The translations under genes were made by a program, and so were the position numbers. A stretch of DNA of 41,320 nt, taken from contig JADHWP010000003.1 in assembly GCA_016783425.1 (NCBI GenBank), positions 1-41,320 on the forward strand, read 5' to 3'. The DNA is from Candidatus Shapirobacteria bacterium. Its GTDB lineage: Bacteria > Patescibacteriota > Microgenomatia > UBA12405 > BS750m-G30. How positions within the stretch are numbered: position 1 is the first letter of the stretch; each line of letters starts with the position of its first letter. This document shows positions 1 through 41,320 of this stretch, one piece after another. The notes beneath the pieces were generated by a model, which was not told where the DNA came from, made no database searches, and worked only from the letters and a program-made list of their open reading frames with translations.

Positions 1-90
1 CTCGTAAAGGCAATTTTTACACCTTAATTTGCTCCTTCTTATTGTCCAAAACCTTTTTTTGCCGCACCGTTTACATTTTCGCCTAACCAT
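1..90 (-). mobile_element. N-terminus of probable IS1595-family transposase (runs off the window start)
   Basis: Not in ORF track. Translates MVRRKCKRCGKKRFWTIRRSKLRCKNCLYE, a CxxC...CxxC zinc ribbon typical of IS1595 transposase N-termini. Alternative ATG at 96; -10-like TGATAAGAT just upstream. Confidence 0.55.
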
Positions 91-134
91 AGCCATGATC
101 TTATCATTTCTAGTGGCTAATTTCGAACTTTACC

Positions 135-632
135 CTATCTTTTCAATAATCTAACTAAATGGCTAACGCCAATCATGGGTGCTTCTTGCGCCTCTTTAAT
201 TAATTCCATTTGTTCTGATTTCAATTTGGATTTTTCTGGATTTTCCAAAAAGCGACACAAAGAAGCAAAATCTTGTCTTATTTCTCTTGCCTTTCCTAAT
301 GGCCCCATTTCTTGATAAGCAGTTATCGATTGATTAACATGGAGAGCAAGAATTAGCTGGCCAGGCCTTACAACAAAAACTTTTGTGCCATTGTGAATTA
401 TGTCATAGTCTTCAGGAGCGTTATACCGAAGCAGTTTGACCCCAAAACAACCGAAAATAATACCTGTTTCTGAAACAGGCTGCTTGCCTTCTTCTCGGTC
501 AATACGAGAAAAACCCCCTTTAATTCGATGGGCCACTAAAGAAGGAGCTGATAAAAGAAACGTCCCATATGGATGGCCCTGCTCCTTTAACTTTCTAACT
601 ACAGGGACCTTAAGAGCGAGCCTTTCACACAC
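135..632 (-). CDS. hypothetical protein
   Basis: 165-aa ORF with a GTG start (start uncertain); no motif recognised. Confidence 0.5.
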   Translation of the reverse strand: MCERLALKVPVVRKLKEQGHPYGTFLLSAPSLVAHRIKGGFSRIDREEGKQPVSETGIIFGCFGVKLLRYNAPEDYDIIHNGTKVFVVRPGQLILALHVNQSITAYQEMGPLGKAREIRQDFASLCRFLENPEKSKLKSEQMELIKEAQEAPMIGVSHLVRLLKR

Positions 633-876
633 AGAAAGTGCCGGTTTTGCTATTTCTGTATCTATTGGTTTATTTTATCAAACCCCTGCTTTCTTCGCGA
701 ATAATAAATCCTGGGTTTGCCGAAGCACCATGAAAAAATCTCATTGACCAGGCCGGCCAAGCCCCAAACTGCCCCGCCCAAATTCCTGGGGTATGGGGAA
801 AGTGAAAACTCTCCGTCCTGCCTACTCTTTAACCAAAATGGTACTTGACAACCAGAATAACCCTGCTAAAATAGAC

Positions 877-1302
877 TTACTTGCCAAGTTTAGTTTTCAG
901 CTTCTGTAAAAACTTTGTGCTACCCTCCGGAAAACCATCTTCAGAAAGAACCTCTTCAAGTGTCAATTTAATTTTACCTTCACCTTCACTAATTTTGGCC
1001 TTCCCTAATCTTAAGGTTATTGGAGAAAGAAAAACGTGACAGGTTATAGTCCATCCTTTATACCTCCCTTCCTTTTCCCACTTGTAAGAATCTTTTAACC
1101 AATACTCAAGTTTTTCTGGAATATAGCCAATTTCCTCAAGGAGTTCTCTTTTAATTGCACTTTCCGGAGTTTCACCTTCTTCAATTCTCCCACCGAAAAA
1201 ACCATATTTTTCCCCCAACCTAGAATGTTCCCCTCTTTCTTGAACGAGGATGTTTAAATCATTGTCGTAAAAAACAGCAATAGCTACACTTCTAACCTTC
1301 AT
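877..1302 (-). CDS. NUDIX hydrolase
   Basis: Nudix box GGRIEEGETPESAIKRELLEEIG. Confidence 0.93.
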   Translation of the reverse strand: MKVRSVAIAVFYDNDLNILVQERGEHSRLGEKYGFFGGRIEEGETPESAIKRELLEEIGYIPEKLEYWLKDSYKWEKEGRYKGWTITCHVFLSPITLRLGKAKISEGEGKIKLTLEEVLSEDGFPEGSTKFLQKLKTKLGK

Positions 1303-1401
1303 ACTTTTATTCTACCAAATCTGGGTTCGGCAGGAAGCTTGCCTCTTAATTATCCTAATATCTTGACTAAGGCTTCCCGTTAGGCTAATCTTTTACTAGA
1401 A

Positions 1402-1908
1402 ATGAGTAAAAATTCCCAGAAAAAACTCGAAAATACCATTCTTTATCTGTCTTCCAAGTCAAAGTTTAATTGCTATAAAAAATTAGCAAAATTACTTTAC
1501 TTTGTAGACTTCACTTATTACGAATACGCTTCCAAACCAATAACAGGCTTGAAATATCAGAAATACACACATGGCCCTATTCCTTTTGATTTCTACAAAA
1601 TTCTAAGCAATATGGAAAAAGAGGGACTTATAGAGATTAAAGAAAAGGCGTTCTCTTTAGGAAAAATCAAAAATGTTGTTTCTAAAAAAAAGCCTGATCT
1701 AAAAGTATTCTCTAAGGAAGAGCTCGAAATTTTGCGTTCCATAACTGAAAAATACAAAAACTCAATGGCGGGCGAATTAGAGAAGGACGCAAAGGATGAA
1801 GCTCCATACATTATGGTAGAAAGCAAAGAAGAAATACCCTATCACCTTGCCTTTTACAGAAATACTTTTGGAGAAATGGATTTAGAAAATGAAAATTCTC
1901 ACTCATAA
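1402..1908 (+). CDS. Panacea (DUF4065/SocA-like) antitoxin
   Basis: KKLAKLLYFVDF...ITG..Y....HGPIP motif pattern of DUF4065. Confidence 0.88.
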   Translation: MSKNSQKKLENTILYLSSKSKFNCYKKLAKLLYFVDFTYYEYASKPITGLKYQKYTHGPIPFDFYKILSNMEKEGLIEIKEKAFSLGKIKNVVSKKKPDLKVFSKEELEILRSITEKYKNSMAGELEKDAKDEAPYIMVESKEEIPYHLAFYRNTFGEMDLENENSHS

Positions 1909-2257
1909 TGCAATCAAAAAAGATATTAAAAAATGTTGTAGAAAAAAATGGTATCTTGGCCTAGACAAAGAATATCCTCGAATAGTCAAACTCCTTGCGT
2001 TTAAAGGCGAACTCCCAGGAGAGTCGCCTTTTTACTATCTCCCGGAAGAGCTGTAGGGTAAAGTCTTCCATGCAAGGATTAACCTTCCCAACTCGGGCAA
2101 AGGAAAAGGGAAAGGTCCAAGAATAATATATTTTATCGAAAGAAATAAAGAAGAAATTAGAATATTGTATGTTGGCGGTCACAAAGATAGAGTTTATAAT
2201 ACTCCTAAAATCGTCAATGTGTTAGCCTCACGCTTTCTTTCTGATGATTTTACTTGA
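1889..2257 (+). pseudogene. RelE/HigB-like toxin interrupted by an in-frame TAG (2054-2056)
   Basis: ATG 1889 overlaps the antitoxin end. Frame reads MKILTHNAIKKDIKK...PEEL*GKVFHARINLPNSGKGKGKGPRIIYFIERNKEEIRILYVGGHKD...DDFT*; the GKGK-x-G-x-RIIY segment resembles RelE-superfamily (HigB2-like) toxins. Confidence 0.72.
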
Positions 2258-2269
2258 CATAGCTTGTCT

Positions 2270-4192
2270 CTAAGGTGAACGAGCGCACCAGGCGGCAAGA
2301 AGGATTAATAATATCAGTAAAAAATAGAGCTTGAGTAACCCTAAGACCGGAAAAAAGAATAAACTGGTTAAAACCGCTCCTAAAAAAGCTCCGATCAGAT
2401 CAGCCGGATAAACAAGGCTAATTTTCTTTTTGTTTTTAGCCAAATCACTGACTGTCATCCCAAAAACCAGCCCGCCATTAAAACCTAAAAACCAAGCCAG
2501 CCCCCACCAAAACCAAAGAGTTTTAACTAACACCAACCCCGCCATCACCAAAACGTAACCAACCAGGGGATAACCTATTTTTCGCAAATCCCAACCCTTT
2601 TTTTCCACCAACCCTACCCCAAAACTCATCCCTAAAAGAACTAAGCCGAAAATAAAGGCCAACTGGCTGTATAAAGAGCCAAAGTTAGCTTGAAAAAGAA
2701 AAACCAACAGGACCTGGAGACTCATTAAAATAAAACTGGAAATCCCAGCCAAAACCAGCCTTTTTTCTTTTTTCTTAAACCACCCGATTAAAATTCCCAT
2801 ACTGATTAAAAAAACAATTGGCAGCCAAAAACCCAAGTGATAAATTATTTTTGGCAGTCTAAAATTAAAAAGAGTCTGCCAAAAAAGGGTTTGATAAAAA
2901 AAGCTAACCGGCCTAAGATCACGGTTAATTTGGGTCGAAGTTTTTTGCCAGCGATCCAAAACCAATTGGCGATCTATTCTCTGCCGCTGATAATCAAAAA
3001 AATCAGCTGAAAAAGCGGGGTAAATCTTTTGTAAAAATCCGAATCTTTCTCTGTTAGCCACTAATTTTTCTTTGCCTCCCAAAAGTAAAAGTTGGTCTTC
3101 TAAAAAGAAAAGCTCATTATTCTTAAAAATTGAAGTAAAAGTTTGGTAAAGACTGCTGCCCAACCTAACCGCTTCTTCACTCTGATAATTGGTCGGCAAA
3201 CTAAAAACCAAAGCTAAAACACCATCTTTGGCCAAAGAATTATGAGCCACCTGCCAAAATTCCCGGGTGTAAAAGCGATTCAGGCTTAAACTGCTGGGGG
3301 CTGGTAAAGAAAGCAAAATTAAGCCCAGTGAGTCAATTTTACCGGCCAAATGTTTTCTTAAGTCCGCCCTAATCGACTTAACAACAGGAGGCAAAAACTC
3401 TTTTTGGGCGGCTAATAATAAAGGGTCTATCTCTATCCATTTAAAAGTTTTAATTTGAGGATAAAGAGCTAAAGCAGAAGCCAGTTCGGGCTGACCGACT
3501 ACTAAAACTTGGTTTAATTGACCAACAAACGGCCAAATCAAACCAGCCAAAAGCTGACTATCGGTTTTTGCCGGCAAAGAAAAAGTTAACTGGCCGGATA
3601 AATAAAAATTTATTTGTTCTTCTTTTTCGGTTCGAATAATTTGTTGATAGGGGGAATTGGACACTTCTTTTAACTCCGGATAGATTTTTCTCAAACTACT
3701 TTGATTTATCCTTTCCGGTAAAGGAAAGGAGGTTGAGGCAAGAAAAAAACTAAAAAACAATCCGCCGACAAAAAAACCTAAAGTCTCCCAAAAATAGGCC
3801 AAATTAAAACTTAAATTCTTAAATGATTTTAGGCCGGTGATAAACAACCAGCCTAAAATTGGGGCAAAAAAAACTAAGGAAAGTGCCAGCAGTAAACCCG
3901 CTTGGCCAAAAGAAAGCAACTGTCCGGGCATTACTATTTTGGCCGCCCAAAGCCGGATACCGATCACCAGTAGCGGCAAAAGCAAGCCCAAAGCAGTTAA
4001 AAGCAGCCATAATTTTCGGGTTGAAAACTTTTTGGCTTTCCTGCCCCCAAAACCGCCCAAAGCGGCCAATAATAGCCATAAGCCCAGGGCTAAGATATAA
4101 AAAACCTCGTTGCCGTAGGAAAGATTAACAATTTCCCGTAATAAAACAATCTGGCCTAAAATCGAAATTAACCCCAACCAGAAAAAAAACAT
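2270..4192 (-). CDS. membrane-fused spermidine/spermine synthase-like protein
   Basis: N- and C-terminal TM bundles (GQIVLLRE; YPADLIGAFLG) around a Rossmann-like domain (SPYQQI, EIDP, NRFYTREF). Confidence 0.75.
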   Translation of the reverse strand: MFFFWLGLISILGQIVLLREIVNLSYGNEVFYILALGLWLLLAALGGFGGRKAKKFSTRKLWLLLTALGLLLPLLVIGIRLWAAKIVMPGQLLSFGQAGLLLALSLVFFAPILGWLFITGLKSFKNLSFNLAYFWETLGFFVGGLFFSFFLASTSFPLPERINQSSLRKIYPELKEVSNSPYQQIIRTEKEEQINFYLSGQLTFSLPAKTDSQLLAGLIWPFVGQLNQVLVVGQPELASALALYPQIKTFKWIEIDPLLLAAQKEFLPPVVKSIRADLRKHLAGKIDSLGLILLSLPAPSSLSLNRFYTREFWQVAHNSLAKDGVLALVFSLPTNYQSEEAVRLGSSLYQTFTSIFKNNELFFLEDQLLLLGGKEKLVANRERFGFLQKIYPAFSADFFDYQRQRIDRQLVLDRWQKTSTQINRDLRPVSFFYQTLFWQTLFNFRLPKIIYHLGFWLPIVFLISMGILIGWFKKKEKRLVLAGISSFILMSLQVLLVFLFQANFGSLYSQLAFIFGLVLLGMSFGVGLVEKKGWDLRKIGYPLVGYVLVMAGLVLVKTLWFWWGLAWFLGFNGGLVFGMTVSDLAKNKKKISLVYPADLIGAFLGAVLTSLFFFPVLGLLKLYFLLILLILLAAWCARSP

Positions 4193-4196
4193 TATT

Positions 4197-4682
4197 TTAC
4201 AAAGCTGGTCCTAAAGTTACTTGCGCATCAAACTCTGAAGCTTCTTCCAGGAAAGAAGCTTCGGTAGCAATTTCATAATTTTTTTCTAAATCTTCTTTAA
4301 GAAGCTCAAAATACTCTTCTTTACCCTCTTTTAGGGCAATTTCCGTTAATTCATAATCGTAAGAGTCAGCATTGGCGGTAGCCACTTCTTCATAACCCAA
4401 AGCTTCAAGCAGTTCTTTACCCTCCCCCGCCGCCCCGGGAACTCCAATCCCGTTTAAAACTTGCACTTTTAAATCTTTTCTTTCCAGGGCGGGAACCGTA
4501 GGAGCGAGGCTGGGAATGAGAGTAGGGGAAACTTCCAAAGCGCTTTCCCCTCCCAGGGGGGAGCCCAAATTAAGCTTACTTTTAGTATAGCGCCAACTAA
4601 TTAAAAAGCCCGCTCCCAAAAAAGCAATAATAACCAGAGCGGTAATTAGAGTTTTCCTTTTGTCTTTTTTATTTTCTTCCAT
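4197..4682 (-). CDS. LytR C-terminal domain membrane protein
   Basis: Single TM, then VQVLNGIGVPGAAG...ANAD...QVTLG. Start moved to the second ATG, 6 nt after TGTTAGAAT. Confidence 0.85.
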   Translation of the reverse strand: MEENKKDKRKTLITALVIIAFLGAGFLISWRYTKSKLNLGSPLGGESALEVSPTLIPSLAPTVPALERKDLKVQVLNGIGVPGAAGEGKELLEALGYEEVATANADSYDYELTEIALKEGKEEYFELLKEDLEKNYEIATEASFLEEASEFDAQVTLGPAL

Positions 4683-4716
4683 AACCATATTCTAACACAG
4701 AACCAAAAAACCTTCG

Positions 4717-5163
4717 CTATTTTTCTTCACCTAACACTTCCAAGATTTCTCCACATTTGACAATCATCGTTCCTAACTTAGATAACTCCTCTTGGCTCCC
4801 CTGATATCCAGATAAAGAGCCATCAGGCAATATTGTTTCCCCCCAACCCTTGGCTTGTCCATCCCCTGAACTAGTTACTTTTGTTTCGGCATCTGTGATC
4901 ATAATACCCTGAGCGTCAGGTCCCCGCTTGGCTCTTATAAAAGAGATCCTATATTTATTAACAACCTCAGGATACTCCTTGTTTGGAACATCAAGGCTAA
5001 ATTCTTGAGTTTGCTCTTTCTTGGAAGTCCAAGGAACATTAACAGTTTCAATATCAAAACCTCTCGGGGGATTTTGAAAAATTCCAACAAGTTGCCGCCG
5101 ATAATCAACAAGCTGATTCTTGGCAACTTCAATTGGTGACTGCTCGATTTCTTCTCCTGGCAT
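4717..5163 (-). CDS. hypothetical protein
   Basis: 148-aa acidic ORF with an ATG start; no motif recognised. Confidence 0.7.
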   Translation of the reverse strand: MPGEEIEQSPIEVAKNQLVDYRRQLVGIFQNPPRGFDIETVNVPWTSKKEQTQEFSLDVPNKEYPEVVNKYRISFIRAKRGPDAQGIMITDAETKVTSSGDGQAKGWGETILPDGSLSGYQGSQEELSKLGTMIVKCGEILEVLGEEK

Positions 5164-5243
5164 ATATTTTTCTAACCTGATAACTTACTCAACAATTTTA
5201 ACACAAACCAAAAAAGATTATTAAATTAATTTCAAACTAATAT

Positions 5244-5445
5244 CCGCGGGCCGGACAGCCCTGACAATTTCTTAGTACGGTTCCAAACCCCCGAGCACTC
5301 ACTGTTTCTATTGATTCAGGAGGGTTGTCTTTAAAATCAGTGCAACAACTACGACAAACTCCATCGGGCATTGCCCAAGTTTGACATTTAGTTCGCTCTC
5401 GGGAATTAAACGGTCCCCAGAATGATCGGGATGAACACAGCTAGC
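5244..5445 (-). ncRNA. ssrS: probable 6S RNA
   Basis: ~200-nt GC-elevated non-coding stretch with self-complementary ends and internal stems (CCCGAG/CTCGGG, AACTA/TAGTT, TGGGC/GCCCG). 6S-like motifs appear in the expected order (CTGTGTTC, GACC, GAGAGC, ACCCTCCTGAA, TCCGGC). Extended -10 TGGTAAAAT upstream (~5474-5482). Confidence 0.5.
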
Positions 5446-5514
5446 AAATCTTTCTTTTTGAACCACTATTGATATTTTACCAATTTTACCCGTTAAACGG
5501 AATGATTTTGGGAT

Positions 5515-6084
5515 TTACCAATATCCACTTCCCACATATAACGTACTACTACCATTAAACACGCTCTCAAATAATTCTTGTGAATTGACTGGGGCAATCA
5601 TTCCACCATCGCTTTCCTTGAGTTCGCCATGAACATTGGTCCAGGAAAACATTCTTGGCAACAGGATAAATCCGCTTTTCTCGTGCAATTTAACAGACGC
5701 AGTATTTGATGGGTCAACTGATAAAAACGCTACTTCAACACCATTCTTTTTTAAGGATTCCATTGCATTTTTAGATACTTCAGAAGCAATTCCTTTTCTT
5801 TGATAACTGGGGTGAGTGCAAATTCCATAACCGCCCAGTTTTATCTTTTTCCCCTCAAAATCTTGTTTAGTTTCATGAACTCCCGCCCATCCAACTAATT
5901 CATTCTCTATATAAGCCAACACTTGAATCGAGACTGGATGGTAAAAATCTTCTTCTGCCTCTCTATCGTCAACCTCTGTAAACGCTAGCTTTTGCAGGCC
6001 CTTGACCGCCTCTTCTTGCTCTTTTGTCAACTTTTCAACAACGCTAACCTTTATTCTCCCAATTTTTTCTTTTAAATCATTCAT
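5515..6084 (-). CDS. GNAT family N-acetyltransferase
   Basis: Motif A THPSYQRKGIA and motif B NTASVKLHEKSGF. Confidence 0.92.
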   Translation of the reverse strand: MNDLKEKIGRIKVSVVEKLTKEQEEAVKGLQKLAFTEVDDREAEEDFYHPVSIQVLAYIENELVGWAGVHETKQDFEGKKIKLGGYGICTHPSYQRKGIASEVSKNAMESLKKNGVEVAFLSVDPSNTASVKLHEKSGFILLPRMFSWTNVHGELKESDGGMIAPVNSQELFESVFNGSSTLYVGSGYW

Positions 6085-6238
6085 ACACGGAGTATACCAA
6101 AAAAAATATGCGAAGATTCCTCAAGGCGGAACGGCAAAACCAACAGGAACACCTCCGAGGAATCAGGGCCTACCTCGCAGGAGTTCCCTCGCTTCACTTT
6201 GCCACCGCTCGAGAAAATCATTGTATAATGTGTATATT

Positions 6239-7768
6239 GTGAAAAGAGGCGGGTGGTTAATAATCTTCTTTATTTTTCTAAGCTTAATTATTGTTTTTTT
6301 GCTATCATTAACCAGGGGTAACAAAACTAAAGAAATGGCAGTTAAAAACGTAAACGAACCAGTCAGGTCAGCAGCGGTGGCCGGCGGTTTTTACCCCGGC
6401 AACAAAGAAATTCTTAGCGATCAAATCCAGGAATATTTAGATCAGGCTGAAGTTTTAAAAACGCCCGGAGAGTTAAAAATTTTATTTGTTCCCCATGCCG
6501 GCCTAATCTACTCGGGCCCTGTTGCTGCGGCCGGCTTTAAGCAAATTCAGGGCAAAAACTATACTAAAATTATTCTTCTTGGCAGTAGCCATCATTATCA
6601 CTTTAATCACGCCGCTGTTTATCTAAATGGTCTCTGGCAAACCCCCTTGGGTGAAGTTAAGGTTGACAGCGTTTTAACTGGCAAAATTATAGATGATTCT
6701 CAAAATATTTTGGCTGATGAGCAAAAACATAATCCCGATCATGTCCTGGAAATAGAGTTAATTTTTTTACAAAAAGCTTTGGACAATTTCCAAATCGTCC
6801 CCATTTTAGTAAGCAACCCTTCCGATCAATTGATTGACTCACTAGCTAAAAAAATAGCCGATAATTTCGACAACCAGACTTTACTAGTAATTAGTACCGA
6901 CCTCTCCCACTACCCTCCTTATGAACAAGCTAAAGTAGCGGACCAACAAGTCATTAACAGTATTTTGTCCGGCGACCTTAAAACTTTTGAAGAAAAATTT
7001 AAAGAGGTTGAAAATAGCAATTACCCTAATCTTGAAACTCCGGCTTGCGGTAAACAGGCGATCCGCATTGCCCTGAAAGTTAGCGCACTTTTAGGCGTTG
7101 ATCATTATCAACAAATTGCTTACCAAAACTCCGGCGATCTCCCCCAGGGCGATAAAAGCCGAGTAGTAGGGTATGCCGCCATTGGCGGCTGGGATAAGAC
7201 AACTGAAGAAGCAACCGGCAAGCCCCTCAATCAAACTGCCCAAGTTGAGGCCCTGCAAATCGCCCGCCAAACTCTGGAGAGTTATTTAAAAAAAGAGGAG
7301 GTTCCTTTGCCTCAAACTGCAAGCCCCCAACTTCAAACTAAAGCTGGCGCTTTTGTCACCTTAAATAAAAACAAAAACTTGCGGGGTTGTATCGGCTCCT
7401 TTGAAGAAAATAAACCCCTTTATCAGGTAATCCCGCAAATGGCGATTGCCGCCGCCAGCAACGACCACCGATTTCCTCCGGTTACTTTAAAAGAACTAGG
7501 GGATATAAAAATCGAAATTTCCGTACTTACTCCAAAAAAGAAAATTGATGATTGGCAAAAAGTAAAACTAGGAGTTGACGGAGTGGTGATTGAAAAAGGA
7601 GGACAATCCGGCACTTTTTTACCCCAAGTAGCCATTGAGACTAACTGGGATTTAGAAGAATTTTTAAGCCAACTTTGCGCTCAAAAAGCAGGTTTACCCG
7701 GCAACTGCTACCAAGACCCCGAAACAAACATCTACACTTTCCAGGCTCAAGTTTTTGAGGAAAAGTAA
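6239..7768 (+). CDS. amrB: AmmeMemoRadiSam system protein B (Memo) - protein A (AMMECR1) fusion with N-terminal TM
   Basis: VRSAAVAGGFYP, PHAGLIYSG, ISTDLSHY, VVGYA (Memo); GAFVTL..LRGCIG, DHRF, EISVLT, TFLPQVA (AMMECR1). Start set at GTG 6239, after TATAAT. Confidence 0.93.
   Translation: MKRGGWLIIFFIFLSLIIVFLLSLTRGNKTKEMAVKNVNEPVRSAAVAGGFYPGNKEILSDQIQEYLDQAEVLKTPGELKILFVPHAGLIYSGPVAAAGFKQIQGKNYTKIILLGSSHHYHFNHAAVYLNGLWQTPLGEVKVDSVLTGKIIDDSQNILADEQKHNPDHVLEIELIFLQKALDNFQIVPILVSNPSDQLIDSLAKKIADNFDNQTLLVISTDLSHYPPYEQAKVADQQVINSILSGDLKTFEEKFKEVENSNYPNLETPACGKQAIRIALKVSALLGVDHYQQIAYQNSGDLPQGDKSRVVGYAAIGGWDKTTEEATGKPLNQTAQVEALQIARQTLESYLKKEEVPLPQTASPQLQTKAGAFVTLNKNKNLRGCIGSFEENKPLYQVIPQMAIAAASNDHRFPPVTLKELGDIKIEISVLTPKKKIDDWQKVKLGVDGVVIEKGGQSGTFLPQVAIETNWDLEEFLSQLCAQKAGLPGNCYQDPETNIYTFQAQVFEEK
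7739..7761 (+). repeat. 23-bp direct repeat copy 1 (3' end of amrB-A)
   Basis: TTCCAGGCTCAAGTTTTTGAGGA, identical to 8470-8492. Confidence 0.95.
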
Positions 7769-7772
7769 GCAT

Positions 7773-7812
7773 TACTTTACTACTTGACAAAAGTAAAGTA
7801 TTATTCTAAAAT
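7773..7812 (+). promoter_or_regulatory. sigma70 promoter with overlapping operator for vapBC
   Basis: TTGACA(7784)-17 nt-TAAAAT(7807); inverted repeat TACTTTACT(7773-7781)/AGTAAAGTA(7792-7800) straddles the -35. Confidence 0.8.
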
Positions 7813-7821
7813 CAAGGCATA

Positions 7822-8079
7822 ATGTTAACAACTACTCTTTCCAGTAAAAACCAAGTAACTTTACCTAAATTTTTTCTCCAAATGTTGGGATTAAGCGGAG
7901 GGGACCGACTGTTGATTGAAATAGAAGAAAACCAAATAAACCTTAAGCCAGCTAAAAAAAGCATAATTGACTTACTGGCCAAAAGTATTAAAGTGGCAAA
8001 AAGCAAAAAAGGGGTATCCTTTGAAAAGGCTTTAGCTCACACCAAAAAAACGGTTGCCCGCCAACTTGCAACTCCATGA
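7822..8079 (+). CDS. AbrB/MazE/SpoVT-family antitoxin
   Basis: LSSKNQVTLPK...LGLSGGDRL; ATGA overlap with the PIN gene. Confidence 0.9.
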   Translation: MLTTTLSSKNQVTLPKFFLQMLGLSGGDRLLIEIEENQINLKPAKKSIIDLLAKSIKVAKSKKGVSFEKALAHTKKTVARQLATP

Positions 8080-8489
8080 AAAATACTATCCTGATTGACA
8101 CTAACCTAATTCTCCGCCTCTTGATCGGTGATATTCCCATTCAACTAAAAAAATCCCAGCAGTTATTTAAAAAAATAGAAAATAAAAAAATAACTGGGCT
8201 AATTAGCATTTTAGTAATCAACGAGCTAATCTGGATTTTAGAAAAATTTTACCATCAGAAAAAATCAGAATATATTCCTTTAATTTTAAGGCTAATTTCT
8301 TTAAAAAATACTAAAATATTAGAAATCAAGAAGCAAGAATTAATTCAGATTTTAAGAAAAATGAAAGATGCAAATTTAGATTTTACTGATTTATATTTAC
8401 TTTTCTCCAGCCAAAAACTTAAAAACAAAATTGCCTCATTTGACAAAAAACTAAACTACCACTCGCGTCTTCCAGGCTCAAGTTTTTGA
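8076..8489 (+). CDS. PIN-domain (VapC) toxin
   Basis: LIDTNLILR, INELIWIL, DFTD, SFDKK. Confidence 0.9.
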   Translation: MKNTILIDTNLILRLLIGDIPIQLKKSQQLFKKIENKKITGLISILVINELIWILEKFYHQKKSEYIPLILRLISLKNTKILEIKKQELIQILRKMKDANLDFTDLYLLFSSQKLKNKIASFDKKLNYHSRLPGSSF

Positions 8490-8492
8490 GGA
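8470..8492 (+). repeat. 23-bp direct repeat copy 2 (orphan amrA 3' end, FQAQVFEEE*)
   Basis: Exact match to 7739-7761, continuing GGAATAA to an in-frame stop. Confidence 0.95.
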
Positions 8493-8897
8493 GGAATAAC
8501 GGGTCGGCCTGATAACAACAATGTCTTTCATCGAATAATCTTTAATATTTTTAGTAACTAATTTAAGATTGTAAAGCTTGGCGGTGGCGGCAATTAAGCA
8601 ATCCAATAAATAAACCCGTTTTTTCTTGCGGGCAAATTGCAAACGATAATCACCGGCAATTTCGGCTATTACTTCATCTATCGGCAAAACCCCAAAGCGG
8701 CTTATCAGCAAATTTAGTTTCTCTTTTTCCTCTTTAGAAGCCTTGCTTAAAATCTCTGCCACACTGACAGCGGAAATGGCAATTTCCCCTTTTTTAATCC
8801 AACCCTTGACTAGAGCGGCAACCGGTTCCCTTCCCCAAAAAGACTCCAAAATAACATTAGTGTCCAACAAATACTCAGGAGCGATGGCGATTTTCAT
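8478..8897 (-). CDS. PIN-domain (VapC) toxin
   Basis: LLDTNVI, SVAEI, DCLIAATA, LVTKNIKDY. Confidence 0.92.
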   Translation of the reverse strand: MKIAIAPEYLLDTNVILESFWGREPVAALVKGWIKKGEIAISAVSVAEILSKASKEEKEKLNLLISRFGVLPIDEVIAEIAGDYRLQFARKKKRVYLLDCLIAATAKLYNLKLVTKNIKDYSMKDIVVIRPTRYSSSKT

Positions 8898-9162
8898 CTT
8901 TTCTTTGCTTTCGCTGCCAACTCTTAATATCAGCCACTTTTTTCCAGCCGCTTTTGCTTTTAGAAACGCTTCCTATTACGGCCTCAGCAATTAAATCCAA
9001 ATCACTTCTCTCAACCATATCTAAAACCATTCTCAAAACAGCGGCTTTGCGCAAATATTGGCTTAAACTCTCCTTTGTTAAAATTCTTTCAGCCTCAATA
9101 AGAGATCTCAATTGGGGGGAGAGGGAAATCTGAGTTCGTTGGGAATAAATAGATTGTTTCAT
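8875..9162 (-). CDS. putative ribbon-helix-helix antitoxin
   Basis: QRTQISL...ESLSQYLRKA; overlaps the upstream end of vapC. Confidence 0.78.
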   Translation of the reverse strand: MKQSIYSQRTQISLSPQLRSLIEAERILTKESLSQYLRKAAVLRMVLDMVERSDLDLIAEAVIGSVSKSKSGWKKVADIKSWQRKQRKDENRHRS

Positions 9163-9165
9163 AAT

Positions 9166-9201
9166 TGATGTAACAATAACACATCATTTATAAAATGTCA
9201 A
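9166..9201 (-). promoter_or_regulatory. promoter/operator of the second vapBC
   Basis: TTGACA(9201-9196)-17 nt-TATTGT; inverted repeat TGATGT(9166-9171)/ACATCA(9181-9186) around the -10. Confidence 0.65.
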
Positions 9202-9202
9202 G

Positions 9203-9562
9203 CTAAAAACCCCTTCCCTTTTTAAAAGTTCCTCTTGGCTGATAAAGGCGTTGAAAATGTTTTACTCGCTTAACCCTTTCATTGGCTTTAGTTAAATTCA
9301 TCGCCTCATTATGGGCAATCCGGTAGTAGATCCAGGAAGAAAACTTTTTTTTGACTTTAAAACCGTGGAGGTTCACAAAGGCCTTGATAAAGGTTTGTTG
9401 GACCGCATCAGCCGCCAAATTTTCATCGCCAATTAAATAGGCTACATAGCGAATTAATTTTTCCTGATACCGAACCACAATTTCCCGATACAGTTCCTGA
9501 TTTGCATTCCTGACTAAAATCACTACCTCCTCGTCACTTAAAGCCTGGAGGTTCTTGCTCAT
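9203..9562 (-). pseudogene. truncated ECF sigma factor (region 2 only)
   Basis: SDEE..., ADAVQQTFIKAF, KFSSWIYYRIAHN; no region 4 HTH, and the sequence degenerates into the TA promoter. Confidence 0.75.
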
Positions 9563-9598
9563 CCCTAATTGTAATACATTTTTTTTCAAATATTTCTT

Positions 9599-9985
9599 TC
9601 AATAATGGTGCTCTTTTTCTTCAGCGGCCATCGCTTGAGCGCGGGTTACGTGCACTGTTCCTTTCGGATGATTAGGCGGAGAGTAAATAGTATAAAGTTT
9701 TAAATCTGCGCTTCCGGTATTAATTATATTGTGCTCGGCTCCAGCCGGCACAATAACTGCGTCTCCGTCGCCAACCGCATACTCCTGCCCATCAGTAACT
9801 ACTTTTCCCTGCCCGGCTTCAAACCGAAAAAATTGATCCACATGATCGTGAACCTCCGTCCCAATATCCTCCCCAACTTTTAAGCACATTAGCACTAGCT
9901 GGGCGTGCTTACCGGTAAATAAAACTTGGCGGAAATTACTATTTTCTAAGGTATCTTTTTCAATTTTTGAATAAAATCCACTCAT
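9599..9985 (-). CDS. cupin domain protein
   Basis: EVHDHVDQFFRFEAG, VPAGAEHNIIN, LYTIYSPPNH; AGGAGGTG RBS before ATG 9985. Confidence 0.92.
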   Translation of the reverse strand: MSGFYSKIEKDTLENSNFRQVLFTGKHAQLVLMCLKVGEDIGTEVHDHVDQFFRFEAGQGKVVTDGQEYAVGDGDAVIVPAGAEHNIINTGSADLKLYTIYSPPNHPKGTVHVTRAQAMAAEEKEHHY

Positions 9986-10195
9986 TTTTTCACCTCCTTT
10001 TTTTATTAGCTTTTTAATCATAAATTAATTATATAAACTAGGTTTGCGTAAATGCAACTACATGATTTTTCCTTCCCCCCTACAACCCAGATTCAACTTT
10101 TTATCGTTAGTCATTTTTTATATTTTACCACAAATCCCTAGCCCTCTAAACAAAACTCGAACCGTCAAGATAAAAAGTGTAGAATAGGCCATTCG

Positions 10196-11860
10196 ATGAA
10201 AGGCAAAGTAACGACCATTAAAATCGTGGGGCCGGCGGGGTTGGGGATTAAAACCAGCGGGCTACTTCTTTCCCATATTCTTCTTGAGCAAGGATATAGT
10301 GTTCATGATTACAGCGAATACCCTTCTTTAATCCGCGGCGGCCACAATACCTATCAACTTTCCTTTTCAAGCACTGAAGTAAAAGCCCCTTTTTACCAAG
10401 TTAATCTTCTTTTTTCCTTAGCCAAAAATCATTTTCAACCTCATTTAGCCGAGATGAAAAGTAAAAGCTTAATTTTTTCCGACGAGCAAAATCCAAAGGT
10501 AAAATACCTTCCCTTAGAAAAATTAGCTAAAAAGGCCGGTAATCCGGTCTTTAAAAATACTATTTGCTTGGGAGTAGCAGTTTTCCTTTTAGATTTAAAT
10601 TATTCCAAAAGTCAAAAAACCCTGAAAAACTTCTTTCCTAAAAAAGTAAAAGAAAATCTCAAAGCCTTTCAGCTAGGCTATGAATATGCCAGTAAAAACT
10701 ACTCCTCGCTCAAACTAAAAATAGACAGACTTAAAAATAAAAAAGGGCTCACTTTTAACGACGGCAACGAAGCTTTTGGGTGGGGCTTTTTGAAAGGCAG
10801 GGGAGATTTTTATGCCGCTTACCCGATGACCCCTTCCACCGGCACCCTTCATTTCCTAGCCGCTAAAGCTAAAGAGTATAAAATTAATGTTCGCCACGCG
10901 GAAGATGAAATTGGGGTAGCAAACATGGCCGCGGGAGCCGCTTTTGCCGGCGCGCGTTCAGCCGTGGGTACTTCCGGCGGAGGCTTTGCTTTAATGAGTG
11001 AGTGCATTTCTTTTTGCGGTATTACCGAAATCGGAATGGTTTTTTATTTGGTCCAACGGGTCGGGCCGGCTACGGGTATGCCCACTTGGACTGCCCAGGG
11101 AGATTTACTTTTCTATGTTTTTTCCGGACACGGTGAATTTCCGAAAATAGTTTTAGCTCCCGGGGACCAAGAAGAAAGTTTTGAATTTGGCTGGAAGGCT
11201 TTAAATTTAGCGGAAAACCTGCAAACACCAATAATCGTTATTTCTGATAAATTTTTGGGCGAATCAAGTAAAACCACTCCTGATTTTAATCAAGAAAAGC
11301 CAACTATTAACCGAGGCAAACTTTTGGATAAAAAAATTTTCAAGGGCTTTGCCCGCTATGAGACAAAGTACGCCTGCGGCCGCTCTTATCGAACCATTCC
11401 GGGAGTAAAAGGAGGAGAGTTTTTGGCCAACAGCTATGAACACGATAAACAAGGATTTTCAACCGAAGATCCGCAAAAAGCCACGCAAATGATGGAAAAA
11501 AGAATGCGCAAGTTAAAGACCGCTTTAAGAATCACTCCCAAGCCCCAGCTCTATGGACCGAAAAACTATCAGCGTTTAATTATTAGCTGGGGCTCGACCA
11601 AAGGCCCTATTTTGGAAGCAATGAAACTAGCTGGTGACCAGAAACTTGCCTTTTTACAAATCCGAACTCTGTGGCCCTTACATTCGGAAGTTAAAAAATT
11701 AATAAACCAGGCCAAAAAAATAATTATCATTGAAAATAATCAAACCAGCCAACTGACCACCTTGCTTAAAGCCCAGTTTGATTTCAAACCAACCAAAAAA
11801 ATATTAAAATTTAATGGCCGGCCCTTTTTCCCGGAGGAATTATATGAGCAATTTAAGTAA
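10196..11860 (+). CDS. korA: 2-oxoacid:ferredoxin oxidoreductase subunit alpha (gamma-alpha fusion)
   Basis: YPSLIRGGHN, YPMTPS, AEDEI, TSGGGFALM, QRVGPATGMPT. Confidence 0.93.
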   Translation: MKGKVTTIKIVGPAGLGIKTSGLLLSHILLEQGYSVHDYSEYPSLIRGGHNTYQLSFSSTEVKAPFYQVNLLFSLAKNHFQPHLAEMKSKSLIFSDEQNPKVKYLPLEKLAKKAGNPVFKNTICLGVAVFLLDLNYSKSQKTLKNFFPKKVKENLKAFQLGYEYASKNYSSLKLKIDRLKNKKGLTFNDGNEAFGWGFLKGRGDFYAAYPMTPSTGTLHFLAAKAKEYKINVRHAEDEIGVANMAAGAAFAGARSAVGTSGGGFALMSECISFCGITEIGMVFYLVQRVGPATGMPTWTAQGDLLFYVFSGHGEFPKIVLAPGDQEESFEFGWKALNLAENLQTPIIVISDKFLGESSKTTPDFNQEKPTINRGKLLDKKIFKGFARYETKYACGRSYRTIPGVKGGEFLANSYEHDKQGFSTEDPQKATQMMEKRMRKLKTALRITPKPQLYGPKNYQRLIISWGSTKGPILEAMKLAGDQKLAFLQIRTLWPLHSEVKKLINQAKKIIIIENNQTSQLTTLLKAQFDFKPTKKILKFNGRPFFPEELYEQFK

Positions 11861-12473
11861 ATACCAGACCGGTAAAATCCCCACCTGGTGCTCAGGTTGT
11901 GGTAATTTTTTACTCATAAGCGGATTACAAAAATGCTTTGCTGATCAAAATATTGATACAGAGAATATAGTTGCTGTTTATGACATTGGCTGTGCCGGCA
12001 ATATGGCGGACTTTATTCACGCTTATGGCCTTCACACTCTGCACGGCCGAGTAGTTCCGGTAGCGATGGGAGTCAAGCTTTATAATCCTAAATTAACGGT
12101 TCTTTGTATTGGCGGGGACGGCGGAATTTACGGCGAGGGCTTAAACCATTTGATTACCGCCGCCAGAGCCAATATTGATCTTAAGGTTTTTGTTTCCAAT
12201 AATTTTCTTTACTCTTTAACCACCGGCCAAACTTCACCTACCACCCCATATCAAGCGAAAACCAAATCCACTCCCCAAGGTTCACCGCTTATTCCTTTAA
12301 GAGCAATTGAGTTAATAAAAAAAGTGAATCCAAAAGTTTTCGCCAAAACGGCGACTAACCAAAAACCAAAAGAACTTTTTGCCAAGATAAAACAAGCAAT
12401 GGAATTTAAAGGATTTGCCTTACTGGATATTGAAACTGAGTGCGTCGCCTTTGGTAAGCAGCTAAAACAATAG
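11844..12473 (+). CDS. korB: 2-oxoacid:ferredoxin oxidoreductase subunit beta
   Basis: TWCSGCG, HTLHGR, TPP motif GGDG...N, TGQTSPT. Confidence 0.93.
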   Translation: MSNLSKYQTGKIPTWCSGCGNFLLISGLQKCFADQNIDTENIVAVYDIGCAGNMADFIHAYGLHTLHGRVVPVAMGVKLYNPKLTVLCIGGDGGIYGEGLNHLITAARANIDLKVFVSNNFLYSLTTGQTSPTTPYQAKTKSTPQGSPLIPLRAIELIKKVNPKVFAKTATNQKPKELFAKIKQAMEFKGFALLDIETECVAFGKQLKQ

Positions 12474-12474
12474 C

Positions 12475-13365
12475 CTAATAAACCTTCTTTTTAACTCGCT
12501 TTTTGATATACCAAATGATTAGCAGTAAGGGTAGCCAGGCAATAGCATAAACGCCCAACCAAATACCCAGGGTCCCCACACTTCTAAAGGTTTTAATTAA
12601 CGAACGGGTCGCTTGCTTAAAAATCGCTTGCGGGCGCCAGGGTTGAGCGGGCGCAAAAGGCAAAGCCAGCTCATCAGTAGAAAGATAAACGGTTATTTTC
12701 ACGCTTTGCGCACTTTTTTCCAAATAATCTGCCCGGCCTTTTAGTGAATCAATTTGTTCTTGAAGCGAAATGATTTGCCGCTGAACTTCCAAAATATCCT
12801 GCACGCTAACCGCGCTCTCCAAAATCTCTTCAAATTTCAGTTTAGTTTTTTGTAAAGTAGCAATTCTTGCTTCAAGATCAACAAACTGATCAGTAACGTC
12901 CCGGCCGCTTAAACTTTCCGAAACTACCCGTACTCCCAAGCCCCGGAAATAGTCCAAAGCTTCATTAAGCTTACTTTCCGGAACTCGAACGGTAACGTTG
13001 CCACTATCTACTCCCAAAGGAGAATCAAGATAAGAGTCAACCATATAGCCTCCTAACTCTTCTGCTTTGGCGATAATCATTTTTTGGATCTCACGCACAT
13101 TTTTTACCAAAAGAGACATCCAAGAATTTTGAATTACCAGCCGCTCCTCAACCTCCAAATTCGGCGCCGCCTCCTGATAAATTCCGCCCCGACCCAGAGA
13201 AAGATCAGCCATGGGAGCCAAGCCTGTTTTGGCTGATTCTAAAGAAGAATAATTAGAAACTAAAGTCCGGGGAATCGGAGCACCACCTCTTAAAAGCAAA
13301 GCTGTCAAACCCACAATCAGTAAAAGCTGCCAATTTTTCCTTATCCAAAGTTGAACTCTACTCAT
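12475..13365 (-). CDS. DUF4349 domain membrane protein
   Basis: GGY...TVRVP...DVTDQFVDLEAR coiled coil and a C-terminal TM. Confidence 0.85.
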   Translation of the reverse strand: MSRVQLWIRKNWQLLLIVGLTALLLRGGAPIPRTLVSNYSSLESAKTGLAPMADLSLGRGGIYQEAAPNLEVEERLVIQNSWMSLLVKNVREIQKMIIAKAEELGGYMVDSYLDSPLGVDSGNVTVRVPESKLNEALDYFRGLGVRVVSESLSGRDVTDQFVDLEARIATLQKTKLKFEEILESAVSVQDILEVQRQIISLQEQIDSLKGRADYLEKSAQSVKITVYLSTDELALPFAPAQPWRPQAIFKQATRSLIKTFRSVGTLGIWLGVYAIAWLPLLLIIWYIKKRVKKKVY

Positions 13366-13402
13366 CCCTTTAATATCTCACACCCAAAACTACTTTGCAA
13401 AT

Positions 13403-14257
13403 TTAAATATCTTCCATCACGGGCTCATCTTCAACAAATTCCGCAGGCAAACCAAGTTTTTTGAAATAATCAACCATAGCCATGCAGGCAAATTTTTCGG
13501 TCGAATAATGGGTTCCGCCCAAAATATTGATTTTATGCTTTTCAGCAAACTCATGGGCTTTTTTAGAAAAGTCATTTTTTAAAGCTACGCCAGTTACAAA
13601 AACATTTACCCCTTCTTTGGTAATCTTTTCCAGCATTTCAACCTCATTGCCGCCGCCAGTAATCAGGGCAACAACCCCATTTTTTATTTCATCATCACCA
13701 TATTTATACAAACTAACCCCATGGCCTACCGCAAACTCAAATTTTTCCTTTACCTCATAAACAGTTGCTAAATTGGTTTTTCCAAAAACTCCATACAAAG
13801 AGCCAAAATAAGGAGCAAAAGCCTTTTCCGGCTTTATCCCAAGAACTTTTGCTAAACTAACACTGGTTGAATAATCGCCAAAATTATCCAAAGGCACATG
13901 AAGGTTGTAAATAGAAATTCTTTTGTTTTTAAATTGCCGTAATAAGTCTCTGTCCATCTGCTGAAAAACTTCAGGCGCTTTTCTGATATCCCAAATAGAG
14001 GGATGGTGAACAAAAAGCATTGCGTCACAAGTACCACCAATCAAAATTTTTTGCATAACTTTTTTTGAAGGAAAAACAGCCGTGTAAACTTTATTTATCT
14101 TATTGGCAAAATCACAAACCAAGCCCATTGATCTTTTTTTAAAATTATCGCAAAGAAAATCAGCCACAGAATCCATATGCTGTGCCCATTCATCACTCAT
14201 TTTCGGAGTAATAAAATCTTTCTCAAGCTGTTGATATAATTGAGTTATTTTCATCAC
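13403..14257 (-). CDS. Nif3-like dinuclear metal protein
   Basis: FVHHP, HVPLD, GTHYSTEK. Confidence 0.88.
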   Translation of the reverse strand: MMKITQLYQQLEKDFITPKMSDEWAQHMDSVADFLCDNFKKRSMGLVCDFANKINKVYTAVFPSKKVMQKILIGGTCDAMLFVHHPSIWDIRKAPEVFQQMDRDLLRQFKNKRISIYNLHVPLDNFGDYSTSVSLAKVLGIKPEKAFAPYFGSLYGVFGKTNLATVYEVKEKFEFAVGHGVSLYKYGDDEIKNGVVALITGGGNEVEMLEKITKEGVNVFVTGVALKNDFSKKAHEFAEKHKINILGGTHYSTEKFACMAMVDYFKKLGLPAEFVEDEPVMEDI

Positions 14258-14303
14258 AATGTTTTGATTTTACTTTCAAACAAAGAGTGTGTCAATATAA
14301 AAT

Positions 14304-15128
14304 GTGAGACTGGGAGCTCATTTATCCATTGCGGAGGGAATTGAAAACGCTTTAAAAGACGCTAAAACCATTGGCGCTAATACTTTACAAATCTTTTCCG
14401 GCTCACCCAGAAGCTGGGAATTTCTAAAAAGAAGCAGTATAGAGCTGAAGAGATTTAGAGATTTAGCTAAAAAAAATGATGTTTCCCCCATCTTCGTTCA
14501 CGCTAAATACTTAGTTAATTTATCCAGTCAAGACCCTCAAATCAGGCAAAAATCAATTAATTCTTTAATCGAAGATTTAGATTTTTGCCAAAAAACAGGA
14601 GCCAGCGGAGTTATTTTTCATCCTCATCCCCAAAATTTATCTTTGCTAACCAAAAGCATTGAGAAAGTACTAGCCTCTACCCCAAAATCTACTTATTTAA
14701 TTTTGGAAAACTCGGCCCAGATAAAACTGGAAAAAATAGGAGAGATTATTAAAGTTATCAAAAACAGCCGTTTAAAATTTTGTTTGGATACGGCCCACGC
14801 TTATCAAGCCGGATATGATTTGGCCAAGGAAAAAGGAGTTAAGAAAGTTTTTGGGATTATTAAGACTAAAATCGGCTTTGAACGCTGGGTGGTTATTCAC
14901 GCCAACGACTCCAAAACCGACCTTGGCTCTCGTCACGATCAACACGAGAATATTGCCCAAGGGAAACTAGGGGCCTTACCGTTTACCATCCTTCTTCAAC
15001 ATCCAGTTTCCAAAAAACTACCATTTATTTTGGAAACTCCGGCGATCAGAACCGAGAGCTTGCCGGGCGGCATTAAAAATTTAAATACTTTAAGAAAATT
15101 AAGCCAGGTCAACTGGCACGTGATATAA
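14304..15128 (+). CDS. nfo: endonuclease IV
   Basis: GAHLS, QIFSGSPR, HAKYLVNL, ENSA, DTAH, HANDSK, DQHENI, ILETP. Confidence 0.95.
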   Translation: MRLGAHLSIAEGIENALKDAKTIGANTLQIFSGSPRSWEFLKRSSIELKRFRDLAKKNDVSPIFVHAKYLVNLSSQDPQIRQKSINSLIEDLDFCQKTGASGVIFHPHPQNLSLLTKSIEKVLASTPKSTYLILENSAQIKLEKIGEIIKVIKNSRLKFCLDTAHAYQAGYDLAKEKGVKKVFGIIKTKIGFERWVVIHANDSKTDLGSRHDQHENIAQGKLGALPFTILLQHPVSKKLPFILETPAIRTESLPGGIKNLNTLRKLSQVNWHVI

Positions 15129-15137
15129 TTTAGTATT

Positions 15138-15214
15138 GGGCGGTTAGCTCAGTTGGCTAGAGCGTTTCTTTGACGTAGAAAAGGTCACAGGTTCGAGTCC
15201 TGTACCGCCCACCA
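15138..15214 (+). tRNA. tRNA-Val(GAC)
   Basis: Cloverleaf with acceptor GGGCGGT/ACCGCCC, anticodon arm TTTCT-TTGACGT-AGAAA, TTCGAGT loop and encoded CCA; TGATATAAT promoter at 15121. Confidence 0.97.
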
Positions 15215-15458
15215 CAAACCTGAATCTCTTGAAGCCCTCACTCTTTCCAAAAAGTCGGCTCGAACAGTCCCGCAAAGCGGGACTAAAAGAGAAAAGAAAA
15301 ATTTAAAAAGAGCAAAAATCAAAAAGGCAATCTGATAAAATTATCTTGGCTGTCCAAAATTAGAATTGCGTACGGTTTAAATTTAACGCATTTTTATTGA
15401 AAAATGTAAGAGGTTTTGATAAAATAATTTACAACTCTCAAAAAGGAGGTAATGAAGT

Positions 15459-15701
15459 ATGTTAATAGACATAAGTGGCTGGATCGGGATGGTGTTAATT
15501 TTAGTAGCATATTATTTAGTCTCAGGTAAAAAGGTAACCGAAGAAGCAAAGTCTTATCAGCTTTTGAATCTCTTTGGAGCAATAGGGATTGTGGTGAATA
15601 CTTACTTTTACCGAGCGTGGCCGGCGATGACATTAAATATAGTCTGGGCTTTGATAGCATTGAAAACTCTACTCTTAAGAGAACGAAAGAGCTTAAGCTA
15701 A
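15459..15701 (+). CDS. small 3-TM membrane protein (CBU_0592-like)
   Basis: GWIG..LILVAY...YQLLNLFGA...LNIVW; AGGAGGT RBS. Confidence 0.8.
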   Translation: MLIDISGWIGMVLILVAYYLVSGKKVTEEAKSYQLLNLFGAIGIVVNTYFYRAWPAMTLNIVWALIALKTLLLRERKSLS

Positions 15702-15714
15702 ACGAGAAGAAATT

Positions 15715-16047
15715 ATGGCCAATCCTGAAATACCAGAAACAATCTATCTTGGTTATGATCCCAAAGAAGGAAGAAAAGTTCCTCCGAGGGAATTATTAAT
15801 AAGTGTCCATCGGAACGAGTTACATCGTCTTAGAATGATAATGGATACTAAACTATGTGATGAACTCGATACTCTTGAAAGAGTTTTGGACGAAATCAGA
15901 CTACGAGGTCCTGTTACACTGCCTGGTGGACAGAAAGTGCGGGTTGATTGGGGAAGCCTTGGTATTTTAACAGCTATAGTTACGAGACAATTAACTCCAT
16001 TGCAAGTCACGGAATTAATAAATAAACGCCTTGAGGAAGTCACTTAA
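15715..16047 (+). CDS. hypothetical protein
   Basis: 110-aa ORF co-oriented 13 nt after the previous gene. Confidence 0.7.
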   Translation: MANPEIPETIYLGYDPKEGRKVPPRELLISVHRNELHRLRMIMDTKLCDELDTLERVLDEIRLRGPVTLPGGQKVRVDWGSLGILTAIVTRQLTPLQVTELINKRLEEVT

Positions 16048-16140
16048 AAGACAAAAATAGTTTTTGCCTTGCAAAAACTAAAGAATTGCGTGCAATATTT
16101 GCCCGTAAGGCAAAAAGGAAAAAGCGAGGGCTAATGAGAG

Positions 16141-16482
16141 TTAAAGACTGTGAGATTTTACCAGTGTTTTCTTAGAGGCTCTTTTTTCCAACTCCTCCAT
16201 TGTTTCTAAAAAAGCTTTTTCTAAATTAACTCCGTATTTCTCGGCAATGATAATTAAACACCAAAGGCAATCAGCTAATTCGTGCTTCATTTTCTCATCC
16301 ACATCTTTAACTTCTCTTAAACCATCCTTGGCCATGGTTAGCTTAACTAAAGCGCCTACGTCTGCCGCCAAAGCTTTAGCATATTCTCCCCGATGCCATT
16401 CTTTCCCCAGTCTTTTTTTATCTGATTGAGCATATAGCTTCCAAATCCCTTTTGTTCTTTTAATTATGTCTTCAAATTCCAT
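16141..16482 (-). CDS. MazG-like nucleotide pyrophosphohydrolase
   Basis: DVGALVK...HELADCLW...YGVNLEKAF. Confidence 0.85.
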   Translation of the reverse strand: MEFEDIIKRTKGIWKLYAQSDKKRLGKEWHRGEYAKALAADVGALVKLTMAKDGLREVKDVDEKMKHELADCLWCLIIIAEKYGVNLEKAFLETMEELEKRASKKTLVKSHSL

Positions 16483-16523
16483 GTTTTAATTTTAACACAA
16501 TTCGCCCAAGGGGCAAGAAAAAT

Positions 16524-17318
16524 TCAGCTACTTGCCGAGGTGTATTTTTTTAAGGAGAAAAACCAGAACTTTAAAGAAAAATAAGAAGCTAAAATCCCAA
16601 CTAAAAGGCTAAAAATTATAGCCATTGGGTTCAACAAACCCAGCAAAGCCTTGGCGGGAACAGTAATTAAAACAATAACCGGAACAACAAAGGTTAAGGC
16701 TATCCTTACTCCTTTGCCATAAATATCAGTGGGAAACCGAGCCATACCAGTTAAGTCCCGATAAATCCAAACTAAGTGATCAATTTTAGTAGTCAATACG
16801 CAAACACTACAAACTAAAAGATGAAAAGCAAAACCAACTAAAGTGCTGTTTATCAGCAGGAGTAAAAATAAAGCAAAACTTAATGACGAGGCTAATAATT
16901 GATGAGTAAAAATATACCAAATAGTAAAAATTAAAAGCGGAAGCAAAGTAATTAAATCCAAAATATCGGTCCAGCCGAAAAGGGGCCGAAAAAAAGAAGG
17001 CAGGGGCTTCAATAAATCTAAATCATAATTACCAGAAACAACCGAAAAACGAAAAATATAAACCCCCCGGAATAAAAACTGAATAATAATATCAACAATG
17101 TTGAAAACTAAATAAAACAAAATTACTTGCTCTTTTGAATAACCCGCTAAAGAGCCAACTCCGGACAAAACGGAAAATAGAAAAATAAAAAAGAAGAAAA
17201 AGCGGATTATTTTACCAATAAGAAAAAGAAAGCCGCCCTTAGTGGTAATCAATTGCGATTGAGCTGCAATTCCCGCCATTTTTAACCAAACTCTTAAAAA
17301 TCTTTTCATTTCTTTCAA
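16524..17318 (-). CDS. ABC-2 family permease (DUF990 type)
   Basis: 6 TM; G.YD.DLLKP and ARFPTDIY motifs. Confidence 0.88.
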   Translation of the reverse strand: MKEMKRFLRVWLKMAGIAAQSQLITTKGGFLFLIGKIIRFFFFFIFLFSVLSGVGSLAGYSKEQVILFYLVFNIVDIIIQFLFRGVYIFRFSVVSGNYDLDLLKPLPSFFRPLFGWTDILDLITLLPLLIFTIWYIFTHQLLASSLSFALFLLLLINSTLVGFAFHLLVCSVCVLTTKIDHLVWIYRDLTGMARFPTDIYGKGVRIALTFVVPVIVLITVPAKALLGLLNPMAIIFSLLVGILASYFSLKFWFFSLKKYTSASS

Positions 17319-18115
17319 TTACCGGCGGCGGCATAGCGCTTCAGGCCTCGCTGCCAAACTTTATTCCTTAAATACCAAATTAAAACTATCCAAAAACTCA
17401 AAATCCCCATGATTTTAAAGCTTTCTCCCAGGCCAACAGTCTGATTCCAAATTTTTAAAGGAAAATAAATTAAATAGGGAAAAGGAGTTAAACTAAAAAT
17501 ATTAGTCAAAACTTTTGGTAAAACATCTAGGGGAAAATAAACCCCGGCCATAAACTCCAAAAAAACAATCCCAAAAAGCCAACGAGGGGCCCAAACTTCT
17601 TCAATCCAAAAAGCTAAACAAGAAGAAAGAGTACCAATTAAAAAATATAAAAGAACGGATAAGGCCACCACTAGGAAAAACAGTAAATAAGCACTTAGCT
17701 GATGGGGGACATAAAAATCCAAGCCAAGAAGCTTAACTAGCAAGAAAATCTCAAAAACAACAAAAATGATATCCAGGGCCTTAGCCGCTAAATCCCGAGA
17801 AAAAAAATAACGAAAAACATCAATCGGCTTTATTAACCACTGGCTTAAATGACTTTGAACTATGGCTCCAGGCAGATCATCAAAACTGCGAGAACTCAAA
17901 ACAACCCCCCGCAAAAAAGCTACCCCAATAACATAAGCCAGCATTTGAGACTGATTATAACCAAAAAGAGTTTCTTTGCTGGTATAAATTGCTTGCCAAA
18001 AAAAAACCAAGGTTAGGAAAAAAATAAAACTGCGAAAGCGCCAAAGAATAAAATTAAGCCGGTAAACAAAATAGTCTTGAAGGGTAAGCTTAAAAACCAA
18101 CCAATATTTTTTCAC
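17315..18115 (-). CDS. ABC-2 family permease (DUF990 type)
   Basis: YRLNF, LIKP, GVYFPLD, PFPY..YFP. Confidence 0.88.
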   Translation of the reverse strand: MKKYWLVFKLTLQDYFVYRLNFILWRFRSFIFFLTLVFFWQAIYTSKETLFGYNQSQMLAYVIGVAFLRGVVLSSRSFDDLPGAIVQSHLSQWLIKPIDVFRYFFSRDLAAKALDIIFVVFEIFLLVKLLGLDFYVPHQLSAYLLFFLVVALSVLLYFLIGTLSSCLAFWIEEVWAPRWLFGIVFLEFMAGVYFPLDVLPKVLTNIFSLTPFPYLIYFPLKIWNQTVGLGESFKIMGILSFWIVLIWYLRNKVWQRGLKRYAAAGN

Positions 18116-18218
18116 TTTAATACATTTCTCACAATAACTTAAATAAGCTATTAGTTTGCCTGCTAGTTTATATTATAATAGAAAACTAGTGGTAAATAAC
18201 AAAGTAATAAAATAAAAA

Positions 18219-18968
18219 ATGATTTCCTGGGAAAAAGCTTTAAATCAAGTTGAAAAGAATTTAACTTCTTTCAAAGACAAGCAATACTTTCAAATTCACT
18301 CGGCTCGCTATGCTTTTGTCTTGAATAAAATTAGTAAAATCAATCCCAACCAGAGCCTGAAAATTTTAGATATTGGTTGTTTCCCTGATCATTTAAGCCA
18401 AGCTTTAAAGTTTTTAGGCCATCAAATTTTTGGGATTGCCTCTACTCATGAGCCCTTAAAAAGAAAAAATGTTTTTTTGCTTAACGCCGAAAAAGACCCC
18501 TTTCCTTTTAATAACAACTTTTTTGACTTAATTTTGCTCAACGAACTAATTGAGCATTTTCCCCAATCCCCCTTGCCAGTTTTAAAAGAAGCTTTAAGAG
18601 TAACTAAAGATAAAGGATTTTTGGTTTTAACCACACCTAACGCCGTTAGGTTAATCAACAGGCTTAAGATTGCTGTCGGCCAAAACACTGCTTGCTCTAT
18701 TGATCACTTTTTTCAAAATAAGGGCCAAGGAGGCAATCTTTATCACCGTCATAATCGAGAATATAATTTTGCAGAAGTAGAATTTATTTTGAAAAAAACT
18801 AACTGGTTAGTAGTTGAGAAAAGTTTTTTTAACGGCTATCCTCCTTACCGCAAAAAAGACAAAGCACAAGCCCTCGGTATTAAAGCCTTAAAATGGCTTT
18901 ACTTTTTAACTACCCAAGCTTATCCTGCTTTTAAAGACTCGCTTTTTTTCAAAACTCAAAAAAAATAA
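18219..18968 (+). CDS. class I SAM-dependent methyltransferase
   Basis: ILDIGC, FDLILLNELIEH, LTTPN, HNREY. Confidence 0.9.
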   Translation: MISWEKALNQVEKNLTSFKDKQYFQIHSARYAFVLNKISKINPNQSLKILDIGCFPDHLSQALKFLGHQIFGIASTHEPLKRKNVFLLNAEKDPFPFNNNFFDLILLNELIEHFPQSPLPVLKEALRVTKDKGFLVLTTPNAVRLINRLKIAVGQNTACSIDHFFQNKGQGGNLYHRHNREYNFAEVEFILKKTNWLVVEKSFFNGYPPYRKKDKAQALGIKALKWLYFLTTQAYPAFKDSLFFKTQKK

Positions 18969-18980
18969 CTTTTTTCTTTT

Positions 18981-20099
18981 TTATTTATAACCAATTGGCT
19001 TACTGGTCGGGGCCAGCTCTAAACTTAATCTTCTTCTTTGCTGGTCAACATGCTCAATAAAGCACTTTACTTTCTCCCCAGCCTTAAGAATGGTTGTGGG
19101 TGGAATTTTGCTAATATGAATTAGGCCTTCAATCCCCGGCTCTAAATTAACTAAAGCCCCGAAATTAGTAATTTCTACTATTTTCCCAGATACTGAAGTC
19201 TCGGGTGGATACTTTTTCTTGATATCCGCCCAAGGATCAGTTATTAGTCTTTTGATCGAAAACTGAAGTTTTTCTCCTATTTTATTTAAAAGAACTACTT
19301 TTACTTTATCCCCGGCTTTATAAATCCGGTTTAAACCAGCAACTTTCTCCCAAGAAACTTCAGAAATATGAACCAGGCCTTCTAGTTCTAACTCTTCTTT
19401 TTTGATAGAAATGGTAATAAAAAGACCAAAGGGCTCAACCCGCATAATTTTAGCTTCAAACTCTTTGCCTTCTTTTAAGTCTTCCATCATCTTTTTTTCC
19501 TTGGCCACTACTTTGGGCTCAGAAACCATGCGCTCGGAAAAAACTAATCTGTTTTTAGTTTGATCTACTTCCAAAACCCTAGCCTCGACTTGCCTACCCA
19601 CTAGATTGGCTGGATCGCCCTCAAATTTTTTCCCAATTTGGGAACCAGGAATAAAACCGAAAAGACCAAAAGGAGCAATTACCACCACCCCGCCCCGATT
19701 AACCTCTTTACCTTTAATTTTAACAGTGCTTTTTTCTTTTAAACTTTTTTGAAAAAACTGCCAAGATTGTTCAAAAGCAGTTTTACGTAAAGAAAGCAAA
19801 GTTTGGCCCCGCTCGTTCTCCAATACCCGAATTTGAACTTTAATTTTGTCTCCTACTTTAAGCTGAGAGGCAAAATCACTAACTAAACCCAACTCTTTTC
19901 CCGTAATAATCCCTTCGGTTTTCCCCCCAATATCTAAAAACAAGGTTTTGGGGCGCATTTCCACTACTGTTCCAATGACAAATTCACCACGGGAAAAAGT
20001 TTTTAAAGGAGTGGAGGATAAACTTAATAGCTCCTCCATAGTTTTAGGAGTAATTGAAGCTTTTACCTTACTCTTCTTTGTTTTTTGTACTTTTGACAT
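18981..20099 (-). CDS. rpsA: 30S ribosomal protein S1 (four S1 domains)
   Basis: Repeated S1 motifs (DIGGKTEGII, FGFIPGSQ, EGLVHISEVSW, EGLIHISK). Confidence 0.92.
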   Translation of the reverse strand: MSKVQKTKKSKVKASITPKTMEELLSLSSTPLKTFSRGEFVIGTVVEMRPKTLFLDIGGKTEGIITGKELGLVSDFASQLKVGDKIKVQIRVLENERGQTLLSLRKTAFEQSWQFFQKSLKEKSTVKIKGKEVNRGGVVVIAPFGLFGFIPGSQIGKKFEGDPANLVGRQVEARVLEVDQTKNRLVFSERMVSEPKVVAKEKKMMEDLKEGKEFEAKIMRVEPFGLFITISIKKEELELEGLVHISEVSWEKVAGLNRIYKAGDKVKVVLLNKIGEKLQFSIKRLITDPWADIKKKYPPETSVSGKIVEITNFGALVNLEPGIEGLIHISKIPPTTILKAGEKVKCFIEHVDQQRRRLSLELAPTSKPIGYK

Positions 20100-20743
20100 A
20101 ATTCATATTTCTCCTTTCAATATTTATTTTTCAAGTAGAAACTTTTTCTACTTCTACTTATTTTACCAGGTAAGAACATATTCTTACCTTAATTGACCAA
20201 AAATCAGATTGTTGAGATTAAAAAAGAAAAATCTTGCTCGGTTGATAGGTACAGCTTGGCTTAAACTATTACTAGTCTTACACCGGCTGCCCATGCCCAG
20301 TAGTCTCCTGGGAACCTGATAATGATTCCTAATCTCGGGGTGGGCTTCCCGCTTCAGATGCTTTCAGCGGTTATCCTTTGGAAACATAGCTACCCGACAA
20401 TGCTCTTGACAGAACAATCGGTACACCAGAGGTTTCCCCAACCAGGTCCTCTCGTACTGTGGTCAGCTCCCCTCAAGAATCAACGGTTACTGCGGATAGA
20501 GACCGAGCTGTCTTACGACGCTCTGAACCCAACTAACGCGGCGCTTTAATGGGCGAACAGACCAACCCTTGGCCACTTCTTCATGGCCAGGATGCGCCAA
20601 GTCGACATCGATGTGCCGATCCGGGCCGTCTATATGGACTATCGGGCCCGACCAGCCTGTTATCCCCGGGGTAGTTTTTATCCGTTAAGCCCCATGTTTA
20701 ACCATTCAAGCATGGGGGATCACTAAGACCTGCTTTCGCATCT

Positions 20744-20819
20744 CTCCGACGTAACGTCGGAGTGGTATCACCTTAAATCTCTTCAATCTATTGAATGAAA
20801 GAAATAAAAGGATTAACCA
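20744..20819 (-). other. 76-nt insertion in 23S domain V (near E. coli ~2370)
   Basis: Splits conserved GAGC|AGATGCGAAAGCAGG; forms two hairpins. Confidence 0.75.
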
Positions 20820-21993
20820 GCTCGACTTGTAAGTCTCGCAGTTAGGCTAGCTTCTGGCTTTGCCCTTACAGTTCGGTTTCCATCCGAACTAAGCTAACCT
20901 TTGTACGCTCGCGCTACCTTTTAGCAAGCGGCTGCCCCAGCCAAACTGACCACCAAACACTGTCCCTGTCCGAGTATTCATCGGACTTAGGTGAGACGCA
21001 AACATGATAAAGGGTGGTATTCCACTGGTCTCCGACGTAACGTCGGAGTCCCACCTATTCTCGACAATTACCAAATTCTAATCAATGTTAAGTTTCAGTA
21101 AAACTCCACGGGGTCTTTTTGTCCTGCAGTAACTAACCGGCATATTCACCGGTATTTCAATTTCGCCGGATGAAGGGTCGAGACAGTTGCTCGGTCGTGA
21201 AGCCTTTCATACTGGTCTGAACTTACCAGACAATGGACTTCGCTACCTTTGGATCCTTAGAGTTAGGACCGTCGTTCACCAGGGCTTCAGTTTGAGGCAG
21301 GTCGAAATTTCGACCCACCACGCCCCTTAACCTTCTGGCACCGGACAGGCTTCAGCCCCTATACTTCCCCTTACGGGTTTGCAGAGACCTGTGTTTTTGA
21401 TAAACAGTCGCCGAGCACTCGTTCGCTGCGGCCCCGCAGTTGCGGGGCAAGGCATCTCCCGAAGTTACGCCTAGCTTTTTTGCCGAGTTCCTTGACCCTC
21501 CTTCTTCCGATCGTCTTAGTATACTCAACCTGCCCACCCGTGTCGGTTTTCGGTACGAACGCTATTTTTTCTCCCAACGAAGCTTTTCTGGGTACCAGAA
21601 CCCGATAGGATTTCCCAAACAAGTTTGGAATTCCGGCAAGTCTTACTTTAAAACGGAATGGCGGATTTGCCTACCACTCCTAGCTCAACTAACCGATGCG
21701 GCAATTTCACTGCCACACCCCACCTCTCCCGATACGTCCCTCCCTTGGTAGTAACGAAAAAACAACGGGGCTGGAATATTAACCAGCTGTCCATCCACTA
21801 CCCCCGCATGTTGCGGGACTCATGTTAGGCTCGCCTAACCCTCAGACGACGAACGTGGCTGAGGAAACCTTGGGCTTTCGACGATTTAGATTCTCACTAA
21901 ATTTACGCTACTCATGCCGGCATTCTCGCTTCCCAGCGCTCCACCCCGCCTCACAGCGGGACTTCACTGCCCTGGGAACGCTCCCCTACCAAC

Positions 21994-22160
21994 TCGCTCG
22001 TAGAGCGGGAAATTCCAAATCACAAATTCCAAGATACAAACAATAAATTACAAATCCCCAAGTAATCCAAACTGGATGTTTAGAGATTGGAATTTGGTTA
22101 ATTGTAATTTGTCTGGAATACTTGGTACTTGGTTATTGAAATTTTTTGTTCTACGAACGA
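21994..22160 (-). other. 23S intervening sequence at helix 45 (heptamer-repeat hairpin)
   Basis: Lies between GAACGCTCCCCTACC and TTCGGTG...TTTAGCC; GC clamp plus AAATYHC-type repeats and their complement. Confidence 0.88.
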
Positions 22161-22802
22161 ATTCTCCGTTTTCGGTGGTCTGCTTTAGCCTCGATAAATT
22201 TTCGGCGCAACCTATCCTCCGCCAGTTGGCGGATCGACCAGTGAGCTGTTACGCTTTCTTTAAAGGATGGCTGCCTCTAAGCCAACCTCCTGGCTGTCTA
22301 GGATCGATCACTTCCTTCCCCACTTAGCAAGACACTTAGAGACCTTAAACGGGAGTCTGGGTTGTTTCCCTTTCGCCCAACCAGCTTAGCCCGGCTGGAC
22401 TGACTACCTGATAACACTACTCGGTATTCGGAGTTTGGTTGAACACCGGAGATCGCTCCCCAAATGCTCATTCAGTCGCTCTACCCCCAAGTAGATAAAT
22501 TCAGGCGCTATACCAATATATATTTCGGGGAGAACCAGCTATTTCCAAGTTCGATAAGCATATTACCTCTAACCACAGGTCATCCGAAGGGTTTGCAGCC
22601 CCTACCGGTTCGGGCCTCCTTCCGACTTTCGTCGGAATTCACCCTGCCCATGGTTAGCTCACTTGGTTTCGGGTTTTCCGCCAGCCGCTTATATGTCGCC
22701 TTATTCAGACTCGGTTTCCCTACGCCTCCGGTTTGTAAAAACCTTAGACTTGCGGATGACGAAAACTCGCCGGCTCATTCTTCAATAGGCACGACATTAC
22801 TC

Positions 22803-22961
22803 GCCTGCAGGGCGAGAAAATCACAATATTCAAATAACAAGATCCAAACAAAATTCAAATACCAAAATTCAAACTATGAAATCTTAACATTTGAAATTTG
22901 GAAAATTGGTTATTGTTTGAGATTTGACTATTGGAACTTGAGATTTCCTGGTCCTACAGGC
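22803..22961 (-). other. 23S intervening sequence at helix 25 (heptamer-repeat hairpin)
   Basis: Lies between AGGCACG and GTTTCAG...TTTCACTCCCC; same architecture. Confidence 0.88.
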
Positions 22962-23015
22962 AAGCTCTGTCTGTTTGTTAGCAAATAGTTTCAGATTCTA
23001 TTTCACTCCCCTTCC

Positions 23016-23046
<31 letters not shown>

Positions 23047-23255
23047 ATACGCTATCGGTCAATAAGAGTATTTAGCCTTTCCGGATGGCCCCGGAAGATT
23101 CCCACGAAGTTTTGCGTGTTCCGTGGTACTCAGGTACTCTGGCCAAACTTAGTCAAATTTCATCTACAGGACTTTCACCTTCTTTGGTAGACCAATTCCA
23201 GGCCTTTTGATTATCTTTTCAGTTTGGACTATCAGAGCCCTACAACCCCCACCTC

Positions 23256-23416
23256 GCGCTCCGCGCGAGAAACTCCAAGCTCCAAATTCTAAATCCTAAA
23301 CAAGATCCAAATTACAAATTCAAAATTCCAAAATAATTTTTGGAAATTGAAAATTGATTATTGGCCATTGTTTGGAAATTGAAAATTGAAAATTGAAAAT
23401 TGCTCGTGCGAAGCAC
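23256..23416 (-). other. 23S intervening sequence in a domain I variable helix (~E. coli 270; heptamer-repeat hairpin)
   Basis: Lies between CCTACAACCCC and GGTTTGGGCT; same architecture. Confidence 0.85.
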
Positions 23417-23755
23417 AAAGCAGGTTTGGGCTTCTCCCTTTTCGCTCACCGCTACTAAGGGAATAATTATTATTTTCTTTTCCTCTGGGTACTAAGATGT
23501 TTCAGTTCCCCAGCTTACCCCCCCGACGTTACGTCGGGGTCCTCCGATTCAACATCGAAGGGGGTTATCCCATTCGGACACCGCCGGATCACAGGTTACA
23601 GACACCTCCCCGACGCATATCGCCGTCTGTCGCGTCCTTCTTCGGCTCTTATCACCAAGGCATCCACTATTTGCTTCTTTGCAAGATTCTATCTTTTTTT
23701 TCAACAATCTGATTCTTTAGTCAATTACTTTACTTTTAAGTTGTCAAGGTGCGGG

Positions 23756-23830
23756 TGGACCGAGGCGGGCTCGAACCGCCGACCTGTCCGATGCAAACGG
23801 ACTGCTCTAATCCGACTGAGCTATCGGCCC
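23756..23830 (-). tRNA. tRNA-Ala(TGC), CCA not encoded
   Basis: Acceptor GGGCCGA/TCGGTCC with G3:U70; anticodon arm GTCCG-TTTGCAT-CGGAC. Confidence 0.97.
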
Positions 23831-23868
23831 CGAAAACAAATAACTTCAGTTTTCAAGTGGTTTTTAAT

Positions 23869-23897
23869 AAGAAAAAACCGGGGCAATCCCGGTTTCT
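23869..23897 (-). terminator. intrinsic terminator within the rRNA leader
   Basis: AAACCGGG-ATTGC-CCCGGTTT followed by TTTCTT. Confidence 0.75.
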
Positions 23898-23921
23898 AAA
23901 CTTTATGAAGACACACGCTTC

Positions 23922-23969
23922 CTACATAATCAATATTTTTTTGGTTAAGAATTGTGTTTTTCTTCTCAT
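23922..23969 (-). CDS. putative 15-aa leader peptide MRRKTQFLTKKILIM
   Basis: ATG...TAG between the promoter and the terminator; no SD. Confidence 0.4.
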   Translation of the reverse strand: MRRKTQFLTKKILIM

Positions 23970-24027
23970 TAAGTCGAATGCCGGGACTAAGCCCGAAAAA
24001 ACTACTCTTTTTTAAAAGAGTGTCCTT

Positions 24028-24056
24028 ATTATATAGAGGCAAGCCTACCCTGTCAA
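24028..24056 (-). promoter_or_regulatory. consensus sigma70 promoter of the tRNA-Ala/23S unit
   Basis: TTGACA-17 nt-TATAAT, a perfect match. Confidence 0.9.
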
Positions 24057-24099
24057 CTGGAATCTCTATGTAGTATTACTTCTCAATTATCCTCTTGGT

Positions 24100-24307
24100 T
24101 TAACGTCTCAATTGTCTACTTTAAATCATCTAAAAACTTTTACGCTAATGCTAGATCCTTCGCTTACACTCAAGATGACAATTAGCCGTCATTCTGAATT
24201 CAGTTCAGAATCTTAAACAATGAAAGAATAGATCCCGAAACAAGTTCGGGATGACACTTGGCGTGGACAGTTCAGATGTCAAAAAAGGGTGACAATTGAG
24301 ACGTTAA
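24100..24307. mobile_element. MITE-like element with internal REP-like palindromes
   Basis: Perfect 17-bp terminal inverted repeat TTAACGTCTCAATTGTC (24100-24116 / 24291-24307); no ORF. Confidence 0.8.
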
Positions 24308-24345
24308 GTTACATTAAAGTCTCCTTTTTTGTGCTAGAATGAAGT

Positions 24346-25104
24346 ATGGATTTAAAACAAGCTTTAATTCAACAACCTCTTTTTGCTTTTAATTTGGATG
24401 ATTTTACGATTTTTAAGGCCGTTTCCTCGGCCTTGGCTGAAAAAAAAGCTCCGGCTATTTTTCAACTATCTCCTGGCGAAGCTGATTTTTGGGGCCTGGA
24501 AAATTTTGTTAATTTATTAAAACCCCATCAAAGTAAAGGCCTTTTTTTAAATATTGACCATGGCAAAGATTTAAATCTTTTAGAAAAAGCTATTGGCCTA
24601 GGTTTTGACCTAATTCATTTTGACGGTTCAAGTTTGCCTTGGGAAGAGAATATCGGTCAAACAGCTAAAATAGTAGAGATGGCCCACGCCAAGGGCGTTT
24701 TGGTTGAAGGTGAGCCTGAACCGGAAAACACTGATCCTCAAAAAGTAGCGGAATTTGTTAGCAAAACCAAGGTTGATTTAATTGCCGTTTTTTGCGGCAA
24801 TAAGCATGGCCTTGACCCTGCCAATCCCGAAAACTTAGATCTTGAAAGATTGCGAAAAATAAAAAAAGCAGTTGGCGAAACTCTCCTTGCCTTGCACGGC
24901 GGCTCCGGCGTACCTTTAGAACAGATAAAACAGGTAATGAATGAGAGGTTAGTGGCTAAAATTAACATTAATAGCTTACTGCGAAACACCTACTTTCAAG
25001 CCCTAAAAGAACAACTAGCTCAATATCAAGGAAAAAAAGTGTACGAATTATTAAAACCAGTTTCTGAAAAAATTTCTCAAAAAGTAATAGAATTATTAGA
25101 ATAA
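24346..25104 (+). CDS. fba: class II fructose-bisphosphate aldolase (short form)
   Basis: AFN, IDHG, FDGS, VEGE, GNKHG, LHGGSG, KININ. Confidence 0.9.
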   Translation: MDLKQALIQQPLFAFNLDDFTIFKAVSSALAEKKAPAIFQLSPGEADFWGLENFVNLLKPHQSKGLFLNIDHGKDLNLLEKAIGLGFDLIHFDGSSLPWEENIGQTAKIVEMAHAKGVLVEGEPEPENTDPQKVAEFVSKTKVDLIAVFCGNKHGLDPANPENLDLERLRKIKKAVGETLLALHGGSGVPLEQIKQVMNERLVAKININSLLRNTYFQALKEQLAQYQGKKVYELLKPVSEKISQKVIELLE

Positions 25105-26042
25105 TGAGCAACACTTTTGACGCTATTACCTTTGGCTCGGCCACCATTGATGTTTTTTTGGAAAGCCCGCAATTTGGTAAAAAACTTGAGTTGGCCTATG
25201 ACTCTAAAATTGAAGTTGAGCAAAAGCTAGTTTCTTGCGGTGGAGGAAGCACTAACGTGGCAGCTGGACTATCTCGTTTGGGCTTAAAAACAGCCGCAGT
25301 AGCCCGCTTGGGCCAAGATCAATTTGCCCCCTTAGTAAAAGAGGAACTAATAAAAGAAAGAGTGGAGGTTAGGTTACTTTGTATCAAGCCCGGAGATAAA
25401 ACTGACTCTTCAACCATTTTGGTAAATTCTTCAGGGCAAAAGGTAATTTTAGTTTCCCGCGGACCCACCAGACTGGAAGCCCAGGATATTAACTGGAGCC
25501 AACTTTCGGCCAAACAGTTCCATATCGCTTCTTTAGAAGGAAATTTAAAACTCGCCTCAAAACTAATTAACTATGCCAACAACCACGATATAAAAGTATC
25601 CTGGAACCCGGGCTCCCGCGAACTGGCTCAAAAAAACAAGCTCATTACTTTGCTTAACAAAATTGATATTTTAATTCTTAATCAGGAAGAAATAGAAAAG
25701 CTAACGGGATTAAAAATGACTAACCCCTTTTTTTGGCCGGAAATTTACAAACTCCCCGTTCCCCTGCTTACTATTACCCAAGGCCAAAAAGGATGTTTTT
25801 TGGCTTTTCCCGAACAAAAGCAAAAAACTCATCTTAAGGCAATTAAAACCAAAGTAATCGAAACTACCGGCGCGGGCGATGCTTTTTGCGCCGGCTTAAT
25901 TGCCGGTTTGTTTTATCAGGAAACTGCCCAGGAAGCCGCTCTTTGGGGGCTAGCTAACGGCGCTTCGGTTGTGGCTCAATATGGAGCCAAGGCTGGTTTA
26001 CTAACTCGGGGAGGGATAAAAAAATGGTTGAAAAAACGCTAA
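25104..26042 (+). CDS. PfkB family carbohydrate kinase
   Basis: GGGSTNVA..LSRLG and ETTGAGDAF. Confidence 0.93.
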   Translation: MSNTFDAITFGSATIDVFLESPQFGKKLELAYDSKIEVEQKLVSCGGGSTNVAAGLSRLGLKTAAVARLGQDQFAPLVKEELIKERVEVRLLCIKPGDKTDSSTILVNSSGQKVILVSRGPTRLEAQDINWSQLSAKQFHIASLEGNLKLASKLINYANNHDIKVSWNPGSRELAQKNKLITLLNKIDILILNQEEIEKLTGLKMTNPFFWPEIYKLPVPLLTITQGQKGCFLAFPEQKQKTHLKAIKTKVIETTGAGDAFCAGLIAGLFYQETAQEAALWGLANGASVVAQYGAKAGLLTRGGIKKWLKKR

Positions 26043-27001
26043 GTTTTGCCAGAAAAAAACTAATTAGTCCTCAAAAAAATAAGAAAAAGAGAGATTTAAT
26101 TAAAGAGCGCAAAATTATTGGTTGGACGCTTTTAATCAGTATTGGCTTAAGCGCTCTTTTTTACCTGGCCGCTAACAAGCCAAAGGTTAATTTTAGTTTT
26201 AAACTCCCCTCCTTTTCCAGCCCTCTTCCCAAAAACCCTTCTATTGGGAAAAAGGCGCCAGCGCAACTGGAGAGTTTAGTCTTTGAAATTATTGGCCAAG
26301 ATAAAGAAAGCTGGGCCATTTGGGTAGAAGATTTAGAAAATGATTTTATCTGGAGTTATCAGGATAAAAAAATCTTTCCGGCTGTTTCTTTAATAAAACT
26401 ACCCGCCATAACCACTCTTTATCAACTAATTGAACAAAAAAAGTATCAGTTAGATCAGGAAATGATTCTAACCAAAGAGGATATTCGCGGCGGAGCGGGA
26501 AGCTTAAACAGTCAGCCAATCGGAACAAAATTAACCTTAGAAGAATTGGCCCGCCTTTGTTTAAACCAATCGGACAACACCGCCTTTGCCATGGTTAAAA
26601 GATTACTCACTAACCAAACTATTTCCAGAAATACCTTCTCTTTGGGTTTAATTAATACTTCTTTGGAGGAAAATACCACTACCGCTCAAGACATGGCTCT
26701 GTTTTTTAAACTGCTTTATCAGGGTGAGCTTTTAAACCAGGAGTTTACTAATAAGCTTATAAATCACTTGACCGACACTGCTTTTGAAAACCAAATTCCC
26801 CAGGGGGTGCCCCAGGGAATAAAAGTGGCTCATAAAGTAGACATAGAAATAGACAGCCTGGCGGATGCGGGGTTAATTTTAGTTCCCCAAAGACCAATTA
26901 TTCTCGTTTTTCTCACTAAAAGCTTAAATCAAACTGAAGTTGAAAAAACCATGGTTGATCTGACCCGCGAAATCTACTGGTTTTTGGTTTCTGCTGATTG
27001 A
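26024..27001 (+). CDS. membrane-anchored class A beta-lactamase-like serine hydrolase
   Basis: TM, SLIK (SxxK), SDN and NTTTA; AHKV in the KTG position. Confidence 0.85.
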   Translation: MVEKTLSFARKKLISPQKNKKKRDLIKERKIIGWTLLISIGLSALFYLAANKPKVNFSFKLPSFSSPLPKNPSIGKKAPAQLESLVFEIIGQDKESWAIWVEDLENDFIWSYQDKKIFPAVSLIKLPAITTLYQLIEQKKYQLDQEMILTKEDIRGGAGSLNSQPIGTKLTLEELARLCLNQSDNTAFAMVKRLLTNQTISRNTFSLGLINTSLEENTTTAQDMALFFKLLYQGELLNQEFTNKLINHLTDTAFENQIPQGVPQGIKVAHKVDIEIDSLADAGLILVPQRPIILVFLTKSLNQTEVEKTMVDLTREIYWFLVSAD

Positions 27002-29160
27002 TCTTCTTCTTTAGCTAAAAACCAGGAAGAGGAGCAATGTTCCTGGGGTGCGGTTCCCTGCAAAAAATATTCCTCGCCCACTTGCGGACAACCTTCGCAA
27101 GCAAGGGTGCCGGTTGAACGGCAAATGGGAATTTTAACTATATTTTCCGGTGTTTCCCAGCCGGTGTTGGGATATGCTTCCAGCATTAGATCAGTAATTC
27201 TTCTCCAAATAGGAGTAGCGCCGGTAATCCCCGAGGCAATCCGACTCATGGGAGTATTGTCGTTATTGCCCACCCAAACCGCCACTAAAAATTCGGGCGT
27301 GTAGCCAATCGCCCAGTTATCCCGCAAACCATTACTGGTTCCGGTTTTCACCGCCACTTTCTGATTAGGAATATTAAGCAGGGAATTTAAGCTAAAAGCC
27401 CGAGCTCGAGCATAATTATCGGAAAGAATATCATTAAGCAAAAAGGCTACCCCGGAATCTAAAACTAACTCTTTCTGGCCTTGATTTTTTAACTCATATA
27501 ATTTTTTTTCTCCGACCGAAGGCTTAACGGTTAAAAAGGGAGTTAACTCAACCTTGTTTCCCAAATTGGCCAAAACACTATAAGCTTGAGCCAAATCAAT
27601 CATTTTCACTTCTCCGCCCCCTAAGGTTAAAGAAAGGCCAAAGCGGGAGCGATCCGCCCAGGTAGTAATTCCCATTAGCTCTCCCTGTTTAATCATTTCT
27701 TCTACTCCCAAAGCGGCCAACACTTTTACCGCCGGAATGTTAAAAGAAGAAGCTAAAGCGGTGCGCAAAGAAACATTGCCATGGTATTGGCCATCATAAT
27801 TTTGGGGCGAATAAGGCTCCTGGTAAGGCAAGTGAAAGGTAATAGCCGTATCCGGAATAATGGTGGCCGGGGTAAAACCGCTTTGCAAGGCTTTAGCGTA
27901 ATTAATCACCTTGATCGCCGAGCCAGGCTGACGCGAACTTAAGGTAACATTAACATTCCCATCATTGGTAAAATCAAAATAATCTTTACTCCCCGCCATG
28001 GCCAAAATCTCCCCGGTTTTGGGCCGAATAATTAAAGCCGCCCCGTTCCCCACTCCTAAATGGGCAATATGACCTAACTCTTCTTTAATAATCTGCTCAA
28101 CTTGTCGTTGCAGATCCAGATCCAAACTGGTGACTACTTCCAGGCCCCCCTCCTCTAAAGTTTGCTCTCCCCATTTCTCCACCAGCAAATCCTTAACATA
28201 AAAAACAAAATGGGGCGCTTTTAAAGAATCATTGCTTAAACTTAAACGCAAAGGCTCTTGAGTCGCATTCTCTGCTTCACTTTCGGTTAAATAACCCGTT
28301 TCCACCATCGCCGACAACACCCGTCCTTGTCTTTCTTTAGCTAAAGTAGGGTAAGCCCCAAAAGGAGAAAAGCGGGTGGGCCCGGCGGGCAAACCAGCAA
28401 GTAAAGCGCCTTCGGCCAAATTAACATTTCGTACCGATTTGGCAAAATATTTTTGCGCCGCCTCTTCAATCCCGTAAGCAGTTCCGCCGTAAGACACTTC
28501 ATTAAAATACATTTGCAGAATCTCGTCTTTGGAAAAGCGCTGTTCTGCTAAAATAGCTAAAATCGCTTCCTTTATTTTTCGCCGCCAACTTTTTTCAAAA
28601 TCCAAAAGGGCGTTTTTCACCAGCTGTTGGGTAATGGTGGAACCGCCCACCGGCGCTTTTTGAGGATTGGTCAAATTGTGCTTTACCGCTCTTGCTATTC
28701 CTCGCCAGGACAAACCACTGTGATTATAAAATTCCCGGTCTTCAACCGCAATGGTCGCCTCAATTACAAAATCCGGAATCTCGTTCAAAGGGATTAAGGT
28801 TCGATTTTCCTCATGGTAAATTTTGTAAAGCAAATTTCCCTTACGATCGTAAATCTTGGTGGTTAGCGCCAAAGGGCGATCAATTAACTTTTGCGGAGAG
28901 GGCAAATCTTTTAAGATATTTAAGTAAAAGCCCCAAAAAGTAATCAGAGCCAGAGTAACGCCCAAAAACAAACTTAACCAGGAGCGCCGAAAACTAACCT
29001 TAGGAAAAGGGATCTTCGGGAGGAAAGAAAACAAGGGAAGCAAAATCAAACTGCCGACTTTTTGAAAAGTTACCAAAGCAAAACGCAAAAAAAGATAAAT
29101 AGGCCGACCGAGCCAATTTAATATTTTTATTATAAACAGTAAAAAGGGTGAGAAAAACAT
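26974..29160 (-). CDS. class A penicillin-binding protein (PBP1A family)
   Basis: EDREFYNH, GGSTITQQLVKN, RKIKE; SAIK, SFN, KTG. Confidence 0.95.
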   Translation of the reverse strand: MFFSPFLLFIIKILNWLGRPIYLFLRFALVTFQKVGSLILLPLFSFLPKIPFPKVSFRRSWLSLFLGVTLALITFWGFYLNILKDLPSPQKLIDRPLALTTKIYDRKGNLLYKIYHEENRTLIPLNEIPDFVIEATIAVEDREFYNHSGLSWRGIARAVKHNLTNPQKAPVGGSTITQQLVKNALLDFEKSWRRKIKEAILAILAEQRFSKDEILQMYFNEVSYGGTAYGIEEAAQKYFAKSVRNVNLAEGALLAGLPAGPTRFSPFGAYPTLAKERQGRVLSAMVETGYLTESEAENATQEPLRLSLSNDSLKAPHFVFYVKDLLVEKWGEQTLEEGGLEVVTSLDLDLQRQVEQIIKEELGHIAHLGVGNGAALIIRPKTGEILAMAGSKDYFDFTNDGNVNVTLSSRQPGSAIKVINYAKALQSGFTPATIIPDTAITFHLPYQEPYSPQNYDGQYHGNVSLRTALASSFNIPAVKVLAALGVEEMIKQGELMGITTWADRSRFGLSLTLGGGEVKMIDLAQAYSVLANLGNKVELTPFLTVKPSVGEKKLYELKNQGQKELVLDSGVAFLLNDILSDNYARARAFSLNSLLNIPNQKVAVKTGTSNGLRDNWAIGYTPEFLVAVWVGNNDNTPMSRIASGITGATPIWRRITDLMLEAYPNTGWETPENIVKIPICRSTGTLACEGCPQVGEEYFLQGTAPQEHCSSSWFLAKEEDQSAETKNQ

Positions 29161-29289
29161 GGTAATTTTTAAAGGGCAATAAAAATATTATACCGCCAAA
29201 AACAGAAAAATAATACAGGTAGTTTGGGAAAAAGGGGTTCTAAAATCTATTTCTTCTTAACACGGTTAAGCATTTTTAAGTATTCTTCT

Positions 29290-30588
29290 TTACTGGCTTA
29301 ATTCTTCCAGGTCATTATCAGAAATGCCTAATTGATTTAAAATCCAAATATGTCTAGGATTTGCCGGATCATATTTACCAATTCTGAATCTTAACAATTC
29401 TTCGGGGTTTTCCCTTATAACAGCCCACACCCCTATATTTCCCTCCCTGTAAATAATATCTTTTTCAAGACATACTCCCCGAGTAGCGCAATTTGTTCCC
29501 CGGAAAGTTCTCACACACCTTTTCCAGGCATTTCTTTGAGCAGCGGCTAAAGCATCAGCTGAGTTTTTCCCAGATACTAATTTTTCGAGATAAAAATATT
29601 TTTCCATTATTTCATATACTCCCCGAAAATCTCTTGGCTGACCATCTAGCCCTTTGGCCAAACCTATAGCTAAATGACCCAACAACCCTGAAAAATCTTC
29701 TACCTTGCCATCCAAAGCTTGCTCCCTTGTGGCTGCCACGCCCTCCTCACCTTTTTCATAACGGTCAAATCCCAATCCCAATAATTGCAAACGGCTCCTT
29801 TCTCCATTAACTCTTCTGGTTACATGAGTGCCAACTTCATGAGCCACTAATTTTTGTAATTTAGCAAAAGCCAACCTTCTTGATTCTGGAACTTTTATTA
29901 CCTTGTGTTCTTGATCAATACCAACTGCAGTCCTACTTCCAGTATCAACCACAACACTCCAACCCTCGGCTCCTAGAGCATTAAGAGCCTCTTGAAAAAT
30001 GTCACGTATTTCCTCGGCAGCATATTGTTTTCCTTCCTCTGGGGGTTCAATATTTATTAAATCCCCCAGTTCCAGAAGTGTTTGAGCGCGAGCAGTAGCG
30101 ATATCATTATCGCTTGGCAACTCTTGTATTGACACTTTAGGTAAATCTGAAGGTAATAGATCAGCCAGCTCTTCTGCAGCCTTTTTAATATCAGGATCTT
30201 CAGAAGATAAATGAGGCTTAATACTGCTTCTTATATTTTGAATGGTATAGGCAAATATTTCTAAAGACGGTTTTCCATAAATAAATTCGGAATATCCCCG
30301 AAATCTTATCATGTCACCATCTTTTGCCGCCCGCAACATTCTAACTTCTGCAATTTTTACGTTTATTTTCCATCGATACAACTGCCTAATTACCTCGTTT
30401 GGCTCTCCGCTAATAACATCCCTTTTTAACTGGAGAAGAGCTGCCTCATCTGCCGATAACCTCTCTTTATCAATCTCTGGATAATCTAAAGTCGGATTAA
30501 GATTTTCGCCACTAAGAAACTGTTGTTTTTGCTTTTCTCTATCCGATGCATCACCTTCCAAATATTCATAAGCCTCAAAAGAACCCAC
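29290..30588 (-). CDS. DUF1704 (HExxxH carboxypeptidase-like) protein; original start probably 30663, cut by a TAA
   Basis: AHEVGTH, EEGVA, RTFRG, KDIIYREG, GKYDP. Confidence 0.82.
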   Translation of the reverse strand: MGSFEAYEYLEGDASDREKQKQQFLSGENLNPTLDYPEIDKERLSADEAALLQLKRDVISGEPNEVIRQLYRWKINVKIAEVRMLRAAKDGDMIRFRGYSEFIYGKPSLEIFAYTIQNIRSSIKPHLSSEDPDIKKAAEELADLLPSDLPKVSIQELPSDNDIATARAQTLLELGDLINIEPPEEGKQYAAEEIRDIFQEALNALGAEGWSVVVDTGSRTAVGIDQEHKVIKVPESRRLAFAKLQKLVAHEVGTHVTRRVNGERSRLQLLGLGFDRYEKGEEGVAATREQALDGKVEDFSGLLGHLAIGLAKGLDGQPRDFRGVYEIMEKYFYLEKLVSGKNSADALAAAQRNAWKRCVRTFRGTNCATRGVCLEKDIIYREGNIGVWAVIRENPEELLRFRIGKYDPANPRHIWILNQLGISDNDLEELSQ

Positions 30589-30667
30589 TCTTTTAAATCT
30601 TTCATGCCACTTTACATCTAAAATTTCTGCTTGGCTTTAAGGAAGTATTTCAGGTTCGTTCATAGTT

Positions 30668-30946
30668 TTAAAAAATAATTTTTCTCTTGACCTTGGCAAC
30701 ATCTTCCGCTTTTTTTATAAACTCAAAACGAGGCACTTTTTTGCCATCTATCCTAACATTTTCCATAAACATCTTTTTTGGTCTAACCCACATAGTATTT
30801 GCGCCTTTACCCTTAATCGGATCCGGGTGATTGTAAACCACCATTTCTTCCAAAGTTTCACTGTGCAAAGCGATACCAATTACTACCACAAGTGTCCCCT
30901 TGTAGTGTCGATATGTTCCCGGCTTAATTTCTTTCATGTTCAGCAC
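30668..30946 (-). CDS. DUF1653 domain protein
   Basis: GTYRHYKG, HSETLEEMVVY, WVRP..MF, PRF; start may be ATG 30937. Confidence 0.9.
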   Translation of the reverse strand: MLNMKEIKPGTYRHYKGTLVVVIGIALHSETLEEMVVYNHPDPIKGKGANTMWVRPKKMFMENVRIDGKKVPRFEFIKKAEDVAKVKRKIIF

Positions 30947-30951
30947 ACTAA

Positions 30952-31560
30952 CTACTCAATTATTTTTGCTTTTCCGTTAACAACTGATAATGCCTGATTA
31001 TTTGTTAATGGAATAATTTTATATTGCGACTTTTTCTTAAATTCATCAATAATCAATTTTTCTTTTTTACAATAATGAGGGGAAATAATTACATTAGTTA
31101 AATTTAATCCGGTTAAATCAGTTAAATTGACATCATTTTCATCAAAAGGACCGGCAATCTCAATATTTGGACCAGCCAAAATACTACCGGCGCTTACTCC
31201 AAAATAAAGTTTGCCGGCTCTTACAAGCTTAATAACTACCTGATCAAAGCCGGTTTCCCTGACCTTTTTAAGCAAGTAAAAAGTATTCCCGCCGCAAACG
31301 TAAATAACATCAAAATCCTCAACCTCTTTAAACGAAACAGGTTTATCCAGACTCAAGGTTTTTATGTTCTTTTTGAAAATACCTAAATCCAGAAGTTCTT
31401 TTTTCGATTCATCAACATATTTTAATTCTTCTTCATTTCTGGCCGCCGCGGGAACAAAAATGATTTTAATTTGGGAAACTGGCTTGTCAATCAATTGTAA
31501 AAACTGATTCGCGATATTTTTGCTTGCCAGCCCTGTAGACGTTAATAGTAATTTTGTCAT
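30952..31560 (-). CDS. peptidase S51 family (peptidase E-like)
   Basis: GGNTFYL, GVSAG nucleophile, PHY. Confidence 0.9.
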   Translation of the reverse strand: MTKLLLTSTGLASKNIANQFLQLIDKPVSQIKIIFVPAAARNEEELKYVDESKKELLDLGIFKKNIKTLSLDKPVSFKEVEDFDVIYVCGGNTFYLLKKVRETGFDQVVIKLVRAGKLYFGVSAGSILAGPNIEIAGPFDENDVNLTDLTGLNLTNVIISPHYCKKEKLIIDEFKKKSQYKIIPLTNNQALSVVNGKAKIIE

Positions 31561-31619
31561 AGTTTAGAAATTTCGCCTAACCAGCCATTATCTAAAAATA
31601 TTTCATAAAACTATCTTGA

Positions 31620-31649
31620 TTTTAGCAGAAGCCTTAATTTTCTTCAATA
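31620..31649 (-). repeat. 30-bp direct repeat copy (orphan PBP 3' end plus promoter)
   Basis: 28/30 identical to 32369-32398 with an 18-bp exact core; reads TTGAAG-17 nt-TAAAAT on the minus strand. Confidence 0.9.
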
Positions 31650-31687
31650 TAAAAATGGTGGTGGTCGTGCTTCCGAAAAAGCTCTGT

Positions 31688-32032
31688 TTAAAATTTTTCT
31701 TTTTCTATGATTTCTTGAACTTCTTTCTTTAAATCCCTGATATCACGAGTTGAAGCATCCCAAATAAGCCCCATGTTGACCCCAAAATAACCGTGAATCA
31801 AAACATCTCTCATGCCAGCAATTTTTCTCCACGGAATTTTTGGATATTTATCCTTAAGTGAAATTGGAATATTCTTTGTGGCTTCACCGATAATTTCTAA
31901 TCTCCTGACAACAGCGTCTTGAATTTGGGTAGACCTTGAAAATTCGTCTTCAGAAACACCCTCAAGATACTTCTCAATTTCAGAAATGCTCTCTAAGATA
32001 TGGGAAAGAAAAATTTTAGGATCTTTTTTCAT
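31688..32032 (-). CDS. HEPN/DUF86 (HepT-like) RNase toxin
   Basis: DAVVRRLEIIGEA, IPW, RDVLIHGY (Rx4HxY). Confidence 0.93.
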   Translation of the reverse strand: MKKDPKIFLSHILESISEIEKYLEGVSEDEFSRSTQIQDAVVRRLEIIGEATKNIPISLKDKYPKIPWRKIAGMRDVLIHGYFGVNMGLIWDASTRDIRDLKKEVQEIIEKEKF

Positions 32033-32309
32033 AAATTATTTCTTGCTCTTTTAAAATAATGTCTTTAAGCAGCGGATGAATACATCCATAGGTTAACAAG
32101 TCAACCCTTCTTTTTAGCATATCTTCAAGATCTAGCTTTAAGCCCACCAAATCCAACAAACTCTTTCTTTCACCATACTCTATTAATAAATCAATATCGC
32201 TGCTTTTTTTCGTATCGCCCCTTGCGCATGATCCAAAAATGGCCGCCTTAACAACTCCTTGGCTTTTTAAAGTAGGAATGATCTTGGCGCTAATATCCTG
32301 GATGGTCAT
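32016..32309 (-). CDS. minimal nucleotidyltransferase (MntA-like) antitoxin
   Basis: FGSCARG...SDIDLL (GSx10DxD), VDL. Confidence 0.93.
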   Translation of the reverse strand: MTIQDISAKIIPTLKSQGVVKAAIFGSCARGDTKKSSDIDLLIEYGERKSLLDLVGLKLDLEDMLKRRVDLLTYGCIHPLLKDIILKEQEIIYEKRS

Positions 32310-32368
32310 AGATAAATCTTAACATATAACAACCGCAAAACAAATTAAAAAAAGTCCTTGTAGCGAAT

Positions 32369-32398
32369 TTTTAGCAAAAACCTTAATTTTCTTCAATA
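32369..32398 (-). repeat. 30-bp direct repeat copy spanning the PBP stop codon
   Basis: Encodes IEEN* plus downstream bases; matches 31620-31649. Confidence 0.9.
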
Positions 32399-34584
32399 AT
32401 CGCACCGGGGGCAACAAAAGGATCGAGGTTGTTGGGAACGTAAATGTTGGTAGTGGGCCAGGGCTGGTCGGTATTTTCAATGTTCGCCGGGCAGTCAAAA
32501 CAAAAAATAGTTCCGAGCGGATCTCTGTTCATCATGTGCTCCTGCCACTCCAGGTTTTCTTTTTGTTCTCCTGGTTGCACTGGTTGATTAGTATCTTTCT
32601 GGATTAGTACTGGTTGACGCAAAGCCACTGATTTTACCGGCTCGGTTCCCTTAATAAAATATTCATAGCGGCCGGCGCACCCTCCTTCGGGGGGCAGCAT
32701 CCCGGTTTCATTGCAAACGGTTTTTCCCACCACTGTATCCGGCCGAGCCGGAAAACGCTGGGGTTTGTCTTTTAAAACAAAACTGATAATTTTGTTCCAG
32801 ATCGGGGAAGCGCCGGTTACCCCGGAAGCGACCGCGCTCATGAAAGTATTGTCATTGTTGCCCACCCAAACGGTCACCACTATTTCCGGGCTATACCCCA
32901 CCGTCCAGTTGTCCCGCTTGTCATTGGTAGTTCCGGTTTTTACCGAAACCTCGGGATGATCCTCAACCACCAGCAAAGAATTTGACCCAAAAGCGGCGCT
33001 GCGGGCCCCATTATCCAGCAAAATATCATTAATTAAATAAGGAACCTCGGGAGGCAAAACCCTTTTTCCCAAAGTAGATTTCTTTTGCGCCAAAACCTCT
33101 CCGTTGCGGTCCTTTACTTCCAAAATAGAAACCAGATCCTGGCGAATACCTAAATTGGCCAGCACCCCAAAAGCCGTCGCCATCTCCGTCATTTTTACCT
33201 CTCCACCCCCTAAAGTTAAAGACAGACCGTAATTTTCCGGATCAGCAAAACTCTCAATTCCCATCGCCGAAGCGGTGGCGATAAAACTTTCCAGTCCGTT
33301 AACAGCCAGCATTTTTACCGCCGGCACATTAAAAGAGTTGCCCAGCGCGTAGCGCAACTGCACCACTCCGTGAAAAAGCCCGTCGTAATTGCGCGGGCAA
33401 TACCCTTTCTGCCCGGGAACGGAAAAGCAAGTAGGCACGTCATTAAAAGTAGTCGCCGGCGTTACCCGGCCGGTCACCAACCCGGTCGCGTAATTAAGGG
33501 GCTTAATCGCCGAGCCCGGCTGACGCAAAGCGGTAGTGACGTTAAACTTGCCATCAATATCATCGGCAAAATAATCTTTACTGCCCACCATCGCCAAAAT
33601 TTCCCCGCTTTTGGGCTCGGTCACCAAAACCGCGCCGTTGGAAACATGGGCTCTTTGCAATTTGGCTACTTCGGAAGCAACCGTACTTTGGGCAAAATCC
33701 TGAATAGTTAAATCCAAACTGGTTTTTACCCGCAACCCCCCCTGATCGACCATGGCCTGACCATATTCTTCTACCAACTGTTCTTTAACGTAAAAAACAA
33801 AATGCGGGGCTTTAATTTTGGCGCCCGGAAAAGCGAAATTTAATTCTTCTTCCCGGGCTTGCCTGGCTTGCTCTTCATTAATAAAACCGCCTTCCCTCAT
33901 TTCGCTTAAAACCAAATATTGACGGCTTAAAGCTACATCCGGGTGAGCAAAAGGAGAAAAGCGGGTGGGTGAGGCGGGCAAACCGGCAAGCAAGGCGCTT
34001 TCGGCCAAAGTTAAATTGGCCACATTTTTATCAAAGTAAGTTTTGGCGGCCGCTTGAATCCCCCAAGCTGTTCCCCCGTACGGAGTTTGGTTAAAATACA
34101 TTTCCAAAATTTGCTTTTTGCTGTAAATTACCTCCGTGGCAATGGTTAAAATCGCTTCTTTAATTTTTCTCCTCCAAGTCCGCTCGGGCGTCAGCAAAGC
34201 ATTTTTTACCAACTGCTGGGTAATGGTGGAGCCGCCCTGAAGCTTCTTTTTAAAAACAATGTTGTAAACCGCCCGGGATATTCCTTTTAAATCAAAACCA
34301 AAATGCTTGTAAAAGCCCCGATCCTCAATCGCCAGCGTCGCTTGAATTAAATGTTCGGGTACTTCCTCTAGCTTTACCGGCACCCGGTTTTTTTCAGTAT
34401 AAATTTCATAAAGCAAACTGCCATTTCGGTCGTAAATTAAAGTAGAAGCCGGGTAGGGGAAAGTGCTTAGCCTGGTTGGGGAAGGTAAATAGGCAATTAC
34501 CAGACCAAAGCCCGCCAAAACCAACCCCAAAAAAGAAAAAATAATTATTCTTCTCAATTTTTTGGGAATCGCCCTGAATTTCAT
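32383..34584 (-). CDS. class A penicillin-binding protein (PBP1A family)
   Basis: EDRGFYKH, GGSTITQQLVKN; SAIK, SFN, KTG. Start set at the ATG 6 nt after TATAAT. Confidence 0.95.
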   Translation of the reverse strand: MKFRAIPKKLRRIIIFSFLGLVLAGFGLVIAYLPSPTRLSTFPYPASTLIYDRNGSLLYEIYTEKNRVPVKLEEVPEHLIQATLAIEDRGFYKHFGFDLKGISRAVYNIVFKKKLQGGSTITQQLVKNALLTPERTWRRKIKEAILTIATEVIYSKKQILEMYFNQTPYGGTAWGIQAAAKTYFDKNVANLTLAESALLAGLPASPTRFSPFAHPDVALSRQYLVLSEMREGGFINEEQARQAREEELNFAFPGAKIKAPHFVFYVKEQLVEEYGQAMVDQGGLRVKTSLDLTIQDFAQSTVASEVAKLQRAHVSNGAVLVTEPKSGEILAMVGSKDYFADDIDGKFNVTTALRQPGSAIKPLNYATGLVTGRVTPATTFNDVPTCFSVPGQKGYCPRNYDGLFHGVVQLRYALGNSFNVPAVKMLAVNGLESFIATASAMGIESFADPENYGLSLTLGGGEVKMTEMATAFGVLANLGIRQDLVSILEVKDRNGEVLAQKKSTLGKRVLPPEVPYLINDILLDNGARSAAFGSNSLLVVEDHPEVSVKTGTTNDKRDNWTVGYSPEIVVTVWVGNNDNTFMSAVASGVTGASPIWNKIISFVLKDKPQRFPARPDTVVGKTVCNETGMLPPEGGCAGRYEYFIKGTEPVKSVALRQPVLIQKDTNQPVQPGEQKENLEWQEHMMNRDPLGTIFCFDCPANIENTDQPWPTTNIYVPNNLDPFVAPGAIIEEN

Positions 34585-34606
34585 CTTTCTATTATACACC
34601 GCGTTC

Positions 34607-34664
34607 TAAATCCTAAACTCTAAACACTAAACTCTAATAAATGACTAAATCTTAATCACTAAAC
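34607..34664 (+). repeat. degenerate heptamer array (TAAATCC/TAAACTC/TAAACAC...)
   Basis: About 8 units; resembles one arm of the 23S IVS hairpins. Confidence 0.8.
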
Positions 34665-34668
34665 AAGA

Positions 34669-34720
34669 GTCATTCTGATCCCGCCAACGGCGGGGGAAGA
34701 ATCTGGCGTTAGCGTAAAAG
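34669..34720 (+). repeat. GTCAT...GAATC REP-like palindrome
   Basis: Homologous to the reverse complement of 24137-24179 (shared GTCAT start and TTAGCGTAAAAG end). Confidence 0.7.
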
Positions 34721-34823
34721 ATTAAACTGAAACAGTCGTTGCCTTTGAATTGGCCAGCTTATCAAAACCCACCTCGGGGGTGTTTTTTGATCAAGGCTCA
34801 CCTCTCCCGAGAGGAAACTCCTC

Positions 34824-37800
34824 TCACTCTTGAGATGTTTGTGGACCACTTAAAGATGGCGTGACTGGCTCTGATTGCCCTATTACTGGTGTCGGTGTTG
34901 ACGGTTGCGGCGTTAGTGCTGGTGGTGCCGAAGGCAGTGCTGGTGGCGCTACCTGCATCGGCGGCTCTGCTGGCTGGGGCTGCGCCGCTTCCTGGGCTTC
35001 TTTTAATTTGCGCTCCTCTTCTTTCCTTTTTAAAATCTCTTTCGGATCCGAAGTAATTAGTTTGTGCTCCTGGGGAGAAGCAATTATTCTAATGGCTACG
35101 TGATTTTGGCCGGCAAAGAAAATCCCCTCCCCAATGTTAGCGGCCAGCAAAAACTGCCGCTCTCCCTGGGAAAGGTAAAAAAGGTCCCCCACCTGATCAA
35201 TCGCCGCCGGATGCTGTTTAAGTAAAATCTGAATGGAAGAGTTTTTTACAATCGCCCCGCCGTATTTAGAAGTCAAAAAATCATCCACATCTTGAGTAAC
35301 CGTGGTCAAGCCCAAATAATATTTTCGCGCTCTTTTGGCCACCCCAAAAAGAAAACGGGCCGAATCCGGGTAGCGCATCAAATACCAGGCCTCATCAATC
35401 ACCAAAACCCGGCGTTTCAGCTCTTTTCTCACCTTGTTCCAAATAAAATCCAAAATAATGTGCATCGCAATCGGCCGCAGCGCCTCTTCCAAATCCTGGG
35501 TCCCAAAAACCACTAATTTATTTTCAATATTAATATTGGTTTGAGTATTAAAAAGGCCGGCAAAAGCGCCTTTAATAAATTTTTCCAACCGGGCGGCTAA
35601 CGAAGCGGCGGTCTCCTCTTCCATCCCAATCAGCACCTTATAAAGGTCTTCAATCAAGGGCATTTCTTTACCAGTTTGAGTTTCCGGGTCCATAGTAATT
35701 CCCTGGTTTTTATAGGTGGCTACTAAGCCTCTGTCTAAAATCGCTTCTTCTTGAGGAGACATTTTGCCCATAATAATCCGAAACAAAGCATACAAGGAAA
35801 GGATTTTACGGGTCAGCTCATTTTCCCCTTCTTCGGGCTTGATTAGCTCTAAATCAAAGGGATTAATTTTGGCCGGAGAGTTAAAGCCAAAAGTGATGTA
35901 TTGGCCGCCCAAAGCTTGACACAAAGTTTCATACTCATTTTCCGGATCAATCACCATCACTTCAGTATCAAACATTAACGAGCGCAAAGTCTCTAATTTG
36001 ATCATATACGAGTTATGAACAAACATTCCTCCCCGGCCGGCTAAAAAGACCCCGTTATCAACAGTTAAATCATAAACCCAGGGCCGATTATTTTTTAATT
36101 TTTTAACCTTAGTAATCGGGTCCCAAAAAAGACTACTTTCAGCCAAAGTTCGCAACTGGCTTAGAATCATTTTTGCTTTTTGAATCTTTTGCTTTCTTTC
36201 TTCCCAGGTTTTTAAAACATATTTTTTGGCTAAAAATACTTTCTGGTAAGTAAGGTTTGCGTTAGGATTTCTGTTTAAAGCAGAGAAAAATCCTTTGCTA
36301 AAATCTTTCTGATAAACTCCCAAGACCTTAAACGACTCTTTAATATCGCTAACTACCTGGTTAGGAGTCAAGTAAGTTTGAACGGCAATTCTAGAAACAA
36401 TTAAAGCGTTTTTTAATTTTGGCTTAACCTTTTTCTTTTTAGTTACTGCCCAGGAAGAGCCTAAGGCTTGCCAGGCTTGAGCATTAAGCTCCTTATCATT
36501 ACTAACAAGACCAATCATTTCTTCAATAGCCGGCAAATTCTCCAGGCGAGGCTTAACTAAAGTTTGCCATTTTTCTAGTTCATCAATGCGCTTTTCGCAA
36601 TCTTTAATTACTCTCTTTAAAAAGGCGGGAGAAGGATTAAACGCTCTTCTTTTTAAAGCCGAAATGGCCGTGGGAATAGCCACGTTGGTAGTGGGGTAAA
36701 GAATTTTAGCCAACTTACTAAATAAACTTTGGAGCTCGGGAACAATATCAACATTAGTGTTTTCCAGCTTAGTTAAAAGATTAGCCAGGGCCTTCTTTTT
36801 TCTTTGGCTAAAAAAGCTAATATTATCGACAAAATTTTGTAAATGTTTTTTCCCGGAAACAGTTAATTGCCAATAAGTTCGCTTCTTGGGTTTTTTAGAA
36901 CCAACCGCCTGCTTTCTTACTTTTCTAATTCGCGAGACAATACCAAAATAATTAAGCAGATAGCTAAGCTGGCTAATTAATTCTTTTGATTTTGATGTGG
37001 CTGAAACTTGGTGAGCCTCTACTGTTCCATCGCCCTCAAAATAACCTTTGATAAGCTCTGCAATAATTTCTTTAGGTGAAGAAAAAATAACTTCAGGAAC
37101 TTTTTTATTGCCTGCTTTTTGACCAATTCCCAGGCTAATTACTATCTGGGCCAAAAGCCGGCTGGCAAAACGAATCTCTTTATCATGAGGCGAAAAAGAA
37201 TTAAAGCCCAGTTTTCTTCCAATAGCAGCCGCTTTTTTAAGGAGCTTTTTGTCACCCGAGCTAATCGCTATCATTGACGATTGAACGGTTCCCTCGGCCA
37301 CAATCAAACCCAAAAAGAAAGCCAATTCTTTGTCAATCTTCAGCTGGCAACTTAAGCATTTATTTTGCTTAACCCGGGGTCCTAAATAAATATCTTTTAA
37401 TTGATTTTTACTTAACTTAATTTGGGTTTGCTCGCAACACCAATTAAAAAAGCTAATTGGCACTCCTCGATCCTGAACATATTTATAAAAATAACAAAAC
37501 AAGGAATGCTTTTTACCTTTTAATTGCTCCCTAAATTGAGTCATTAAAGGAACAGCATTATAAACAAAAAGATTAGGACTTTTTTCCAAAAGCTTTAAAA
37601 GATTAACCTTTTGAAAAAGAGAAGCGCTTGTTCCAATTTGGCGCGCTAAAGGAACAAATTCCCCCGTCGTAACTGCTTCTCCCTTGCTTAAATTCAGTTC
37701 TCCATTTTTTAAAACCACTAAATTATGATCGCCGGTAATCGTCATTTGCCGGCCGGAGGCGGTAGTAATTTGATAAAGATCGTCAGGAGCTACTTTTCGC

Positions 37801-38771
37801 GCGGCAACCGTTACCTTTGACCACTCGGTTTTAAGTTTAGAGTTAAAAGTATAGACCTCCAAACCCGGCGGGAAAATTACTCCCTTTATTTCCTCATCTA
37901 TGCTGACTGTTTTATGTTTTTTCATCAGCTTATTAATTAAAGGGCCAATGGCGGTTAGTTTTATTTCCCCGTCTTGGCGAATCAACACCGGCTCAAATCC
38001 AGCCAGACTTTTCCCCGCCCCGGATTTGGCAAAAACCACGGTATTGTAATTCTCCATGGTAAACCGGTCAAAAACGACTAAAGAACCGTTGTGCTGATTA
38101 ATTCCGTACATAATCCCTTTATCATCAGAAAGCTCCGAAGAAACAAAGGGGAAAGTGGTTGATAGCGTAGCGGTGGGCATGTTTCGGGTGACATTTAGAT
38201 CGTCCTTGCACAAAGGAAGCACGGTTCTAAACCCTTCTTCCATTTCCAAAATGGCTGTTTTCGGAATAATCATCAAGGCCCCCAGCGAGGCCTGCAACTC
38301 TTTGCTGATCCGGTCCAGTTCAGCCACTGATTCCGCCGAAACGGTAATGTAAAGCCCAAATTGAAAAAACTTTTCCACCCCTTTGGCCAACTTTTCCTGC
38401 AAAGACAGCGCATCTTCCAACTTGGCCTGGGTCGTGGGATCAACTACTTTGCCTCGCTGGATATCAGTAGAAATTTCTGCTTCCATCCGGGCAATAGTTT
38501 TGCGCATTTCGTCCAAAACCCCCTTGCCTTCCACCGGGTAAATATACATCGCAATATCCAGCTCCCGATCAAAATTAACTAAAGGAGAGAGCCAGTTGGG
38601 CGAAACATACCGCGGGTAATTAACCACGTAAAAAGTGCGGTGAAAACGATTATTAATCCGCAAGTAGTTAAAGTCTACTTCTACGGCCGAGGGAGCGATT
38701 ATGTCCTTAATCGTGACCAGGCCCGGAGCCAGGGCTGAAGGCGGAAGTACAGCCTTATCCTTAAATTTCAT
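34824..38771 (-). CDS. VirB4-like (DUF87) ATPase containing an intein
   Basis: Walker A AKSGAGK|S, VIDPENEY, INPFD, Walker B VIDEAW, KRARKY, TQD; Pro-rich tail. Confidence 0.93.
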   Translation of the reverse strand: MKFKDKAVLPPSALAPGLVTIKDIIAPSAVEVDFNYLRINNRFHRTFYVVNYPRYVSPNWLSPLVNFDRELDIAMYIYPVEGKGVLDEMRKTIARMEAEISTDIQRGKVVDPTTQAKLEDALSLQEKLAKGVEKFFQFGLYITVSAESVAELDRISKELQASLGALMIIPKTAILEMEEGFRTVLPLCKDDLNVTRNMPTATLSTTFPFVSSELSDDKGIMYGINQHNGSLVVFDRFTMENYNTVVFAKSGAGKSLAGFEPVLIRQDGEIKLTAIGPLINKLMKKHKTVSIDEEIKGVIFPPGLEVYTFNSKLKTEWSKVTVAARKVAPDDLYQITTASGRQMTITGDHNLVVLKNGELNLSKGEAVTTGEFVPLARQIGTSASLFQKVNLLKLLEKSPNLFVYNAVPLMTQFREQLKGKKHSLFCYFYKYVQDRGVPISFFNWCCEQTQIKLSKNQLKDIYLGPRVKQNKCLSCQLKIDKELAFFLGLIVAEGTVQSSMIAISSGDKKLLKKAAAIGRKLGFNSFSPHDKEIRFASRLLAQIVISLGIGQKAGNKKVPEVIFSSPKEIIAELIKGYFEGDGTVEAHQVSATSKSKELISQLSYLLNYFGIVSRIRKVRKQAVGSKKPKKRTYWQLTVSGKKHLQNFVDNISFFSQRKKKALANLLTKLENTNVDIVPELQSLFSKLAKILYPTTNVAIPTAISALKRRAFNPSPAFLKRVIKDCEKRIDELEKWQTLVKPRLENLPAIEEMIGLVSNDKELNAQAWQALGSSWAVTKKKKVKPKLKNALIVSRIAVQTYLTPNQVVSDIKESFKVLGVYQKDFSKGFFSALNRNPNANLTYQKVFLAKKYVLKTWEERKQKIQKAKMILSQLRTLAESSLFWDPITKVKKLKNNRPWVYDLTVDNGVFLAGRGGMFVHNSYMIKLETLRSLMFDTEVMVIDPENEYETLCQALGGQYITFGFNSPAKINPFDLELIKPEEGENELTRKILSLYALFRIIMGKMSPQEEAILDRGLVATYKNQGITMDPETQTGKEMPLIEDLYKVLIGMEEETAASLAARLEKFIKGAFAGLFNTQTNINIENKLVVFGTQDLEEALRPIAMHIILDFIWNKVRKELKRRVLVIDEAWYLMRYPDSARFLFGVAKRARKYYLGLTTVTQDVDDFLTSKYGGAIVKNSSIQILLKQHPAAIDQVGDLFYLSQGERQFLLAANIGEGIFFAGQNHVAIRIIASPQEHKLITSDPKEILKRKEEERKLKEAQEAAQPQPAEPPMQVAPPALPSAPPALTPQPSTPTPVIGQSEPVTPSLSGPQTSQE
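36012..38009 (-). mobile_element. intein (666 aa) with LAGLIDADG homing endonuclease
   Basis: Begins SLAGFEPV; block B TITGDHNL; FFLGLIVAEG and LIKGYFEGDG; ends VYDLTV...FVHN followed by extein Ser. Confidence 0.93.
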
Positions 38772-39501
38772 CCTCTGCCTCCCCGCTTTCTATTTTACTA
38801 TTTATGTCCTTCACTAATACCACCGGCACCTCTCCTTCTTTTAAAGGCAAATCATTAGTACTAATTTTCTCTTGATTATAAACGCTGTAGAAAAAAGCGA
38901 CCAACTGCGGTGTTTTTAACTGCCGGACTCTTAAACCCAAGCTTCCCAGAGCGCGAATGATATGCTCTTTTTTCGGCTCTAAATTGGCTCTGGCCCGATC
39001 AATTAGGCTTTTTTTATCAATGGGCAGCCCCTCTTTTTGCTTTGGTTTTAAAAAAGATAAAAAGGGAATCGCGCTTTTAACCGCGCTTACTCCCAGTTCT
39101 AAGCTGGAGAAAGGAATGGCCACGTAAAAAGATTTAGTTAAAACATTATTTTTTTCCACCATTTGAGAAACAAACTGACGGTAATGAGCAATTTGCTTTT
39201 TCACCAAAGGATCGGTTTTTTTCTGCTCCCAGGTCAGCAGGTGCTCTAAATAAGAAGTAACGTCTTTTAAGGCCGAGTGAATAAAAATCTGAAGAGGAAA
39301 GGAAAGAGAATTGATCAGCGAAGCATAAGCGTAAATCATTGCTTCCTGCTCGCGCTCGGAAAGCAGGTCAAAATTAACTGAAGAGACCTCAAAAATATAA
39401 GTACAAGAGCCATCTTTTAAAATGACCATATTATCGGTAATATCCTCAATCGGAAGGTGTTGCTGGGTTGTTCCTTTTAAAGCGTTTTTCTTAACATCCA
39501 T
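38761..39501 (-). CDS. TraC/VirB4 N-terminal-like conserved CPR protein
   Basis: TQQHLPIEDI...ILKDG...SSVNFDLLSEREQEA..Y...NSL.FPLQI; overlaps the virB4 start. Confidence 0.8.
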   Translation of the reverse strand: MDVKKNALKGTTQQHLPIEDITDNMVILKDGSCTYIFEVSSVNFDLLSEREQEAMIYAYASLINSLSFPLQIFIHSALKDVTSYLEHLLTWEQKKTDPLVKKQIAHYRQFVSQMVEKNNVLTKSFYVAIPFSSLELGVSAVKSAIPFLSFLKPKQKEGLPIDKKSLIDRARANLEPKKEHIIRALGSLGLRVRQLKTPQLVAFFYSVYNQEKISTNDLPLKEGEVPVVLVKDINSKIESGEAEDEI

Positions 39502-39516
39502 GGGCAGAGTTTCTTT

Positions 39517-40344
39517 TCAAACCAGCGCCGTCTTTTTGGCTTGAATCTGTAACGGCGCAATAATTTTACCCTCGGCTTGAATTTTAATTATAGCAAAGGC
39601 GTAAGGATCTTTTTCTACCAAAACCAAGTATTGCCCATTGGGCAAGGGGGTAGCGGTTTGGAACTGGCCCAAAAAGCTGGTGCGCATCGCCCTGATCGGG
39701 TTTCCTTCCAGATCCTGAATTTCGACAATTGCTCCTTCTATCGCTCTGCCTTCCGAATCCATTACCAAACCATTAATAATATTGGGAGTGGTGGGAGTCG
39801 CGGGCAAAACCATTTTTAAGTACTCTGGAAAAGTAGAAATAATCTCTCCCCTGGGAGTACCGCCCTGTTTAATCATTTGAATAATTTCTTCAGAAGAGGG
39901 AGTAACTGGCTGTTCTCGCGTTACTGGCGCTGTGGCTACTGGCTTTTCTTTTTTAACCGAAGCTTTTACCCCGGCATCAGCAGTTTTAATCGAAGGCGCA
40001 AATACCTGAACAGGAGCAGGAACGGGCAGAGCCTTATAAGCTACCGGTTGAGGGGAAAAGGGTTTTTTCCAGGTAAAAATGGTGGGCGAATAAGCCGCTC
40101 TGAAAAAAGAAAGCAGCCAAAACTCCAGGGGTTTTTCGTTAAAAGGGATAAAGGCGGTCCCAATTCCTAATAATAATAAAGTTAAACTTAGGGGAATTTT
40201 TAAAATAAAAGTCAAGCCGGAGCGAAAAACAAGGTAAGAAAATACCAGGCCGGCCGCCAGTTTTAAAAACTGCTTTAAAGTCATGCTTCCTACCAGCCGA
40301 AACTCGTAAGAAGATATTTCCTGCGGTATTGGACACTGCTCCAT
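39517..40344 (-). CDS. PrgI family protein with C-terminal carboxypeptidase-regulatory-like domain
   Basis: PIPQ.I..YEFRLVGSMTLKQF plus 2 TM; C-terminal G.V.D..G.AIEGAIVEI...T...GQF. Confidence 0.85.
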   Translation of the reverse strand: MEQCPIPQEISSYEFRLVGSMTLKQFLKLAAGLVFSYLVFRSGLTFILKIPLSLTLLLLGIGTAFIPFNEKPLEFWLLSFFRAAYSPTIFTWKKPFSPQPVAYKALPVPAPVQVFAPSIKTADAGVKASVKKEKPVATAPVTREQPVTPSSEEIIQMIKQGGTPRGEIISTFPEYLKMVLPATPTTPNIINGLVMDSEGRAIEGAIVEIQDLEGNPIRAMRTSFLGQFQTATPLPNGQYLVLVEKDPYAFAIIKIQAEGKIIAPLQIQAKKTALV

Positions 40345-40353
40345 TATTTAAAG

Positions 40354-40381
40354 TTAAAAGTTAAAAGTTAAAAGTTAAAAG
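40354..40381 (+). repeat. (TTAAAAG)4 tandem repeat just upstream of prgI
   Basis: Four perfect 7-mers plus partial flanking units. Confidence 0.92.
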
Positions 40382-40437
40382 TTTTTTCTTACTCATACTT
40401 AATTCATATTACAATAGTAACTCCTCGCCTTCAAGAT

Positions 40438-40558
40438 GAGCGCAGAGGGGCAAGCACGCCCAAATTCTAAAATCTTATTATTTTGGAAATTGAAAAATTG
40501 ATTATTGCTTGGAGCACTTGTTATTTGGAGCTTGGAAATTTCTCCTCGGGAGGCGCTT
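40438..40558. repeat. intergenic relative of the 23S heptamer IVS
   Basis: 40481-40507 matches 23338-23363 with one indel; 40523-40536 is the exact reverse complement of 23274-23287. Confidence 0.8.
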
Positions 40559-40664
40559 CAGAATTTTTTAAAATTGTATACCCTGCCAAAAATTGGTAAA
40601 ATCAAAAATAAAATAGTTATTAAAATTTTGGCAATTAATATTTGAAAGGAGGTGGAAAAAGAAT

Positions 40665-41054
40665 ATGACTGAACAACCACAACCACGAGAAAAAACTGCT
40701 ATAGCTCTTGAATTTTTGCAAGAAGAGCCCAGCCCCGAAGACTTAATGCATATTGAAAAAAAATATAGTGGTAAACACCTAGTTGATGTTATTATTGAAT
40801 CAATGACCATAGGACTTACTAGGCCAGAAACGATTAGAGACTTTCTTTCAACGGTGCCTGATAGCTTAATGACTCCCTATATGCGATATGGCTGGCTTTC
40901 TGCTGCATGTGGGCGTTACGTTAGCGAAGGTACTAAACATTCTCAAGATATGATTCCGCCTCAAGATGTTAAAAAATATGGAGGTTTAAAAGAAAGTTTT
41001 GCGTTATTAGCACATCAAGAAAAAATAAAACTCGAAGCTCCAGCAGGAGAGTAA
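40665..41054 (+). CDS. hypothetical protein
   Basis: 129-aa ORF with an AAAGGAGGTG RBS. Confidence 0.78.
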   Translation: MTEQPQPREKTAIALEFLQEEPSPEDLMHIEKKYSGKHLVDVIIESMTIGLTRPETIRDFLSTVPDSLMTPYMRYGWLSAACGRYVSEGTKHSQDMIPPQDVKKYGGLKESFALLAHQEKIKLEAPAGE

Positions 41055-41165
41055 AACTCACCTCTAAGGAGAAACTCCGCCAGGAATGATAGAATTCAAC
41101 TAATAAAGGGTGGATTTTTAATTCAGGAGGCGTTTTTGCCGTGGTTGCGAGCTTACTCCCTATTT

Positions 41166-41320
41166 TTAGGAATTTGTAAAAACTACTTTTCTTTTTTTTG
41201 AAAAAAGGACATTGAAGGCCTCCAAAAAACCAAGCCTCCCCATCAGGGGAGGAACTTCGTCACTATCCAAAACCGCTAAGGGTATTTTTTTCTTCCATTT
41301 ACCTAAGCGAATAGGAAATT
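41166..41320 (-). CDS. C-terminus of probable retropepsin-like aspartic protease (partial)
   Basis: Not in ORF track. Reads FPIRLGKWKKKIPLAVLDSDEVPPLMGRLGFLEAFNVLFSKKRKVVFTNS*; LMGR.GF matches the retropepsin LLGR motif. Confidence 0.6.
   Translation of the reverse strand, partial: FPIRLGKWKKKIPLAVLDSDEVPPLMGRLGFLEAFNVLFSKKRKVVFTNS

Follow-up and report, generated by a model that had tools for sequence, protein, structure and literature searches.

A candidate ribosome-mediated transcription attenuator in the leader of an unlinked tRNA-Ala/23S rRNA unit of Candidatus Shapirobacteria and its relatives

Our analysis points, with moderate probability, to a conserved ribosome-mediated transcription attenuator that controls the unlinked tRNA-Ala/23S rRNA unit of a Candidatus Shapirobacteria bacterium (GCA_016783425.1, contig JADHWP010000003.1, positions 1-41,320; this whole stretch of 41,320 nucleotides is called the window). 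Every feature described in the original prediction, which had proposed a leader-peptide attenuator upstream of this unit, was found in place. Its central reading is supported by conservation of the element and by the lack of a second promoter, whereas a trp-like geometry, a run of regulatory codons and the identity of the boxA did not hold up. Based on the anatomy of the leader and its conservation, we suggest that ribosomes would gate rRNA synthesis in these bacteria.

The leader and its genomic setting

Read 5' to 3' on the minus strand, the leader presents a promoter, a small hairpin, a mini-ORF, a predicted intrinsic terminator and a boxA-like stretch, and is followed by tRNA-Ala, boxA and the 23S gene (Table 1). 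The promoter had been called perfect; it is the sole site of its score within 19500-25500, and its spacing predicts a transcription start at approximately 24021-24024. A 5'-terminal hairpin similar to that of the window also occurs in same-family and f2 leaders, and an analog of the small hairpin, a candidate anti-antiterminator, is visible in f2 leaders. The 8-mer singled out earlier lies at 23988-23981 within this small hairpin (23995-23982). The 15-codon ORF was likewise confirmed, with its stop codon 25 nt 5' of the terminator's 5' arm. Only 5 of the 29 long ORFs in the window carry a Shine-Dalgarno sequence, thus a mini-ORF that has none is normal for this host; many of the long ORFs start 5-12 nt after a -10-like hexamer. 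The terminator hairpin (23897-23873) has 10 counted pairs, five of them G-C, and an energy of -13.2 kcal/mol. It probably terminates transcription, and the 16S units of relatives end with the same kind of hairpin and T-run.

Table 1. Features of the leader and of the transcription unit in the window
Feature	Position	Strand	Basis or remark
-35 hexamer TTGACA	24051..24056	(-)	scores 12/12 together with the -10 hexamer
-10 hexamer TATAAT	24028..24033	(-)	spacer to -35 of 17 nt
A/U-rich 5'-terminal hairpin of leader	24000..24024	(-)	minimum-energy fold
Small hairpin; 3' arm is the start of the antiterminator strand	23982..23995	(-)	read from sequence
Antiterminator 5' strand = translation start region, from 21 nt 5' of ATG to codon 2	23964..23990	(-)	duplex fold, covariation
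Mini-ORF, 15 sense codons and TAG	23922..23969	(-)	ATG 23969-23967, TAG 23924-23922
Antiterminator 3' strand = post-stop spacer, terminator 5' arm and loop	23883..23910	(-)	folds, covariation
Predicted intrinsic terminator, GC-rich hairpin then six T	23872..23897	(-)	hairpin 23897-23873, T-run to 23872
boxA-like stretch between terminator and tRNA	23845..23859	(-)	read from sequence
tRNA-Ala (UGC)	23754..23830	(-)	
Canonical boxA of the lineage, 12-mer, 3' of tRNA	23741..23752	(-)	recurs in same-family 16S leaders
23S processing stem, 5' strand	23681..23727	(-)	complementary to 20190-20237 behind the 23S gene
23S rRNA gene, regulated product	20228..23688	(-)	3461 nt vs 2925-position model

The processing stem is indicated by the spacer, which matches the opposite strand at 84% over 20190-20237. 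The 23S gene is followed directly by the gene encoding ribosomal protein S1. Contigs from four RNA runs covered only the conserved part of the 23S gene at 23560-23679, and were mostly those of other organisms. A search with Rfam 15 over 23700-24350 brought only the tRNA to threshold, the best other score in the leader being 18.9 bits vs 228.9 needed. A displaced 5S rRNA or other known small RNA was considered and rejected; no 5S gene was found in the window or assembly, and no Rfam match was obtained up to an E of 10. Taken alone, the features of a single window would be weak evidence, and terminator-like sites in the region number eight against 7.7 expected. It is because of the comparative evidence across relatives that the leader rises above chance.

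Between the terminator and the tRNA or 23S gene, no conserved second promoter was found; weak promoter-like sites (9 of 12) occur there in 8 of 67 leaders, and in several lineages only 8-14 nt separate the two. The boxA-like stretch to which the original prediction gave the role of boxA is present and is kept in the same genus; within the family, one genome has a similar stretch and another lacks it. The canonical boxA of this lineage is instead the 12-mer behind the tRNA, which recurs in the 23S spacers and 16S leaders of same-family genomes. In families f1 and f6 the tRNA stands between hairpin and boxA, and in f5 and f2 the hairpin of the 23S leader stands just before boxA. The boxA of the lineage is always 3' of the terminator; an antitermination complex therefore cannot protect the polymerase there.

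Conservation of the frame and of the alternative pairing

From 132 genomes, 70 upstream regions of 23S genes of the same order were recovered; these genomes are relatives, and the counts that follow are not independent. A promoter and a hairpin with a T-run were annotated automatically in 67 of the 70. Two of the others (G023 and G082) show these parts by eye, and the third (G059) is minimal, with an A/T hairpin and T-run behind tRNA-Ile. Since the scan anchors on T-runs, one stands directly 3' of the picked hairpin in all 67 annotated leaders, and in the leaders inspected by eye it is 6-8 T long. The combination of promoter, positioned ATG frame and hairpin with U-tract precedes tRNA-Ala/23S in 64 of the 67 annotated leaders, where a positioned frame starts with ATG, has 9 codons or more and ends 15-32 nt before the terminator arm. 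Dinucleotide shuffling (200 rounds) gave such frames in 6.7 leaders on average and in 13 at most. The same triple was present at 17 of 24 tRNA-Ala/23S loci from other orders of the class and before 3 of 21 23S genes in other classes. The element also occurs in ten f2 genomes where tRNA-Ala does not precede the 23S gene, and the distance from stop codon to terminator is tightly kept across leaders.

Comparison of 23S and 16S leaders, which the original prediction had proposed, placed the element before the 23S gene and in none of 28 16S leaders. The organism's own 16S gene is absent from the assembly, so the 16S leaders were taken from relatives. The 16S genes of these relatives are unlinked and do not carry the element.

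Several observations are signs of a frame that is kept open. In 12 leaders of f1 and f2 its length is exactly 15 codons, and in f5 it is preserved through compensating indels. No in-frame stops were found among 12 leaders, vs 17 and 6 in the other two frames, and none among 10 leaders, vs 22 and 19. Third-position bias was tried as a coding test and proved uninformative, with no clear bias among substitutions at the three codon positions (442/427/453 and 355/329/428). Codon differences in the f1 and f2 set were synonymous in 98 cases and non-synonymous in 604. Lys, Arg and Asn abound in the leader peptides. Among those listed, no codon, regulatory or other, forms a run, and alanine is absent from the peptide of the window. 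In several other orders (three sequences) the peptide ends in a short arginine-glycine motif, whose glycine and glutamine codons vary synonymously in three genera. The mini-ORF may be translated.

The original prediction also held that the 8-mer pairs with the terminator's 5' arm. This pairing is real, yet it belongs to a helix that extends much further. At minimum energy, the window's leader folds into the antiterminator (-51.4 kcal/mol, z = -4.3), with 0 of 200 shuffles as good, and its best duplex joins 23990-23964 to 23910-23883 (-22.1 kcal/mol; 1/200 shuffles as good). In the families f1, f2, f3, f6 and f7, 20 of 21 leaders can form a duplex between the start region and the terminator's 5' arm, with energies from -15 to -42 kcal/mol, and for none of these did more than 5 of 200 shuffles do as well. 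Cognate partner strands outscored swapped ones in both leader types (0/2000 permutations).

Compensatory changes were found in 6 of 8 terminator pairs among 22 leaders. As for the antiterminator, its 24 pairs are 92.6% paired in f2, compared to 30-47% in slid controls. In 23 leaders of five families, whose alignment was fitted to the modelled structure, they are 89.5% paired vs 29-56%, with changes on both sides in 22 of the 24. Before this count, 15 of the 38 rows from the model search were dropped; they were matches on reverse strands or at three other places, which a nearly symmetric long hairpin brings about. With plain MAFFT alignments, RNAalifold returned the terminator only; the antiterminator was written by hand or modelled instead. 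Taken together, mini-ORF and alternative pairing are conserved and covarying in at least six families of the order and in many other families of the class. Neither of the two outcomes that the original prediction had named as refuting it, a lack of this conservation or a second promoter 3' of the terminator, was thus observed.

The largest family, f5 (46 leaders), has a weak antiterminator, with a mean of -11.6 kcal/mol and 17 of 46 leaders individually better than their shuffles. The full-length minimum-energy fold there is the terminator in 42 of 46; the default state in this family may therefore be termination. In f5 the frame contains the antiterminator strand, whereas in f1, f2, f3, f6 and f7 it lies 3' of it. 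In these five families the frame covers nothing that could compete with the antiterminator strand. Between families, the sequence that the antiterminator encloses is not conserved outside the paired strands and the ATG.

Proposed mechanism and competing explanations

Based upon these observations, we propose the following mechanism. The only promoter of the unit lies approximately 190 nt before the tRNA, so each transcript would have to pass the terminator, and would do so ahead of boxA, before the RNA polymerase becomes termination-resistant. An untranslated leader would close, starting at the apex, into a single long and irregular hairpin, in which the start region would pair with the post-stop spacer and the terminator's 5' arm and loop; no terminator would form and rRNA would be made. 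A ribosome that loads on the mini-ORF during transcription would hold the start region and the frame single-stranded; the long hairpin could not nucleate, the local terminator would form and transcription would end. The share of read-through would thus fall as spare translation-initiation capacity rises, which would amount to direct negative feedback on 23S rRNA. A point that we count against the attenuator reading is that 23S synthesis would be throttled and 16S synthesis would not.

Masking of a ribosome footprint in the predicted folds bears on the polarity of this switch. Unmasked, 14 of 21 leaders fold as the antiterminator and seven as the terminator. With the footprint at the start codon, the 14 antiterminator folds give way to a terminator in 15 of 21. 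A mask in mid-frame or at the stop codon leaves the choice unchanged (13 antiterminator and 8 terminator). That a ribosome at the start codon would lead to termination is suggested by the first of these masks, and the extension to any translating ribosome would draw on a kinetic argument.

The same parts could work with the opposite polarity, such that a ribosome translating or stalled in the mini-ORF promotes the antiterminator. Impaired translation (starvation, inhibitors or slow peptide release) would then raise 23S synthesis, as in antibiotic-sensing uORF attenuators. Known ribosome-mediated attenuators mostly behave in this manner, as far as partial accounts of them go, and the terminator as default fold in f5 suits a switch that needs turning on. 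The arginine-glycine ends of peptides in other orders might reflect pausing at the stop codon that depends on the peptide, and the tightly kept stop-to-terminator distance is also consistent with this polarity. Nevertheless, the 5' strand of the antiterminator is the start region itself, and a ribosome must leave it before pairing can occur. Moreover, masks in mid-frame and at the stop favor neither fold, and in all families but f5 listed above the frame overlaps no competitor of the antiterminator strand. We consider reversed polarity fairly unlikely.

The switch may also be set by a trans-acting factor that binds the long hairpin, whether a ribosomal protein, another RNA-binding protein or a small ligand, with the frame as a by-product or in a separate role. 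Bacillus ribosomal-protein leaders that work by transcription attenuation are described in the available excerpts of the literature, a long irregular hairpin is a plausible protein site, and the S1 gene is the neighbor of the 23S gene. The variation of the enclosed sequence between families and the absence of any Rfam match to the leader, even at E up to 10, speak against such a factor, which would also leave the positioned frame in 64 of 67 leaders unexplained; we judge it quite unlikely. A constitutive structural leader, in which the polymerase always reads through a hairpin that is boxB-like or serves in pausing or processing, and in which the frame is untranslated, seems improbable to us. 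It could draw on the 16S leaders of f5, where a hairpin lies directly before boxA, in some cases with short T-runs, and on the similar placement in the 23S leaders of f5 and f2. The 16S hairpins, however, have no long T-run, frame or alternative pairing, in f6 and others it is a tRNA and not boxA that comes after the hairpin, and the T-runs of the 23S leaders are as long as noted above. A structural leader also has no place for a covarying pairing that competes with the hairpin. More improbable still is a separate functional micropeptide gene with its own leaky terminator, with which the rRNA merely shares a promoter. In its favor, the length of the frame is preserved (15 codons in f1 and f2), as are some features of the peptide (the C-terminal motif in other orders), and genes with short leaders and no Shine-Dalgarno sequence are the norm in the host genome. 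The peptides, however, diverge strongly between families with no clear synonymous excess, and neither the conserved complementarity of start region and terminator nor the tie of the element to 23S is explained. We therefore retain the ribosome-mediated attenuator in which an occupied frame would favor termination.

Relation to known systems and implications

Leader-peptide attenuators are best known from amino-acid operons, such as trp, his, leu, thr and pheA. Similar to these, the element has a promoter-proximal short frame and an intrinsic terminator before the regulated genes, and a mutually exclusive antiterminator with a 5' strand similar to the terminator's 3' arm; as in those operons, control would depend on ribosome position while the leader is transcribed. 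In contrast to them, the product is rRNA and tRNA instead of a biosynthetic operon and no run of cognate codons is present. The frame does not lie over an anti-antiterminator (segment 1); in f1, f2, f3, f6 and f7 the antiterminator closes a loop that contains the frame, and in f5 the first codons of the frame supply the antiterminator strand. The predicted untranslated default is read-through here and super-attenuation in the trp type. The growth-rate attenuator of E. coli ampC is also thought to respond to ribosomes, whose binding to the leader would block the terminator and raise expression. Both attenuators are proposed to sense ribosome abundance through leader binding; however, the ribosome would block the antiterminator in the present case, and the target gene differs.

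The uORF attenuators of vmlR, msrD, tlrB/yxjB and bmrCD, as described in the available part of the Term-seq work on them, share a short uORF with a terminator/antiterminator and likewise report the state of the translation machinery rather than one amino acid. In those systems, according to the same excerpts, a stalled ribosome causes read-through into resistance factors, whereas here the target would be the ribosome's own RNA, and the layout of the leader suggests that an occupied frame would bring about termination. For E. coli, the portion of the paper available reports that rrn transcription in vitro showed no direct effect of ribosomes, and takes the control to be indirect (PMC2320978). 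The logic described in that portion, with rRNA output going down at excess translational capacity, is the same (PMC2320978), yet the present device is encoded in cis and would act directly on the elongating RNA polymerase. The antitermination sites of rrn operons consist of boxB-boxA-boxC with Nus factors (see PMC10250234). The present unit shares with them a boxA and, in some families, a hairpin ahead of it; it differs in its hairpin, which carries a complete T-run, faces a covarying competitor and has boxA behind it.

Control of rRNA synthesis is a central problem of bacterial growth control, and in model organisms it is ascribed to effects at the promoter (ppGpp, initiating NTPs, Fis and DksA). 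No RelA/SpoT domain was found in the host genome, which is 90% complete. The idea that the attenuator substitutes for ppGpp control was rejected: RelA/SpoT is present in 37 of 61 element-bearing relatives, and there is accordingly no link between the element and its loss. Bearers of the element have tiny genomes with a single rRNA copy and unlinked rRNA genes, and are ultra-small and uncultured.

In full-text searches of the literature, we found neither a leader-peptide attenuator nor a terminator/antiterminator switch described ahead of an rRNA gene for these bacteria. If our reading is correct, this would be the first known leader-peptide attenuator before an rRNA gene, and a direct, cis-encoded form of the ribosome feedback on rRNA synthesis put forward for E. 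coli, where this feedback is not known to act by a direct mechanism. The element is self-contained within approximately 150 nt, with a consensus sigma-70-type promoter and an ordinary predicted intrinsic terminator, and therefore lends itself to assays in heterologous hosts or coupled in vitro systems, despite the uncultured state of the organisms. Frame and terminator are currently unannotated, which bears on the annotation of candidate-phyla genomes.

In conclusion, we see about an even chance that throughout the class (Microgenomates group) ribosomes gauge their own spare capacity via a frame of 9-21 codons in the nascent 23S leader, and so terminate or release the RNA polymerase. Since the 16S gene is unlinked and does not carry the device, it could match large-subunit RNA to functional ribosomes. 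If true, this would be a new solution to rRNA control, in which the ribosome itself decides whether the polymerase enters the 23S gene.

Leader anatomy and genomic setting

All the parts listed in the original prediction were located inside the leader of the tRNA-Ala/23S unit, which confirms the observation; their coordinates are collected in the table. The minimum-energy fold of this leader is one long irregular hairpin and not the terminator (-51.4 kcal/mol, z = -4.3). In this predicted fold, the post-stop spacer and the 5′ arm and loop of the terminator are paired with the sequence that runs from just upstream of the ATG across it. Within the frame, the first half is paired to the post-stop spacer and the second half makes up the apical loop.

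Features of the 23S leader and its transcription unit in the window
Feature	Position	Strand	Remarks
Promoter, sigma-70-type	-35 TTGACA 24056-24051; -10 TATAAT 24033-24028	minus	17 nt spacer; 12/12 match
Leader	between promoter and tRNA-Ala(UGC)	minus	~190 nt
Small hairpin	23995-23982	minus	encloses 8-mer 23988-23981
Mini-ORF	23969-23922	minus	ATG + 15 sense codons, stop TAG
GC-rich hairpin + T-run	23897-23872	minus	terminator candidate
boxA-like stretch	23859-23845	minus	
tRNA-Ala(UGC)	23830-23754	minus	
boxA	23752-23741	minus	common to 16S leaders and 23S spacers of the lineage
23S processing stem strands	23727-23681 and 20237-20190		either side of 23S gene
23S rRNA gene	23688-20228	minus	
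Ribosomal protein S1 gene	18981-20099	minus	four S1 domains; ~130 nt behind 23S

The next gene past the 23S, in the same orientation, is that of ribosomal protein S1; it may be co-transcribed with the 23S, and its start has one of the window's few Shine-Dalgarno motifs. At 3461 nt the 23S gene is longer than the 2925-position model, which implies one or more insertions totalling roughly 500 nt; a 174-aa ORF without a Pfam match (22464-22988, plus strand) lies inside the gene in antisense orientation. Neither a 16S nor a 5S gene was found in the genome's own assembly (33 contigs, 90% complete). In relatives of the same family, the 16S gene and the 23S unit share a contig; they are 8 kb apart in one relative, and in another the 16S gene lies 18 kb from the 23S unit on the opposite strand. 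A RelA/SpoT domain was found neither in this assembly nor in the three closest relatives, and is present in 37 of the 61 genomes of the relatives set.

Upstream, about 245 nt between the aldolase gene and the rRNA promoter are missing in a same-genus relative, where similarity begins at 24035. The stretch at 24100-24310, in which a hairpin-forming repeat occurs twice, lies between the two arms of a 16-nt inverted repeat (about 24305-24290 and 24118-24103). A second contig of the same genome matches the promoter-proximal end of the stretch (24110-24048) at 82%, and a distant relative has a similar repeat 3′ of its 16S gene. The stretch resembles a small insertion, either of a mobile element or of a repeat.

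Conservation and specificity of the element

The order holding this genome was queried through 132 genomes, of which 72 matched; after two tRNA-only matches were dropped, 70 upstream regions of 23S genes remained. Annotation was automatic, taking the best hairpin closing at a T-run and then, 50-230 nt upstream of that hairpin, the best promoter. Both were detected in 67 of the 70 regions, with 85-169 nt from predicted transcription start to hairpin end. Of the three failures, two had parts visible by eye and the third had only a minimal leader. An ATG frame of at least nine codons ending 15-32 nt before the 5′ arm of the terminator was present in 64/67 leaders, compared with a mean of 6.7 and a maximum of 13 of 67 in 200 rounds of dinucleotide-preserving shuffling. 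Two frame lengths stand out, 15 codons in 14 leaders and 19 codons in 11. The stop codon is TAG in 37 leaders, TAA in 20 and TGA in 10 (n=67), and it lies 15-30 nt from the terminator arm in 63 of 67.

The same procedure was applied to other sets, scoring loci for promoter, positioned frame and terminator together. None of 28 loci among the order's 16S leaders had all three; these leaders consist of a promoter, a small hairpin in one family, then boxA and the processing stem. In other orders of the class, all three parts were found at 17 of 24 tRNA-Ala/23S loci, which were the best-matching loci and not a random sample, and at neither of two further loci of the class. Among 23S loci from other classes of the phylum the count was 3/21, and there most 23S genes are not preceded by a tRNA. 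Among the 17 class-level loci, one (L126) has a linked arrangement of 16S, tRNA-Ile, tRNA-Ala and 23S, with promoter, mini-ORF and terminator within the 175 nt that separate the two tRNAs. Some orders (loci L133, L148 and L127) carry about 220-250 nt of lysine- and glutamate-rich, coding-like sequence directly before tRNA-Ala. An attenuator-like element lies upstream of this stretch in L133 and L127; in L148 the annotation procedure detected no terminator.

Could the hairpin serve something other than the 23S gene, or be bypassed? The upstream neighbor, a class II aldolase gene (24346-25104, plus strand), is divergent, and so no upstream gene can use the hairpin as its terminator. The 23S processing stem sits 3′ of the tRNA and therefore does not involve the leader. 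As for the tRNA, tRNA-Ala(UGC) precedes the 23S in 60 of the 70 regions; in the other ten, all of one family (f2), the element is kept, with boxA and the 23S processing stem immediately after it. The element is therefore associated with the 23S gene rather than the tRNA. A second promoter past the terminator would have spoken against the attenuator reading. Terminator and tRNA are separated by 43 nt in the window, and in several lineages by no more than 8-14 nt; a promoter scan of the window's gap found nothing, and across the order the terminator-to-tRNA/23S gaps held only weak 9-of-12 sites, at differing places, in 8/67 leaders. With no conserved downstream promoter found, the original prediction withstands this test. 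Antitermination of the kind known from rrn operons depends on a Nus-type complex that nucleates on boxA RNA. The boxA of this lineage is always 3′ of the terminator, and therefore such a complex could not protect polymerase there.

The reading frame and its competing helices

Twelve leaders of the window's family (f1) and f2 each have exactly 15 codons despite strong divergence, with no in-frame stops versus 17 and 6 in the two alternative frames. In f5, the largest family, ten 19-codon leaders likewise have none versus 22 and 19. Mean BLOSUM62 scores per aligned residue were highest in the proposed frame in both sets (1.29 vs 0.60 and 0.97 for f1 and f2; 1.27 vs 0.95 and 0.76 for f5), and in one pair of genera indels within the frame compensate so that its length is unchanged. 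Substitutions showed no concentration at third positions in either set, and the peptides differ greatly between families. Since the frame is kept open and its peptide is not under strong constraint, selection looks to be acting on an open frame of set length and position rather than on a particular peptide. Regulatory leader frames typically conserve openness, length and position over peptide sequence. In several other orders, leader peptides end in a hydrophobic residue, arginine-glycine and one or two residues before the stop, and across three genera of a single family the glycine and glutamine codons vary synonymously. These features hint that the C-terminal peptide is under selection in those orders, perhaps for slow release at the stop codon.

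A Shine-Dalgarno-like motif is present in only 5 of the 29 window ORFs of at least 120 aa, so its absence from the mini-ORF is no argument against translation. In many of the 29, among them the aldolase gene at 24346, the ATG follows a -10-like hexamer at a distance of 5-12 nt. Gene starts in the window suggest that leaderless or very short-leader mRNAs are the norm in this genome. The f5 mini-ORF has the same short-leader layout, its ATG lying 2-26 nt from the predicted transcription start.

RNAalifold on a plain alignment of 22 leaders returned eight terminator pairs, six with compensatory changes. When the fold was cut before the 3′ arm, the terminator 5′ arm paired with the region immediately before the ATG in all 21 leaders of f1, f2, f3, f6 and f7, and one pair landed on the first frame bases in one leader. 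Their best antiterminator duplexes reach -15 to -42 kcal/mol, and in 20/21 leaders at most 5 of 200 shuffles were as good. In f5 the 5′ arm pairs instead with the ATG and the four codons after it; in these 46 leaders the antiterminator comprises two short, weaker stems (mean -11.6 kcal/mol), individually significant in only 17/46. The antiterminator 5′ strand is the translation start region in every lineage.

The alternative pairing also covaries across families which, with the positioned frame, bears out the conservation that the original prediction entailed. An alignment-free test compared the duplex of each start region with its own terminator region against its duplexes with those of every other genome. 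Cognate partners averaged -25.9 vs -16.0 kcal/mol for swapped ones in the strong-helix group and -11.6 vs -9.2 kcal/mol in f5, and no cognate mean was attained in 2000 partner permutations. In a nine-leader f2 alignment, 24 hand-written pairs were 92.6% paired vs 30-47% with the partner slid, with both-side changes at five. A covariance model built from f2 leaders also recovered, in the right orientation, leaders from four further families; 15 of its 38 rows, reverse-strand or off-target matches, were removed before counting. In the remaining 23 leaders the 24 pairs were 89.5% paired vs 29-56% when slid, with both-side changes at 22, and 12 rows outside model building gave 85% vs 33-62%; this cross-family alignment was fitted to the structure and is therefore biased towards it. 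Termination needs no particular terminator-loop sequence, yet in most lineages the loop belongs to the complementary stretch.

Proposed control and relation to known systems

Without a ribosome, each new 3′ base would meet its partner beside the growing helix, which would extend into the terminator 5′ arm before the 3′ arm is made, and the default in the five strong-helix families would be read-through. Folded at full length, 14 of their 21 leaders have the antiterminator as minimum-energy structure, and masking a ribosome at the start site gave a predicted terminator in 15. A ribosome further along the frame would open the upper part of the hairpin. Masks at mid-frame or at the stop left 13 antiterminators and 8 terminators, so simple masking does not capture this effect and the downstream-ribosome step is therefore kinetic reasoning. 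The tight stop-to-arm spacing is consistent with a ribosome that still occupies the frame, or has only begun to leave it, as polymerase arrives at the decision point. In f5 the predicted nested fold is similar, with the stop codon near the apex; the polarity there may differ or an additional factor may act, the main internal evidence being the weaker helix and a terminator-default fold.

Frame, terminator and covarying antiterminator, the structural features of leader-peptide attenuators, are all present. The likeness to amino-acid-operon attenuators drawn in the original prediction holds for these three parts and fails for the regulatory codons and the frame over an anti-antiterminator, both absent here. 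Translation-sensing uORF attenuators before resistance genes are alike in the thing sensed, and unlike in target and probable sign. The ribosome feedback model of rRNA synthesis follows the same logic; the portion of PMC2320978 that treats it reports no direct ribosome effect on rrn transcription in vitro. Sections of a preprint on unlinked rRNA genes state that these genes are unlinked in Patescibacteria and that linkage is thought to secure joint regulation and stoichiometry; those sections do not describe leaders. A full-text literature search did not find the element described.

With moderate confidence, we read the element, whose conservation extends across this class of bacteria from the candidate phyla, as ribosome-mediated transcription attenuation before an rRNA gene. 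We infer from sequence that ribosomes translate the frame, that transcription can end at the hairpin and in which sense the switch works. Plentiful initiation-competent ribosomes would lead to less 23S rRNA and scarce ones to more. Relative to known ribosome-mediated attenuation, what would be new is the position before an rRNA gene.

Follow-up and report, generated by a model that had tools for sequence, protein, structure and literature searches.

How does a two-gene addiction module come to lie in a chromosome when it brings no mobility gene with it? The entry of such modules is poorly understood, and the question is raised by an MNT-HepT toxin-antitoxin (TA) pair that lies between a PBP gene and a peptidase gene and has a copy of the same short sequence on either side. 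The window that we analysed is a whole contig of 41,320 bp, belonging to a 624-kb genome in 33 contigs that is 90% complete (hereafter G000). All genes around the MNT-HepT locus are on the minus strand, and left and right are used below in the direction of transcription. The two copies, at 31620-31649 and 32369-32398, form a direct repeat of 30 nt, identical at 28 of 30 positions and with a start-to-start distance of 749 bp. The original prediction had described such a repeat as bracketing the MNT-HEPN pair, and these coordinates bear it out.

The two copies stand in different relations to their neighbours. The upstream (left) copy, at 32369..32398 on the minus strand, comprises the last four codons of the PBP2 gene (I-E-E-N), its stop codon at 32383-32385 and 14 further nucleotides; the end of the PBP gene is thus covered by the repeat, as had been claimed. 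This gene (32383..34599, minus strand) encodes a class A PBP that ends in PGAIIEEN and is matched by Pfam Transgly at 7.6e-62 and by Transpeptidase at 6.4e-18. The downstream (right) copy, at 31620..31649 on the minus strand, carries the promoter-like arrangement TTGAAG-17-TAAAAT with an extended TG. A promoter scan flagged this copy, as anticipated, at 31647->31619 on the minus strand, the predicted promoter proper being sigma-70-like and spanning 31619-31647. Judging from sequence, this predicted promoter is what drives the S51 (peptidase E-like) gene at 30952..31560 on the minus strand (Pfam Peptidase_S51, 2.5e-37), whose 5' leader occupies 31561..31618 on the same strand and matches, at about 80% identity, the leader behind the second copy of the repeat in the sister genome, G001.

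In the upstream copy, the PBP2 stop codon sits within the spacer of the predicted promoter, and the -10-like hexamer reads TAAAAA. This change from TAAAAT to TAAAAA is the sole change in a consensus hexamer between the copies, and it is the left copy that bears it, where promoter function is not needed; the asymmetry is a point in favour of target duplication. In its apparent function, the 30-mer is primarily a promoter, that of the transcription unit downstream, and in G000 the PBP2 frame ends inside it. The earlier description of the locus as a gene-end duplication is, therefore, only half right: the PBP stop does lie inside the repeat, but the 30-mer is the predicted peptidase promoter, and in G001 it is found around other cargo, away from the PBP end.

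Between the copies lies a segment of about 690-720 bp that is filled by the TA pair and contains no gene fragments. The MNT antitoxin-type nucleotidyltransferase (97 aa; 32016..32309, minus strand) matches Pfam Polbeta (PF18765) at 6.7e-17 and NTP_transf_2 (PF01909) at 1e-15. Its ORF overlaps by 17 nt with that of the HepT (HEPN) toxin-type RNase (114 aa; 31688..32032, minus strand; Pfam HepT-like (PF01934), 2.7e-30), which follows directly downstream in one operon. The catalytic motifs of the two families are GSx10DxD in MNT and Rx4HxY in HepT, and the translations show G26-S27-x10-D38-x-D40 and R75-x4-H80-x-Y82, respectively. The pair looks intact, and it has the genes, the gene order and the motifs by which an MNT-HEPN TA module is recognised, a class in which HepT toxicity is neutralised by MNT through AMPylation. 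A few bases before the MNT start codon stands an extended -10-like element of the cassette's own, TGTTAAGAT (32316..32324, minus strand). Similar -10-like elements occupy the equivalent place in homologous cassettes of two relatives, G055 and G002, with which DNA homology starts about 16 nt before the MNT ATG. At the other end, a spacer of 38 nt (31650..31687, minus strand) separates the HepT stop from the downstream copy; no terminator-like site was found in this spacer, and an Rfam search of the region returned no match.

[quoted passage not shown] G001, the only other genome of the genus and 94% complete, gave 0 matches for HepT, which only 9 of 61 related genomes have. By DNA (70-72%), the nearest cassettes in the genomes searched are those of G002, from another genus of the same family, and of G055, from another family of the order; both stand at unrelated loci, without the 30-mer and without any flanking repeat. 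GC is 0.30-0.38 in the islet between the PBP genes against 0.45-0.54 in the PBP2 gene. In a HepT protein search, the best outside matches were at 89% (on a 2.2-kb contig) and 84% (on a 1.4-kb contig), others reaching at most 71%, and viral relatives of HepT had identities of at most 42%.

The 30-nt repeat itself is far beyond chance. Over the whole 624-kb genome, pairs with at least 27 matches at a distance of 300-2500 bp number 20, against a total of 1 over ten Markov-3 simulations; the larger distance bins of the same scan hold 4, 7, 1 and 1 pairs. The borders of the repeat are sharp and its length is exactly 30 nt. No similarity was found just beyond it (1345 of 2000 shuffles of the downstream flanks score at least as high as the real ones), and flank shuffles give no support for a longer, decayed duplication extending past the 30 nt. 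When a 29-nt core was sought with up to three mismatches, it occurred twice in G000 and twice in G001, and the reversed control pattern matched in 0 of 61 and in 1 of 132 genomes. The 132 genomes of the order yielded two further weak core matches against one control match, a result on which we rejected the idea that the 30-mer is a dispersed mobile promoter. Beyond the order, the 30-mer pattern was matched among metagenome contigs by two short contigs only, without similarity to G000, and among genome contigs by the record of G001 and by two from unrelated taxa; viral contigs gave no match. Within the islets of G000, G001 and G002, no weak extra copies were found.

Comparison with G001 adds a second pair of copies to the picture. 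There, too, the 30-mer occurs twice, in an orthologous neighbourhood upstream of DUF1653 and PBP1; in the window, the genes between the S51 peptidase and PBP1 (a second class A PBP; 26974..29160, minus strand) are DUF1653 and a MATCAP-like gene, both on the minus strand. The G001 copies bracket a half-MFS gene of 197 aa, away from the PBP end, and to the left of the first copy lies an S51 peptidase that shares 27% identity with that of the window, so that the two are not orthologues. The right copy is conserved in G001: the second copy there, together with a leader of about 60 nt, is about 80% identical to window positions 31575-31647, and a DUF1284 gene follows it. All four copies have the same spacer, AAAATTAAG. 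At position 16 of the 30-mer, the two copies in G000 have G and those in G001 have C, a pattern that hints at separate events or at gene conversion, a single site being too little to decide. With two copies around other cargo in G001, the same 30 bp must either have been duplicated a second time, independently, or have been duplicated earlier, the cargo being replaced afterwards.

PBP2 is directly followed by PBP1 in 6 of 7 more distant relatives, with gaps of 46-315 nt or overlapping ORF calls, which means that all the material between them was inserted; G002 has a different insert, of 2.0 kb, between its PBP genes. On this comparison, the family has an insertion hot spot in the spacer between the PBP2 and PBP1 genes. 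The PBP2 orthologues of G001 and G002 share 82-90% amino-acid identity but differ in their last residues. In G001 the gene lies on another short contig and ends in PGKPE, with an S51 start codon 8 nt later, and in G002 it ends in PGVGE, so that neither has the IEEN of the window. Since the orthologues end differently, the junction between PBP and repeat in G000 could be a secondary joint. Among the genomes compared, no empty site with a single copy of the 30-mer was found for the MNT-HepT locus.

On balance, and with confidence a little above even, we favour the reading that a foreign MNT-HepT segment inserted between the PBP2 and S51 genes and duplicated its target in doing so. Before the insertion, one 30-bp stretch would have been both the last four codons and stop of the PBP gene and the -35 to -10 region of the peptidase promoter. 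A foreign MNT-HepT segment of about 720 bp, with its own short promoter, would then have entered directly after the -10 hexamer, and the 30 bp would have ended up on both sides of the insert. The left copy would retain the PBP stop, and the right copy, together with the conserved leader, would retain the peptidase promoter, leaving neither neighbour damaged; this was probably a condition for the survival of the insert in a compact genome. Where a genome has hardly any spacer DNA, both neighbours would stay intact only if the insert duplicated the stretch that they share. We infer this order of events for the MNT-HepT locus, and likewise the biochemical route, which may have consisted of staggered breaks with fill-in or of template switching during repair or the uptake of foreign DNA. 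Such routes of repair or uptake seem more likely than a dedicated recombinase. The suggestion that the process was fed by DNA uptake is in keeping with the presence of ComEC and DprA genes in G000; these genes are compatible with uptake of foreign DNA and prove nothing.

Further support for target duplication comes from other units that are bracketed in the same manner. The window itself holds a second TA unit, the amrA cassette (7739..8499, plus strand), with repeats at 7739-7768 and 8470-8499 that are identical at 27 of 30 positions and spaced by 731 bp. It consists of an AbrB/MazE-type antitoxin gene (7822..8079, plus strand) and a PIN toxin gene (8076..8489, plus strand). The AMMECR1/Memo gene has its native end in the left copy, its G002 orthologue ending in TFQAQIFSEP, and the right copy also covers the 3' end of a convergent PIN gene at 8478..8897. 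Two statements of the original prediction about this pair of units proved accurate: the repeats are unrelated, having no 8-mer or longer in common, and the unit sizes lie within 20 bp of each other, the spacings of 749 and 731 differing by 18 bp. Elsewhere in G000, unique repeats of 42-67 nt bracket methylase, kinase and IMPase units. Repeats of this kind also bracket units of a 7.3-kb island, which is absent from G001 and includes another MNT-HepT pair.

For some of these units, the state before the insertion can be seen. On contig C3, a LexA-S24-N6_N4 methylase fusion gene and an ORF of 305 aa are bracketed by a repeat that is identical at 42 of 42 positions and is made up of an extended -10, a leader and the opening five codons of the gene that follows; the unit has no recombinase. 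G001 has one copy of this repeat with collinear flanks on both sides, that is, an empty site, and the C3 copies, although identical to each other, differ from the copy in G001. The repeat around a VapBC pair in G005, about 40 nt long, takes in the -10 of the downstream kinase gene together with its first codons, and the left copy includes the stop codon of the upstream NUDIX-like gene; at the same kinase gene, G024 has the repeat only once. An MNT-HEPN pair in G021 has a 70-nt repeat with TTGACA-17-TAAAAAT on the gene strand, just past the stop codon of the upstream gene. By these genome comparisons, then, cassette-free orthologous loci with a single copy do exist for the C3 unit and for the VapBC pair of G005, analogous units in which clean target duplication is apparent. 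The duplicated stretch, as predicted from its reading frames and promoter-like elements, carries in each case signals that both neighbours need, and this is the common theme of the units. A 1.4-kb insert between rpsG and fusA on contig C1 was also considered as a target duplication and rejected: the corresponding site in G001 has neither of the 105-nt copies, so the repeats came with the insert.

A comparison of ten repeat units found only promoter-like 8-11-mers in common and no core. The unique repeats vary from 23 to about 85 nt in length, and their copies are the recipient's own sequence. Taken together with the divergence of the C3 copies from G001, the variable lengths and the use of the recipient's sequence make it more likely that the target was copied at insertion than that a dedicated site-specific enzyme was at work.

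The proposal that such units reflect a general route by which TA modules are loaded into the chromosome was partly upheld by a census of toxin loci against a non-TA background, in which a bracketing repeat was counted at a score of at least 20. G000 has 17 toxin loci (10 PIN, 3 HepT, 3 ParE and one ParE match below the cut-off). Repeats bracket 2 of these 17, both in the window (scores 23 and 24), and the other 15 score 9-14 at a flank of 600. Among the relatives, at a flank of 700, bracketing was found for 2 of 12 HepT loci (scores 76 and 52), a thirteenth having been excluded as a 45-aa fragment at a contig end, and for 2 of 29 PIN loci (scores 21 and 20), these 29 being one per genome among the matches listed, out of about 90. 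As background, 22 of 3000 random positions in G000 reach a score of at least 20, as do 0 of 271 non-TA windows of relatives taken with matching geometry; an earlier background run at a flank of 600 gave 1 of 400.

TA loci of the order are thus bracketed more often (6/58) than random loci (22/3000), with a Fisher p of about 1e-5 that is rough, as are all p-values of this census, related genomes not being independent samples. One of the six, in G009, is flanked by a dispersed repeat of 17 copies and for that reason should not count, which leaves 5/58 and a p of about 1e-4. Another of the repeats, the 142-nt one of G027, contains a multicopy palindrome and an 85-nt part that occurs only twice. 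No such repeat is found at the remaining 52 of the 58 TA loci, and the enrichment is modest, at about one in ten. What does not stand is a route specific to TA modules: methylase, kinase and IMPase units are bracketed too, and within G000 the pattern extends to only two of the toxin loci.

The one feature that target duplication leaves unexplained is that this 30-mer was used again in the sister genome. It may be, although we regard this extension as doubtful, that the 30-mer, as a gene end joined to a promoter, is a reusable docking site that was duplicated independently in two sister species, and that analogous junctions (a stop with a promoter, a promoter with a start, or two convergent ends) have been duplicated around TA, methylase and other units across the order. 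If this were true, it would point to a recombinase-independent and host-driven loading of cassettes that prefers promoter or junction DNA. Such a process would serve RM and TA modules alike and might be linked to DNA uptake, and long target duplication would then be independent of any nuclease encoded by the cargo.

The four copies can also be read in a way that needs no duplication at the time of insertion. The 30-mer may be the boundary of a recombining module, its promoter having been duplicated in the ancestor of the genus or carried by each cassette, and cargo would then be exchanged at short homology, for example through Campbell-type integration of one-copy circles, the result being a small promoter-punctuated cassette array. 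Several observations fit this. Over the two genomes, four unrelated cargoes have the 30-mer in front of them (in G000, MNT-HepT and the S51 peptidase; in G001, the half-MFS gene and DUF1284), one promoter with its leader stands before different genes in G000 and G001, each genome has exactly two copies, and a length of 30 bp comes close to the shortest that RecA-dependent recombination can use. A boundary shared by exchangeable cassettes is, however, difficult to reconcile with a 30-mer that occurs nowhere else in the searches of genomes, metagenomes and viruses described above, and that is absent from the homologous MNT-HepT cassettes of other genomes. The G/C split at position 16, albeit one site only, fits separate duplications or gene conversion, and the analogous units show clean target duplications with empty sites. 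We consider exchange at a module boundary to be possible but improbable.

A more familiar explanation begins from the position of the left copy. Direct repeats that hold the 3' end and stop codon of a target gene are a classic signature of site-specific integration, and the attL/attR repeats of integrative elements, and of integrase-less derivatives such as cis-mobilisable elements, include a gene's 3' end. The signature at gene 3' ends is also discussed in PMC2853133. The copies at the MNT-HepT locus might be the attL and attR of a larger integrative element that entered at the PBP 3' end by means of its own recombinase and has decayed to an addictive TA pair, although this seems to us distinctly unlikely. 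In its favour, TA modules are hard to delete, an insertion at this 30-mer in G001 as well would be in keeping with a preferred attB, and the MFS gene of G001, at half size, has the look of a remnant. Nevertheless, the short segment between the copies is all TA pair and holds no remnants of an element, and the repeats of the different units have no core in common. Nor was a tyrosine recombinase (PF00589) matched on the window's contig, which agrees with the earlier argument against one site-specific recombinase and with the TA pair being a discrete insert; matches in G000 are confined to contigs C5, C19 and C33, and each of these three tyrosine recombinases has counterparts in relatives. The recent C3 unit, with its 42/42 repeat, likewise lacks a recombinase, and viral contigs gave no related element.

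We hold it to be very unlikely that the repeat arose by promoter propagation unlinked to insertion, whereby a copy of the peptidase promoter would have been recruited before a resident TA pair, or the reverse, and expression rewired. Highly similar promoters before unrelated genes are common in bacteria, and Nijveen, Matus-Garcia and van Passel (2012; PMC3575422) have described them as putative mobile promoters, with a criterion of at least 80% identity over at least 50 nt. The MNT-HepT locus resembles these in having one promoter sequence before unrelated genes; it differs from them in that the similarity stops at 30 nt, short of the 50-nt criterion, in being one locus only and in having copies that bracket an insert. 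Recruitment of a promoter is also at odds with the -10 element that the TA pair already has at its start codon, in common with homologous cassettes, and with the weaker -10 of the left copy, and it would leave unexplained the pattern of the amrA cassette, where the repeat is coding sequence. Chance, or the convergence of two strong promoters, is hardly credible: the consensus-like -35 and extended -10 in both copies account for about half of the positions, but the spacer is identical in all four copies, and simulations and reversed-pattern controls expect approximately zero matches.

Among known systems of small cassettes, those of integrons (attC) and the pdif modules of Acinetobacter often consist of TA pairs and are parted by short repeated sites. 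The 30-mer differs from such sites in that no attC-like or dif-like inverted repeat was found in it, and there is no array beyond the two copies. [quoted passage not shown] (2000, Gene 259:99). The main text of Furuta, Abe and Kobayashi (2010; PMC2853133) describes 'insertion with long target duplication' of RM systems, with a significant excess of flanking repeats at RM genes; 46-bp repeats in H. influenzae overlap 15 bp or 2 bp of the neighbour's 3' end, and most cases are in naturally competent species. The original prediction that the arrangement had not been described is, therefore, incorrect as regards insertion with repeats that overlap the end of a neighbouring gene, going by that text. 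With TA cargo, a literature search of main texts found no description of long target duplication, and the supplements of PMC2853133 may list further cargo; PMC2654758 and PMC3874152 cite the RM work only in their reference lists.

Set beside the RM cases as the main text of PMC2853133 presents them, the MNT-HepT locus is alike in most respects. An addiction-type unit has, on our reading, been inserted without a transposase or integrase; the direct repeats appear to be derived from the target, measure tens of bp, vary in length between units and are unique in the genome, and just as those cases are found in competent species, G000 has ComEC and DprA genes. The locus has flanking direct repeats and no mobility gene in the insert, and its repeat is not a dispersed multicopy element. 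The published definition asks for a duplication of more than 30 bp, whereas the MNT-HepT repeat, at exactly 30 nt, lies at this limit. An empty site with one copy and collinear flanks, as used for the RM cases, is available for the C3 unit and the VapBC pair of G005, and none was found for the MNT-HepT locus; with this control lacking and the enrichment modest, we see the locus as a useful extension of the RM work rather than a surprise.

The extension bears on mechanism. Since 2000 the mechanism of long target duplication has been without an explanation, DNA breakage by the restriction enzyme having been proposed tentatively; PMC2853133 likewise gives the mechanism as unknown and suggests breakage by the RM system. 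Unlike those systems, the MNT-HepT cargo is an RNase-type TA pair, so that double-strand breakage by a restriction enzyme cannot be the cause here. That RNase-type TA pairs and other cargo are found in this architecture too is a reason to think that the work is done by the host and not by the cargo, a view that ultra-small genomes with DNA-uptake genes would fit. Two further features set the locus apart from the RM cases described in that text, namely the ultra-small genome of its host and a duplicated stretch, stop codon and predicted promoter together, that is common to both neighbours. They suggest how such insertions may be tolerated in tightly packed genomes: what is duplicated is the piece that both neighbours need.

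Between the two PBP genes, the corresponding contig of a genome from another genus of the same family (G002:C11) carries a 2.0-kb insert (L033) with three ORFs, two of them membrane-protein-like and one of 129 aa, unlike the filling of the same spacer in the window; one spacer thus has three different fillings in three genomes. Adjoining PBP2, one of these genes, is a 1315-aa ORF on the minus strand (34824-38771). Two of its parts, residues 4-255 and residues 906-1243, match stretches of DNA that lie next to each other in the related genome G004. This adjacency indicates that some 650 middle residues are extra in the window copy, and they could represent an intein or another inserted domain.

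At the amrA cassette, a convergent second PIN gene (8478-8897) has its last codons within the right repeat copy (8470-8499); the cassette's own PIN toxin gene also stops inside this copy, in a different frame.

Repeats of other kinds are present. A 21-nt palindromic sequence occurs three times in the window (20743-20763, 21029-21049 and 23520-23540), two copies being identical and the third lying near the tRNA-Ala gene. Several long direct repeats contain hairpin-forming palindromes centred on CGATCG, located in the relative G027 (L085, contig C114) and at C10:18897-18961 and C1:14129-14233 of the window's own genome, G000; the G027 version recurs at no fewer than 13 loci in that genome. A dispersed 18-23-nt repeat family occupies 17 sites in another relative, G009 (for example C1:13239 and C1:14460), where a VapBC pair happens to lie between two copies.

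Larger insertions were found elsewhere in G000. Between rpsG and fusA, a 1.4-kb insert (L056, C1:14117-15520) has 105-nt direct repeats, and a 249-aa ORF within it gave no Pfam match. In G001, the only other genome of the genus, 16 nt separate rpsG from fusA, and the site has neither copy of the repeat. Short segments of the inserted DNA are found again on several G001 contigs, a recurrence that looks like that of a small dispersed element. A 7.3-kb island (L058, C6:42515-49866), interspersed with three exact repeat copies of 37-67 nt, contains a second MNT-HepT pair; G001 lacks the island, and its flanks there lie approximately 57 nt apart.

Finally, a 2.45-kb unit (L057, C3:1320-3856) has a 42/42 direct repeat on both sides, and its counterpart in G001 is a clean empty site with a single repeat copy. 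The cargo comprises a 476-aa LexA-DNA-binding/S24 peptidase/N6_N4 DNA methylase fusion and an unassigned 305-aa ORF; it is possibly an orphan methylase, or else a compact module resembling a restriction-modification system with a built-in SOS-type switch.

Follow-up and report, generated by a model that had tools for sequence, protein, structure and literature searches.

IVSs that are excised from 23S rRNA by RNase III have been described at helices 25 and 45 in Salmonella, in Leptospira, and at helix 45 in Coxiella, in which the insert carries an S23p ORF and the excision of such inserts by RNase III is established (PMC4990558). The origin of IVSs is called unclear in that account, and dispersed copies are not mentioned in its passages on these inserts (PMC4990558). 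In the rRNA of CPR bacteria, short unclassified insertions have been reported at the sites 23IS2 and 23IS4, IVP genes were found scattered over several insertion sites, and the short inserts were left uncharacterised (Tsurumaki et al., 2024, PMC11270868). The main text of the latter study does not contain the words "repeat" or "hairpin" and draws no link to genomic repeats, and its supplements may list the sequences considered here (PMC11270868). In the literature that we searched, which lay mostly outside subscription journals, no paper linking IVSs to dispersed genomic repeats was found.

Outside rRNA, the repeat family described in the present study appears, by analogy, to behave like the Rickettsia palindromic elements (RPEs), including in-frame copies inside conserved proteins. 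RPEs are also inserted into tmRNA and RNase P RNA. The STRR and small dispersed repeats of cyanobacteria are comparable intergenic repeats built of 7-base units, and REP/REPIN sequences with RAYT are non-autonomous hairpin repeats that have nested forms and produce no target duplication. Further likenesses to RPEs are a palindromic structure of 100 to 150 nt, lineage-specific bursts, an intergenic as well as in-frame location, and the lack of an encoded enzyme (PMC1779305); the two are set apart by description, since RPEs are not described in that source with heptamer arrays, four-helix-bundle cassettes, or insertion into rRNA helices (PMC1779305). The heptamer tandem repeats of Beggiatoaceae, cyanobacteria, and Bacteroidetes are likewise 7-base, intergenic, and strain-specific, with a mechanism that is not known (PMC4679880); those repeats are mainly direct, whereas the arrays found here are inverted, fold into hairpins in which the loop is conserved, and are also inserted in rRNA.

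The DNA analysed here, referred to as the window, is a stretch of 41,320 nt that constitutes contig C28 of a Candidatus Shapirobacteria genome of 624 kb in 33 contigs (90% complete), whose size and rRNA inserts fit a CPR (Patescibacteria) bacterium. Its 23S rRNA gene (20228-23688, reverse strand; Rfam RF02541, 2333 bits) hosts three long AT-rich inserts in the Rfam alignment, at positions which, from the model and from E. coli numbering, we take to be helices 15, 25, and 45. All on the reverse strand, the helix-15 insert spans 23251-23422 (172 nt with caps, core 23272-23404) as an insert of the Rfam alignment, the helix-25 insert spans 22800-22963 (approximately 164 nt with imperfect caps, core 22815-22948) as a profile match, and the helix-45 insert spans 21994-22159 (approximately 166 nt with caps, ends approximate, core 22008-22146). 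The first two have fold z-scores of -7.05 and -8.2, respectively. In a congener (G001, same genus; 618,716 of approximately 700,000 bases compared), the inserts are absent and short helices are present at all three sites, namely a 14-nt helix at helix 15, a 13-nt hairpin top at helix 25, and a short helix at helix 45; an insert takes the place of a 12- to 14-nt hairpin top, with no duplication at the three junctions. Besides the 23S gene, a tRNA-Ala gene is present (20228-23830 together) without 16S or 5S in the window, and an AT-rich stretch of approximately 55 nt in 23S domain V (about 20770-20830), beside a small palindrome, is possibly another short insert.

The three inserts conform to what is understood by an IVS in that each is an extra stem-loop that replaces the top of a variable helix and is sporadic among close relatives; the replacement of a short helix top by a long stem-loop at helices 25 and 45 and the patchy distribution are as in classical IVSs. 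Heptamer repeats upstream of the S23p ORF and related four-helix-bundle genes are points of likeness to the Coxiella IVS (PMC4990558), and the inserts share with those reported by Tsurumaki et al. their lineage, shortness, lack of an ORF, and location at known IVS sites, the latter inserts having been judged to be probably of the RNase III type (PMC11270868). Unlike classical IVSs, those found here are gene-less, occur at more helices, bear paired GC caps, and have relatives dispersed outside rRNA. An RNase III gene was found in the genome, and it is likely, by analogy with the known systems, that RNase III cuts the rRNA copies out without ligation. Of 24 RNA sequencing runs considered, none contained half of the words, and the four that were mapped at 88% likeness matched relatives only and left every bin inside the inserts uncovered.

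The stretch with which the present study began, 40438-40558, is not an IVS because it lies outside rRNA, between a prgI-like gene (39517-40344, reverse strand), the product of which matches the PrgI domain below the Pfam cut-off, and an orphan ORF of 129 aa (40665-41054, forward strand). It has no Rfam match at E ≤ 1, an ORF is absent from it and from all three 23S inserts, and its 121 nt are not more stably folded than shuffled sequence (z -0.89). A profile search located in it, at 40461-40543 on the forward strand, the loop and right arm of a heptamer hairpin repeat, and this segment reads as a real element, a truncated half-copy of a non-coding hairpin repeat built of 7-base units. That most of the left arm was missing had been noted in the initial annotation and was borne out, as were two matches to the helix-15 insert, of which one joins 40481-40507 to 23338-23363 on the same strand (26 of 27 columns, E 2e-4 in the genome) and the other pairs the 14 nt of 40523-40536 with 23274-23287 as an exact reverse complement (E 0.2 alone). 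The match to the domain I IVS on which that annotation relied is real, and the close relationship that it claimed was overstated; when 41 genomes were searched, the best 11 non-self matches of the stretch all proved to be non-rRNA copies of its own genome, and the helix-15 insert ranked only 12th.

Heptamer runs inflate similarity, which dinucleotide shuffles control only partly, and heptamer-block shuffles were also used. None of 1000 dinucleotide shuffles and 3 of 1000 heptamer-block shuffles attained the local score of 53 between the helix-15 insert and the stretch, and the score of 55 for the helix-25 insert, which also lies in domain I and had not been named in the initial annotation, was attained by none of the 1000 in either control. 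The similarity therefore holds against low-complexity controls at helices 15 and 25; the helix-45 insert (score 29, heptamer-block p 0.21) was not above the shuffles. Among 29 insert cores collected from the order, the two best matches to the stretch are the helix-15 and helix-25 inserts of its own genome.

On the side of the prgI-like gene, the stretch borders on a conserved flank (40400-40441, reverse strand; 90% over 42 nt in the congener), which is likely to be the promoter region of that gene. On the other side, a promoter-like cassette ahead of the orphan ORF (40552-40612, forward strand) was recognised from repeat matches and hexamers; TTGTAT (40574-40579) is followed after 17 nt by TAAAAT (40597-40602) with TG before it, a promoter reading made by eye for a cassette that a consensus scan did not flag. 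Seven other matches to this cassette were found at E ≤ 3e-4 on C1, C8, C9, C10 (two), and C19 (two), and none in the 618,716 congener bases searched. Between the arm and the cassette lies a half copy of a GC-rich REP-like palindrome (40542-40556, forward strand) with the core CCTCGGGRG, which belongs to a separate repeat family, and the C9 copy is colinear with the stretch from the arm through the REP half to the cassette. The copy in the stretch, having lost its partner arm and not folding, is likely to be a neutral, inert relic between two divergent promoter regions.

A GC clamp had been proposed for this stretch, and its letters are present as GAGCGC (40438-40443) and GCGCTT (40553-40558); as a feature or as the end of an element it was rejected, since GAGC runs on from the flank that is conserved in the congener and GGCGCTT opens the promoter-like cassette, which also occurs where there is no hairpin at all (C1, C8, and C4:6282). 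Cassette copies were located at C1:15231-15282, C8:7151-7176, C9:7308-7349, C10:20571-20609, C19:11613-11660, and C19:12869-12901, and short orphan ORFs stand behind the C9 copy and that at 40552-40612. Elsewhere in the window, an AAAAGTT heptamer run is present at the start of the prgI-like gene (40350-40383), where the congener has a different heptamer run, and another run follows the start region of a PBP gene (34607-34655). Two genes from the prgI-like gene, a VirB4/TraG-like ATPase with an intein and a LAGLIDADG domain occupies 34824-38771, and toxin-antitoxin-like modules comprise a HepT/nucleotidyltransferase pair (31688-32309) and two PIN-domain genes (7822-8897). The end of the window (41164-41320) overlaps the start of C11 (157 nt, 99.4%), and the two contigs probably join.

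The initial annotation supposed that the IVS family is dispersed and not confined to rRNA, and further copies were indeed numerous. With a profile built from seven intergenic copies, from which the stretch and every rRNA copy were left out, the stretch scored 60 bits (E 9e-17) and the inserts at helices 25, 45, and 15 scored 45 (E 4e-12), 24 (E 2e-5), and 18 bits, respectively. At E ≤ 0.01, 23 merged loci were found including the seven seeds, with three in rRNA, one in an open frame, and 19 away from long ORFs, and the reversed genome returned a single match at E 0.97. Complete copies are imperfect hairpins of 120 to 190 nt in which a short loop joins a left arm of A/C-rich heptamers to a right arm rich in T and G, frequently with nested GC palindromes; the stretch itself is 88% identical to C25:3020-3099 over 81 nt. 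The intergenic copies have no consistent strand bias (8 of 17 fold better in the family orientation). Open frames run through the copies at C12:8950, C12:26304, and C16:11600, which, from the motifs around them, presumably lie in a LeuRS-like gene, an intein-like stretch, and a glycosyltransferase-like gene, respectively. In-frame heptamer elements were seen at C12:8950-9060, C12:26270-26395, C16:11570-11700, and C12:17740-17830, and the congener carries another heptamer run at the LeuRS-like site. A generic heptamer-run detector, which mixes several families, found 51 runs in the genome and 1 to 8 in three shuffles.

In a tree of 21 rows, the stretch grouped with 10 non-rRNA copies (support 91/81), with the helix-25 insert as their sister (89/80), and the helix-15 and helix-45 inserts each paired with a different intergenic copy, that of the helix-15 insert being C6:68822 (84/87). 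No branch was starred, and a single clade for the three inserts was not rejected (AU p 0.07). The three inserts are not each other's nearest neighbours. When 41 genomes were searched, intergenic copies of the same genome ranked first for the helix-25 insert (89% over 57 nt to C25:3050-3106) and for the helix-45 insert, for which they provided the two best non-self matches, and the helix-15 insert matched best in a genome of another family (G039), with an own-genome copy next.

Two small palindromes were also traced through the genome. One is a 16-nt GC palindrome in the 23S gene (22218-22233, reverse strand; 21 genome matches, 0 in shuffles), which is also embedded in copies of the intergenic hairpin, in REP-like repeats, and in coding frames, and is lacking at the site in the congener. 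The other forms a 23S helix (23523-23537; 11 genome matches, three of them in the 23S gene, 0 in shuffles), recurs at 20746 and 21032 and in the loops of three intergenic hairpin copies, and occupies a site common to the congener. A 15-nt palindrome forms several helices within one 23S, four or five in G004 (L015) and two in G002 (L009), a sign of rRNA-helix homogenisation.

Comparisons with the congener, which has no match to the stretch, agree with the earlier suggestion that the element is mobile. Both flanks were found there for 14 of the 38 loci queried, and by visual reading of the junctions the element was absent at six, replaced by another heptamer run or hairpin at five, shared at two, and not a real element at one. 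An empty site was looked for upstream of prgI; the congener instead has a different, complete heptamer hairpin after the same left flank. The prgI site was compared in 20 loci including our own, one of them without upstream DNA; in three further members of the family, a short plain spacer leads to another divergent gene, with junctions that cannot be aligned, and approximately six more distant genomes have other palindromic repeats by eye. The spacer upstream of prgI in L039, L042, L043, L044, L047, and L048 contains differing palindromic repeat types, by eye like a recurrent landing site. Similar elements also stand before what we take from its motif to be an L11-like ribosomal protein gene, in our genome (C6:30560-30720) and in L196 of another family (G038:C9:2256-2381), with the congener empty. 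Target-site duplications, which were also looked for, were not found; the rRNA flanks are well conserved, and most intergenic flanks are too diverged (approximately 67 to 81%) to tell.

Across the order, 30 23S loci from the 36 genomes with a match among 41 were examined, and at least 31 inserts of 90 nt or more were present in 16 of them; this is a lower bound, many sites having been missed by the anchors (at helix 25, 16 of 30). Inserts were found at helices 10, 12, 15, 25, and 45, in domain V, and in 16S. Permutation tests were performed on 29 cores, two shorter than 40 nt having been dropped from the 31. Pairs from the same genome had a mean score of 74 versus 35 overall (0 of 5000 permutations; median p 0.0008), with kin not independent, and helix position gave no signal in core similarity (p 0.94, 29 cores). 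The same-genome signal comes largely from three genomes, without which the means were 39 versus 27 (9 versus 162 pairs), and the nearest insert was from the same genome in only 7 of 24 cases. When five helix-25 inserts of other genomes were searched symmetrically against their five genomes, three had their best match in that genome outside the 23S locus and in non-rRNA DNA, and two had no non-self match at E ≤ 1e-6. Near-identical copies were seen in two relatives. The helix-25 insert of G039 shares 96 to 97% identity with copies in 16S and at other helices of the 23S gene, 94% with one in intergenic DNA, and 91% with one beside tmRNA. The G027 23S gene has the same 104-nt insert, caps included, at two helices, for which assembly collapse is possible.

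We therefore favour, with a probability of roughly 0.65, the reading that the stretch is a truncated member of a family of approximately 20 copies, with three more in the 23S gene, which is copied from site to site within the genome, rRNA helices included. The rRNA inserts are likely to have been copied within the genome from or to intergenic repeats. That the stretch belongs to the family, how many copies there are, how patchily they occur in the two congeners, and that near-identical copies recur in rRNA helices and intergenic DNA of relatives has been shown; the direction of copying, the enzyme, the parent, and the excision are matters of inference. The exchange between intergenic DNA and rRNA helices that the initial annotation envisaged agrees with this, in that own-genome non-rRNA copies are the best non-self matches for two of the three inserts.

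The direction of this traffic may be questioned on the basis of the caps. Each rRNA insert stands between a pair of GC-rich triloop hairpins, which are both perfect in 21 of 31, and the outer cap halves pair with each other (74 Watson-Crick, 21 G-U, 1 A-C, and 19 other positions, the last being mostly a helix-10 register shift by eye). With the base of the helix included, folding was better for the rRNA strand than for its complement in 29 of 31 inserts. Under a strict test, both caps are present in our genome only at helix 15, those of helices 25 and 45 being imperfect, and the insert-free helix 45 of L008 and L010 has a single cap-like hairpin, which is either a precursor or a deletion remnant. 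Among non-rRNA copies of the genome, GC hairpins stand on both sides in 0 of 18 and on one side in 4 of 18, as would be expected if the inserts were the source, spreading in capped form between helices and between species through recombination of rRNA and releasing in abundance, through a cut inside the caps, an uncapped core that is occasionally copied into intergenic DNA. The recurrence of the same cap sequences at different helices and in different families and the duplication of whole capped units between helices also speak for such a reverse flow, which accords with the textbook view of a horizontal spread of IVSs (PMC4990558, PMC11270868). Nevertheless, we regard it as unlikely; the reverse transcriptase domain PF00078 was not found in the 90%-complete genome, the in-frame and nested copies show turnover of the family away from rRNA, and the tree neighbour of the helix-15 insert, the intergenic copy C6:68822, is common to the congener, which is without the insert, a weak hint for the opposite direction.

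Less probable still is that a Y1 (RAYT-like) transposase mobilises the hairpins in trans, as non-autonomous elements in the manner of REPINs. RAYT-class enzymes are not expected to leave a target duplication. The REP-like palindrome has 48 matches in the genome versus 2 to 5 in three shuffles, its CCTCGGGRG core also flanks the single Y1 transposase gene of the genome, on C6, and half a REP abuts the copy in the stretch, the C9 copy, and the hairpin of the congener at the prgI site, which the core directly follows. However, most complete copies are without a REP at their ends, their arms are unlike the flanks of the Y1 transposase, and the half REP goes with the promoter-like cassette that follows it; unlike in REP/REPIN systems, the REP-like sequence is only an adjacent 15-nt half palindrome beside a heptamer hairpin. 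Multiple non-coding copies with insertion polymorphism were found, as for a MITE, and the stretch does not read as a classical MITE since it has neither a target duplication nor cognate ends, the latter as found with the one Y1 transposase examined. Convergence without any movement, through heptamer slippage and template-switch fold-back at many sites, would be in keeping with the low-complexity arms, the different heptamers at orthologous sites, and a helix-45 match not above heptamer-block shuffles, but it is highly improbable and, for the main subfamily, largely refuted by the non-periodic loop sequence and nested GC modules that copies have in common in register, the 104 identical nt and 91 to 97% identities between distant sites in relatives, and the scores at helices 15 and 25.

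Regarding the parent of the copied family that we favour, three genes for PF05635 four-helix-bundle proteins ("23S IVS protein") are present on other contigs of the genome, each with inverted repeat flanks, and across the order such flanks were found at 23 of 28 scored PF05635 genes in a test on 30 loci taken from a longer list of matches. Unlike these cassettes, the stretch has no gene between its arms. For 25 of the 29 insert cores, the flank that matched best came from the LEER-motif subfamily (15 of 48 loci), and the match of 26 of the 29 to cassette flanks exceeded that of all 20 of their dinucleotide shuffles. The helix-15 insert aligns with the arm of its own genome's C15 cassette up to the gene start, and at L154 (G026:C13) an apparent early variable helix of 16S contains, by eye, a four-helix-bundle gene together with its heptamer arms and GC caps. 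The subfamily profile of the stretch matched 49 cassette loci only weakly (best E 0.008), and in only 3 of the 27 inserts was a cassette flank from the same genome ranked highest, a pairing that was not significant (permutation p 0.086). PF13366, a GxxExxY-type nuclease fold, was not found in the 90%-complete genome.

Based on these comparisons, the hairpins are somewhat more probably than otherwise gene-less deletion derivatives of cassettes in which one PF05635 subfamily stands between inverted heptamer arms. Their movement may have been a recombinational copy-in that replaces a hairpin top or spacer without target duplication, a step to which we give even odds. In rRNA, it seems fairly probable that a copy would be tolerated at variable helices once two GC caps bracket it, the outer halves rebuilding the base of the helix, and that RNase III would excise the AU-rich core and leave fragmented 23S rRNA. 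More tentatively, and as a possibility that we would not yet rely on, gene-less IVSs may, rather than being ancient passengers bound to rRNA, be continually regenerated from the genome's own pool of heptamer hairpins, as miniatures of a single four-helix-bundle cassette subfamily whose protein helps to move them, with the GC caps serving as an adaptor for life in rRNA that seals the fragment ends after RNase III.

The stretch itself is only a decayed half-copy. What is new here lies in the comparison with the congener, the test of genome against helix, the near-identical copies shared between sites, and the contrast in caps. A candidate parent can be named in one four-helix-bundle subfamily, and the cap motif separates rRNA copies from intergenic copies. 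That one genome can contain near-identical copies both within its rRNA and away from it makes the idea that IVSs are remnants of mobile elements testable.
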